From positions 6,262,001 through 6,326,000 of the forward strand of contig CP075497.1 of the NCBI GenBank assembly GCA_021613535.1: a stretch of DNA of 64,000 bases, written 5' to 3'. The translations under genes and the position numbers were made by a program. Numbering within the stretch: position 1 is the stretch's first letter; each line of letters starts with the position of its first letter. The notes beneath the pieces are model-generated. The model worked only from the letters and a program-made list of their open reading frames with translations. It did not search any database and had not been told where the DNA came from. Shown here in pieces: positions 1 through 64,000 of the stretch. The DNA comes from Adineta vaga (Eukaryota > Animalia > Rotifera).

Positions 1-471
1 CTACATTTGCATAGTGTATAATTATAAACTTTAGGACTACGTTTTCTAAACTATGGTCAAAGAATAAACAAAACATTCATTTTTCTTTTCAATATTCATC
101 AAAACACAATAATCATCAATCAAGATAATATCTTACAATGAAGAAGGTATAAATCAGCTGGTGGCATATATACATTTTCATTGGTACAAGTGACATATTG
201 ATCTGATCAATGATTATCAAATGAATGCCAAACAATACTTCAAAATCATTTATTTCCTTCTCTCTCTCTCATATCGCGTTTTCAGCATCAACATTGTATC
301 AAACATTCCATATAGTACTGACTATTAAAAACACATGCCTTTACGGATGTCGTTAATTACATTTATATAGAATCTACATTCAAAGATCAATAAATATAAA
401 CATTACATACTGACAACAACGAGAGAAAATGAAAATAGTTTAATAAATATATATCACTATTAATTTTGTTT

Positions 472-3400
472 CTAATGTCTTGCACTGTTCATATTTCGAC
501 TTGTATACATATCATTAAATCCAAGTCGAGATACAGATGTATTCGATGATGCATAATTGTCATATGTATTATCATCACCAGAAATATTTTTCCTTAACAA
601 AATATATCAAAGTATTCATCAAACAGAAATTATTGTTCGACTTACTTTTTCTTCTTACGTTTTTCTATTGGAATGTTACTAAAATAAAGAATGCATAAGA
701 TCTTTTACGAAAAAAAAATTCCAATTATTTGTTTACTTTGCATCTAGTTCGATATTTTCTTCACCTTTCATTGCATTTTCAATGGCTGCTTGAATGACTG
801 GTGCTACAACTGGACCTTCGTAATCTCGAGTTGTTCGTGTAGGATGATCCAATTGAAGCAACATAATATTTTCACCCTAATTGAAAAGAATTTTGATTCC
901 TTTTAGTTTCGAAGATAAAATCATACTCTGAAATGAGCAATTTCTGGGATTGAACCAGCTTCAGAATTTGAAGTTAATGGACGAAGTGTATGACGATTAG
1001 ACATTGGTCGAGCAGCCATTTGATCTCTAGAAAATGAAATAAATGAACGCTCGATTTGATGTTTTTTCAATATAGTTTACGTTTCTTTTGATAATTCTTT
1101 CAATGTCCATTTATTATGTTGATCATCAAATTGAATTCGTTTATATAATCGTTCACGTTCATCCATAGGAATGAAATTTTCAATAATTAATTGAAATAAT
1201 TTTGCTTGTTTTTGGATTTCTCGTTGTTCAGCTTCGAGTTCCTCCCGTGCAGTTCGATGATGTTCAGTCACTTCTGTCTTTTTTGCTTCAAGTTTTTTTA
1301 ATTGTTTAGATAATTTATCTCGTTTTGTTCGTTTATCTTCTACTTCTTCTTTAATGCTCGTATATTTTTCATTGATAGTTTGTCGTTCTTCTTCACCTTG
1401 TGCTAATCGTTGTTGAACTTCACGATGACGACGTTCAGCTTCAACAATTAAACGTCTAAAATCAACTCCTATTTCAATTGATTGATTTAAATATAACTAA
1501 ACAAACCGTTTTTGTCGAAGAATTTCTTCTTGTTCACTCGTATGTGTAACAATATCTTTTCCACCGGTGATTAATTTCGATTCCATTTGTTGAATTTTAT
1601 GTTGCATTTCACGACGTTCTTCTTGTTGACGTTCAATCGCTTGCTTTTGATCTTCTAATTCTCGAAGTAAACTTTCTCGTTCGTTTTCTAATCAATCAAA
1701 TAGTAAAATTTCTCTTTTTCAGTATACCGATTTTTATACGAACCATTTATATTTTTCTTATGAAGAATTGTTCGTTTTTCTTCATTGAGTTTATCTTGTT
1801 GTTCCTTTAAAAATAATTCTTCATCATTTTGATCACCATCACCATCATCATCATTCTCATTTCCATCGCGATTACCACGACGACGAGATTTTCGTCCACT
1901 TTTTCCTTTTCCATCTAATCGTTCTTTTAATCGTGCTATCTCATCTTGAAATTTACGTAATAATGCATCTTTAGGATCTTCATTAATACGTGGTTGATTT
2001 TTAATATTTTTAGCACGATTTGCATAACTAAAATATACACCGAATTCTTTTAGCATAGAGAATATAAGAAAAAAATAAAAATATCTGTTAATTATGATTA
2101 GTATAATTAGTTTTTTTTAATCTAATAAGCATTACTATTATTTAAATTACTTGAAAATATTTCGAAAATATCGATGAAAAACCTGTTCATTTAATATTAC
2201 AAAATATAGTTTTAAATATAATCAATTTTTACCGAAGCGTTGTTAATGATTCTTCATAATTATAATCAGCAGGTCCAAGTGTTGCAATCATAATTGTTTT
2301 GGAATTACCACCAAGTGAATCTGAAAGATATATCTTATTATCTCTTTATATAATTAATATATTTATATACTTTGTAATAAACGAGTTAATTTTGAATCAC
2401 GATATGGTACATGAGAACTACCATCAACAAGTGCAGAAATTACATTACCGAGAACAGAAAGTGATAGATTTATATTTGTTGCTTCTTTAAAACGTTCTCC
2501 CTAGATTAATAGAAACGTAATTCTATCTATGCTATTATTCTTATCAATCAAAATCTCACAGTTGATCCCGTTTTTGCTTGACGTTCACTTCCAGCTAAAT
2601 CAACAAGGTTGAGTTTTCCAACTCGAATATGAGCTTGACCATCAACACCAACCTACAAATCACAATTACAATTGAATTATTCTAAACGAAATATTTCATG
2701 CAAATAATTACTTCACTACTTTCGACAGTAATTATAAAAATAGCATGTGATCGTGAACTATGTTCATTCATATTTGTTGCTCTAATAACAAGAAAAAACA
2801 TTGATAAGCAAAGTTTTGAAGATATAATAACTGAGTAACGTTACCCTGTTGATCGATTTAAATTTCCTGTTGTCATAACATGTTCGATTTCTTGCATATT
2901 TTTTGTTATAAATGAACTGAGATCATGTACATGAACACCTTCTTTAGGATGTTCTTGTAATTGTAAACGTTTATTTTGATCTTTTGATAGAAGATCACGA
3001 ATACTTTCCTTGAAGAACAAAAAGAAAACCCGGAATCTCTTGCTTATAAAGAATATTCATATAAAAGAATCTTTACATTGTAAATTTCTAAATAAGAAGC
3101 TCGAACGAGAAATTGTCGAGATGTTGTATGTGCAATTGAATCAAAAACATGTGCAAATGATGATGGAATAATTCCACGTAATTCCACTTGTGATCGAACA
3201 CCTATTTTATTTTATACATCGAATAAGACAATGTTTCTCAAATAGATATTCAATTCTTTACCTTCCATGGTAAATGTTTTGCCGGTACCCGTTTGACCAT
3301 AAGCAAATATTGTTCCATTGAAACCTTCAATGACTGAATCAACAAGAGGTCGTGCTGTTTGTTCATAAACATCTCTTTGTTTTGAACTAAAATAATTTTA

Positions 3401-3781
3401 ATGAGAAGATAAAGACGAAGATTTTCTTTTACTAACTTCCAATCATAAACAGCATCGAAGTAAAAATTATGTGCGTCTTCACCTGTATTACGTTGCGAAA
3501 GGTCAGTCATTGGTCGTCGAATAGATATTTGCCGATGTTGACCATCGATATTCACTACTCTGATATAATAAAATAATGAAGAGATATTGAAAGAATAAAA
3601 TTATAAGAAGAATAACCTATCACAACCAGATTCTTGTTCTTTCTCACTCATCGGCCGACATCGTACGACGACTCGAACAGATTCATCTTTACCCTTACTC
3701 GCTGCCGTAGTTGGACGTGGCTACAAAAAAATCGTTCATAAATCCATCAGATACAACTGAACAAAATATTAGATTTACCAT
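472..3781 (-). CDS. KIF3B: Kinesin-2 motor subunit KIF3B-like (multi-exon)
   Basis: The first coding exon is only ATG (3779-3781) followed by GTAAAT. Exon 2 reads [28 protein letters not shown]. Motor motifs present: [57 protein letters not shown]. The tail [30 protein letters not shown] is typical of KIF3B/C. Stop TAG at 472-474. Confidence 0.92.
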
Positions 3782-3882
3782 TTTTGCAGCTTCTAACAAT
3801 ATAAATATGACGTCCTATGTACTATTATTTAACAGCTGTCAACTTTTTCCTCACTACCACACATCATCATCAGCTCATATTA

Positions 3883-3894
3883 GTTACTAAGGAC
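3883..3894 (-). promoter_or_regulatory. Candidate RFX X-box (GTCCTTAGTAAC) upstream of the kinesin-2 gene
   Basis: An AGTAAC half-site with a GT..AC imperfect inverted repeat lies ~100 bp upstream of the ATG of an IFT motor gene. It is shorter than the canonical 13-14 bp box. Confidence 0.3.
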
Positions 3895-4185
3895 TTTTCA
3901 TTGGTGCAATTTCTAGCGAATACTCATGAAAATTATAGATAGAAATAGAATAGAAAGAAAGTCGACTTGTTTTAGATAGTTACTCTGTTTTCTTCCTCAA
4001 TTCATATTTACCGTTGAAAGGTAACTTTTCTCATCGTATTCAATCGAAAAGTATGATCAATCACGTTCACCTTGCATCTCTTCTTGATATTTATCAAAGG
4101 CAATATCTTTAAGCATTATACATGTGAGATTTTACTTCGAAAAAAATTTTTTTAAGTTTTTAATGTTCATTTCTATCATTCAATG

Positions 4186-5194
4186 TTATTGATGCTGTTC
4201 ATGTGTTTCGAATTCTGGTACTATTGCATTATTTGATGAAAATATCTCGTCATCTACCAATTGTATATGTTCTCGACTAGACATTTCACTTAAACACGTT
4301 CCCAAACCAGTTGTTAATGGTTGAATATTATCAAAAAAGAAGGCATTAATTTGTGCACATATAACGAATAATAAGCCGAATAAATAAAATAAAAGTAAAA
4401 TTATTATTATGAAACCCAATTGACCAACATAATCAGCCATAAATTCATGGACATATAACGGAAAAATTAAGAGAAGAAATTGTAAACCAACTGCAGCAAC
4501 TAATGAACCACACCATCTAAATAAAAATGAAACAATAGGATTCTAAAAATAAAAGATATGATTTCTTTTTTGTTACATACGTTTGTCTCCAACTCATTGG
4601 ACGTTTTGGTAAAATAGTATAAATCAATTGAAAGAATATAAATGAAAATACTCCACTAGAAACTGTTGTTAAAAATTGATAAAATGATTCATGTTTTTCC
4701 AAAATAGCTGGTACTGATGAAAATATAATAATAAATGGCATAATTGCAACAAAAGCTAGAATCATTTTAATCGCAAGAATATTTTGGTTGAGTATGGTTC
4801 GTTCACGTATACGATAAATAATTGTTAAAACATCATCAAAACCAATAAATAATCTTGAGCCAGTAAATAATGATATAACAAAACTAATAATAAAAATTAA
4901 ACCAGCCTGTGTTGATAATGAATGAAGTAATGCATCGATAACATCAGTAAGACCTTGTTCTGGAAAGGCTTTTACTAAACGATCTCGAATTCGATTTTGA
5001 AATTTAGGATCATTCCCAAAGACTAAACTGACGACAGCAAACATACTTAATATCAATGGTAATAAAGATATTAGTAGATAATAAGCAATTAAGGCAGCCA
5101 AGGAAAATGACCAATCATAGATGATTTTCCATGCAAATAAAGATAATTTTCCATTGATACGATCCAAATTCGTTTTTGTAGTACTGAATGACAT
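4186..5194 (-). CDS. yihY: YihY/virulence factor BrkB family inner-membrane protein, bacterial-type (2 exons; intron 4517-4580)
   Basis: LAALIAYYLLISLLPLIL, SLFTGSRLF..FDDVLTIIYR, IYTILPKRPMSWRQT|WCGSLVAA and GQLGFIIIILLLFYLFGLLFVICAQINA follow the YihY pattern. A 64-nt GTATGT...TTTAG intron joins ORFs 4517..5194 and 4186..4440 in frame. Confidence 0.85.
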
Positions 5195-7375
5195 AGTTTG
5201 TTTTTCTGTTTCGTTTGAATGAAACCTTATGTTGTTATTATATTCGATGCCCTATTGCTTCTCCATTAAGACAGAACGACAAAGAGAGGTAGAAGTGTAT
5301 TTCTTATATAGACGCTACTTTATCGACACCCACACGTTAAACAAGCTGACTCGTCGATGTTATTGCAAGCGAAAAATTATATTACATATACATTTTGATT
5401 TTTGTATATAATGTCGAGAAAGAGAAAGTTTTGTCAGAGCAATTCTATTGAAAACAAAAATCGATTGTACAAATATTCTATGAAACATTTATTCCAATTG
5501 ACTGTGTATAATCTCTATTTTCGTGCTGATAGAAAATACAAGATACTACCAACAGAGAATAAGACATATATATCATTGATAGATCTACTATTGAAACAGA
5601 TGGTTTTTATTCGCAATCAGAAAAGGATTTGAAATATTAGGTTCTTACTCATTTTTCTCTTGTCATATTAAAAAATATTTATCATGAAGAAAGGAAAAAG
5701 TCGATTCAAATTAATTTTATGTTTATGTCTTCACATATATATGAGAAGAAAACGTTTATATTCATCTTCACAATTGCTTTTGTCCTTTATCTAATCCGAT
5801 TAAAATTATCTTAAATGATCTCTATTCTTTTTAATCATTGAATCAGCAGACATTAAAACAATCATGCAACGATCAATTTCATTCATTTTTCTTCTCTTTC
5901 TTAAATGTCTATTCAATGGATTAGCATATCGTAACATATCATTCGATATCAAATTTAGAATCTAATTTTATCTTTATAATGATCTTAATATATCTTATTG
6001 AATAAAAACTTGTCACTGTCATTGTTCTCACTTTATATTAGATAGTTAGATGATAATAGAACATATCATCCGTATATCTTTTTGTTTAATCAGTGAGATT
6101 TATCTGTGATCACTTAATAACACTTCGATTTTTAAATAGGCATTGTTCTTGTTGACTATGAACATAAAATAAAAGTAACGTTTATGAATAATGAAAGAGC
6201 GGTTCATACATATTGGTTGTATGTTTTTGATTCTGTCTTTTATCGTTTATCGAAGATTAGTGAAGAAAAACAAGCTTGTTCTCTGACGACTTCCGTTTGC
6301 CTTCGACTAGTACTGCTGCATTGTTACCCTTGGAATATGGGACAATGCGATTCTTTCATCTTTATTCATGTGGATTAAGGTCACATTTGTTCAGAAGAAA
6401 ATTTTTTACCTCTCAAGGCAATACAACTCAATCGGAGCGACAATTAGGTCGAGTTCATTCTTCTCTCTCTCTCTCTTTTTGCAGTCTTCAACTTCAACAA
6501 TTAAAGAGCAGCTGGAGTGGACTTGTGAATGATCTTTCATTTTTTTTTCTTCGTTTGCTTTCTCCCTATTGCGGTTTTTTTTCTACTCTAATTAGATCTG
6601 ATTACTTTATCGTTCATTCATATTTCATACTCGAAAATTTACACGTGTGTGCACATATCGTGAAGTATAGAGTTCAATTAAAATCTACATGTACATTTCA
6701 AAAATGTGCTTGAGTGTGAAAGATGATACGATAACAAGGACAGGTTCAATAGACAAGTAGACAACGTCTGTTTTACTCCTACTATAGAGAATGATAAGTA
6801 TGAATCAACAAATAAGAGTATTTACATGTCAAAAGAAAAACATAACATCTTCAGTAGAGAGATTCTTTTTTTTTCACTTTAATTGGGTCGTTGGATAGAT
6901 AAATGTCTCTGATAGTCATTTCTTTACATTATCGTTGAGAACGGGGACGACTAACGTGTACATGCCAAGTTGAAGAGAAAAAGAGATTATGGGATGTTAA
7001 CATATCTAATTTCGTCGTTCATCATCAACGTATGCACGAGTCTCCTCCTTACGAAATTAAAATGTCAACTCTACATATTTCCTCTTTCTCCTCCTCTTCT
7101 TCTTCTTCTTCTTGATCATCTTCATTTAATAAGAGGTCAGTCATTTCGTTGTTTTACGTTTTTTTCTGTTTCTCCGACTCATTTTCGTTCGTTTACTTTT
7201 CTTTTATTTTGTTTGATGTTTTTGTTATTTTTCGATTTGACCTGTCCGCCCTTTGGTCCACATACGTGTATGTAATGGATATAGAAGATGATGAATCGAT
7301 GATTGTTCACATGCGTTGTCATTACTGACGAAAGACAGAACATTAAAATAAACAGCGCTAATTGGAGATGACAAA

Positions 7376-10300
7376 ATGTATCCGACAAATCTTCAAGGTA
7401 AAAAAATCAAAGAAAATTTGTCGTTTTTTTCTTTATAAACAATTCAAATTATATCTTCTTTTTTTCTAGCCTTTACTTTTATTCTTTTCTTTGGACAAAT
7501 TTCAACGAAAAGTCTAAGTTTTAGTTATCGTACATGTTTACCGAATATTGATTTAATTCATATTGAACATATACATCCATTGAACAGTCAACATTTTCAA
7601 TTAATTACGAAAGATTTCCGTTTAAACATTATCTATACATATCAACTACAAAAACATCGATTTCAATTCGGAAATCTAAATCCTTCCATATCGAATCTTT
7701 CAAATTTTGATTATCAATTTCAATCTGCAATTAATTATTATCATCAGATAGACACATGGAATTTTGTAAATGTGACATTCGATGATAATTTATCACGTGT
7801 TTTTATTTCATTTAATAATGATGAAACAAGATTGATACCTTTACTTGATTATCCACTATTATTTCAAAATACAACAGCAACACAAGAAACAAAATTAAAT
7901 GTTCAAATATTAATTCCTGAGCAAGATCAAAATGTGACATGTTTATTACCATATGATGGTTTTGAGATAAATAAGAACAGTCTTTGTTCGACAGACATTA
8001 AAACATGTGGTTAGTAATGATTTGATAGATTCATTTCTATTGTAATCATTTATTTCTTTTTTAGAATATCGGACATGTAAATCGTTGAATAGTGCAGAAC
8101 AGTATTGCCCACTTTTTAAAATGTTTGATTGTCATCCATTTACTGGTAAATAGAATTGAAGATTGAAAGCAATACATTTGTTTGTTTTTCAATCGATCTT
8201 AGATTTGGAATGTGGTTTAAAATCAATACCTGTTCGTTGTTCATCTAATCATTGTCAAAATCATGGTATATGTCATATAGATATTGTACAAAATATTTCA
8301 AAGTGTATTTGTCCATCTGGTAAAAAATTTCTGGGTCTTGTCTTTTTTTGTCTAAACAAATTCATCTTTGTAAGGATTTGCTGGTGATCAATGTCAATAT
8401 TCAATTGATGAATGTCAATCAAATCCATGTCCAACTCAAAGCAAATGTATTGATTTACCAAATGGTTATACTTGTGTTTGTGGTATGCAATTGATTGAAT
8501 CAATTGAAAAGAAATGATGGTTTTGTTTTTCTAGATCCAGGATGGACTGGTTTTGATTGTTCAGAAGACATTGATGAATGTCGAACTGTAAAACCATGCA
8601 AAGCAGCAAGACGTTGTATCAATCTACATGGATCGTATAAATGTGATTGTTTTGAAAGTTTTACTGGACAAAATTGTGAAATGGTATGTATAAACAAAGA
8701 TTTTTTCTTTTGATAATTGCATGTTTAAAGTCATTTTTCACTTTCAATCATGATAAGACTCGAAAAGAAGATAAATCCTTCATTATTAACATGCATTTTT
8801 ATGAACTCATTCAAATCATTTCTTACAATTGATAAATCAATTTATCATTTAGATAACAGTCTCGTAAACATCAGTATATTTATTCATTACATTTTATTTT
8901 CTGTCAAATACTATCTATCGTTAGAAATTTATCACATTGTCGTTGTATTTCATACTAGTACTTTAATCATACCAATTATTCACCATAACATATCTAATTA
9001 GTGAGACAAAATGAGATTGAATTTTTTTCTCTTTAATCTTCATCATGTCTCGGTAGACACATATCAGTATCGAAATATGACCTCTCATAGTTCATGAACC
9101 AGTAACATTCTTCTGTGCGTATGTTTTTTTCTTTTTGGCGGGGGGAGGGAGTTAAGACTACCTTAAAATGTATTAAGATGATTTGTAAACTAAAGAATTT
9201 TTCTTTAGACACTTGATCCATGTATATCTCAACCATGTTTGAATAATGCAACGAAATGTCATCCAATTCTTGATCGTGATAATGTTCTGTATCATTGTAC
9301 ATGTCAATCAGGCTTTACGGGTTCTCATTGTGAAACAAATATTAATGATTGTGAAGGAATTACTTGTTCAAAAAGTAATACTGAATGTATTGATGGAATT
9401 AATTCATTTGATTGTCAATGTAAAACAAATTTTAAACGAAGTATTTGATTCATTAGAGGAAGAAAAGAATTAAGAAGTGAATAAAATATTTCTTTTTTTT
9501 TCTAAGTTGGGCATGGTGAATGTGTCGAACAAAATCCCTGTGATTCATCACCATGTCATCAAAATGCAACTTGTTATAATTTAAATGGTGGACAATATCG
9601 TTGTATGTGTCCACCGACATATACAGGTATTCGATGTGATGAAGATATTGATGAATGTTCTGTCTTTCCATTTATTTGTCGAAATGGTGGATCGTAAGTT
9701 TGCTTTTTGTTTCGTTTACAAATGACTTTATCTCTTCTAAAGATGTGTTAATGAAATTGGTTCATATCGATGTTATTGTGCACCAGGTTGGTTTGGTCCA
9801 ACATGTGCTAAAGCAATTGATTATTGTCTTTCTCAGCCATGCAATCGAAATGGAACATGTATTAATAAAGTAATTGATTTTTTTTTGAAAACGAAAGTCA
9901 AATTCAATGAATGAAACGAATCATTTTCAGATCAATGGTTTTGAATGCCGTTGTTTATCACCATACACAGGTGATGTATGTCAGTATGATATCGATGAAT
10001 GTTTGATTGAACCTTGTGCTAACAATGGTACATGTTATAATTACATCGGTGGATTTCATTGCCAATGTCCAACAGGTTACTTTGGTATGAGATGTTGTTT
10101 TTGTTTTTTAATAAAAGAAAGTCAATAACAATTAATCTTATCATTATGATAGGTTTTCATTGTGAATATCCACCATTAGAATGTCAACGTTTACAACAAG
10201 CAAGTTTAGCTACGAATTGTAATGATCCTCATTTGTGTGTTGTCAATGATACAGAAAAACTGAAACAAATTAATCAATTAACAACAAATACATGTCGAAC

Positions 10301-13300
10301 AGAACGCGATCGAATACTTGATAATTATTTTGCATGTATTAATTTTAATGAACATAAATTCAACTATTGTCGATGTCCTTCAGGTAAATAAATAGATGAT
10401 TCTTTTTTCGTAAGATTTCTTCTTCATTCTATTCACACAAATTCGAGATTGTAGTTTAATTGTATATTAATATTCTATTTAGATATTTTCCCATGTGCTG
10501 ATAATTATACAGAAACTATTGGTAGATCTTTGCTCTCAAAATCATCTTGTCCATGTCGAAATGGTGGTAGTTGTTATTGGAGTAATGGAACAGACTATCG
10601 ATGCTATTGTCCTCCTGGTTTAACTGGTAGAAATTGTCTTATACAAATTGATCATTGTGCAAGTCGACCATGTTATAACAATGGTACTTGTCTATCACAA
10701 TTAGATCGTTTTACTTGTCAATGTCCATCGGAATATCGAGGTATTTATTGTCAGATATTTATTGATCCATGTGAAAATAATCCATGTTTTAACGATGGCA
10801 TATGTGAACGAAACAACCAAACAAAATATCGATGTAATTGTTTAACTAATTACACAGGTAGACATTGTGAAATATTTCAAACACCTTGTTTATCTCGTCC
10901 ATGTCAAAATCATGGCAAATGTTTTAATCATAATCATACATATGAATGTCAATGTTCATTAAATTATCAAGGTAAATCATGTGAACATAATCGTGATTTA
11001 TGTCAACTAAATTCGAATCAAAACTTCTGTCTCAATGGTGGTTCATGTTTGATTACTAATCAATTCATTCAATGTTTATGTTTAGCCGGTTTTACTGGTC
11101 TATTTTGTGAAGTGAATATCGATGAATGTTACACAAATCCTTGTTCATCACATGGTGAATGTCTTGATCTAATTAATGGTTATCAATGCCGTTGTGAAAC
11201 AGGATGGTACGGTTATCATTGTGAAAATAAACAAAATGAAATCAGTAAATCATTTATTTATCATACAAGTTTATCATCAACATTTCATTTACGTTCTTCA
11301 TCGATTAATATTTCGAAAAGTTTACCTTATCGTCATTCATCATTACCAATTCGTATTCAATATGAATTTCGTACAACATTAAAACGTGTTTCATTACTTT
11401 CCATTGGTCAACGTTTTAAACAAGAATTAATTGATCAACGTATATTAACTAATTTAGATAATAAAACATTATTAGTGACATCGTTTGACTACGATGAAAA
11501 ATGGCTAATGATGAGTATTGAAGTCTTTCATTTATGGATTGATGTACGAATTGGAAAAAATTCTCTTTCACAACGATTTTATATTTCCAATTCATCATTA
11601 GCAAATTTGATAAATAATCAAGTGATTTTCGGTTTAGAAAATTATTCAGGTTGTGTTAGAAATATTGAAATAACGTATAGTCAAGTTTACTCGATTTTAT
11701 TGACTGATCAATTAATTGAAACGAATGAAAATCGAACATTAGGTTGTGAGAGGTACGTATAGTTTGTATTTCTTTTTGGATTAATGAAATACTTGTTTTC
11801 AGAACGAATGCTTGTCAACATTCGATTTGTCGGAAGAACGAAATATGTCATGATCATTGGTTTTATCATATATGTCAATGTCAACGACCTTTCTTTGGTG
11901 AACATTGTGATCAAAGTAAAAATATGTCGATTTCTCATTATTATTTTTCTATTTGTTTGATTTTTTTTCAGTTGCTCCAATTGTTTCATTCAATGAACAT
12001 AGTGTAGCAAATCTAGTCTATTCAGTTCCTATATCCAACATTTCACTTTTCTTCAATACATTACAATCCAATGGTACTCTATTTGAACTGATTTCCTCCC
12101 CGAAACAACGTCGATTTACTCGACATACTTCATCAATAAATCGATCATCGCTATCACGAATAACTGGAGGATTAATTAATGGTCATTTTCGATTGATTAT
12201 TATTGATGATGGTCCTAAACGACAAGAATATGAATTACGTAGTGAACAAACATTAAATGATGGTTATGCACATAAGATTCAACTTGATTTAGATAATTAT
12301 CGTTTACTTATCGATGATATTTATAATGAAACATTAACGAAAACGAATCATACATTTGTATCTAAGCAAGTTGAATTACTTGGTGATGGTTTACTTCAAG
12401 GTTGGTTACAAGATATACGTATCAATGATCAATTAATCCCATTTGATCAAAATAAAAAATTAACTAACGATTTTAATTTAACTCTTTTTAATATGAATTC
12501 AATTCAAACGAATCCATGCTATCCAAATAATCCATGTTTAAATCAAGGCAACTGTCGAATAACCAACTCACAAGATTATTTGTAAGTTTTTTTCTTACAT
12601 TTAAGTGCTACATCATACACTATTATTACTTTCTCTTTTTGTTTTTTTGTTAGACGATTAAACTTTGAGTAGAGACTATAATCTTCATTATTCTTTCTCA
12701 TCTCTCATATATTCTTTTGTCAAGAGTAGAATGTATACATTTCTTTTCTCTTTCGTTTGACAATACATTTCGTTCATCATCTATCAGACGGATGATCTTC
12801 TATCATCGAAATAATTGAACAAAAAGAAAATAATAATGTTGGATAAACTTTCAATAGAAGATCGGTTTCTCATACTTATTTATTTTCTTTCATTTTTATT
12901 ATTAATCAGATGTCAATGTGACACAAGTTGGTTTGGAAGAAATTGTTCGGAACCAAATATTTGTAATTATCATAATACTAGCCTCTGTCCAAATGGATTT
13001 ACTTGTAAAATTATCGATGAAAATCAAGAATGTAAGTCGAAATTCAATTCTTTGTTAAAAATATACATTACAAAATTCATTTTTAGGTTTAGCAACTGCA
13101 ACATTCCAAGGTAATTCAAGTAGTTTAATTGCTACATTACATCATAGTTCAATATCTCAAATATCCAATGAATTATCGTTTCGTCTTCGTGCACGTTCTC
13201 AACATACACATTTATTAACAATAAAAAATTTATATACATCAAATCATTTTTCTTTATATTTATTTGGTGACAATTTAATCTATCGTGATTCAATTCGAAC

Positions 13301-15042
13301 AACAGATTTAATTATTGAATTAAATAATGAAACATTCGATGACTGGACAACATTTCATTTTCATTGGTCAGATTTTTCCACATTAACTATTAATTATTTA
13401 TATACTTATACAATAAATTTATCATTAAAATCTCTATTAACATCCAATGGTCAAACGCAGATTTTTATTGGTAATGGTTTTCGTGGTTGTTTAGAATATG
13501 TATTAATTGGTGAAAATCTTTATATTCCATTTTATAATGAGAGTATTTTTGAAAATGATACACGTACAAATAGATTTTTTACGGAACAAATGGAAAATAT
13601 TCAAATAAATAACTGTACATTTAATCGTATATGCGAAAACATTGATTGTCAAAATGGACAGTGTATAAGTGATTTTGATCAAGGCAAATGTGCTTGTCAT
13701 CCAGGATGGTATGGAGATATGTGTCAAGTTAATATTAATGAATGTGAACAAGGAAATAATTGTTCGAAGGAAAATAGTATTTGTATAGATCATATAGATG
13801 GATATTATACATGTCAATGTCATGAAGGATTTACTGGACTTTAGTAAGTTATTTGAAAAGTTTTGATTCTCTTAAAACAATGAATTTTCTTAGTTGTGAA
13901 ACGAATATTGATGAATGTATCTCGTCTCCTTGTGCTAACAATGGTACTTGTTTTGATCTGATCGATAATTACACATGTCAATGTACAAGTGATTATATTG
14001 ATGCTCGTTGTTCAAAATCGATCAATGAGACTTGCTTTGGTCAATTAAATCCATGTGAAAATAATGGTACATGTATATTGAAAAGTGCACATCTGTATGT
14101 TGATAATCCTGAAACAGAATGTCAATGTCAAAATGGTTATAATGGTAAATGGTGTGAAAATGATTCATGTTTAAAATTAAATTGTCAAAATAATAGTACA
14201 TGTGAACGATTATCGGATGGTCAAGCGAAATGTTTATGTTCATTAGAATGGTTCGGAAATGAATGTCAATATGATGTAAATGAATGTGAAATAAATCAAA
14301 CGAATATTTGTTTAAATAATGGAACATGTGTGAATCTATTAGGTGGTTATCAATGTCATTGTCCGAAGAATTACTTAGGACGAAATTGTCAACGAAAACA
14401 TATTTGTTTAGAACAATCACCTTGTCTTAATTATGGACAATGTAAAACTAAGGGTGAAGATTACTATTGTAAATGTTCAATAAATTATACAGGTTTAAAT
14501 TGTGAATTATTAACATGTGAATCGTTACCTTGTCAACATAATGGTACATGTATATCTGATGTTAGTGAAGGATTTGTTTGTAATTGTACAGGAACAGGTA
14601 AGGATTTTCTATGTTTTCCTTGTTAAATTTCATATTATTTTCTCCTCTTTTTTCTTTTCTTTTTGAAATAGGTTATGACGATGAAAAGTGTAGTACTGAA
14701 ATAAATGAATGTTTAAATAATCCATGTTGGAATAATGGTAGTTGTATTGATCAAATCGATGGATATATTTGTACATGTTCAAATGGTTTTAGTGGACTTC
14801 AGTGTGAAAATAAACAGAAATCTCTAAATTATCTTGGTTTTTCTTATCATTATATTGTATGGCCTGGTATTGCTATCTTATTATTGATGATTATTATCTT
14901 ATTAACAGTTGTTGCTGGTCGTATACGTGAAAGTCGTCGATTACGAGGTACATATCATCCAGCAATAAATGAAAATGGTCAAACATCACGAATGGAATTT
15001 AGTATGATTTTAAAACCACCACCAGAAGAACGTTTGATTTAG
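7376..15042 (+). CDS. crb: Crumbs (EGF repeats + laminin-G domains + TM + FERM/PDZ-binding tail), multi-exon
   Basis: Signal-peptide-like start MYPTNLQ|AFTFILFFG (intron 7398-7469). Many (cb)EGF repeats and three LamG-like blocks (~11250-11750, ~11970-12500, ~13090-13600). The TM is followed by RGTYHP (GTY FERM-binding motif) and the C-terminal PPPEERLI*, diagnostic of Crumbs. Confidence 0.95.
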
Positions 15043-15237
15043 TCAAATATGATTAGTCAGTTCATTTCACCTATCATTCTCACTATTTTTGTTTCATAAT
15101 AATTTCGTTCTTGTTCGAAACCATTCTTTTCTTTCTGATGCAATGTGTGTATGAGCCTGTGTGTTATCGTAGTTTTTGTTTGTAATAAAAATTCATTTCT
15201 CTTTTAAAGATTTATCTTTCATTTATTGTCTTTCATC

Positions 15238-15759
15238 ATGTCAACAACTCCAACATCGATATTCGATTATCTTGATACACTTGCTGTGATCAGTGGAGGA
15301 CTCTTTGCTGGTACATCTTTTTATTTATCATTCGGTCAAGTACCTTCATTACGTGAATTTGGTCTTAACGAACATTGGCGATTTTTTCCATATATGTATA
15401 AAAATGTTGCTTTAAAACAAGCTACTTTAGCTGCTACTGCTGGCGTAGCAAGTATTACACATGCAATGCGTATTCATGGTGCACCATTTGATCGTAACTT
15501 ATGGATTGCAGCGGGAACAACGTTTTTAGCAATAATTCCATATACATTAATATGTATTGCACCAACTAATAATACAATTATTGAAGATAATAAGAATGTT
15601 CAATTAGGAAATGAAAGTAAAATAAATATTGGAACAAGAAAAGATCTATTAGATAAATGGGCAATTTTACATTTGGTTCGAACAGTTAGTACAGTTGCTG
15701 GTTTTGGTGCTATGGTTTTTGGACTTAGTCGTCATTCATCTTTTGTTTTCAGTTGGTAG
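15238..15759 (+). CDS. DUF1772 / anthrone-oxygenase-like membrane protein, single exon
   Basis: LAVISGGLFAG...P, ...IIPYTLICIAPTNN..., LLDKWAILHLVRTV match the family pattern. The first true ATG is at 15238; the track start is TTG. Confidence 0.8.
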   Translation: MSTTPTSIFDYLDTLAVISGGLFAGTSFYLSFGQVPSLREFGLNEHWRFFPYMYKNVALKQATLAATAGVASITHAMRIHGAPFDRNLWIAAGTTFLAIIPYTLICIAPTNNTIIEDNKNVQLGNESKINIGTRKDLLDKWAILHLVRTVSTVAGFGAMVFGLSRHSSFVFSW

Positions 15760-15936
15760 AAATGATAGGTTTTTTGTTTTGTTGTCAAAATCATTTTGAT
15801 TGAAATAAAACTTGATCAATCGACAGAAAGCGACAATGTCTTACGTGTGTAAAATTGGGACTGTTTGATTGGTTAGAAAAAACGAACGTATCTGTTTAGC
15901 TAGTTTCCGTGTACACATTCTGTTGTCTATTAAAAA

Positions 15937-17328
15937 ATGTTGTTAAATGAGATTCAACGTGGTCAATCGACAGGTAGATTATATTCAAAATCGAAAGGAT
16001 TCTATTATCCATCATCGGATTCTATAAAGAATGTGAATTATCAAAAGAAACAAACTTTAATTCAATGGTTTTTCTCTATTTTCAAAGAGATTTTCTTACC
16101 TGCTGGATATCCAAATTCTGTATCAAATGATTATCTTGCGTATCAAATTTGGTAAGTACAATCATTGCTTTAGATGAATTTTATCAAAATATAACAAAGA
16201 TTGATCTTTCTAGGGATACAATTCAAGCATTCGCTTCATCGATTACAAATGCTTTGGCATTTAGTGCCATTTTAGAAGGAATGGGTGTGGGTGATGAAAA
16301 AGCATCTGTTCTTTCAGCTACGTTTGTTTGGTTAGTTAAAGATGGTGTTGGAATGGTAGGAAGAATTCTATTTGCTTGGTTTCATGGCACTGGTAAATCT
16401 CGAATGTAGTATAAAGAATTACATGTTTCTCTTCATTTTATTCTTAGGTCTTGATAGTAATTTAAAAATGTGGAGATTTTATGCTGATATTCTTAATGAT
16501 TTAGCTACATCAATCGATTTAATAGCTCCATTTTTTAAACATTTATTATTACCAATAACTTGTCTTTCGAATCTATGTCGTTCTATTGTTGGCGTAGCCG
16601 GTGGTTCAACACGAGCAGCATTAACACAACATCAAGCTATTGCTCATAATATGGGTGATGTTTCAGCAAAAGATGGTTCTCAAGAAACACTTGTTAATCT
16701 TTTAGCATTAGCTGTGAATATCTTTTTATTACATACCATTAAACGTGATCGAATTGTTGTTTGGTTTTTATATTGTATACTGACAACATTACATTTGTAT
16801 GCAAATTATCGAGCGATTCGAACGTTACAATTACGTACATTTAATTGGAATCGATTTGTATTAATATGTGAAAGCTATTTTCATAAAGAAGATATTCCAA
16901 CTATAGAATATGTCAATCGAAATGAACCAATTCTTATGGAAATTTCTCAATCAACTAAATGTTATGTTGGAATTCAGCTGAATCATGTTCATGCATCATC
17001 GATGAATATCGATGAATTTCTTCGACATCATTTTGCTATTTCATTCAATCAATCATCAAAACGATTTGATGTTATTTTATCTGAGAATTGTGATGATCAA
17101 GATTTGATTAAATGTTATTTTCTTCTCCAATATCTTATTTATTCCAATCGTTTTGATGAATTTTCCATCATATCATCCAATATATCTTGGATTAATGTAG
17201 ATAAATTACATACAACAACATCGCATCTCTATCAAGACTTTTTATCGAAAGCAAAAGTAATGGGTTGGGATATCAATCAAGCGAAATTTCTCATAAACAG
17301 TTATCGATATAGTTCGAAACAAAGTTAA
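15937..17328 (+). CDS. RUSF1: RUS1 / root UVB sensitive family protein (C16orf58 orthologue), 3 exons
   Basis: FLPAGYPNSVSNDYLAYQIW|DTIQAF, WLVKDGVGMVGRILFAW, KMWRFYADILND, GSTRAALTQHQA..NMGDVSAKDGSQETLVNL. Confidence 0.93.
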
Positions 17329-17568
17329 ATAAAGATTTTCATATCGGTTTTTTGTTTTCCTAATATTATTAAAAACACATCGTTGCTGTTATGGAAATGT
17401 TTTTTCTGACGACGTATTTTGACAGAAAAATCTTGATGAATTTTTATTTTATTAGATAGAAATTCATTAGATGTAGGATAATTTTTTCTTATTTGCTGAT
17501 AGAATGAACGGAGGCTAATCAAAAGATGGGAACGGAATTTAATGTTCTTTTTTAATAATGTAGATCGA

Positions 17569-18759
17569 CTAAATTAAATTCGACATCATTAGATGTTGTG
17601 CACCGATATCATTGAGACAATGCATCGACTGTTCATGTTGATTATTTTGATCGCCATCATACTTCGCATACTGTTTAGGATTATGACATGTTCTCACTTC
17701 ATCTTGAATGTTATTGGAATCTAATTAAGATATATGAAGAAGAACCTTGTGAAGTAATTGTTTGAAAAAAAAACTTACCAGTCATAAGTGTAACCTTCTT
17801 AGTATTTGAATTAGTATGTTTGGAATTAAGTGATATTGAATCATCTAAAATGAAAAGAAAAGTTTTCGATAACGGTTTTTTTTCTATCGAAATTTGTTTC
17901 ACCGTGTGATATCGGGTCATCAATTGTTTGGGACAGAAGAACATGTTGATCTAGTTCTTTTGTTAAAATACAAAAGTGAATTCGATGTCATTAAAAATAA
18001 ATACGCATACCACAGATAAGAGGATCAAATGGTATAATTGAATCTGTAGAATTGTGGTCTACTGTTTGCATTGATACTAAGGAGATGAATATGGCTGAGG
18101 TAGAATTGTCTATAAGGAAAATAATTGAAATAGTTTAGTTTTTTTTAAAAATCAATTCATTTTCCTACCGATTAGATTACACCAATCGAGTTGTATTAGC
18201 TGACTTTGATTGGAATAAAAATCGATTGTTTTCAATAAATAAGATAACTCATCAAAACTTGTTTTTAGTTTTGAATGAAACTTTTCTTTACATTCGGAAT
18301 TATCAAGACAGGATGGAGGATATTTTAAATGACCATAAATCCATAGTACACCATTGGGATTTAATATTTCTAATGTAGACGAATTGAAAACAGGTACAGT
18401 TAAAAATTCAATTGGATTTAATTGAAGATTCAATTGTTTATTAATCTATATAATATAATATTATAAACTACTAATAAGCATCTTTAAATCTGTGTTTACC
18501 TTTTGTGAAAAGAGGCCAAGATAATTAATGATTTGAGTAGATAATTCAAATTTCTCTTTCGTATGAAATGATACATTGAGAATGTTTTCTAGTCAAATTC
18601 GAATTTCGAATTTCTATCAAGTTAATTCAAAGTTATCTTACTTGTATTTCTATTTGTTGAATTATGGAGTAAATACTGAGGATTCAAGGAAATCATTATA
18701 ATAAATGTTAATATAAAAAAACATCCCGTAATCATGCACCAACACATATAAATTGACAT
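17569..18759 (-). CDS. Uncharacterised signal-anchor/secreted protein (about 7 short exons)
   Basis: The ATG at 18759 opens MSIYMCWCMITGCFFILTFIIMISLNPQ. Consecutive GT-AG introns keep frame through ORF 18152..18433 and end at a TAG at 17569-17571. The 3' end is uncertain and could extend into ORF 17325..17522. Confidence 0.6.
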
Positions 18760-20188
18760 TCGTGATTGTCTAGTATGAGAAAACTTGATTTATTTTATAT
18801 TCGAACATATGTGCGAACTTACTGTTTTGTAGATTTAGATGAATCTTCATCGTGAAGAAAATCTTCATCAACTTCATAGATTGTTTCTAGCATATTTATT
18901 CACTCGTACCTATTCTAGTGAAATAAATACAGCAAATGCATACGTACCGAATAATTGCCCAATCAAGCGGAACAGTATAGTTTCGTTTTTTTCTTATAGA
19001 TGTGATGAAAAAAAAATATTTGCATGGTTTAACAAACCGAAAGACATCATGTTTTTCTTCCTTAGAAAAAAGAAACGAAATATAAGTATTGGTGATATGA
19101 AAATATCTAGTTGTATTCTATTAATGTTTGAAATATAAGAAAACGACATAAATATGTATGATTCACTATCGTTTTTCCTTTTACTGCGTCTTATATGATT
19201 ATATACTATTATTTCCTTGTGCAGTACTGTCTATAAATCGATGAAAGAGACAAATTAGCTCGGAGTTTTGACTGTACATATATGACTAGTATCTATGAAG
19301 TATGATAATGATTCGGTAAAATATTTTACATATCTATCGAAAGTAGAGAGGTAATCACGACAAAGAATAATACGTAGATTTTACTTAAAATTTTTCTTAA
19401 TTATGTACGCAATGTTGTTTATGACGTGTAAATTCAACATTAAATAAAGTACACAAAACATGTTAAAAAAAATTACAAAAGTCATGCTTTATTTTTGTTT
19501 TAGTTTTTTCCGTGTGTAATAGAAAAAAACAGAAAAGTAAAAATTAAATTTTACTTTTTCATTACAGGTGATTTTTGATAGAGGCAAGAAATATTCAAGG
19601 AATGATTTGCAAAGATTTTCCGATGTCAGAATGTTATCTTATTGTTGGTATATACATAAGTATATTTCTTCATTCTGATCAATCGCTTATTATTGTCTAA
19701 GTAAAGGATGATCAATAAATCAAAGAATGAGTGACTTATATCGGTGAAAATTAAAAGTAAGGATAATGAGTAATCGCTTTCAATATATAGTAAATATTCC
19801 TCATATCAATCAGCATTTCTATCATGAGATTCTTGGAGATAATTTAGTATTCACCGTCGATTTTATCTTCTCTATCTAGATATATAGATTCACGAGCAAC
19901 TACTGTTTTCCTTGCCATTGAACAAGTTGTTTCATTCTGTACGAAAGAATTTCTATGATCGAACATATATTCTTAACCAATTTAAAAAAAAGCATATTAA
20001 ATGATATTTTCTCACATATTATCAAAAGAGAACATATATTTTGACTAGTAGAACAAATACAATCTTTTTAACTCACAAATAAATCATAAGACCGGCGTTT
20101 GAACAGTCATAATTAAAGTTACATTGGAATATACAAAGAAAAATAAACAGAAAGACAATAACAGATATATCTGTGTTGTTTTGTGCGT

Positions 20189-21672
20189 CTAAATACTATT
20201 GATAAGATTTTCTACGACACTTGCTTCCCAAATTTGAAATGATGAATCTTCAGCAACCGATGCAATCATTGGCCGTGTTGGATGCCAACTTAAATCAGGT
20301 ATACGTGAATCATGTCCTTTATGATCAAAAATAACTCCATCATCGGATTTTGTATCCCAAATATAGACATGTTGATCAGCACTACTGGATGCAAATATAC
20401 TTGGTGCTAATGGACTCCATGCAACTTGAAGGACACCATCTCGATGATGTTGATCGTAACGTCGAACTTCTTTGGATAAATTTCTCATATCCCAAAGAGC
20501 AATTGTCGTATCATCAGAGCCAGTCAATAGAGCATATTCATTAACTGGATGAAAAGCTATACAATTACAATCAGCTGAGTGAACTTTAACACGAAATTGA
20601 AGAGTTTTAGATGGCGATGTTGTTGATGAAAATAAAGATTCAACAAGTGAAGCCGTACCAGACGATGCACGAAGATCAGTAATTAGTAAAGTACCTGAAG
20701 CAGCAGCTGCACCAAACACAGATGGATGACTGAGAAGGCAAAAAATTTTCATGTATTTTTTTGTTTTCATTAATATTCATCATATATTTGTCTATAATCT
20801 TACCCTGGATGCCATTGAACTGCATCAACAAGTTTACGTTCTGAATCAAATATTTCTACTGGTTCAACAATTGTACTGCATTCAATTCCATTTGTAATCG
20901 TCGGTGTAACAGTACTAGTTGGAAGTTTTTCCAAATTCCATAAACACATTTTTCCATCTTGAGCACCTGTTAATAATAGACCTTGTTGCATTGGATGCCA
21001 TGATAATGCAAAACCTTCATCTGTATGTCCACGTAAAACAGCTTGCGGTCGACAGATTCCATCGGGATTTAGTTTACTTGGATGTTTACTATAATCAAAC
21101 AAGAAGACATCATTTGTTGATGAAAGACTTGCAATTTTGAATGTATTTTGAGGCATAGCACGAGCTTTATTTACATCACCAGCATGATACATTGGTACAT
21201 AAGGATGCACTAAAATTAAATAATGAGAAATGGCTTCTTTTGTTTTTTTGTCGTTTGAGAAAAGAAAAATGTTACTTGATCCTCGAACACCCATTTCATA
21301 TCCGCCATGTTCACCGGTAATTTCATCAAATCCTTGACATTCGATTTATATACCCGTTAATGCATTCCGTGAATCAGTAGGCGTTCGTCCACCTTGAGTA
21401 CCAATGACTAAACGATAGTAATCACATTTGGGATCACCTTTAACTGTATGATGATCAAGCCATTGAACAGTTGGTGATGGACATTGGAGTAATTCATAAA
21501 ATAACATATTATATAAGTAAGGAGAATTCTTTCTCCAACGACAAAATTCAGCTGATTGAAATACTTGATCATAATCATCACTTTCAACATCATCGTCTTG
21601 TTGTTGTTGTTGTTGTTGAGAAATATCTATATTAGGTTCTTCAATTGGAATAATAATAGGTTCTATTTCCAT
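20189..21672 (-). CDS. RBBP4: RBBP4/RBBP7 (CAF1-p48/MSI1)-like WD40 histone chaperone, divergent; contains in-frame TAA at 21346-21348 (possible pseudogene)
   Basis: EFCRWRKNSPYLYN, PSPTVQWL, RLVIGT, HAGDVNKARAMPQN, FDYSKHPSK, LRGHTDEGFALSW, LLTGSDDTTIALWDMRN, FDHKGH, IASVAEDSSFQIWE. Introns at 21210-21275 and ~20730-20804. Confidence 0.8.
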
Positions 21673-21990
21673 GATCACTTCTGCAAAAGAAGAAAAGGAC
21701 ATGTAAACAAATTGTTATATTATCACCATTGAACTTGTCCGTAACATGTTGTTTTCCTTTTTAAACTTATTTATATAGAAACAAAGAAAAAGTGCACGAA
21801 TGTATGTGTAGAAGAGAAAAAAAGTAAGAAAACATACAGTGACAACAATACAATTAGGCATAAAGCACAAGTGTCAAAAGAAAAACAAGGAAACATTAGT
21901 TATTTTTTACATAAATGAATCAAGTATTTTGGGTTTAACTGTTTTTTTTCTCAACGGAGATTGTTCATCCATCTGACAAAAAAACAACAA

Positions 21991-22025
21991 CATATATATG
22001 CATATATATATATATATATATATAT
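21991..22025. repeat. (AT)n microsatellite in 3' UTR
   Basis: catatatatgcatatatatatatatatatatatat. Confidence 0.8.
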
Positions 22026-22030
22026 TATCT

Positions 22031-24871
22031 TCATCCTTCAGGATTGAACCAAGTTTGCCAATTCGATACAGAAGTACCTGATAATGCATTCGAATTTGAT
22101 GTAGAATTAGAGGATGATGTTTGTTGTTTTCCGGTCCCTTGAGAATAAAGTTGAGACGGAGCAGTAAGTGTTGTTGGATTTGTTGTCGATGAATTCGGAG
22201 GTTGCTGTTGTTGCTGCTGCTGTTGTTGTTGCATGTATGCTTGGTATTGTATCCTAATATTAATACAAATAAATTATTTTTCTAATAAACATGGTTGAAT
22301 TGATACAACTTACCAATATTGAGTCCATGCATTGGTATTTGCCTGATTCGATGCTTGATCTTGAGTACTGCCAGCTGTAGAGGGTGAATTTACTGCTACT
22401 TTTGATGCTGTAGCTGGTCCTACAAATACACAATTATGAAGAATTATCTTTCATACTAAATTATTTCCTAAGAAACCTTGTGGAAACTGCTGTTGAGCGT
22501 TCGATGGTGCAGTTGGTGCTTGAACACCTGTTTGCTGTTGTTGTTGTTGTTGTTGTTGCATATATTGCCTTGAAAATAAGAAAAATTCGTATTTACTATT
22601 GTGACAAGTATTTAATATCATTATTTACCAATATTGTTGATAATACTGTTGCCAAGCTTCGGTATTGCTAGCATTCGCTGCTGTATTGGTTCCACTTGTA
22701 GGTGGTGGTACTTGTGGTTGTAATGGCATTAAAGAAGGATTAGATGGAGCTAGAGATTAGGAAAAAAGAGAGTAATTGTCGCAAATCAATCGATTAAGAA
22801 ATCCTACTATTTGCATTAGGTGGTTTATTACTAGTTTGTGAAGGGTGAGATGCACTTGGATAGTTTTGAGTCGTAGCTGATGCAAGTATCTGTCGATTCA
22901 AATCATTATTATTACCATAGAAAGAATTAGATGATTGAGGTCCAGTCATGTTTTGATTTTGCTGACTATTCGAAGCAATGGATGCTAATGTTTGATTCAT
23001 ATATGCATTTGGTCCACCTTGCTGTTGATTACCCCAACTGAATTGGGAAGGTGATTGAGTTTGAGAGGGTGCCCCTTGTTGAGAAGAAAATGTCGATGAT
23101 ATAGATGAACGTGCTTGACTATATATTGGATTGTTTGGTTGATTAAAATAAAGTGGTGTCGTTGTAGCAGGAGCATTTGGGAGGGAAAAATTAGGTTTTG
23201 TTAAAGGTTGATCATCTTCGTAGTCTTCCTGACGATCACTGAACCGACTTGGACGACCACCACTACGCATATGTTGTGGATAAGATGAATTATTAGCATT
23301 TGGTGGATAGAAATCTGGACGATTTATGGGTGGTCCTTGGTTAAAATTAGGTGGTGGTTGTAAATGTGGACGATTGTGTTGAGGTGGTCCCATTGGATCA
23401 TAGTTTCCATGTTGAAAACCTTCTTGAAAAGGTCGATTTTGGGGTGGTACTCCATCATAATTTGATCGTCCATTTCGATTAAATGAATGATTATCTAAAA
23501 CGACTGGACATTAGAGAAAAGTTATTCCGAACACATTTATTAATTACCAGGTGGTAACTGTTCATCAGGTCGATGGTGAGCATTTATGTCTCGTTGACGA
23601 TCATGAAAACCGCCTCTGCCACCTCCACGGCCACCTTCTCGACGATCATGTCGTGGTGGTTGATTATTATCAGGACCAAAACGTGATTGATGTGATTCAC
23701 GTGAATTATTATGATGTCCACCTCGACCTCCCCGACCAAAATGATCACCTCCTCCTCCGCGTCCGCCTCTTCCACCACCTCGTCGAAAATCACCTCCAAA
23801 TGAACGATCATCTCGTGAATGATCATGCCGATCACGATCACGCGGTGAACGTGAACGATCTCTAAAATAAAAAATACACTTTTATTTTATCGTTTAAGAG
23901 TAACCAATTGCATTTTACCTGTTAAATGACGATGATCGATTAAAACCGCCTCGACCTGATCTTTGTGAGTCTCGATCACGATATCGACCTTGATTATCAC
24001 GATGAGATGCATGATCTGTATAAATGTTTGCATCGTTAATTGTTCTAATTGAAGTAAGAAAATCAATCTTACCTGATCGTGTACTAGAATTATCATCATC
24101 TTGATGATGTTCGCTATGAGTGTCTACTACTTTGTTCATATCAGACCCAGAATGAGATGCACCTAAAATAAAGTCGACAAAACAAAAAGCTATTCAATAT
24201 TCGTACGAATTAGATTTACCTGAACTTTCAATTTGGACGGACAACAGTGAAGGCAAAGAATTATTACTAGCATTCGATGGCAATCCCGGTTTCTCATTGC
24301 CGAAATCAAGCAACGAAGGTGGTCCTTCACCTACATTTGGTTTGTTTGCTTGTGAATGATTTCTATCATCGACCGACGAATCACGACCACCGCCACCTCC
24401 TCGTGGAAATGGCATCCGTCCTCGACCTCCACCGCGATTAAAATCACGATCATAGGGTCGCGATTGATGCTGTTGCTCAATATCAAATAGACTAGGCATT
24501 TTGGATGGATTGCCTCCACCACGTTGTTCATCATTTGGTCGATTGAAATGACCATTATTATTGAAACGATCACGTTGATGAAAATCTCCACGTCCACCAC
24601 GTGGAGCACCTCGATGACCAAAACCACCATCACCACCTCCTCCTCCTCCTCTTCCTCGCATTCCACCTCCTTCACCACCACCTCTTCCTCTCATTCCACC
24701 ACCTCGGCCATGGCCACCTCGACCACCTTCAAAACGATGTGAATGAAAATTACGATCCTAAGCAAATAAATCGATGAATATTACATGTAGAATAACGTTT
24801 AATAAACTTACAAAATCGTGCACATCGTCCATCAACGAAGGAGGACCACCGGAGCGATGATGAGACGACAT
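22031..24871 (-). CDS. Intrinsically disordered RGG/RS/Pro-Asn-Gln-rich protein (multi-exon), putative RNA-processing factor
   Basis: The ATG at 24871 opens MSSHHRSGGPPSLMDDVHDF. Then RGG boxes, an RS/RD-rich segment (23550-23860), a P/N/Q-rich segment and polyQ runs, ending WQTWFNPEG*. Introns are canonical. No folded domain recognised. Confidence 0.8.
22201..22231 (-). repeat. CAA/CAG polyglutamine tract (similar tracts at ~22535-22558 and ~21598-21618)
   Basis: gttgctgttgttgctgctgctgttgttgttg on the + strand, inside a coding exon. Confidence 0.85.
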
Positions 24872-26109
24872 GACGAAGAGTTAATTGCTTGAAAACTAGA
24901 AAGAAATAGATAAATTTATACATATTTCATTTACTTCTCTGGAAGCTATCTCATTCGAAAAAATATTATATAAATTTCTTTCTTATATCACTATAACTAT
25001 AATTATATTTATCACAAACAAATATCTGTATTAATATTAAGTTATGAAACAAATGCGCAAGGTATCTATAAAATAAGATAGAGGAGAACTTATTACGAGA
25101 AATGACTTATACAAAAAAAATTTCTATGTGGAACATACATTTTTATATAAAGACAATAATCAGCTTATTTTCAAACATATTAATGAGCTGATTCAAGATT
25201 ATATCACTTAACTTAGACGGTATATATTATACGTAGATGAATTAATTAAAACTAATGTAGGATAAGGGATATTGTACATTCAAATAAATGAATTCATATG
25301 TAAATATATGTCAGTAGTTAAAATTATGGTTGGTTTATTTCGTCACCAACACGAAGTATAGATTTCAGATATAATAAAAAAATATGTTCAAATAATAGAA
25401 TAATCATATAGATATATAGGCGCGATGGAAGAATAAAAATGATTGATCAGAAAATAAGTAATATACAATTGTAGGGATGGTAAGAGAACAATAAATAAAA
25501 ACAAGATGAACAGATTTTCTCAATAATTTTATTATACATCCTGCATATTCTTATGTTTGAAAAGTAAACGATAAATATTAAGGATATCTTTTAAAAGTGA
25601 TAATCAGACAGAGTTGAAGGACATAGAATTTATAGTAGATTATATCAGAATTATGATTTATCGGTTGAACGGTGATATCCTATACCTGCAAACAATTATT
25701 CATAGTTCTAAATTATCTGAAAGAATGAAGGGAACTTTAAAATAGTCTAAAACATTAGTAGATGACGAATTTCTTTTTTTTCGTACAGGATAGGAACAAA
25801 AGACTTGTTTTCTCTTACCAATATTGACAAACAACGTTATTGAAATATATGGATTGGTTCTGTTTTTTATCCAATCAAAAGCAACTGAGAGTTTATCCAT
25901 CTAAAAAATGTAATAATTGAATATGAAAAAAAATTCTACTTTTCAATTATTTTCTTTAATAAAATCCAATGAAAATAGAACTATTCAAAAATTTTTTCAT
26001 TCTTTTTCTAATGGGAGGCCAAAGTGAATTCAATAGGGCCATATTATTTATTTATTATTTCTCTTTCAAAGAAATAACCATTCACGTCCATTTTTGACCA
26101 ACAATTCAT

Positions 26110-26137
26110 ACCTCTTCTGTCTTCTCTTTCTTTCTAG
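26110..26137 (+). promoter_or_regulatory. Pyrimidine tract upstream of RPS13 (TCT/TOP-like start or splice acceptor)
   Basis: cctcttctgtcttctctttctttctag, ending ~35 nt before the RPS13 ATG. Confidence 0.45.
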
Positions 26138-26170
26138 ATCTTCAGTCGTTCGTGAGAAAAAACCATCAAC

Positions 26171-26797
26171 ATGGGTCGTATGCATGCTCCTGGGTATGTC
26201 AATTCTTTTTCATTTTTTTTTCAATATAAAATTCAAAATTTTCTTTTAGCAAGGGTATTTCAGATTCTGCTTTACCCTACAAACGAACTGTACCATCCGT
26301 AAGTAATAACAGAGAAATTCTCGATCGGATGTAATCGGTTGTTTTCTCATTAGTGGTTGAAATTAACATCCGAAGATGTTGTTGATCAAATTTGCAAATT
26401 GGCTAAAAAAGGTTTAACACCATCACAAATCGGTAAAACAAAGAATCCATTGAATTCTTGATGAAAATATATGATGAAATTTCAATATTTAGGTGTCATT
26501 CTTCGTGATTCACATGGTGTTGCGCAAACACGTTTTGTTACTGGCAGCAAAATCTTACGTATCATGAAAGCAAAAGGTCTTGCACCAAGCAAACCAGAAG
26601 ATTTACATCATTTAATTAAAAAAGCTGTTGCTATTCGTAAACATTTGGAACGTAATCGTAAAGACAAAGATTCAAAATTCCGTTTAATTCTTGTCGAAAG
26701 TCGTATTCATCGATTGGCGCGATATTATAAAACCAAAAATGTTCTTCCACCAACATGGAAATATGAATCATCAACAGCCGCTGCTCTTCTTGCTTAA
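26171..26797 (+). CDS. RPS13: 40S ribosomal protein S13 (4 exons)
   Basis: MGRMHAPG|[16 protein letters not shown]|[26 protein letters not shown]|GVILRDSHG...[17 protein letters not shown]...[13 protein letters not shown]. Confidence 0.98.
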
Positions 26798-26966
26798 ATT
26801 ATAAAACATCCTTGTTTTGCTCATTTTAGTATGAGAAAGAAAGAAAAAAAAGAATAAAGATAATAATAAAGAGAGCATGTTTAAAATAGAAACAATTCTT
26901 TCATCTTGATTCGTGTGTTTCTAGATTGAATTTTAAGATTTTTCTTTTTTTAATTAAATCAGTGCG

Positions 26967-29900
26967 ATGGCCGCACAAGAGCTCATCAATATTCTCGAGC
27001 GAACTGTCACCGGATGTATGTGTTCAGAAAGATTTCTCATTTCAAAGAAAATTAAAACAATTCATTTCTATGAATTTATTTTAGCACAAGCCGATTTGGA
27101 GAATGCACGAAATTTTCTTGCCAAAGCAGCCGAACAAAATTTAGTAAGGTCAATTTATTATTTCATTACATAAAATGATTCGTCTTTTTCTTTCTAGCCT
27201 GAACTTTTAAAACAACTTTCTGATATCTTAAATACTACCACAAATAATCCAACAGCACGTACACAAGCAGGTAAGCAAAAAAAAGCACGAAACAAATCTG
27301 ATTAGAGAAATAGTGATAGTAAAGAATAGAAAATGACTTTTGTCTTAATTTTGATATTCATTGATGTTTGAATTGATTTCTTTTAGCGTTACAACTTAAA
27401 AACGCACTCTATTCACGAGATAATATAGAAGCTTATCGAGAACGATGGCTTCGTATACCAGAAGATGTCAGAGCACATGTAAAAAATAATGTAAGATATG
27501 AATAAATCTTTATTTGTTCTTTTTTCTCTATTGATAAGCATTTTTCATTCTATTTAGTGTTTCAATGCTCTCGGTACTGAAACATCAAAACCATCACAAG
27601 CAGCTCAATGCGTTGGTTATATAGCTTGTGCAGAATTACCACATGGTCAATGGCGAGATTTAATCGGTAATATTCGTAATTCAAAATGTTTTGAATAATT
27701 TTATAATAATTTTAGAACGATTGGTTGCCAATGTAACTACTGCTGGTAGAGCTGATAATATTCGTGAAGCGAGTTTGGAAGCACTTGGTTATATATGTCA
27801 AGATATTGTAAGTTTCATTTTTTTGATAAACTATATTCAATTTATCAATCTTATTGATGATCGTTTTTAGGAACAAAAAGTACTTGAACCTCAGAGTAAT
27901 GTTATTTTAACTGCACTTGTATATGGTATGCGTAAAGAAGAAACAAATGATAATGTACGTCTTGCTGCAACAACAGCTATGTTGAATTCATTGGAATTTA
28001 CCAAAAATAATTTTCAAAATGATGTATGATAAATTTCTTTTAATTGCAATTATATTTGAATTTTCAACAAATTCTTTTTGTATAGAGTGAACGACATTAT
28101 ATTATGCAAGTTGTATGTGAAGCCACCCAATCAGCAAATTTAAAAGTAAAAATTAACTTTTGATATACCAAAAATAACAACTTTGAATTCTAATTGATAA
28201 TTTATTTATTTAGATTCAAGTTGCAGCTTTGCAAAATCTTGTTAGAATTCTTAGTTTATATTATGATTATATGGAATATTACATGGGTCCTGCATTATTT
28301 GCGGTAAAATTTCATTTTAATAATGAAATCTTTGTCTTCAATGTTTATATCATTTTAGATTACTATGGATGCAATGAAATCTACACATGATGAAATAGCT
28401 TTACAAGGTATTGAATTTTGGTCCAACGTTTGCGATGAAGAATATGAATTACAATTAGATCAACAAGAAGTAAATATAAATATCAAATGAAGTTAAATCG
28501 ATTTTCTGATTGTTTCTTTTTTTCTCTTTCTCTCTCTCTCTAAGGCTCAGGAACAAAATCGTCAACCTGAACGAACAAGTCGTTATTATGCACGTGGTGC
28601 ATTACCATATTTAGTACCTGTTTTATTACAACGTTTAACTATGCAAGAAGAAACTGATGATGATGATGATTGGAATCCATGTAAAGCTGCTGGTGTTTGT
28701 TTAATGTTATTAGCTAATTGTGCTGAAAATACAATCATTCAATATGTCTTTCCATTTGTCAGTGAAAATATTAAACATACCGATTGGCGACATCGTGAAG
28801 CAGCTGTTATGGCATTTGGTTCGATGTTAGAAGGACCTGATGTTGCAAGTATAAAACCAATTGCTGAACAAGCTATACCATTTTTACTTGAATTATTACG
28901 TGATTCAAATGTTGCTGTACGTGATACAACAGCATGGACAATTGGACGTATATTTGAATTTGTTTCTCAAGCTGTTATGAATGATGAATTACTTCGTGCA
29001 ATTGGTAATGCATTAGTAAATGGTTTAGGAGATGTTTCACGTGTTGCAACGAATATTTGTTGGGTATGAATAGAGACATATTTGTTACAAGAGATTTTTA
29101 TTCTTTTTATTTAGTCTTTTTCGAGCTTAGCTCGTGCTGCTTATGAACATGCTGAATGTCCAGATGATGATGATACACCGAACACATATTTATTATCACC
29201 ATTTTTTGATGAAATTGTTAAAAAACTTGTTGAAACAACTGATAGGTAAATATATAGAAGAAAAACATTTTACTAGATCAATTTATAATTGGATATATAT
29301 TTTTTTGTTTAGACCGGATGGTAATCACTCAAATTTACGTAATGCCGCTTATGAAGCATTAATGGAAATGATTCGTCATAGTCCTAAGGACTGTTATGTT
29401 ACTGTTCAAAAGACAACAGTCACTGTACTTGATCGATTAAATCGTGTAATATCAGTTGAAAGTCATGCAGCAAATCCAAATGATAGAGTACAAATTAGTG
29501 ATCTTCAATCATTACTTTGTGCTACACTTCAAGTAAGACAGAAGACAACATGGAGAGAGATTTTATTATTCTGAATAAATTTTAGAGTGTACTTCGAAAA
29601 ATGCATCCGAATGATGCTCCACTTATATCTGATCCGATTATGCAAGCTTTATTACAAATGCTTAAAACAAGTAGTGGAAAAACATGTGTTGTACAAGAAG
29701 ATGCACTTGTTGCTATTGGTACCTTGGTTGAAGGTTTGTATTGAGTCTTCTTTTTTTTTCAACATAAAATAGCATCTTATTTGTTTTTATTCAGTATTGG
29801 GAATCAATTTTCTTAAATATATCGATCATGTCCTTCCATTTATCTATGAGGCATTAAATAATCATGCTGAATATCAGATATGTGCAGCTGCTGTTGGTGT

Positions 29901-30584
29901 TGTTGGAGATTTAAGTCGTTCATTACTCGATAAATTAGCACCTTATTGTGATCTAATAATGACGCATCTACTTACTTGTCTTGGTGTAAGTAAACGAAAA
30001 TGAGTAATAATTAAACAATTCGTTATTCTTTTCGATTCTTTTAGGATGATAAATTACATCGTTCCGTTAAACCTCAAATTTTAAGTACATTTGGTGATAT
30101 TGCTTTAGCAATTGGTGGCTACTTTAAAAAGTATCTTGAACATGTTCTAAATACTCTCAATCAAGCTTGTCGTGCTCAAGTTTCTAAAACAGATTATGAT
30201 ATGATTGATTATTTAAATGAATTGCATGAAGGCTGTTTATCTGCGTATACAGGCATTATTCAAGGTCTTCGTAATTCAGTAACAAATACCGGTGATTCTT
30301 CAGCAGCACTTGTTGAATTACAATTAGTCACAGTTCAATTACCTTTCATAGTGCAATTTATTGAAACAATAGCACGTGATCAAAATAAATCGGATTCAAT
30401 TATTGGTGCAGCTATTGGTTTGATCGGTGATCTCGTCACATCCTATGGTCAACAAATGCTTCCATATATTGAAAGAGATACAATTGAAAAATTAGTAGCC
30501 GAAGGCAAACGATCAAAAGTAATGAAAACGAAAACATTAGCAACATGGGCAACCAAAGAAATTCGAAAGATCAAAAATAATTGA
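26967..30584 (+). CDS. KPNB1: Importin subunit beta-1 (HEAT repeats), multi-exon
   Basis: [25 protein letters not shown], acidic loop [69 protein letters not shown]. Confidence 0.97.
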
Positions 30585-33406
30585 ACATATTTTTCATGAT
30601 TTATATATAAATACCAAAAAGAGAGATATCTAAACCTTACAAGTTTCTGTGCGTGTGTGTGTTGTGCGTGAGGAGAGAATGTGACTGTGTGGTGAGATAT
30701 TTCATTCTTTTTCTTCTTCTTCTTTCTCTTCTACTGTCCCTCCAACTTCCCGTTTCTCCTCTGTTAAACAGACATCTCTATCTTTTCATTGCATTAGGTA
30801 AATTCTTGTACGATTTATTGTGGTTAGATGCGACATATATTATTTAAAAAAAAAGAAAACGATAACGCTGGTCGTACTTATTTTTTTTTTCTCTCTGTGA
30901 TCTTTCTCTTTCTCTACTTATGTATGAAGAAGGTTTTCTCTTTTTCGTTAAACATGCCGGTGTTTTTTTTCTCTGTTCCCTCTTATCATTCTCGAATCTC
31001 CCTGTGTTCCTATTTTTCTTTTTGATTGACCAAACTAGTTCTTTAAGTGATCACCATTCATCTTTGATATCACTTTCTTTTACTTTCATTCTTTTTCTTC
31101 TACTTATATGTGTGCTGCTGGTGCTGTGAATTGTGTGTGCGTGTGTGAGTGTGAGTGGCGCGAGCGGTCATTCTCTCTTGTGAGTCTATTTTCGTTCTGG
31201 AATAAAAACATTCATACTAATTGATTTTAAGCATCAAACAATTCACTAATTTCTAAGTCTCTGAAGATTTATGCAAAGTCCTAACGAATTTTTCGTTGCT
31301 TTTTCTTCTAATTATATCATTGATCGAATTTGACAAGTAAAATTCTACATCCTGTACAGAGACATATCTCAAATAGCAAAAGCTATTATTTTTACTTAAA
31401 TATAGAGCAGATAGGATCAGATGAAGCAAATACATTTGACAAACGACTAGTTTTAACAAAAGATGTATGAGGTAAAGTTTTGTTGATCTAAAACACAAGA
31501 ATACATCTTTTCTAGAAACCATCTGATAATAAATATTTTGTTTTTGATACATCAAAATACCTGTCAGATTAAACATACTTTAATTAATATGTACAATTTA
31601 TGAACATGAATTGTTGAGATAACGAAAACTGAATTTATTGCATACTTTTCTGTTGTAATTGAATTTTAGTGCATTTTCATAGACACGCAACGATGCTTGA
31701 CAATTAAATGACAATCTAATCTGATATGTCATTATAATGATCATACAAAATAGAGCGTAAATCGATGAAAAGAAAATCATGTTTTGAGTGCAGATTTCTT
31801 ATCGATTCCTGTTGTTTAATACTCCATATAATCTATGATTGTTCTTTGAAGACATTCTGTTCTCAAGAAACTACTAAGAGAAGCTTAATGACTTCGATGC
31901 ACAATTGGATTCGATCTATTTCTTTACTATTACAAGATAGATCAGTTGCATTGTTTTCATTATTTTAACATATTGCACAAGATAATATTCGCAAAATTTA
32001 TTTATTTCCTTTTGAACTAAATTTAAATATAAAATATCTCTCAGTGAATAATATTTCAATTTTTGTTCATAAACACAGCTAGCAATAATTCTATTAACGA
32101 TCAAGTATTTCCTCTCTTCTTATTTGATTAATTGATTGACAACAAATGATTCTGTACTTTATCTTCCTCGAGCATTACAGTTGAAAGATAGAAAGAAAAA
32201 AGATGCGATCTAACAATGAATATAAATGATTCAATGAAGAAGGAAAAGAAAAAAATATATCATTTTAATGTTCATTTGGAAAATCAGTTTATCTCTTCGT
32301 TTAGTTCGTGCATAAAGACATCGTCTCGATTGTCTTCGAAACTGATCTAGTAAGAACCCTTTGTTTTCTATTATTATAAATTCTTCAAAACTAACATCTG
32401 CTTATCAGAAAAGTCCATTTAACTAATGTTCAACGAGAAAAAACACTGTTTTCCGCGTTATTTCCTGTGAACATGAGTTAATGTACCTGAGAACTTTATT
32501 TTAAACACATTATACCATGTTTATGTAATAATCTTCTATTGAAATGTAATTGATCATAATGTATTTGCTATTATGATTTAATTTAACATCATTTATAATG
32601 ATGAAAAACTTAATAGCAAAAGTAAATATGTGATTATGTTACTTTCTGTTTTTCTTCCATTACGATTGGTATTTAACAAGCGAGAAAATCATGTTAAACG
32701 AGATATAGAGCAAACAGTCCTGGTTCGAGATAGCATTTTTTTTATATATGTAAAAATAGTTATTCTTAGTTGTCTAGAAGAGAAATATTCTTACTAAATT
32801 AAAGTGTGATTGTGTCACTTCTGATCAATACTCTTGTGAACATCAATGTCGATGCATTGATGTCTTCATAAAAACGACATTTCAAAGTTTCCACGATCTT
32901 TATCATTGCGTCTACATTCATTTTTATTACTACAACACTTCAACAGTTCGAAAAACTCTATTTCATGTCTGTAATAATGTCAGTTCTCGTTCGAAGTTCA
33001 CAGAATCAGATTATTTCTTTTGTTATGACTTCAGTGTACGGAATATTTTTTAGATGAGAGTTAAAATAATTAACGAAAGTAGCTGTTCAGTTCGAAGAGA
33101 GAGTTTCATCCAATGGGAATGTTACTATTTGAATAATTAAACAATGAAGTAGTTCCGCGAACACATCAAACGACAAATTACATATCCATCACTTCATCGT
33201 TTCATTTTTCTTTTAGAGCAATTTAAGAGAAATCATTAAAAAAGAAGGAGGAAAGTTGAATACTATATTAACATCATTAACCACAATATTCTACGTTTCT
33301 CATTTTTAGATATTTGATTTATTAAATACAATTTATATTATGAATTTTATTCTAAAAAAATCATGGTTTATATGGAAACAAAATTTTTCATTATTGTTTT
33401 AATTTT

Positions 33407-35357
33407 ATGTATTCAATAAAGACAATCTTAAATCGATGTTATAATCCATCTATTATTAATTTTATTCTTGCAAGCATTTTGTATTTATCTACATATGATC
33501 GAAAATGTAATTCGATAGTTGCTGCAGCAACTATTCCATCTCGACCATCAATGTTGATGAATGTCAAACATAATATTACTCGTAGTATGCCTGATGAACA
33601 ACGTCTCTTCTATACACTTATGAATGATTATGAAAAAGCAGTAAGACCAACGAAAAGAGCTGCCGATGTTATCGTTGTTAAATTAGGTATAACATTGACA
33701 CAGATTATGGATATTGTAAGTAATAGAATAAAACAATGTCATATCTAATTTATTTCATCCATATTTAGGATGAACGTAATCAAATAATGACAACTAATAT
33801 TTGGCTTGATCAAGTAGGATGATTCTATAAATATCTTTATGAGAATTTTTTTATGATATTTTTATTAAAGGAATGGAAAGATGAATTATTAACATGGAAT
33901 CCAACAGATTTCGGTGGTTTAAAGAAAATTCGAGTACCTTGTCGATATATTTGGTTACCTGATATTGTTTTATATAATTCTGCTGATGATTATACACAGG
34001 GATATATGCAATCATTAGCAATGATTAGTTATGATGGAACTGTATTTTGGCCACCGATTGTTAAATTTCGATCGACTTGTAAAATTGGAATAACGTGGTA
34101 AAAATTCTTTTTTCTTGATTAAAAGAAAACTATTTATTTCGATTAAACATAGGTTTCCTTTTGATGATCAGTTATGTTTTCTAAAATTTGGTTCATGGAC
34201 ATATGATTCTACTCAAGTCATTTTAACAAATCGTTCAGAAAATGTCGATATGTCAAATTATGTTGACAATGGTAAAGTCTACTTAAATGTTTTTCTTTTT
34301 TAAGCTACATATATACATATAAGAATAGATATAAAATGTAATCAATTATTTGTATAGGTGAATGGAAATTATTATCATCATGGACTGTTCTATCTCGATT
34401 AACATATCCATGTTGTGATGAATCTTATTTCGATTTAAAATTTTATTTCCATATACGACGTCGAACATTATATTACACATACAATGTTATTATTCCTTGT
34501 ATTATGTTATCAATCTTAACATGTTTAACATTCTATTTGCCAACAGAATCAGGAGAAAAAGTATCATTAGGACTAACAGTTCTTCTTTCATTTTCAGTCT
34601 TTATGTTATTAATTGCTGAATCGATGCCAGCTACAAGTGAATATATTCCTTTAATTAGTAACTCTATTTTATAGAAATATCGAAGAAAATTTTTGAAATA
34701 AATTCCTTGTTTTCTTTAGGTATCTATTTTACATTAATAATGAGTTTAACAAGTTTATCTGTTTTGCTAGCAGTTGTTCTACTTAACGTTCATCTATATG
34801 GTTCATCTTTGAAACCAGTACCAACACGATTACGTCGAATATTATTCTATCGTTTTGCACCATTCTTACGTGTTAAATTGCATCGTGGATCGAAATTAGA
34901 TAATCAAAAAGATCCACAGAAATCAACAGTTAAAATTCCTCGTCGAGCAACGACAATATATAATGCTATATTTTTAAATGAAAATGATCTTCTAACTAAT
35001 AGTCAACAACAACAACAATCAAATCATACATTTCAATCGACGACCTTATGTGAAAATAATGTTCATCAAGATGCATCAACAATGTCTAATCTTCAAACAT
35101 CACCGCAATCTTTAGGTGAATGTAAACGTCTTCTTACTGAACTTAATCGTTTAATTCTTCATCCAACTGAAACACATGAAGAAGATATTATTGTACGAGA
35201 TTGGCAAAATGTTGCGTTAGTTCTCGATCGTTGTCTATTCATCTTGTATATTTTATTAACTGGTTTATTAACTATTGGAACGCTTATCTTAGCACCATTA
35301 CTTAAATATGTTCCCAAAGCACCAGGTTATCATCAATTGAATATAACTAAAGACTGA
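33407..35357 (+). CDS. Nicotinic acetylcholine receptor alpha subunit (alpha9/10-like, cation-selective Cys-loop receptor)
   Basis: IWLPDIVLYNSAD, Cys-loop CKIGITW|FPFDDQLC, loop B FGSWTYD, vicinal Cys in YPCCDESY, M2 GEKVSLGLTVLLSFSVFMLLIAE, M4 preceded by DWQNVALVLDR. Confidence 0.93.
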
Positions 35358-36703
35358 TTTTAGACGAATATTATCATGATAGAGCGTTCATCGGACTCTG
35401 TATATAGATATGCAGAAAAATAAAAAAGAATAGTTTGTAAATGTATATGATGTGTAAAATTCAAAATAAATAATGTCGTATAAATTCGAAGTAAATTCAA
35501 CATGAATTCTATTTATTTACTAAACCACTTCTTTATTTGATATTGCAATTCAGGATATGATTGTCTATTGCATAGTTATTCGATCCTTATAGAGAATGAC
35601 ATTAACCTTTTCCAGTTGCCTCTATTCCAACAACGATATTGATCCAATCGCTGCAAGACGATAAATAATTTCCTTTCCACGATGAAAAGCAAAAGTAAGG
35701 AGAATTGTATTTACAAACATTCTCTTGTTCATAGTCAAATCTAGTTTACAAGAAATATTATCGTGTATCTTTTCAGGTAATACTAGCAGAAAAAAGTGAA
35801 GCATTTCTAAACTATATCAATATCAGAGTGACCTGTCTCCTAGATTTATATAAGACAGAATATAGTGGTGAAGTTATTTAATTATGAACAAACGTATCCT
35901 TCATGTTGGTTGTTTGTTTGTTTTATAATAATTGTAGTTCAAATGGTCACTCTTGTAACCAATGAGATCTAGGAGAATATGCACATATAACAAATCTTAA
36001 TCTTAATCTGAAATTTTAAACGAAAAACGACCCAAAAAAAAAAGTGCATCACAATATGAATGCGATATTACAAAAGAAAACGAGATGACCTTCGTATTTT
36101 GTACACATTTCTGATGTTTTGTTTGTATTTTATTCCAGTTAATTTTCTTTTTTACTAAGTAATTCATGACAAAGTAAACTTTTATTTTTAGAATTCTTGA
36201 AGAAAAAAGTGCTATATCATCATACGAAAAGAATGATATAAGCACTACAATAATAAACAAATTTAGAAGCATCACTTTTTTATCCGTTGAAAATATCATA
36301 ATATCATTCGTGACTCAACGTAACGATAAGAAATTCGCATTTATTTATCTCCTCTGTACTCTTTTAAAGTAACATGGTATTTTTTAGGAGTGAATCTTTT
36401 AGCATGAACAAACAGTGAAGTTATCTGATTAGGTTAGTTTGTATCTTTCCTATCGCCTCTGGAGGAATTTTGTAATCAAACGTTTTTCACATTACAACAA
36501 AATCTCTCTCTCTGTGTCTGAGTTGAATAACGACATTCTTTAAGAATGAAGGAGACAAGAGTATATATTCATGTGAACATAACCAAATGTAAGGTAATAT
36601 AAAGTATGCATATCGCATGAATGAGATACGCGACAAGGTTAAATGTCTCATACATAATCATTCAGGGTAATAAAACTATTTTAATATATGTTGTATTTTT
36701 TAG

Positions 36704-38965
36704 ATGAAAACTTTCATCGCATATCTACTGATATTGTTATTATTCTCTGGAATAAAATGTTTCTCAGATGAAAAATCTACTAATATTTGTGATGCAGTAG
36801 TTCGTCAACAACGTAGTACTGACTGTTCACTATGTTTGTCTAAATTTTCTATTGTTCTTTCCACATCAAGTTATGCTATTGATAAACCTGTTCATGGTAA
36901 GTCCATTTCATCTGACGAATTATAAATTGACAAACTGTGCTCTATTTCTAGTCTCTATCAAAAGTAAAACATTAGATACAACCTTTCGTGGTATTCATGT
37001 CGTAGCTCAAGATGAAAACAATCTTCAAATCGGATATTGGAAAATAAATAATCGAACACTAAATGATAATTCATGTGGTGATGGTTTAATCTATAAATCT
37101 GAAGAAACTAAGATCAGTATGGATGCAGTTTGGCAAGTGTCCAGTTCAGTTGCTGGCAATATAGCACTTAAGTATAAGATAGATAATTCAAGTAATGATT
37201 TTAGAATTTCTCTTCGTTTAGGATAACAGTGATTGAGAATGACAATACAATTTATGTGAATTGTTATAACTTCATTCTACAATCGCGAGTAAATATCAGA
37301 TAGATTATAAGATAACAAAATATTTCAGTTCCGCAATTCTCTACTCTACCAAATCGATTATTTTAGGTATCTATTAATTCTTCCAGTATTGATGACGAAG
37401 ATTCTGCATCAAACGAAACGACGACAACAACTACTCCATCTCCTACTTCTAAAACGACGACTGTTTCACCTACATCTCAAGTGACAGTTAACGTTACCTG
37501 GACATTTACAAGTGGTATCAATGTCACAAATGTTCTTATGTCTATCACTAATCTAAAAACACGTCAATGGACTGCTATCGGTTTCGGTCAGAATCAAAAA
37601 ATGGTAAACAAGAAAGACTCATCCTTCTAGTATATAAATAATTTCCTAAAATTAATTACTGCAAAATAGTCAATGACAAAATAGAAAGTGATTTTCACAG
37701 AACGAAATCATTTGATAATTGTTATTTATCACAGCTATCAATGAATTTATTTGATGGTTTCTGGATTTTTTTATAGGGTGAATCACATGTATTTATATGT
37801 AAACGACTTTCTAACGATACAATTGTTATTAATCGATATGTAAATCCAGAAGACCACGATCCTCCCGAACCTGCTGGGTCAGAACAAGGTGGAATATTTA
37901 CACCAGGTCTACAACTATTCAAAGAAGGTGTTGTTACTTGCCAATTCAATTTATCTAACTTTACAACTCAAACATTTGGACAACTGAAAACACTTGACCC
38001 ACTTTCTCAATCAAGACAATATCATCCTTTAATTGCCATTGGAGTACTGGATATTGGTAAGAAATTCTATTTTCCTCCGATGAAAGTTTAATCACACGAC
38101 AAAATTATGTTTAGATGCTGTGACAAAACATTCTTCAGATTCTCGTATAGCTAATCCTGAACTTGTTCAATTGAATCAAAATGGAGTTGTTCTTTTTAGA
38201 GTATCTGTCGTTACAACTGATCTCACTTTTGTACGTACTCATGGAATAATTATGATTTTTACATGGATATTAATCGTCTCAACCGGTGCACTTATTTCAC
38301 GTTATTTTAAAATATCTTGGGCAAATAAATTGATTTGTGGTAAAGCAGCATGGTTTGCTGCTCATCGCTTTCTCATGAGTATGGCAGCTGTTCTGACTAC
38401 AATTGGTTTTCTATTTATTTTGGTCTTCTTACGAGGTACATGGATTGATCAAGGACCAACACGACCTTACGCTCATTCTATTACTGGCGTACTTGTGATA
38501 AGTTTAGCATTCTTCCAGCCATTTATTGCTCTATTTCGTTGTGAACCAGATAGTCGATATCGATTTATTTTCAATTATATACATGCATTTTTTGGTTTTT
38601 CAGCGTTTATTCTTTCAACTGCAGCATTATATCTTGCTACTTATTTTCATGTATTCAAAGATAGTAAAGGTCGAATTGTTATAATTACTTGGATAGGTTG
38701 GGTTGTATTAGTTTTTCTTATTTTTGAATGTATTGAATTTTATATTCGCAAGAAAAATCGTGAATCTGGTTACACCAATATTAACACACCGAATACAACG
38801 ATTAGTGATCTGGTGGAACATCCAACTGCTCCAAAAGTTACTTTAACTAGTTTTGGTAATGAACAAGAAATTTCAATTGAACAAAAGTCAAAAAATATTC
38901 TACTAGCTATACATATATTGGTTGCGGCAACACTTTCAATTATTTTAACTACTTTGATCCTTTAA
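36704..38965 (+). CDS. FRRS1: Ferric-chelate reductase 1-like (Reeler-DOMON-cytochrome b561), multi-exon
   Basis: Signal peptide, then Reeler-like TFRGIHVVAQD..IGYW, a Thr-rich linker, DOMON WTAIGFGQNQKM|GESHVFIC, and a b561 domain with four His (RTHG, AAHR, AHS, IHA) and FRCEPDSRYRFIFNYIH. Confidence 0.85.
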
Positions 38966-39130
38966 ATGTGATAGATTTAACAGCTATTTTACCACACGGA
39001 TTAGTTCTTCTAATATAATGAGAATGTTATAAAAGATTTTTTTTCTAGTTTATTTTTTTTATACAATAACAAAACGAAAATACAATAAAGCACTTGAAGT
39101 AGATAATGTCCAAGAATTCTGATTTATTGT

Positions 39131-42100
39131 TCAAACACGTATCTTCTTTCCAGGATTTTTATCTGCTTTAATTACTTTTGTTATTATACCGGCATTACTA
39201 ATACTATCATTATGCCAAGTTCTTGCTCTAAGTAACTGTGATTCCGAACTTTGCAAAACATTATTTTGCGATGGTGATTGTAGTTCAGAATTATTTTTTA
39301 AGAGGACTTTATCACGTTCGTTTTCTAAACCTTTCAAAATGACATATGTATGTTGAAGAAGAATTTGATCATCAACTTCAAATGTTTGTATATCACCTTC
39401 GGTGATATTTCCAGTCCATAGATCTGTTCGTTCGAGATAAATTTGTATTGGAACATCAAGACTAACGTTAACATTTGATAAGACACGAACCATTAAACGT
39501 TTGAGAATTCCAATCCATGCATGAATATCTCGAAGTGAAAGAGCAATTGTTTCTTTCTTAAATGTCATCTCACTAAATTGTTTAACTAAAGTGTTTCGTT
39601 GATCAATATCAAATGATTCTTCTGTTAATGTTGCTTTAACAAAATGACGTACAACATGATCAAAAACACTCTCTTCAATTAATTCATATAAATCAATAAT
39701 ATATTTCAGATGTATCACAGCAAATGGTGGACGTTGAAGAACATGATCATTCAAACAAGCACTTGAACGAATATATTTCTCTACAAACGTTTGGATTGTT
39801 ACTGATTCATTAGTTATTCCATCATCCATATTACGTAGATAAGTAAAGACATAGTCCAATGATCCAAGATAATGAAGCATATCATCATTTTGCATACTAT
39901 TAATTAGATTTTTTAATTTCATTCTTTCGTTTTCTTTGAACAGTTCTTGTTTGATGCGTCGTCGAACATCATTGATTAAGGCTGTATTTTCACTATAGAG
40001 TTCAAATTGATAATTGAGGAAACGTAATTTCTCTGTATCGATTAACGGTAAACAACCAATCATATTTCTTAATGTTAATTCAATTTCTTCAAAATCATAG
40101 ATAATATCTTGACTTTTTCCATACTGATAATTAAGTGTAAATCCATCAGTAATCAATTTGGTACTAATAACGCTTGCATCAAGATATAGAATATGCTCTG
40201 GACGAATAGATTGAATTGGTATGCTATTTTCTTGATAACGATTATTTTCTGCATCATTAAGAATTCGATTATGAAAGAAATGAACGATTTCATTCTGTAA
40301 TTCACCAATCGTTCGTAAACATCCAGCTAAAAGAATGCTACTATTATCTTTTGTTGTATTCAATAAAACCATAGCTAGTTTGGTATGTGTAGCAAAATCT
40401 TCTTTTGATATAGGTAATTCAAATTTTGCTGTTTGACAACCATAACGTACTTCATTGAAATTGAGTTTATACCAGGCATGAACAAATTCTTTATAAAGTT
40501 CAGTCATTGTTTCACAATCAGTACCATGAGTTAAATAATATGCAATTGCCGTTTCAGAAGCTTCATTACGTTTAATACGATGATTAAATTTTTCAATTAA
40601 ATAATTTGTAAAAGTAACGATAGCATATAGATGTTGAATGTTTGTGTAATCAGCTAGACGTTTCATTAAAAATGTTGTTACTGGATAAGTTTCATCACTA
40701 TAGGGTATTGTTTGAAGTTTATTACGAAATTCATTGATTGGATTTGACGTATAAATATTTGTAATATTAAAAAAAGTTAGTAATGGATACTTTCTTTCAT
40801 CTTGAAATATTTCATCAACATAATCATTAAGTGTTGCTTCAGCATCTTGTTGTCGAATATACTCAGAATATGCAGTTTTATACTGATTGATTTCATTTGC
40901 AATTGATTCGATATGATTAAAAAGAATTTTTTCTTCAAGAAGTTTTTCTAATCGTACAACTTTTTCATTCGTATTCATAAAACCTTTGAGAATCAACTCT
41001 TTATCAAGCATATGATTGAATAATTTATATAACCAGATATAGCATTGATCGTTGTCAGTTGTTTGATGATGAAGAAGAGAGTAATCTTTTTCAAAATGTT
41101 CTTGAAAATGATTAGGATTAGGAAGTTCCAAATCTGTTAATAAGGATAGTTCATGAAGAAAAAGTAATGTTGCATGCGTGATCATATGCATAAAACGATA
41201 TGAAATGGATCGATTTAAATGATCGGATTTTTCATATTCATTACTTTGTGCTGCAAATATTAAATTATGATATCCATATCGAGGAATTTTATTGTATTCA
41301 TCAATGTAATCGTTAATAAATTGAAAACCTTCTTCAATACTCATTCGAATCTGTGGAGGATCACGTTCGATAAGAACGCCATATTGTTCTGCACCAATTT
41401 GTTTTTTACATAATGGGCATTGGCTATGATCAACTGGTACACCACAATTAATAAAAAAGAACATCCAATCGCAATCTTTTGAGCACCGAAAAACATATTT
41501 GCCCGGTTCATGTATTTGACCTTGTTCTAAACGTTCTTTCACCGTTGTACGTACATCAATCATCTGACTAATAATGGGATTACTTGATAAAAGTCCAGGT
41601 AAACAAACAGATGATTGTAAATGATTGGTATAATTTTCTGGCATCTTCAAATTTCCATCAAATAGCAATGTACTTAAATAAGATGTATATGACAAAGTTT
41701 TGTATGAAAATAATAGGGCAATGATATTCAATGCAACTAAACGTTGATGTACTTCATCTGTGGTCATTTTCGAATGTAAATGAAAATAAGTTGTGCCACT
41801 GAAATTTGTACATAAGTAAATGAGAAATTTGTATCCAACAAGTTCGAAAGACTCAATTATCTCTTTATTGAGCTCTTTCTCAATTAATTCATGATAATAA
41901 CTATTTGATGAAACATCTTCATTTAAATAGAAACGTGCATAATAGTGTATAAACCATATGAGAAAAGAATAGGATGTAGATTGACTTGTTTGACATTGAT
42001 TAATTAATTGTCGAACTTTATTCGTAGTAACATCTTGAGTAAGAATACGGCTAACTCGAATAAATTCTTCTTGACATTCAAATAATGGCGTTGGTAAAGT

Positions 42101-45100
42101 TAAAACACTTCGAATATCTTGTGTGTCTTGATTAGTAGACACAGCAATCATTGGTTTCATCCAAGTAACATTTCGATTAAAGATAATCTTACGTAAATCA
42201 TTGAGTGTGATACTTGACATTTGACATAATTGTTTAATAATAAATAATTTAATAGTAGAACAAAATAGAAAATCATCTCGAGTAAGTAATTTATCAATAT
42301 CTTCTAGAATTTTATGATGACTATCATTAATGAGAATAAAAGCATAAAGTTGTGCATAATATTTCAACCAAGCAATTAAACTAATTAATGTAATACCCGA
42401 ATCATTGGAAATATTTTGTAACGTTTGAATATTTTCTTCAAACTGTTCAAATTGTGTGCTAAGAATCTGTTCAATCATTTCTTTATTATCTATAGGCAAT
42501 ATCAAATGCATATGAATACGAGCAACCATAATATGTTCAATTTTTCGTGTTGTATCATTTAATTTTTGTAAATAGTCATGTATTTGTTGATATTCACTTG
42601 TTATTTCTTGTAAATCTTCATTAAGATATTCCGAATTTTCAATAAGCGGTAATTGTCCATGAAAATTTTGAATCATCGGTAATAACTGAAGTTTTCGATC
42701 AATATAAGTAAAGATTTTTGCAGAATATTGCCAAAGATTATTATCCGATTTACTCATCAAATCAATGATATCTAGATATTCATCACCATGATCAACAAGC
42801 CAATTTTTTAGAAATTCACTTTCAAGTTTTAATAAAGTTCGTTGAATAACATTTTGATTTGCATTTTGTTCATTGGCATTAATAATTCGTTCTAGATGAG
42901 TAATAAATTTATGAATATCATCACATTTTGCAAATGTAGCATCAAAACCAGCATAACGAATTACTTCTTTAAAAACATTTAATGCTTTATTTGTTGGTAT
43001 TAAAGTTGTGAGACAACGAACAAGACTTATAAATGAACGTAGTTTTTCAAGATTATTTACTGAATAATGTTTCAAACTAAGTATACTTTGAGCAACAAGA
43101 CTGTAAGTTGTAGTTAATTGTTCAATATTATGTATACGATTAATAGTTGATGGCGAAACAAGAAGTTCAATTAAATTCATTAGACTAACTTCAATGAATG
43201 GATCACCATCGCATTGAAATATTTCTTCTTTGACCATTTCTGATTTTGGTGGAATTAAATAAAATTGTTCATTAGTTAAAACCAAATTATATAATAAACT
43301 TTCATTTTTAGTAAATTTCTTATCTGCTTCATCAACAACTATGAATTGTTGAGTAAATAATTCATTGAAATCGTTTTCATTGATTAATTTTGTACTAATT
43401 TCTAATAATCTTAAAATTTCGAATAATTCATTATAATCAATCAATAAATGTTTTAATCGATCATCAATTGATCGCATTGGATTGGTTAAGAGTAAACGGT
43501 GAATAAATAATGAAGGTAACTGATAGATTTTTGCTTCATCTTGCATAAATGATAATTGATCATAATAGTAATATTTAAATAAATCTGTATTAGTCAAAAT
43601 CATTTCAATATTCGAATTATAGATACTTTTCGTGCGTAACTGTTTAATTGCTTTTGCAATTAAATCTTCTTCATAAATGTTTTCTTCTTCGCGTCGTTCA
43701 GACATCATTTGTCGTATCGAACGAATATTTTCATATTCCATTTTGGCACATGGTAAATGTAGATTAAAAATCAATGGCATTTCAATAACTTCAAGATTAA
43801 TAATCGTTATATCGATTGTTTTCAATGTTGATTGTAGACAATCAAACCAGATTTTATTTAATAAATAATTCGAATGATTCTTACAAAGAAAGAAGAATGC
43901 ATCGATTAAAGATGCATTTTCGAAATGATAAAGTAATAAGAGAAGATAACTTTCATAATATTGTGAAATGATATACTGTAATGCATCATTAAATGAACGA
44001 CATGTACCAATGATAATTCCATTAGTTAATAAATCATATCGCCAATCTGTGAATCGTGTTAAAATTATCTTTTCAAGTATTTTTAAAAGATTTTCTTGAA
44101 TAATCGAACGTAAAGATTGAGATTCAATCATAATTGTTAAATGTTCAATAATTTGATTTCGTCGAATATTTATTTGAGATAATAAATCTTTTCTAGTAAC
44201 TGTATAACGAAATTTTGTTAGACAACGATCGATTAATTCATCAAATAAACATTCAGATAGAAGGAAATATGGATGCGTTATTAAATCATGATATGAAGGA
44301 TTCAATAGAATTGTTTTTGGTATTAATTTATGTTCATTTAAATCATTGATCATCAATGTTGACCAACCGTTAAATAAAACTTCATTTGTTGTTTGATTTA
44401 ACATATGACGTTGAAGATGAAAGATTAACCAAACACTTCGATTTGTTGGTGAAACTTTTGAATTTAATAAAATATGTTTCAATAAAAGAATATGTTCATG
44501 TTCTTGATGATAATCAACACGAATAATTAATAGACGTATTTGATCTTGTCTTTGATAATGTTCTTTGACTTTATTTGTTAATTCAACTTCGGTTTTATAC
44601 GTATTCAATTTAACTTCTTCGATTTCATCACATTGATAATCGATGATATGAAAAATTTGTGTATATGTGTAGATAATTTGATTAGGTAAACTATTTTCAT
44701 TCAATGCTTCATGAAGAATTGTATGAAAATCAAATTTTGTATGAATATCATAGTATTGATCGATCAAAGGTTGATATTCATTCGATTGTAATGAAAGTAC
44801 AACAGGTAAATCAAATGAACTTGTTCGAATTAATTTTTCTTTACAATAATTTATCACATCATTCGTATTCGTTTCATCATCAGTTGAAAGCTTTAAATAA
44901 TAGAATGCATCGATAACTAAATTACATATATAATCATTACTATAATCAACAAATAAATGTTGTAATAAGGGAAAATATTTGTTCATATTTAATGGAAGTA
45001 AATTGATTAATTCTGTTAGAATTTGATCAGTAATTGACCAATGACGTTGATGAACCAACGATTTCATATCGATAATATGTTTTTCGAAACGATTTAAAAA

Positions 45101-48100
45101 TGGTGGATCACATTTATTTAAATCTTCTTGTCGAACAAAGACAACACAATAAAAATCATCATTAACAAGACAATGTGGATGATAAAGTGCACCAAGAGCA
45201 ATTCGACAATATTTTTTCTTTCCTGATACAGCAAAATTTTGATTAAATAAATCATATAAATTATCATATAAATGTCCCATACGACGCATAACTAATGTTA
45301 CATTCGTTTCAGCATAGAGTATAACATCCACAGTACACGATGATTATATTGTTCGGTATAAGTCGTACCAGAAACAAAATCTCCGGAAAAACAACTACCA
45401 ATTAATGTTCGTACGGATGGTGGTTGATGTTTAACAATAATATATCTTTCAACATAATCAATAACACCTTCATTTTCAGCAATTAACATTAAATAACGTC
45501 CTTGTCGAGATGTTAATCTTAAATCAAGTAATTGCTTGAATGATGGTGATCGATATTGTTCAATTAAATGTTCGCAATGAAGATGTTCACAAAAACGATT
45601 CCACATGAATTGTGAAGCATCATAAATTCCATCAAAATTAATGACTAATTGTCGACGAATATATTCATAGGATTCATTTTCATTATTACTCACAATTAAA
45701 TCATTAACAACACCTTTAATTAACGAATAAAAATCTCGTAAACCAAAATAATTCGAATGTTTCTGTTGTTCTAGATGTGTAGTGAAAAAAACATATAATT
45801 TATTATATGCAATAGCAAGTGCTTCAATAATCGATGAATCAATTCGTGCGATTTGTCCTTCAGATAGAACTAAAGCATCGGAAATAGTTTTGGCTGTTAA
45901 AACTAAATCTGACATATCAGGATCAGGACATGATAAATAAAGTGCACGATTCATTTTTGATGCATCAAGTCGCCAATTGGATAATCCAACAAAACCATAT
46001 TGACATGTTTCAACTTCCAATTTACTATGTAAAACTTTTAATGGATTATGTGGTGATAATTCAGCAAGGCCAATTTCATCGAAAACAATTACTGGTAAAA
46101 TATTTGCATCAGATTTGGCATTCAGATATTTATCAGCACGTTGAAAGACTTTGATTATACTTTCTGATGTACAATTTTGTGATCCCTGATATGAAACAGT
46201 AACTAATTCAGGTAATGTTTGAAAATATGAATCAGAAGATTTCTTTCCTTTCAAATTACTAATAACAATTTGTACAGCTGACGTTTTACTACAACCTGGT
46301 TTACCACAAATAATAACTGGAATACGATTGATAATACAGACCAAAAGAACAAAAATATTATCTTTTAGTGCACGATTTTTTGCTGTACCCGGTGGTAATA
46401 TCATTCGTTGAATTAATTTATTTTGTTCGACATCAAGAAATTTAACTAAATAATTAGCGATATGTGATCGATTGATTAAGACAGACTTAAGAGTTTCTTC
46501 TATTTGATCTGCATATTCCTTTCGATCAATAGGTGAACTAAGACGAAAATAATAACAGAGTAGAAGTGCAATTAAACTTGAACGTTGTAGAAGAGCTGAT
46601 AAATTATCAGTTAATTTGTCTGTTCCTTCACGTTCAAGAATCGATTGTTGAAACCAATTATATAAACGACAAAATCGTGCGACATCACGTAAAGATACAC
46701 TACTAACATCTTCATGTTTACGAAAGAATTTTTGAGATTGTGAAATAGCTTGTACTATAGAATTAAACCATACATGATCTCTTGCTAAGTATTTACATGT
46801 ATTTAACATGGTTCGAATATATTCACGTTCAACAACATCACCAAGATAACCATAATCCCAAATATATTCTAACATTGTTTCAGGAATTGGTACAACGGTA
46901 TATAAAAGTGAAATACCACAAGCATCTTTTAAACGTTGCATTTCATAAACATCCTTTTTAATACCAATATGATTATCAATGATTTTATTCGTTTCTTTTC
47001 GTCGTTGAGGATTACAAGCACCTAGGAGAACCATATTTTCTGGTATTGATTTACCAAGTAATGTTCGTTCACAAGTTAATTCTTTGATTAAACCAATATT
47101 TGGTGTTGTATTAAATTCATCAAGAAATACCCATAAACGTTTATTTTGTTCGGAACATTGTAGTGCTCGTTGAGATAAATTTTCAATTGTTTCAATAATT
47201 TGTTCACTTGTTACACCTGCATGAATACGAAAGATTTCCATTTCATCATCTAAAATCTTTTGGCAAAGAAATTGTATTAATGCAGTTTTACCGCAACCTA
47301 TAAAATAGAAGGAGATAAATCATATTTTTGTAGTTATTCAACTTCTAAACCTCACCTGTTTCTCCCATAATTAATACTGGCAAACCACTTTGTACTCGTA
47401 AATAGATTAACAACATTTTTAGATAATTATCCGGTGTTAAAACATATTCAGATTGGATTTTTTCTGCAATAGTTTGTTGAAACTTCAAAATATCTTCTGT
47501 TTCAGATGAGAGAGGTCGAATTAACGTATCATTTGTTTCACATTTCGTACATCGTGTCTGATGATTATATTCATATTGACAATAACATTTCGTACATATT
47601 GATTTGTTAAAATATTTCTTAGATAAAGATGCAAGTTTAAGAAAGAATTGTGTATGCGTAAAATGATTATAATCAGGAAAAGCATCCGTTAATTGTTGAT
47701 TCTTTTTTCCCGTTGTAATTTCCAGATATAATTGAAAGGTTTTAACCAGTGATGAAGGAACATTAGTGGGTTTTTTATATACGAATATTGGATCATCCGT
47801 TGCAGAAAAAACAACTGTAAATGGTTGAGTATCATCCCAAGAAACAATTGCATCACTGAATGGAATAAAAGCATCATTTGTATGAACTGAACGTTGATTT
47901 TTTCGGACATGTTCAACACATAAAGAAGTAAATTGATTTGCTGATTGAAGTAAACTTTGAAGAATATCCAAACGTAATTGTGGATCTGGTAATTCATCAG
48001 GAAAAAAATAACCACAACGTGAAAATCCTGAAAATAGACTATGATAAACTGAGATAAAAATTGATACTTTCGTCCATGTGATATATTCTGGATCTTTGCC

Positions 48101-51100
48101 GAATAAGATAGTTTTTTTCAAACGATTGATACAAGTAATTCGATCAATATTATCTTTAGTATCTTCAGTAATACAACGTTCACGAATTGTTCCATCTTCA
48201 ATTGCTTGAAGATATTTTACAATTAATTGAATAGCTGATGAATTACGAATTTCAAATGTACTCCAATCGATCGAATCAATATGTTTGGATTTAATAAATT
48301 TCAATAAAATAATTTTCTCTCGAAAATCAATCGAACTAGGTGATGAATCAAATTCAATATAAATCGGTACATCCATTGGAATATAGACAGCCGTTTGTTT
48401 CAAACGAAAACTTCGAAAAAGTAATAAACAATAGAGAAGTTCATTCAATTGTTTGAGATTATTAATTGCACCAAGATCAATATGTAAAGCTGCTTTCGAT
48501 GATATTAATTCATTTCCATAATTACACAAACGTTCAGCAATATCATCAACATCAATATCACCACTAATTGGAAATTTAATATGAAGTTTACCTTTTTTCT
48601 CAATTTCATTTTCTATAAAATATGTTTTTCCTAAACCATTGATTCTTGATGTAACTAATATACAATTTTCATCAATTGATTGTTCAATAGTATCTTTCAA
48701 ATCATTTTCATTCAACATATCTTGATCATGTATTGTTAGAACGATTTGTAATGTTCGTAAACCATTGATTAATTGTAAATATGTACTGGATACAGTTGTT
48801 ACAATTCCTAAACGAAAATAATGTTGAGAATTTTGTTCCATAAATTGTTTGATTAAACGTGTAAAATGATCTTGAATCGATGAAGATAATAATTCTGGTC
48901 GAATTAATTGATGTAATTTTTGAGAATAAAAACATCGATATGTAAATGCACGAATTTCCATCCAACTTGTTTCTTCCGTACAATAGAATAGATGATTAAC
49001 AAGACATGATGTTTGTGTTAATTTAAATAATGAAAGTATTGCTCGTAAGATTCCTTCATTCGATGTTTCAGCAAGATAAACTTTTTTGATACTTCGACTT
49101 TCTTGTTTAAGTGTTAAATCTGTTTTCATACGTTGTGCTGTTAAGATTTTGCCAATATTTTTCAAACGTTCCATTGGATTTGTACTTTTAACTGGTAAAT
49201 ATTCCGAACGAATTTTATCTGGTTCAATACCAATATATTTCAATAAATGATATCCAGCATGTTGAGTATTTACTAATTCATTCTGTTTATACAAATAACC
49301 TTCAATAATCCAAATTTGTTGATAAGAAAAGTAAGTTAAATCGAGATGTTTTTCATACATTTGACATAAATAGATTTGCCAATGTTCTAAGAGATCATCT
49401 AATTGAATACTAAATTCCATCAATTCTTGATAATTACTATCAATACATGTAAACGATTTATTTGGTGCAAGATAATCGACAATTGATGGATGACCAGTAA
49501 TGTTTAATGATGAAAAATTTTTCAGAATTTTTTCGACAATTTCAACAAATGTAACAAATGCACGACGTTCTTTTATATCACGTTCGGAATCGATAAGAAA
49601 CGGATTTTTTTTATTCGTTGAATATTCAATTAATCTTGCTCGATCACGTAATTCACTTAAATCATTAAAACCCATTGATTGTGGTTGAATATTAATATTA
49701 AATTTATTGGCTTGAACAGTAAAATCGAATGTTATATTTCTCATTAGATCGGATATATGTGTTCGTTTGGATAATTCTTTATCGGTTAATTCTAAATGAA
49801 TACGTTTGATAGTTGGTAATGATGCTGAACAAGTTTGAAAACAATTGAGAATATTTTTAAATTGTTCATCAGTAAACGTTTTCTGAAAAGCCGATTCCGT
49901 TTGTTGAATAGTTGGTGTAATGGATTCCATTTCATGATTAAATCGAACAAAAAATCGTTTTAACATTACGAAATCTAAGATCGTTTTCGTATTTATTAAG
50001 ATTTCATCCCAATCATTGACGGCTTGTAATAAATTATCGACATCAGTAGAAGGAAGAAGATTTAAAAATGTTATTAAATCGTTTGATAAACTGTATTGAG
50101 AAAGAAAATCAAGAAATCCTTTTGAATATTGTTGAGAAAAATATGACAGAAAGTATCGATATTGTGTCCAACATTTTAAACATTGTGTTTGACGATTGAT
50201 TTGTGTGATTTTTCGCAGTTTTCCACACATATCATCCAGAGGTCTTTGAAGATTAAGAAGAAGATTGATATAACCATGACAGATATGATTGATATATTCA
50301 CGATTTTTCCAATAATCTAAAACTGATTTGAGTGTATCAGCAATATTTGACTCTAAAAATGGTTTCAAAATTCCAAAATCATGATCAATATATTGTAAAT
50401 CAGGAAAGAAATTTAATAGATCCAATATTGGTAAACGAGTCCATCGAATGCAAATTGCTTTTAAACGATCACTAAATAAATTCAGAATTTCGATATTCTC
50501 CTTTAAGATTTCAATACAAGTACGTTCATCTGCAGGAATACAATCACTTGAATGTGGTGAATCGTTTAGTGATGGATCTGTATCCAATACAGATTCTAAA
50601 TAGTAAAAAACAAAATTTTCATTACTGAAGATTAATGAACAGTTTGCTGTTTAGGATTGAACGTTAAGCCTCGTCACGCATCTAACCCTATGTGTCAATG
50701 TGATAGATATCGTATAACGATATGAATGCAGTCATAACATCGTCATTTTTTTCAATGTTATTTCGATCGTCTGAATATAATCGATCTATTCAATCAAACA
50801 TCTTGATATATTCAATTATAATCAAGGAGATTTTCAAAATATTAAAGATATTGCTTACTTTCATCAGATAATAAAGTTTCTTCATCACTGATACTATTGG
50901 ACTCAACTTCAGTCGTTGTTGATGATCTAAATTGACCATCTGAAAATAGAAAAACATATGAGAACAAAATTAGTTTATTAAAAGTTTTACTTTTTTTATG
51001 TTTAATTAAGAATGATTGCCAAACGTAGAGCTTTTCCAATGGATTCAGACGATCAGCTAGGGGTACAAGAGCTTGAATTTCATCGGGAATTTTGATTGAA

Positions 51101-53629
51101 CGAATAATTCCACATTTTAATTGAGTTTCGATTTCTTCAAATAGACCAAAATAGATTTGTTTATCAGATGCATATTGACAATAGATTTCTAAACATTTGA
51201 TAATTTTTTCTTTAATTTGAATTTTCTCTTCCATTTCTTGTCGTTGTTTATCAATCAATGAATCGATTTGATATTGTTTTTCTGCCTTTTCTCCTACATA
51301 ATTCCAAATTCGTTGTATTATTTGACGTTCTTCATTCGTAAATTTTTTCCATCCTTGCAATTGATTTGCACGAAAACCTTCTTCTTCCCATGAATTCCAC
51401 AATGCAAGTAATTGATCAATGAGAATCTGTCGCAATTTCGTACTTTTAAAACAATCTTCAAATAGAATTGCATAAATACATGTTGTACTATTCGGTCGTT
51501 CAAATGTATCTCGTAAGATTTCATTGACACTAAATTGAATTTGATCCGTAACTAAATGAATTAAATCATTTACCAATAGACTTCGATCTTGTACTTGTGT
51601 ATAGAGTCGTATTAAATGATATAATGGATTTTGATGATTATGTAATTGTTTTAATTTCTCGAATGATAAACATAATTGTGAAGATATATATTGTTTTTTA
51701 AATTGAACAAGAAAATTTTCATTATGAACATTGATTAATGCTTCAGATATAATTTGATAAATTGATGCTAAAAGGAAGTAGAAATGTACAAGTGAAAAGA
51801 AAATCAATTGAAATTTTACCTTGTTGAAAACAAAGATGAATCATATGTTGAATGAAAATTGTTTGATAGTGTTTATTTTCAAATGCATTAATGAATATAT
51901 CGATATCTTTCATAATTTTGATGGTTATATCATGTTTTCTATTGAATTGATTTGACCATTGTTTTAATACATCTTGATAATCATGATCATTTCGATCATT
52001 GATTTTCTCATCAAATAATAGAAATGAAATACACCATTGTTTAAAGAATTCATAGGAATATGATGCATGAGCATGGGAGAATAGATGCATTAGTAAATCT
52101 CGTTTATTGATTAAAAATAAAATAATTGATGATTTGGAAATAAATGAAATAATCAAACGAATATCTCGAAAATGTTCGATAGTAATGATTAATGAATATA
52201 AGTATTCTTTGATTTTCACACGTAATTGAATACTATTTTCAATTGCTGTATTTACTATTTTGAAGATGTTTTTTGCTGAATCATCTGTTTCGATAGATTC
52301 AATTTGTAGAAATTTAAGTAAAAAGACAATACTTTCAAGATTAACTAGAATAAATTGAAGAGAATGATGAAAATTCATGGAAAGAGAAAATTTGTTTTAC
52401 CAGCTAAACGATCTTCGAAGATAAGTTGATCGAATTGTCGGATGATTTCATCATGGATAGCATGATTATCTTTTTGAATTCCTAAGACTTGTACTAAAGA
52501 AGAAATGTAAATTGGAATTCTTTCTGTTAATTCAAGTTGTTTTAATGAGACAATATTTGAATCGACAAGTTTGAATAAATCCGTCCAGTTTAAACCTAAT
52601 ACTGGTCTTTGTAAGTCTTCTAATCGTTTTAATAAAACATTAGCAAGATCTTTTTTACAATATTCATTTTTCATCCGATGAATTAATGTTATTGTATCAC
52701 TCGATTGAATTAATAATTCAATAGAAAGATAGAGAATAAGACCATGTCGAAATAAAGGCCAATCTTCATTTGTAATTGGTGCAAATATTTGATCGAAATG
52801 TTCTCGAAGATTATCAGTTACTGCTAAAGCAAATTTCGTTGTCGAATGACTTGTTAAATCGAAATTTGATTTTGTAATGGGAAGAATTCCTGCCATACAG
52901 ATAATGAGTTTTTCGTCAAGATGTTGTTTTGCTGGTACAGATAATGCGTAGGATGAATATGCAAGACAATCTTGAAAAAATTCATTGAAATCTGCTAATG
53001 ATAATTTTCGATTTTCATCTTGAATTGCTTTTTCAAATTGTTTAATCAAGATTCTAAATGTATCGTACATATATTGACGAATAATATAATACGTATATAA
53101 ACATAGTTGACTCCAAAAAGGAACATTATGACCTAGAAATCGAAAGAGATAAACATTAGAAATCAACAAAAAGAAGATTCTTACCAGGAGCAGCATCAAC
53201 GATATTTTTAGCAAAATGAACATCAAACAGAAAATAATGTACAGTTGAACGAGGATTATCAAAAACTCGATCTTTTTCATCAATATAATCACGATATGTT
53301 GTATCAGAATGTGGAATTTTTCTTGAAAGACGTAATCGATAATATGTTATTGGTAAACGACCATTTTCAAGCTTAACATATACACGATCTTGTGTATCGA
53401 GAATTAAATCTATATCAGCACGATAAATATATGGACAAACTGCTTCTTGTCCATTGAATGATTCAATTCGATGGAATGTATATTTGATATCATTATTTAG
53501 ATAAGCTTTGATCTTAAACTTTTCATCGATGGTTGTATTTCGTAGAATATATAAATGTACTTTTTGTGTTGTCCATGCCGGAGGTAGAGTTGGTAATTGA
53601 ACTGCCCCACCATCAGTTTCATTTGACAT
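39131..53629 (-). CDS. RNF213: RNF213/mysterin-like giant AAA+ ATPase-E3 ligase (~4,600 aa), RZ finger present, no RING seen; 1-bp frameshift at ~45330
   Basis: LVTSRINGLGKT; YVLTPDNYLKMLLIYLRVQSGLPVLIMGETG|CGKT (intron 47298-47355); FLDEFNT; SVSLRDVARF; GKPGCSKT; SYQGSQNCTS; VFDEIGLAELSPHNPLKVLH; SNWRLDASKMNR; FGLRDFYSL; LYDNLYDLFNQNF; PPFLNRFEKH; RZ-like CxxxC...CG...CPLCKKQIG. Confidence 0.9.
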
Positions 53630-54348
53630 AATTAATTTGTAAAATACTTCTAATCTTAAGAAGAAAAAACACTGAATGATAACAGCGAAGAACGGATATA
53701 TAACCTTTTGCTTCTGACACGTGTTTTTCTATTATTGTCTATGAATAAGAAGAAAAGAAAAGCTTTTTAGATGGATTTTTCCGTTCGATTTATATATGAC
53801 GAAGAAAATACTTTGAAAAAGTAGGAAATAAAAGTTTTCTGAATAAAAGATGTAACAATTCACGTAAATGCTCTTGAAAGATTAAATAAGAAAAGATAGA
53901 TATGAAAAATCCAAAAAAGATAGGCGTCTTCGGAAGTCGATAAATTCCTTGAAAGAAAAATCTTATAGTTTACTATTTAATATGTAAGTATGACTCACAC
54001 ATGAAAGAGGTCAAAATAAATTGTTTATGGTAATTATTTTTCAACTCGAATTTGTTACATGAAACTATTTTATTTCTTTGCAAAACTATTTTCGGTAGAA
54101 TAACTTACTGTCAACTTCGATGCATTCAAATGACAGTATCAAGGTAATTATGTCATTGATTGCATAAACATGATAAAAATGATTCATCTAAATGCAAGCT
54201 TCTTTTCTTCCTGTACAATTTCTCTCAAGAAGACCTTCATTATATCATCATGAAAACCTTGACAAGTATAAATTCTCTATATTAGAAGATATAATTATGT
54301 TATTTAACTCATCAAAAAAAATAATTAACAAAAAAATAAAGGAAGAAA

Positions 54349-54799
54349 TTAATGTTGTTCTTTCATGTAATCATATAAATCTTGTAAATTACTAGACATA
54401 ATTTCATTTAATGTTCGTTCAAGAGCATCTTGAATTGTTATCGATGAACCAAGTGATTCCATATGTTGTTTGAAACGTATTAACAGATCTTGATAAACAT
54501 CAAATAAACATGATTGAAGGACGAATACACATTCTGGATTAAAATCTACGGTAAAATATGATAAACATACAAAGAAAAGTAATTAATATTTCTAATCACC
54601 TTTAAAACCATGTTGTTTAATTAGACTAATTATGATTTCATTCAATTGTTGACGAATTTCATTACTAGAAAAGATTTCAATCAAGAATTTCAAGAAAATA
54701 ATTTAGGAATTTTTACTCAGATATTTCTTTATTGAATACATATCGATTTAGTTCATGTTGAATCAAATCTACCGAAGAAATATCAGCAAAATTTGTCAT
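54349..54799 (-). CDS. Small bromodomain-associated (Bromo_TP) histone-fold protein, SUPT7L/TAF3/TAF8-like (3 exons, ~114 aa; absent from the ORF track)
   Basis: Manual splicing gives MTNFADISSVDLIQHELNRYVFNKEISDNEIRQQLNEIIISLIKQHGFKDFNPECVFVLQSCLFDVYQDLLIRFKQHMESLGSSITIQDALERTLNEIMSSNLQDLYDYMKEQH*. The RQxL...HGF...L...D.LE...E pattern resembles the SUPT7L histone fold. Confidence 0.72.
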
Positions 54800-55248
54800 T
54801 ATTTAAAGTTAATGATGCGTGTAAATTTACGATCTAATTATTTATCTATATCTTAAAAAGAAAAAAAGAAATGTAGATTGTAAAAAATGACATGCGTCTT
54901 TCTAGACGATACGTCAGTCTAATCTGTCCTAGCATCAAAAATCAATCATTCGTTCATCCTTGAGCGACGTATATTATTTTCGATATAAGCGGTATGTAGT
55001 AAAACGAGGCAGATGTTTCAATAGCGACAACATATTCTCATTTAAAAGACTGAGTTAAGTTGTTTTAACAAGAATTCAAATCCATAACATCAGGTTTATA
55101 TTTATGCAAATATGTTATATATATATGACAATACAAAATGAAAGAAAAAACAACAAAACATAAAAATCGAATGCATTTGTGAAGTTCGTCTATTCAATAT
55201 GTTTCAATTGACTAACAGGACAAAAGATCAATGGAGTTTTTTCTTTTC

Positions 55249-56623
<1,375 letters not shown>

Positions 56624-56786
56624 CTTTCAGTAAATGTGTTCTCTTCCACTTCGTTATTATGATAAAACACAAAAATAAATGTATTGTCCATTGATTGGTT
56701 CATATTCCACCGAATGAAAATGAATGAATGGATGCATTTGTGTTTGCATGGACATTATTTTTTTCTTCTCATTATCATCAGTTTTC
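56624..56786. promoter_or_regulatory. Bidirectional promoter region shared by RNF121 and EMC10
   Basis: The start codons diverge 163 bp apart; an ATTGG (reverse CCAAT) lies at ~56694-56698. Confidence 0.55.
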
Positions 56787-57837
56787 ATGATGTTTGAACA
56801 AAAAAATCTCATTGTTGTTTTCATCGTTTTAATTCTACAATTCAATTCAATTACAGTATGCAAGATTCATTAGATAGATCTTTGAAGGACATAGAAACGT
56901 TTTTTTTTCTAGACATTTGACGATGCAACTGATGCTTTAGTGTCATTAAATTTTGAAGATAATCTTGGTAAGAATAGAGATGAAATTTTGAAGAACAAAA
57001 AGTCGAATGTTTATTTTTATTGTTTAGATGGAAAATTTTCTTCATTTTCGAAAATGAATACTCATCTTTCTCGTCAAACAAATGTTGATGTAACATCATC
57101 ACGAACAATATCATCTGCACAATTTGATCGATTAGTTGATTTTAAAAATGATTATCCATATTATACATTAAAAATACATTTTAAACGTGGTGCAATACAA
57201 GATTATGTAATGACATCGATACCAATGGTAAAATTAATTTACTATATTTATTTCAAATGTAATATTTATTTTTTAGTGTCTTGTTTTACAAACACAATTT
57301 CGATATACTGTTTCTTTATATGTCAATGAAAATGGTTATATTGTCAGTGCACAAATGACAACAGGAAATTCGACATGTAATCTTTCGAATATGAATGAAA
57401 TTGAGAAGAAAGCAGAGTATAATTATAAAGTAACAATGCGATTTCAATTAAATGAAGTTGGACCACAGTAAGAGAAGAGAAAAATTCAAAGATAGAAGGT
57501 ATATATGTTTTTGGTTTAGACCCGATACACAACGTTTTCTGGAAAAACTTAAACGACAACAGGAAGCTAAATTGAATGCTCAAGAAGCTGACAATCGACC
57601 ATTCGTTCTTAAATATGTTAGTATAAGTTTATTTTCAAAAGGAAGTCGACAAGTGATGTGTTATTCTTATATTAAAATGAGCTTAGAATACAGAGAATAA
57701 TATGCGAAAACTAAAATTTATTCTTATTTTTTTAGTGGAAATATATAGTACCAGTAGTTGTAATAATGGTTCTTCAAAGTGCTTTTACTCAAGATGCAGG
57801 TGGTTCTGGAGGTGGTGGTGGTGGTGGTGGACAATAA
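56787..57837 (+). CDS. EMC10: ER membrane protein complex subunit 10 (multi-exon)
   Basis: Signal peptide MMFEQKNLIVVFIVLILQ. C-terminal GPQ|PDTQRFLEKLKRQQEAK...FVLKY|WKYIVPVVVIMVLQSAFTQDAGGSGGGGGGGGQ* matches the EMC10 FFAKYW-TM-polyGly tail. Confidence 0.9.
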
Positions 57838-60800
57838 GTTTCATTCCTTTGTTTACAAATTCTTTTTCTTTTTTTTTTCTTTACTAAATTTTGATACTCT
57901 TTTATGTGTATCCGTTTATTTGTTTGTCTGTCTTGTCGTCTTCGGTCACTGTTTGTCTGTTCTTTCTTTTTCCATCTTTACGCAAATATAAGTTAAAACT
58001 CTTGAGACACTGTTCAATAATGTATACCAGATGAATGAAGTAGAGTGTTCATGGTCAATTAATCGAGAATATATACGTTCATCAATGTCAGTTGATTTCT
58101 CATGGTTTCTTTACTTAAATAGACAAATGCTGCCGTTTCTCATTGAGAAGAAAAAGAAATCAATCATTTCTCTTCAAATGATTGACATCATTTATAAGCT
58201 GTGTATGAGAATGAACACTATATTCTTCTTTTTTTTTCTCACTATCTATTATGCTTAATAGAAAATTGATTGCTACACATAAACATTCAATTATGTTCAT
58301 GTAAGTATTAGAATGAAACAATATATTAGTGTCGAGTTTTTCTTTGACACCTGACTACAATTCAAGGATGAATAAAGTCTATATTGTACTTCTTTTCTTA
58401 GAATCAAATATTGATCCTCGATATCATTGAAAACGATCTTTTTTTTATTAAATCTTCTGTTTTTTTTGTATGCAGTTTTAAAATAACAAATATTATACAT
58501 CATCGTGACTTTTTACAGCTTCGTTTAAAACTATTTTAAATTTGACTATTAGTTTTTTTTACTATTCTGAAGAGATATAACATGGAAAATTAAATATTAA
58601 CTGAACCTTGATCAATTCACGACAATGACACCAATCTACACCTACGACATTACTAACATCACACATTCTTCGAATTGCGATAGAATGGTTGCCGTAGTAT
58701 GATATCCCTGTATTGGCATATGAGTGAGTGTTGATAAGAATATCCCACTTCTTTGCTATATTACTAATGGTATCGCTGACACAGCCATCATCAGTTCACA
58801 TTTCTTGAATAATCAACTCTATATTGAACATACACAAACAATAGAAGTCACAGATGAAACGAAAAATCTTTTCAAAACTAGTTCTTGTTTCGTGTCTTTC
58901 GTTTTTTTTTTAATAATATATATCTCAAGTATGAAATACAGAGAAAAAATCAATAGACTGTATGTTCTCTTTCTTTCTTCTCTTAAGTATCGTATACAAC
59001 AGTAGCATCTCATAAGCATGCCTAATTCGTACTTGAAATTGCTAAATGATCATGAGGATGATAATATATGCATAGTACATTGAACAATACGGATAAGATT
59101 TTGTTTCTTTCAAGTGTCTATGTGCTATTCATGTCAATGAGTGAACATCATTCAGGTTTTCTCATCACATCTCAAAAGAGAAAAAAAGATAACGTCTTCT
59201 TAACCTTGAACAATCGATTATCGAGTAAATACATTGAGATGCGTTATGCATTGAGGAAATGATCAATTTTCTCACTTGTTTTAACATTTTTCTCTCTCTT
59301 CTTTCGACTATGGTATGTAGAATGAAAAGAATAAATGATTGATAGTATCAATGAGAAATATGTATCGTGAAAGAAAATCGATCGATATCGTTTGATTCAT
59401 AACTGACGAAACGCGATTAGAATTTCTACTATATACAAACGGGTCTTTTGACCATGTTTATTATGGATTCCTGTCATATAGAACAGCGTGGTCTCTTAAT
59501 AATTAAATTTTTACACAAGAATGAACATTTGATGACCCTCGAATTTATGTACTTGTGTAACATACATGTATATGTGTATATACATATACATGATCAACAT
59601 CGACAGCCACTGATTCGATGACAAAAAAAAAGTATATAGGGACAGACGCTGCAGAAAAAAGAGGAGCGAGAGAGAGATGAGGAGAAGGGGGATATGCAGC
59701 TTTTGCAAGGTGGATAGAAGAGGGGAAGAGAGAGCGAGAGAAGCGAGCGAAAATATATACGGTTAGAGATAGACGAGCATGAGAAAGGAAGTTTAGATAT
59801 AGCAACACGGACATTATTCATCTGAAGAACGACAGATACATGATTTTAGGTTCGACGTTAGATGAAAAAACGTAAGTTAGAAAGTTACTTCATTATTTAT
59901 TCGTTTTATAATGATTACATGAAAAATAGTATATCTATAGTAGATGTATATATTTCGCGTTCTTGAATTGACCTTTCGATAAATACGTTAATAAAACATC
60001 CGTAATAACAACAACAACAAGAAGAAAAACAAGTGTAAGTACATGAAAAAAAAAGATATCTGTAACTATTTGTCATCAAACGAGATGACATTGTTTCTTC
60101 ATTAATTATAAAAATATAAGTGTCAAGCGTATAATTATGATAATCCAGGGAAACGCTGATATATTTCTTTCTAAGTCTGAGAAGAAACATCTTCCAGATT
60201 TCGAACTTTCAAGATTGTCGAGTAAGTCCAAGATTATTATCTTTCGAATCTATTTCCCCCCTTTTTTTCTTCTTGTACTCTTTCGAATCATCGTTATACT
60301 GACATGTCATTATCGAGTTTGTTACATCGTTTATATCTTTTTCTGTTGATTATGAAGGATGACAGGAAAAAGACTGCTCAAATGTGTATGTGAATATGAA
60401 AAGTACGAATGTGGATATTTTGAATACGAGAAGACCTAAAGCGTTTTCATATAGATGTAATTTTGTCTACACGACTATGACGCATTTATTCAATGATAAT
60501 GATGATCAGTGTGGCGTATGAAAAATAGGAAAAGAAAGTGAAAAAGATGATAACCGATACATTTTGGCGAGACAAACGAGGAGGAGGTGACAGCTGCTAT
60601 CACTTTCTTTCATTTAAATTGAATTTATCTACAGGTGACAGTAAATAAAACATCTACTGAAAGAAGGATATCGATTAATATTTTTCTCTTTACTTCTTAT
60701 AGACTGAGTTTTTGTACCATTTAGTTTTCGAACTATTTACAATGGAAATCATATCATTTTAATCGGTTTAACTGATTATCTTAATAAGTATTTTATCTTG

Positions 60801-61833
60801 AGGAAATTTCGTTATCTTTTAACATTTTCATTTTACATTTTCTAGTAGAGATAAGACTTTTACTTGAACGATATTCTTGTAAACTAAAACTTGTTCTGTA
60901 TCATTTGCGTAACCATTGTAGGTTATCAATGACATCCATTAGTCTCAATAAGCACTTTCATCTGACCTCGATTCAACACCGTCATCTTCAGTATTGTCTG
61001 AAGAACGATTGATTCTTTTGTTGAAAAATATACGTTATTATCTATTAATAGACGTATATTTACCTTCATATGCTCAAGAAAAGAATCGATGATTTTTACA
61101 TTGTTATATCTTATTCGATTCATGTCAATCAAGGTGACAAGATGCGCTTATCATATTATTATTTTTCGTTTTACTTTTCATATTATTTATCTCTGACACT
61201 TTAGATAATTAGAATTCATACATATATCTATGTCTACCATAATTATCATCATTTAAATATAAGTCAATTTCACTTATTGATCCTCTTGAACATTCTTCTC
61301 TCATAAGATGATGCAATAAGCAACGAAATGAAGGCAAAGAGAGAGAGAGGGGAGAAGAAGAAGAAGAAGAAAAAAACGTAAATTTCGATTATCATATAAG
61401 AGACATTCATTTCATATGTTGATTGATTTATTCGTTGAACATGGCATATTTATTTTCAGTATAGGTCCAAATTTCAGGTAAGAAAAAAAAAATTCATAAC
61501 ATATTCAAGGATTATTTTTCTATTAATCTCGATAAAACTTTTCCTTTTTCTTATTCAAATGTAATTTAACACGAAAAATATAACCGACGATGAGGATTAA
61601 CATGAGAAAGAATGTCTACACACCAGCTGTCTATCAACATATGATGATGGTTTTAAGACAACATCAATTTGTTTCAGCTTTATTTTTTAATGATTACATT
61701 TTGTGTTATCTTTTTTGTTTCAGATATATTATACATATACAAATGCATAATCAACGTCAACTATGCGCTTTTTTCAGCTTGTTATTCTCGTTTGTAATAT
61801 GTGTGTCAATGTAAATAATAATCATTGAAGACG

Positions 61834-62600
61834 ATGATGCAAGAAATATTTTACGATGAATCGAATCGATCAATGAAGTATACAAAAATTGATCATTGTC
61901 AAGATAATATTTCGATTGATAATGATGACTATTATAAACAGATTATATATTCACATGAACAAAGAATTTCTAATCAAAAGATTAAACTAGAGATAATCTT
62001 AACAAATCGTACTCACTTAATTTTCTTCATATTCTTAATTTTCACATCACAAACATATGCTTTACCTCTTTATCAAGCACCATCAGGTAATATTCATTCG
62101 TTGTTTACTGATCTTTTTATATTCATAGTGTATTTTGTTGCTTATTAGTGAATTATAATTCAGTACAGAATTACAATTATAATCAACAATCATTACCTGT
62201 TGCTATGGTACAATTATCTGATCGTCCAGTATATCCTCAATCATATAAGATGTATCGACGGTTCCCAAATCAACAAGTAAATACGCATCCAGGTTATTCG
62301 AATGCCGCTGTAGTACAAGTTCGACAACCGGCTGCCGTAATTCTTCAAAATCATCCTAATGAACAACAACTAACATTACAATTAAGACGTGAACGACAAC
62401 GTCGAGCAATGATTGATAAAATGGTTACTTTATTCGATGAAGATGGTTTGATATTTCTTCAAAAGTAAATTCTAGATGATATGCTTCTATTTTTATACCT
62501 AGGTAATGGTCAATTGACAAAAGAAGAGTTATATTCATTGGCTTTACGTTCGAATATATTTCCAAAATTTCATTATTATTTGAAGCAGACACCGATCTAG
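61834..62600 (+). CDS. Uncharacterised protein with internal hydrophobic segment, Q/N/Y-rich region and one C-terminal EF-hand (3 coding exons)
   Basis: Introns at 62087-62148 and ~62446-62502 join the ORFs in frame. LIFFIFLIFTSQTYALP is a signal/TM segment. LFDEDG|NGQLTKEEL is an EF-hand loop. Stop TAG at 62598-62600. Confidence 0.75.
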
Positions 62601-62873
62601 ATAATTTTCTTTCAGTTTGAATTTACAAGAAGAATAGTTCTCATCATCTGCTACTGGATTTATACGTGGTTCTATCTGTATATGTATAATGTGTCCTCGT
62701 TTTTTTCTTTTTGTCTTTATTGTTGTTACTTCTTCTTTTTCCTTTTTTCTTTTGAGCAATATGGAATGAAGAGATAAATTAGGAATGTGTAATGAAGGAT
62801 TATTTATTTAGAAGAAAATGAAAGAATTCGTATGGTAGATATTTAAAGACAACAATCGTAAGAATTCCAAGTT

Positions 62874-63548
62874 TTATTTGGTACTGATGGAATTGGTGTT
62901 GAACATAATGGCATTGTCGTTTGACGAGCATGGCGTCCAATAGGAATTATTATTTTGAAAATTTTGACATCGATTGGTGTTATAGGTATTAGTGGTACAA
63001 CAATCGATTGGACAACATGCATCATTAGTTGTTGAAGTCCATAATTGACGTTCTTGAGGATCGTTTTGATTTGAGCTAAAAAATGATCTAAACAAATTAG
63101 ACGGAATATATTTTTCAAGAAACAATTTGAAGAGTTCGGTTTGTTACTCTTTTGTACGATCATTGTTTTTTGATTGATGTTCTGCTCGTTTGTTATTGTC
63201 ATAGCATCGTGCAAAAATAGCTCGATCGTAATTAAGTACTCGATCTTTTTGTGTTGAGATTTGATTATCATAATAAAAACTACCATAAGACATATTGGTT
63301 GTTTTATATCTTTCTGCTGGTCGACAAATACAAGCAATAGTACGATTTGTTGGAGTATTGCCACAATCGGATGAATATATTGTTTTGTAAAGTTGTTGAA
63401 GAGGACGAAAACAACTTGATGGAGTACAATCGTTCGTATTGTTATTTATCGAATTATTACAACCATTTGTAGAGGAAAACATTGTTTGACATGGATTTAT
63501 ACAGTTATAGGATGGTAAACTATTATTAGTTGCATTGTAAGAAAACAT
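62874..63548 (-). CDS. Uncharacterised Cys/Asn/Thr-rich protein (2 coding exons)
   Basis: ATG at 63548 (MFSYNATNN...). A GTAAC...TTTAG intron (~63088-63147) joins ORF 63144..63761 to ORF 62874..63125 in frame. Confidence 0.6.
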
Positions 63549-64000
63549 TATCGTATGTCGAAATCGAACAAAAAGAAAAGATTTAGAATAGAAAAATAGA
63601 GTTTCGTAGTTCGAGAAAAAATGAAAAAATGAATCAACGCGCTTAAATACAAAAATAAAGTATACGATGTACAGTAATGATATCAAAAATCTTTGTGATA
63701 AATGGGACTCTTGCTCTATAAGTACGTTATAAAAGAACAATGTAGTCATACGATCTAGCATTTATAACATTAGTATAAAGAGATAGATATATTTTACTTG
63801 GAAAGTATAGTTGAATGTACTTTCACTAAATCGAAACTGTTTTTCTGATGACAAAAATTCAAGTTAACTAATGCCATCTATTAGATTTTATTTTATTTTG
63901 AAATCTTCCAATCCATTGACTTACCTATATCGTCGGAAGAAGTCGAAAAAAGAAGTAAAGCTGATTTGAGCAGTCAGCATATTTTTTATTATTAAAAGAT

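What the first reader, a model, noticed from the sequence alone, without database searches (positions are those of the whole stretch)
39131..53629. RING-less RNF213/mysterin-like giant AAA+ E3: candidate invertebrate cell-autonomous immunity machine
Seen: ~4,600 aa with the RNF213-type AAA+ core (two intact Walker A/B pairs plus degenerate modules), an E3-module-like C-terminal half and an RZ finger. No C3HC4 RING pattern is visible anywhere in the 2066-aa C-terminal ORF. Exons are very long (up to ~8 kb) compared with neighbouring genes. Known: mammalian RNF213 ubiquitylates LPS on cytosolic bacteria through its RZ finger, independently of the RING. Inference: a natural RZ-only version that could tag non-protein or pathogen surfaces in a microinvertebrate.
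Basis: partly seen in the sequence, partly recalled or inferred. Interest (0 to 1): 0.8.

Follow-up and report, generated by a model that had tools for sequence, protein, structure and literature searches.

The report
RING-less RNF213-like giant ligase gene
This bdelloid rotifer gene encodes a roughly 4,650-residue relative of the human immune ubiquitin ligase RNF213 from a separate, undescribed branch that has no RING domain and an altered zinc-finger active site, and as assembled a single missing base breaks its reading frame.

Summary
The giant gene is real. It lies on the minus strand at 53629-39131 and has about 4,650 codons. Three things tie it to RNF213: an RNF213-type AAA+ core (E 1e-65 to solved RNF213 chains; Walker A/B pairs in AAA3 and AAA4; a further P-loop in AAA2), an RNF213-type E3 module (structural Z 12.0 and 14.5 to the human E3 module, collinear) and a homologous C-terminal domain.

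No RING or U-box exists anywhere in it. The site where canonical RNF213 carries its RING is helical and has no Cys or His.

- It is not an RNF213 orthologue that lost its RING. In a tree it falls in a separate RING-less lineage, together with giant intronless genes from unidentified metagenome organisms. A weaker C-terminal relative occurs in a ciliate. This genome has no canonical RNF213.
- The RZ finger is a variant. The nucleophile Cys is kept, but the zinc-binding His is Cys and the general-base His is Tyr. Pfam scores it 26 against a cut-off of 27.
- The 647-aa and 2066-aa ORFs are not exons split by an intron. One base present in all homologues is missing at 45331/45330. Whether that is real or an assembly error could not be tested.

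An immune role is untested. Earlier reports of this scan described RZ-less cousins elsewhere in the same genome.

The parts
53185..53629 (-). Exon 1: ATG at 53629, 148 codons plus 1 nt. Encodes an N-terminal domain with no Pfam family.
   Evidence: Collinear with residues 61-172 of the Adineta ricciae relative P0064 and with L010:7333-7764 in A. steineri.
52401..53132 (-). Exon 2. The intron before it, 53184-53133, is 52 nt, GT..AG.
   Evidence: Aligns to P0064 181-319.
51820..52344 (-). Exon 3. The intron before it, 52400-52345, is 56 nt.
   Evidence: Aligns to P0064 429-601.
50859..51767 (-). Exon 4. The intron before it, 51819-51768, is 52 nt.
   Evidence: Aligns to P0064 594-854.
47356..50646 (-). 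Exon 5: arm, linker, AAA1-2 and the first half of the AAA3 Walker A. Its 5' end is unresolved; in-phase acceptors lie at 50646, 50595 and 50577.
   Evidence: The family profile A4 hits RNF213 chains at E 1e-21, best stretch at the approach to AAA3.
48617..48640 (-). AAA2 P-loop (NGLGKTYF). G-K is invariant in 12 relatives.
47540..47596 (-). Four-Cys insert (CxxC-x11-CxxC here, x10 to x11 in other bdelloids) just before AAA3. It is absent from the two metagenome relatives aligned there, and it is not a RING.
   Evidence: No Pfam zinc-finger family at E<=0.1.
47298..47355 (-). 58-nt GT..AG intron that splits the AAA3 Walker A (GETG|CGKT).
39131..47297 (-). Last exon (8.2 kb in homologues): AAA3 to AAA6, hinge, E3 module, RZ finger, C-terminal domain and stop. 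In the window the one-base gap divides it into two frames.
   Evidence: It is a single open frame in A. steineri (L010:8001-16127) and in the paralogue on contig C1 (2743-aa open frame).
47104..47136 (-). AAA3 Walker B (LWVFLDEFNTT).
46279..46311 (-). AAA4 Walker A (GKPGCSKT).
46060..46095 (-). AAA4 Walker B (VIVFDEIGLAE).
45330..45331 (-). Frame break. One base (the A of a Met codon in homologues) is missing between these two positions, and an in-frame stop follows at 45298-45300.
   Evidence: Protein comparison with 11 homologues. DNA alignment with the A. steineri orthologue.
41072..43924 (-). E3 module: residues 470-1420 of the 2066-aa ORF.
   Evidence: AlphaFold model with pLDDT 82.7. VIA-align Z 12.0, 656 residues aligned to the human RNF213 E3 module 3702-4627, next hit Z 6.7. 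hhalign against canonical RNF213 gives probability 94.7%, E 6e-8.
42776..42892 (-). The place where canonical RNF213 carries its RING. Here it is helical, with no Cys and a single His. The placement is approximate.
   Evidence: hhalign columns, secondary structure of the model, coordinates.
41381..41485 (-). Variant RZ finger, ORF residues 1283-1317. Zinc ligands C1283, C1287, C1305 and C1308; putative nucleophile C1296; Y1317 at the general-base position.
   Evidence: Human reference residues are from PMC11549300.
39134..40114 (-). C-terminal domain. It includes the family-invariant motif at 39410-39457 (Y-x2-R-x-D-x-W), which aligns to the E2-binding segment of RNF213.
   Evidence: hhalign probability 91.9%, E 7e-7. 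Invariant columns. Mouse E2 contacts located.

Best explanation
This is a bdelloid-rotifer gene for a giant AAA+ ubiquitin ligase of the RNF213 type. It belongs to a non-canonical, RING-less lineage, not to RNF213 proper.

Shown:
- A dynein-like AAA+ core with nucleotide-binding motifs in AAA2, AAA3 and AAA4.
- An E3 module with the RNF213 fold.
- A zinc knuckle homologous to the RZ finger that keeps the nucleophile cysteine (C1296).
- A homologous C-terminal domain.

Inferred mechanism, by analogy with RNF213: ATP binding in AAA3/AAA4 licenses the E3 module. An E2~ubiquitin docks on the C-terminal domain, not on a RING. Ubiquitin passes to C1296 as a thioester and then to a substrate. That last step has no His as base; a Tyr stands in its place (Tyr in 38 of 63 bdelloid copies). 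The poorly conserved N-terminal arm would choose the target.

The target and the biological role (defence is one possibility) are unknown. In this assembly a one-base gap at 45331/45330 separates the motor from the ligase half. It is most likely a very recent or heterozygous mutation, or an assembly error.
For: Relation to RNF213:
- AAA core: E 1e-65 for the single exon and 1.4e-138 for the family profile against RNF213 chains, with Walker motifs in place.
- E3 module: the same human chain, 9jwg_A, is top for two overlapping models. Z 12.0 (656 residues, human 3702-4627) and Z 14.5 (370 residues, human 4504-4979), against next-best 6.7 and 5.2.
- Profile-profile comparison with canonical RNF213: 94.7% for the E3 region and 91.9% for the C-terminal domain.

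Active site:
- The four zinc Cys are invariant in 22 relatives.
- The nucleophile Cys is kept in 54 of 63 bdelloid copies.
- RNF213 works without its RING, binds E2 through its C-terminal domain, and uses the RZ Cys (PMC12075652; PMC11549300).

Selection: dN/dS against the A. steineri orthologue is 0.27 upstream and 0.25 downstream of the break, and there is no stop in 2066 codons at about 28% GC.

Separate lineage:
- In the tree the canonical clade has 100% support on a branch of length 3.56. The bdelloid clade has 96%, and its sister is a metagenome protein at 99%.
- The AAA exon scores E 1e-104 to 1e-145 against RING-less relatives, but only about 1e-56 to 1e-73 against canonical RNF213.
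- This genome has no canonical RNF213.
Against: - The His that serves as general base is Tyr here. In mouse RNF213 the H4483A mutant has more than 10-fold lower activity, and in ZNFX1 the H1881N mutation abolishes RZ-dependent transfer.
- The Pfam RZ score is just under the cut-off (26.0 against 27).
- The E2-contact residues of mouse RNF213 (F5093, W5097, D5101, Y5106, E5108) are not conserved in the aligned segment.
- The reference sequence has a frame break upstream of the whole ligase half.
- No transcript evidence could be obtained.
- The A. steineri orthologue lacks about 1,800 N-terminal residues, including half of the AAA3 Walker A. The full machine is therefore not needed everywhere.
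- Structural Z-scores of 12 to 14 can occur by chance among helical proteins. Here they rest on collinearity and on the profile matches as well.
Confidence: 0.6

Rival explanations
1. Pseudo-ligase. The protein keeps the RNF213-type motor and scaffold, but the RZ finger is only a structural zinc knuckle. Without the His base it does not transfer ubiquitin and acts through ATP-driven remodelling, oligomerisation or binding.
For: - The base His is replaced by Tyr in the window and in 38 of 63 bdelloid copies. Nine copies have also lost the nucleophile Cys.
- The His is important in RNF213 and ZNFX1.
- RZ-less relatives exist in the same genome.
Against: - The nucleophile Cys is kept in 54 of 63 copies, next to four invariant zinc Cys.
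- The C-terminal-domain segment that aligns to the E2 site is the best conserved part of that domain.
- Loading of the Cys does not need the His.
- Asp, Glu or His occur at the base position in some paralogues.
Confidence: 0.22
2. Origin by horizontal transfer. The bdelloid family was acquired from a protist, rather than inherited from an ancient animal paralogue that other animals lost.
For: - The nearest non-bdelloid relatives are giant single-ORF genes on gene-dense metagenome contigs. A more distant relative is in the ciliate Stentor.
- The gene has far longer exons than the 50 to 60-nt-intron genes around it.
- Canonical animal RNF213 is much more distant.
Against: - The donors are unidentified. 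The sister sequence P0115 sits beside an EGF_TEN-like gene and could be from an animal.
- The gene has six ordinary introns, host-like GC content and conserved synteny between Adineta species.
- An old duplication followed by losses explains the tree equally well.
Confidence: 0.2
3. One reading: a canonical RNF213 orthologue that secondarily lost its RING in rotifers.
For: Overall length and domain order match RNF213. The stretch from the end of the first profile match to RNF213 (within the hinge) to the C-terminus is 2066 residues here, against about 2093 in human.
Against: - The gene lies outside the fully supported canonical clade.
- All relatives on its side of the tree lack a RING.
- The RZ type (Cys instead of the zinc-binding His, and a longer first loop) is shared with those relatives and not with canonical RNF213.
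Confidence: 0.05
4. A freshly dead gene. The frameshift is real and fixed, so only a product of about 2,620 residues (arm plus AAA1 to AAA4) is made, if any.
For: A one-base gap relative to every homologue, followed by a stop 10 codons later.
Against: The downstream 2066 codons are open and show the same dN/dS as the upstream part. The break can therefore only be very recent, confined to one haplotype, or an assembly error.
Confidence: 0.15

Closest known systems
RNF213 / mysterin (vertebrates; RNF213-like proteins of molluscs, annelids, bryozoans, cnidarians)
   Same: - Giant size and the same domain order.
- Six-module dynein-like AAA+ core with active-looking AAA3 and AAA4.
- E3-module fold.
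- RZ-type zinc knuckle carrying a Cys at the nucleophile position.
- Homologous C-terminal domain.
   Different: - No RING, and no U-box, at the E3-module site.
- In the RZ finger the zinc-binding His is Cys, the first loop is 2 residues longer, and the general-base His is Tyr.
- The E2-contact residues are not conserved.
- No Pfam family, CBM20 included, matches the arm.
- It branches outside the canonical clade.
ZNFX1 (the other RZ-finger E3)
   Same: An RZ-type finger with a catalytic Cys, coupled to an NTPase module.
   Different: ZNFX1 is an SF1 helicase and has no AAA+ core, no RNF213-type E3 module and no RNF213-type C-terminal domain. It keeps the Cys/His dyad.
RZ-less RNF213 relatives in the same rotifer genome
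   Same: Same genome, an RNF213-type motor and scaffold, no RING.
   Different: By those reports they have no RZ finger but carry a GOLD domain and ubiquitin-like repeats. Their AAA region is only 29 to 36% identical to this gene over partial matches.
Unnamed giant proteins from metagenomes (P0252, P0188, P0074) and a Stentor coeruleus hypothetical protein (P0205)
   Same: RING-less, and the RZ finger has Cys in place of the zinc-binding His. In the AAA tree P0252, P0188 and P0074 fall on the same side as the bdelloids. P0205 was not in that tree and is tied in only by the profile match to its RZ and C-terminal region.
   Different: P0252, P0188 and P0074 keep the general-base His (IGG-x2-H), whereas P0205 has Asp at that position. 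P0252 and P0188 are single ORFs without introns and lack the bdelloid four-Cys insert before AAA3.

Membership tests
RNF213 (canonical) | Dynein-like AAA+ core with Walker A and B in AAA3 and AAA4 | tested here: met
   E 1e-65 for the exon and 1.4e-138 for the profile against RNF213 chains. All four motifs are present.
RNF213 (canonical) | E3-module fold between the hinge and the RZ finger | tested here: met
   VIA-align Z 12.0 and 14.5 to the human E3 module 9jwg_A, collinear. hhalign probability 94.7%.
RNF213 (canonical) | RING finger (C3HC4, or C3DC4 in some bivalves) about 490 residues before the RZ finger | tested here: not met
   No RING or U-box by Pfam at E<=0.1. No RING pattern in any exon. 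The aligned site is helical and has no Cys.
RNF213 (canonical) | RZ finger with a Cys-His-Cys-Cys zinc site and a Cys/His catalytic dyad | tested here: not met
   The nucleophile Cys and three zinc Cys are present, but the zinc-binding His is Cys (C1287) and the base His is Tyr (Y1317).
RNF213 (canonical) | C-terminal domain that binds E2 through F5093, W5097, D5101, Y5106 and E5108 (mouse numbering) | tested here: inconclusive
   The domain is homologous (hhalign 91.9%, E 7e-7). The contact residues are not conserved, although the aligned segment is the family's invariant Y-x2-R-x-D-x-W. A structural match could not be tested because full-length chains are excluded from VIA-align.
RNF213 (canonical) | Branches inside the clade of animal RNF213 sequences | tested here: not met
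   The canonical clade has 100% support and excludes the bdelloid sequences.
RNF213 (canonical) | CBM20 carbohydrate-binding domain in the N-terminal arm | tested here: inconclusive
   No Pfam family in exons 1 to 5 or in the arms of relatives. The fold was not predicted.
Pfam PF20173 ZnF_RZ-type | Score at or above the gathering cut-off of 27 bits | tested here: not met
   26.0 bits, E 7.2e-6. The A. steineri orthologue and many paralogues carry the precomputed PF20173 label.
RING-less RNF213-like lineage (not described in the papers searched) | RNF213-type AAA3/4 core, no RING, an RZ finger with Cys instead of the zinc-binding His (C-S-x2-C or C-x-C), and grouping apart from canonical RNF213 | tested here: met
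Active transthiolating E3 ligase | E2~Ub-dependent thioester on the RZ Cys, followed by transfer to a substrate | not testable with these tools
   Needs biochemistry.

The most novel reading that the evidence does not exclude
RNF213-type machines come in two old lineages. One is the known RING-bearing lineage of animals. The other is an undescribed RING-less lineage spread among microbial eukaryotes, in which E2 docking on the C-terminal domain plus an all-Cys RZ finger is the whole ligase. That would make the RING a late add-on. Bdelloid rotifers hold an expanded branch of this second lineage, possibly gained from a protist, which has swapped the catalytic His for Tyr and may therefore ubiquitinate a different class of nucleophile or substrate.
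Probability: 0.25. Interest if true: 0.75.

Novelty: new variant of a known kind. Interest (0 to 1): 0.5.

Why it matters
In human RNF213 the RING is dispensable, and the RZ finger together with the C-terminal domain does the work. A natural lineage that never carries a RING is independent evolutionary support for that mechanism. It also offers smaller, intron-poor, RING-free proteins for biochemistry.

The bdelloid copies add a natural experiment on the catalytic dyad: Cys is kept while His is mostly Tyr. Some paralogues have also lost the Cys, which gives ready-made active and inactive pairs.

If a defence role were shown, RZ-type non-protein ubiquitination would extend beyond animals that have interferon. 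None of this has been demonstrated. At present this is a well-supported annotation with an open question about activity and a possible assembly error.

Tried and rejected
- **A 47-nt intron at 45338-45292 joining the two big ORFs.** I proposed it and rejected it. All homologues read through that stretch, and the DNA alignment shows a single missing base.
- **The upstream RING exon (55419-55721) as a cryptic RING of this gene.** Rejected. It resembles RNF175/121-type proteins. In A. steineri it is a separate 324-aa gene at the syntenic place. Relatives with full N-termini start without a RING.
- **The four-Cys insert before AAA3 as a RING.** Rejected: it has only four ligands and no Pfam match.
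- **Plain Foldseek against the PDB.** No significant hit, although RNF213 had the highest probability.
- **VIA-align wide search.** RNF213 could not appear because chains over 3,000 residues are left out.
- **hhalign in global mode.** It gave a meaningless alignment.
- **Sequence searches against the PDB.** The 2066-aa ORF alone found no RNF213, and neither did the 1080-aa ORF alone. The C-terminal-domain profile found nothing.
- **Exact-pattern scan of metagenome contigs for either allele of the break.** No match.
- **One paper search with loose terms.** It returned nothing relevant.
- **The spliced protein was never joined.** Every search used single exons by reference.


Full report
**Source and gene layout.** The window is AT-rich (about 27 to 31% GC across the gene). 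It lies on contig C6 of a 100.8-Mb, six-contig genome. The closest proteins are from Adineta steineri at 77% identity, followed by other Adineta, Rotaria and Didymodactylos, so this is a bdelloid rotifer of the genus Adineta. On the minus strand a chain of overlapping open frames runs from an ATG at 53629 to a stop at 39131. Four short GT..AG introns (52, 56, 52 and 58 nt) and one longer intron with an unresolved acceptor join exons 1 to 6. The 58-nt intron splits the AAA3 Walker A into GETG|CGKT. Exons 1 to 4 align in order with the N-terminus of a deposited Adineta ricciae relative, so they belong to this gene. The sum is about 4,650 codons. Each was searched by reference, and that joined step is left out.

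**The frame break.** I first read a 47-nt intron between the 647-aa and 2066-aa ORFs. That is wrong. Every homologue reads straight through this stretch: the A. steineri orthologue, other bdelloid relatives, and canonical RNF213 from a lizard and a mussel. The paralogue on contig C1 likewise has a single 2743-aa open frame across it. The DNA alignment with the orthologue shows that the window lacks a single base, the A of a Met codon, between 45331 and 45330. A stop follows 10 codons later. In homologues this is one exon of about 8.2 kb, for example L010:8001-16127.

Against A. steineri, dN/dS is 0.27 over 636 codons upstream of the break and 0.25 over 2,065 codons downstream. The downstream 2,066 codons contain no stop despite the low GC content. 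The break is therefore very recent, confined to one haplotype, or an assembly error. I could not settle which. An exact-pattern scan of metagenome contigs found neither allele.

**Relation to RNF213.**
- The 647-aa ORF matches solved human and mouse RNF213 chains at E 1e-65 over human 2487-3114, with the AAA3 Walker B and the AAA4 Walker A and B aligned.
- A profile of 22 bdelloid relatives matches mouse RNF213 at E 1.4e-138 from AAA3 into the hinge, and again after the RZ finger.
- The exon 5 profile matches at E 1e-21, mostly at the approach to AAA3. It also shows a further invariant P-loop (GLGKT), presumably AAA2.
- The middle of the C-terminal half is not recognisable by sequence alone. 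An AlphaFold model of ORF residues 470-1420 (pLDDT 82.7) has the human RNF213 E3 module as its best structural match: Z 12.0, 656 residues aligned, human 3702-4627, next hit Z 6.7.
- A second model, ORF 1255-2066 (pLDDT 75.6), hits the same chain at Z 14.5 over human 4504-4979, next hit Z 5.2.
- Profile-profile comparison with canonical RNF213 proteins gives 94.7% (E 6e-8) for the E3 region and 91.9% (E 7e-7) for the C-terminal domain. Both alignments are collinear.

**No RING.**
- Pfam finds no RING or U-box in any of the seven ORFs at E<=0.1.
- The 2066-aa ORF has a single Cys-rich cluster, the RZ finger. No exon matches a RING pattern, even with the fourth ligand allowed to be His or Asp.
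- In the profile alignment the canonical RING columns fall on ORF residues about 814-852. That stretch is helical in the model and has no Cys. The placement is approximate.
- A RING-type exon 1.8 kb upstream (55419-55721) belongs to a separate RNF175/121-like gene.
- A bdelloid-only four-Cys insert before AAA3 is not a RING.
- Among canonical invertebrate RNF213-like proteins the same site holds a C3HC4 RING, a C3DC4 variant, a U-box (one protein), or a gap (Capitella).

**The RZ finger is a variant.** Human RNF213 uses C4505, H4509, C4525 and C4528 for zinc, C4516 as nucleophile and H4537 as base (PMC11549300). The mouse equivalents and their mutational tests are in PMC12075652. Here the pattern is C1283-x3-C1287-x8-C1296-G-x7-C1305-x2-C1308-x8-Y1317. 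The zinc-binding His is Cys, the first loop is two residues longer, and the base His is Tyr. The four zinc Cys are invariant in 22 relatives. Among 63 bdelloid copies the nucleophile Cys is kept in 54, and the base position is Tyr in 38 and His in 4. Pfam scores the window's finger 26.0 bits against a cut-off of 27.

**The C-terminal domain.** In mouse RNF213 the E2 binds residues F5093, W5097, D5101, Y5106 and E5108, and mutating W5097 or E5108 abolishes activity. I located that segment in the solved chains. In the profile alignment it falls on the rotifer motif Y1965-x2-R1968-x-D1970-x-W1972. That motif is invariant in the bdelloid set, and R1949, D1970 and W1972 stay invariant when the metagenome relatives are added. 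The residues differ from those of RNF213, so an E2-docking role is inferred, not shown.

**Which lineage.**
- A profile search of 1.84 billion representative proteins with the E3 and RZ region found only 158 hits.
- Outside bdelloids these include giant proteins on metagenome contigs, two of them called as single ORFs: 4,326 aa from activated sludge and 4,516 aa. There are also two proteins of about 4,600 aa each split into two calls, and a Stentor coeruleus protein.
- None of them has a RING. Their RZ fingers also use Cys in place of the zinc-binding His, but most keep the base His.
- The window's AAA exon scores E 1e-104 to 1e-145 against them, and only about 1e-56 to 1e-73 against canonical RNF213.
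- In a maximum-likelihood tree of the AAA3-4 region (33 sequences) the 14 canonical sequences form a clade with 100% support on a branch of length 3.56. The 14 bdelloid sequences form a clade with 96% support, whose sister is a metagenome protein at 99%, inside the RING-less group. The tree is unrooted and some branches are long. The split is safe, but the direction of RING gain or loss is not.
- This genome has one close paralogue on contig C1 (48 to 58% identity, the same RZ type, no RING), three remote loci, and no canonical RNF213. Earlier reports of this scan describe RZ-less relatives in this genome with GOLD and ubiquitin-like domains. I did not re-examine them.

**Mechanism.** Taken from the literature: RNF213 needs neither its RING nor any other adaptor, ATP binding to AAA3/4 activates it, the E2 docks on the C-terminal domain, and ubiquitin passes through the RZ Cys. 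All the corresponding parts except the base His are present and conserved here. The most likely reading is therefore an ATP-gated transthiolating E3 that works without a RING. The missing His is the main doubt. It may reduce activity, change the preferred acceptor, or mark a non-catalytic role. The target-selecting N-terminal arm has no recognisable domain. It is largely absent from the A. steineri orthologue, which goes from exon 1 and 13 residues of exon 2 straight to the AAA3 exon.

**Known or new.** Invertebrate RNF213 homologues are mentioned in the literature: an expansion in symbiotic bivalves (PMC9993606) and induction in cnidarian immune cells (PMC13319465). In the held library I found no paper on rotifer RNF213 or on a RING-less lineage. 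The bdelloid proteins are deposited as unnamed products. I rate this a new variant of a known kind. An immune role is plausible by analogy and untested.

Noticed in passing
window 55419-55721 (minus strand): A RING-finger exon 1.8 kb upstream on the same strand. It resembles RNF175/RNF121-type proteins and is a separate 324-aa gene at the syntenic place in A. steineri. It is not part of the giant gene.
   Followed up: partly
L010:7333-8001 (A. steineri orthologous locus): The orthologue keeps exon 1 and 13 residues of exon 2, then runs directly into the AAA3 exon. About 1,800 residues are missing (arm, AAA1-2 and the first half of the AAA3 Walker A), yet its 2,708-codon ORF is intact.
   Followed up: partly
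window 47540-47596 (minus strand): A CxxC-x10/11-CxxC insert just before AAA3. It is present in all bdelloid relatives aligned and absent from the two metagenome relatives. The spacing recalls small zinc ribbons, and there is no Pfam match.
   Followed up: partly
P0100 (U-box), P0097 (Capitella), P0083-P0090 (Dreissena, Mya and Mactra) at the RING site: Canonical invertebrate RNF213-like proteins vary at the RING position. One has a U-box instead, the Capitella model has a gap, and several bivalve (Dreissena, Mya, Mactra) copies have Asp in place of the RING His.
   Followed up: partly
window 36852-37226 and 38120-38965 (plus strand): Reeler-domain and cytochrome b561 open frames lie just downstream of the giant gene. 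They are probably one gene like ferric-chelate reductase. A Reeler gene sits at the same place in A. steineri.
   Followed up: no
P0036, P0039, P0041, P0051, P0115: A subset of bdelloid paralogues, and the nearest metagenome relative, have lost the RZ nucleophile Cys (replaced by Ser, Thr or Phe) while keeping the four zinc Cys. They are candidate natural inactive forms.
   Followed up: partly
G000:C1:11161370-11169600 and G000:C1:11246403-11247200: The close paralogue and one of the remote RNF213-like loci lie only about 77 kb apart on contig C1.
   Followed up: no
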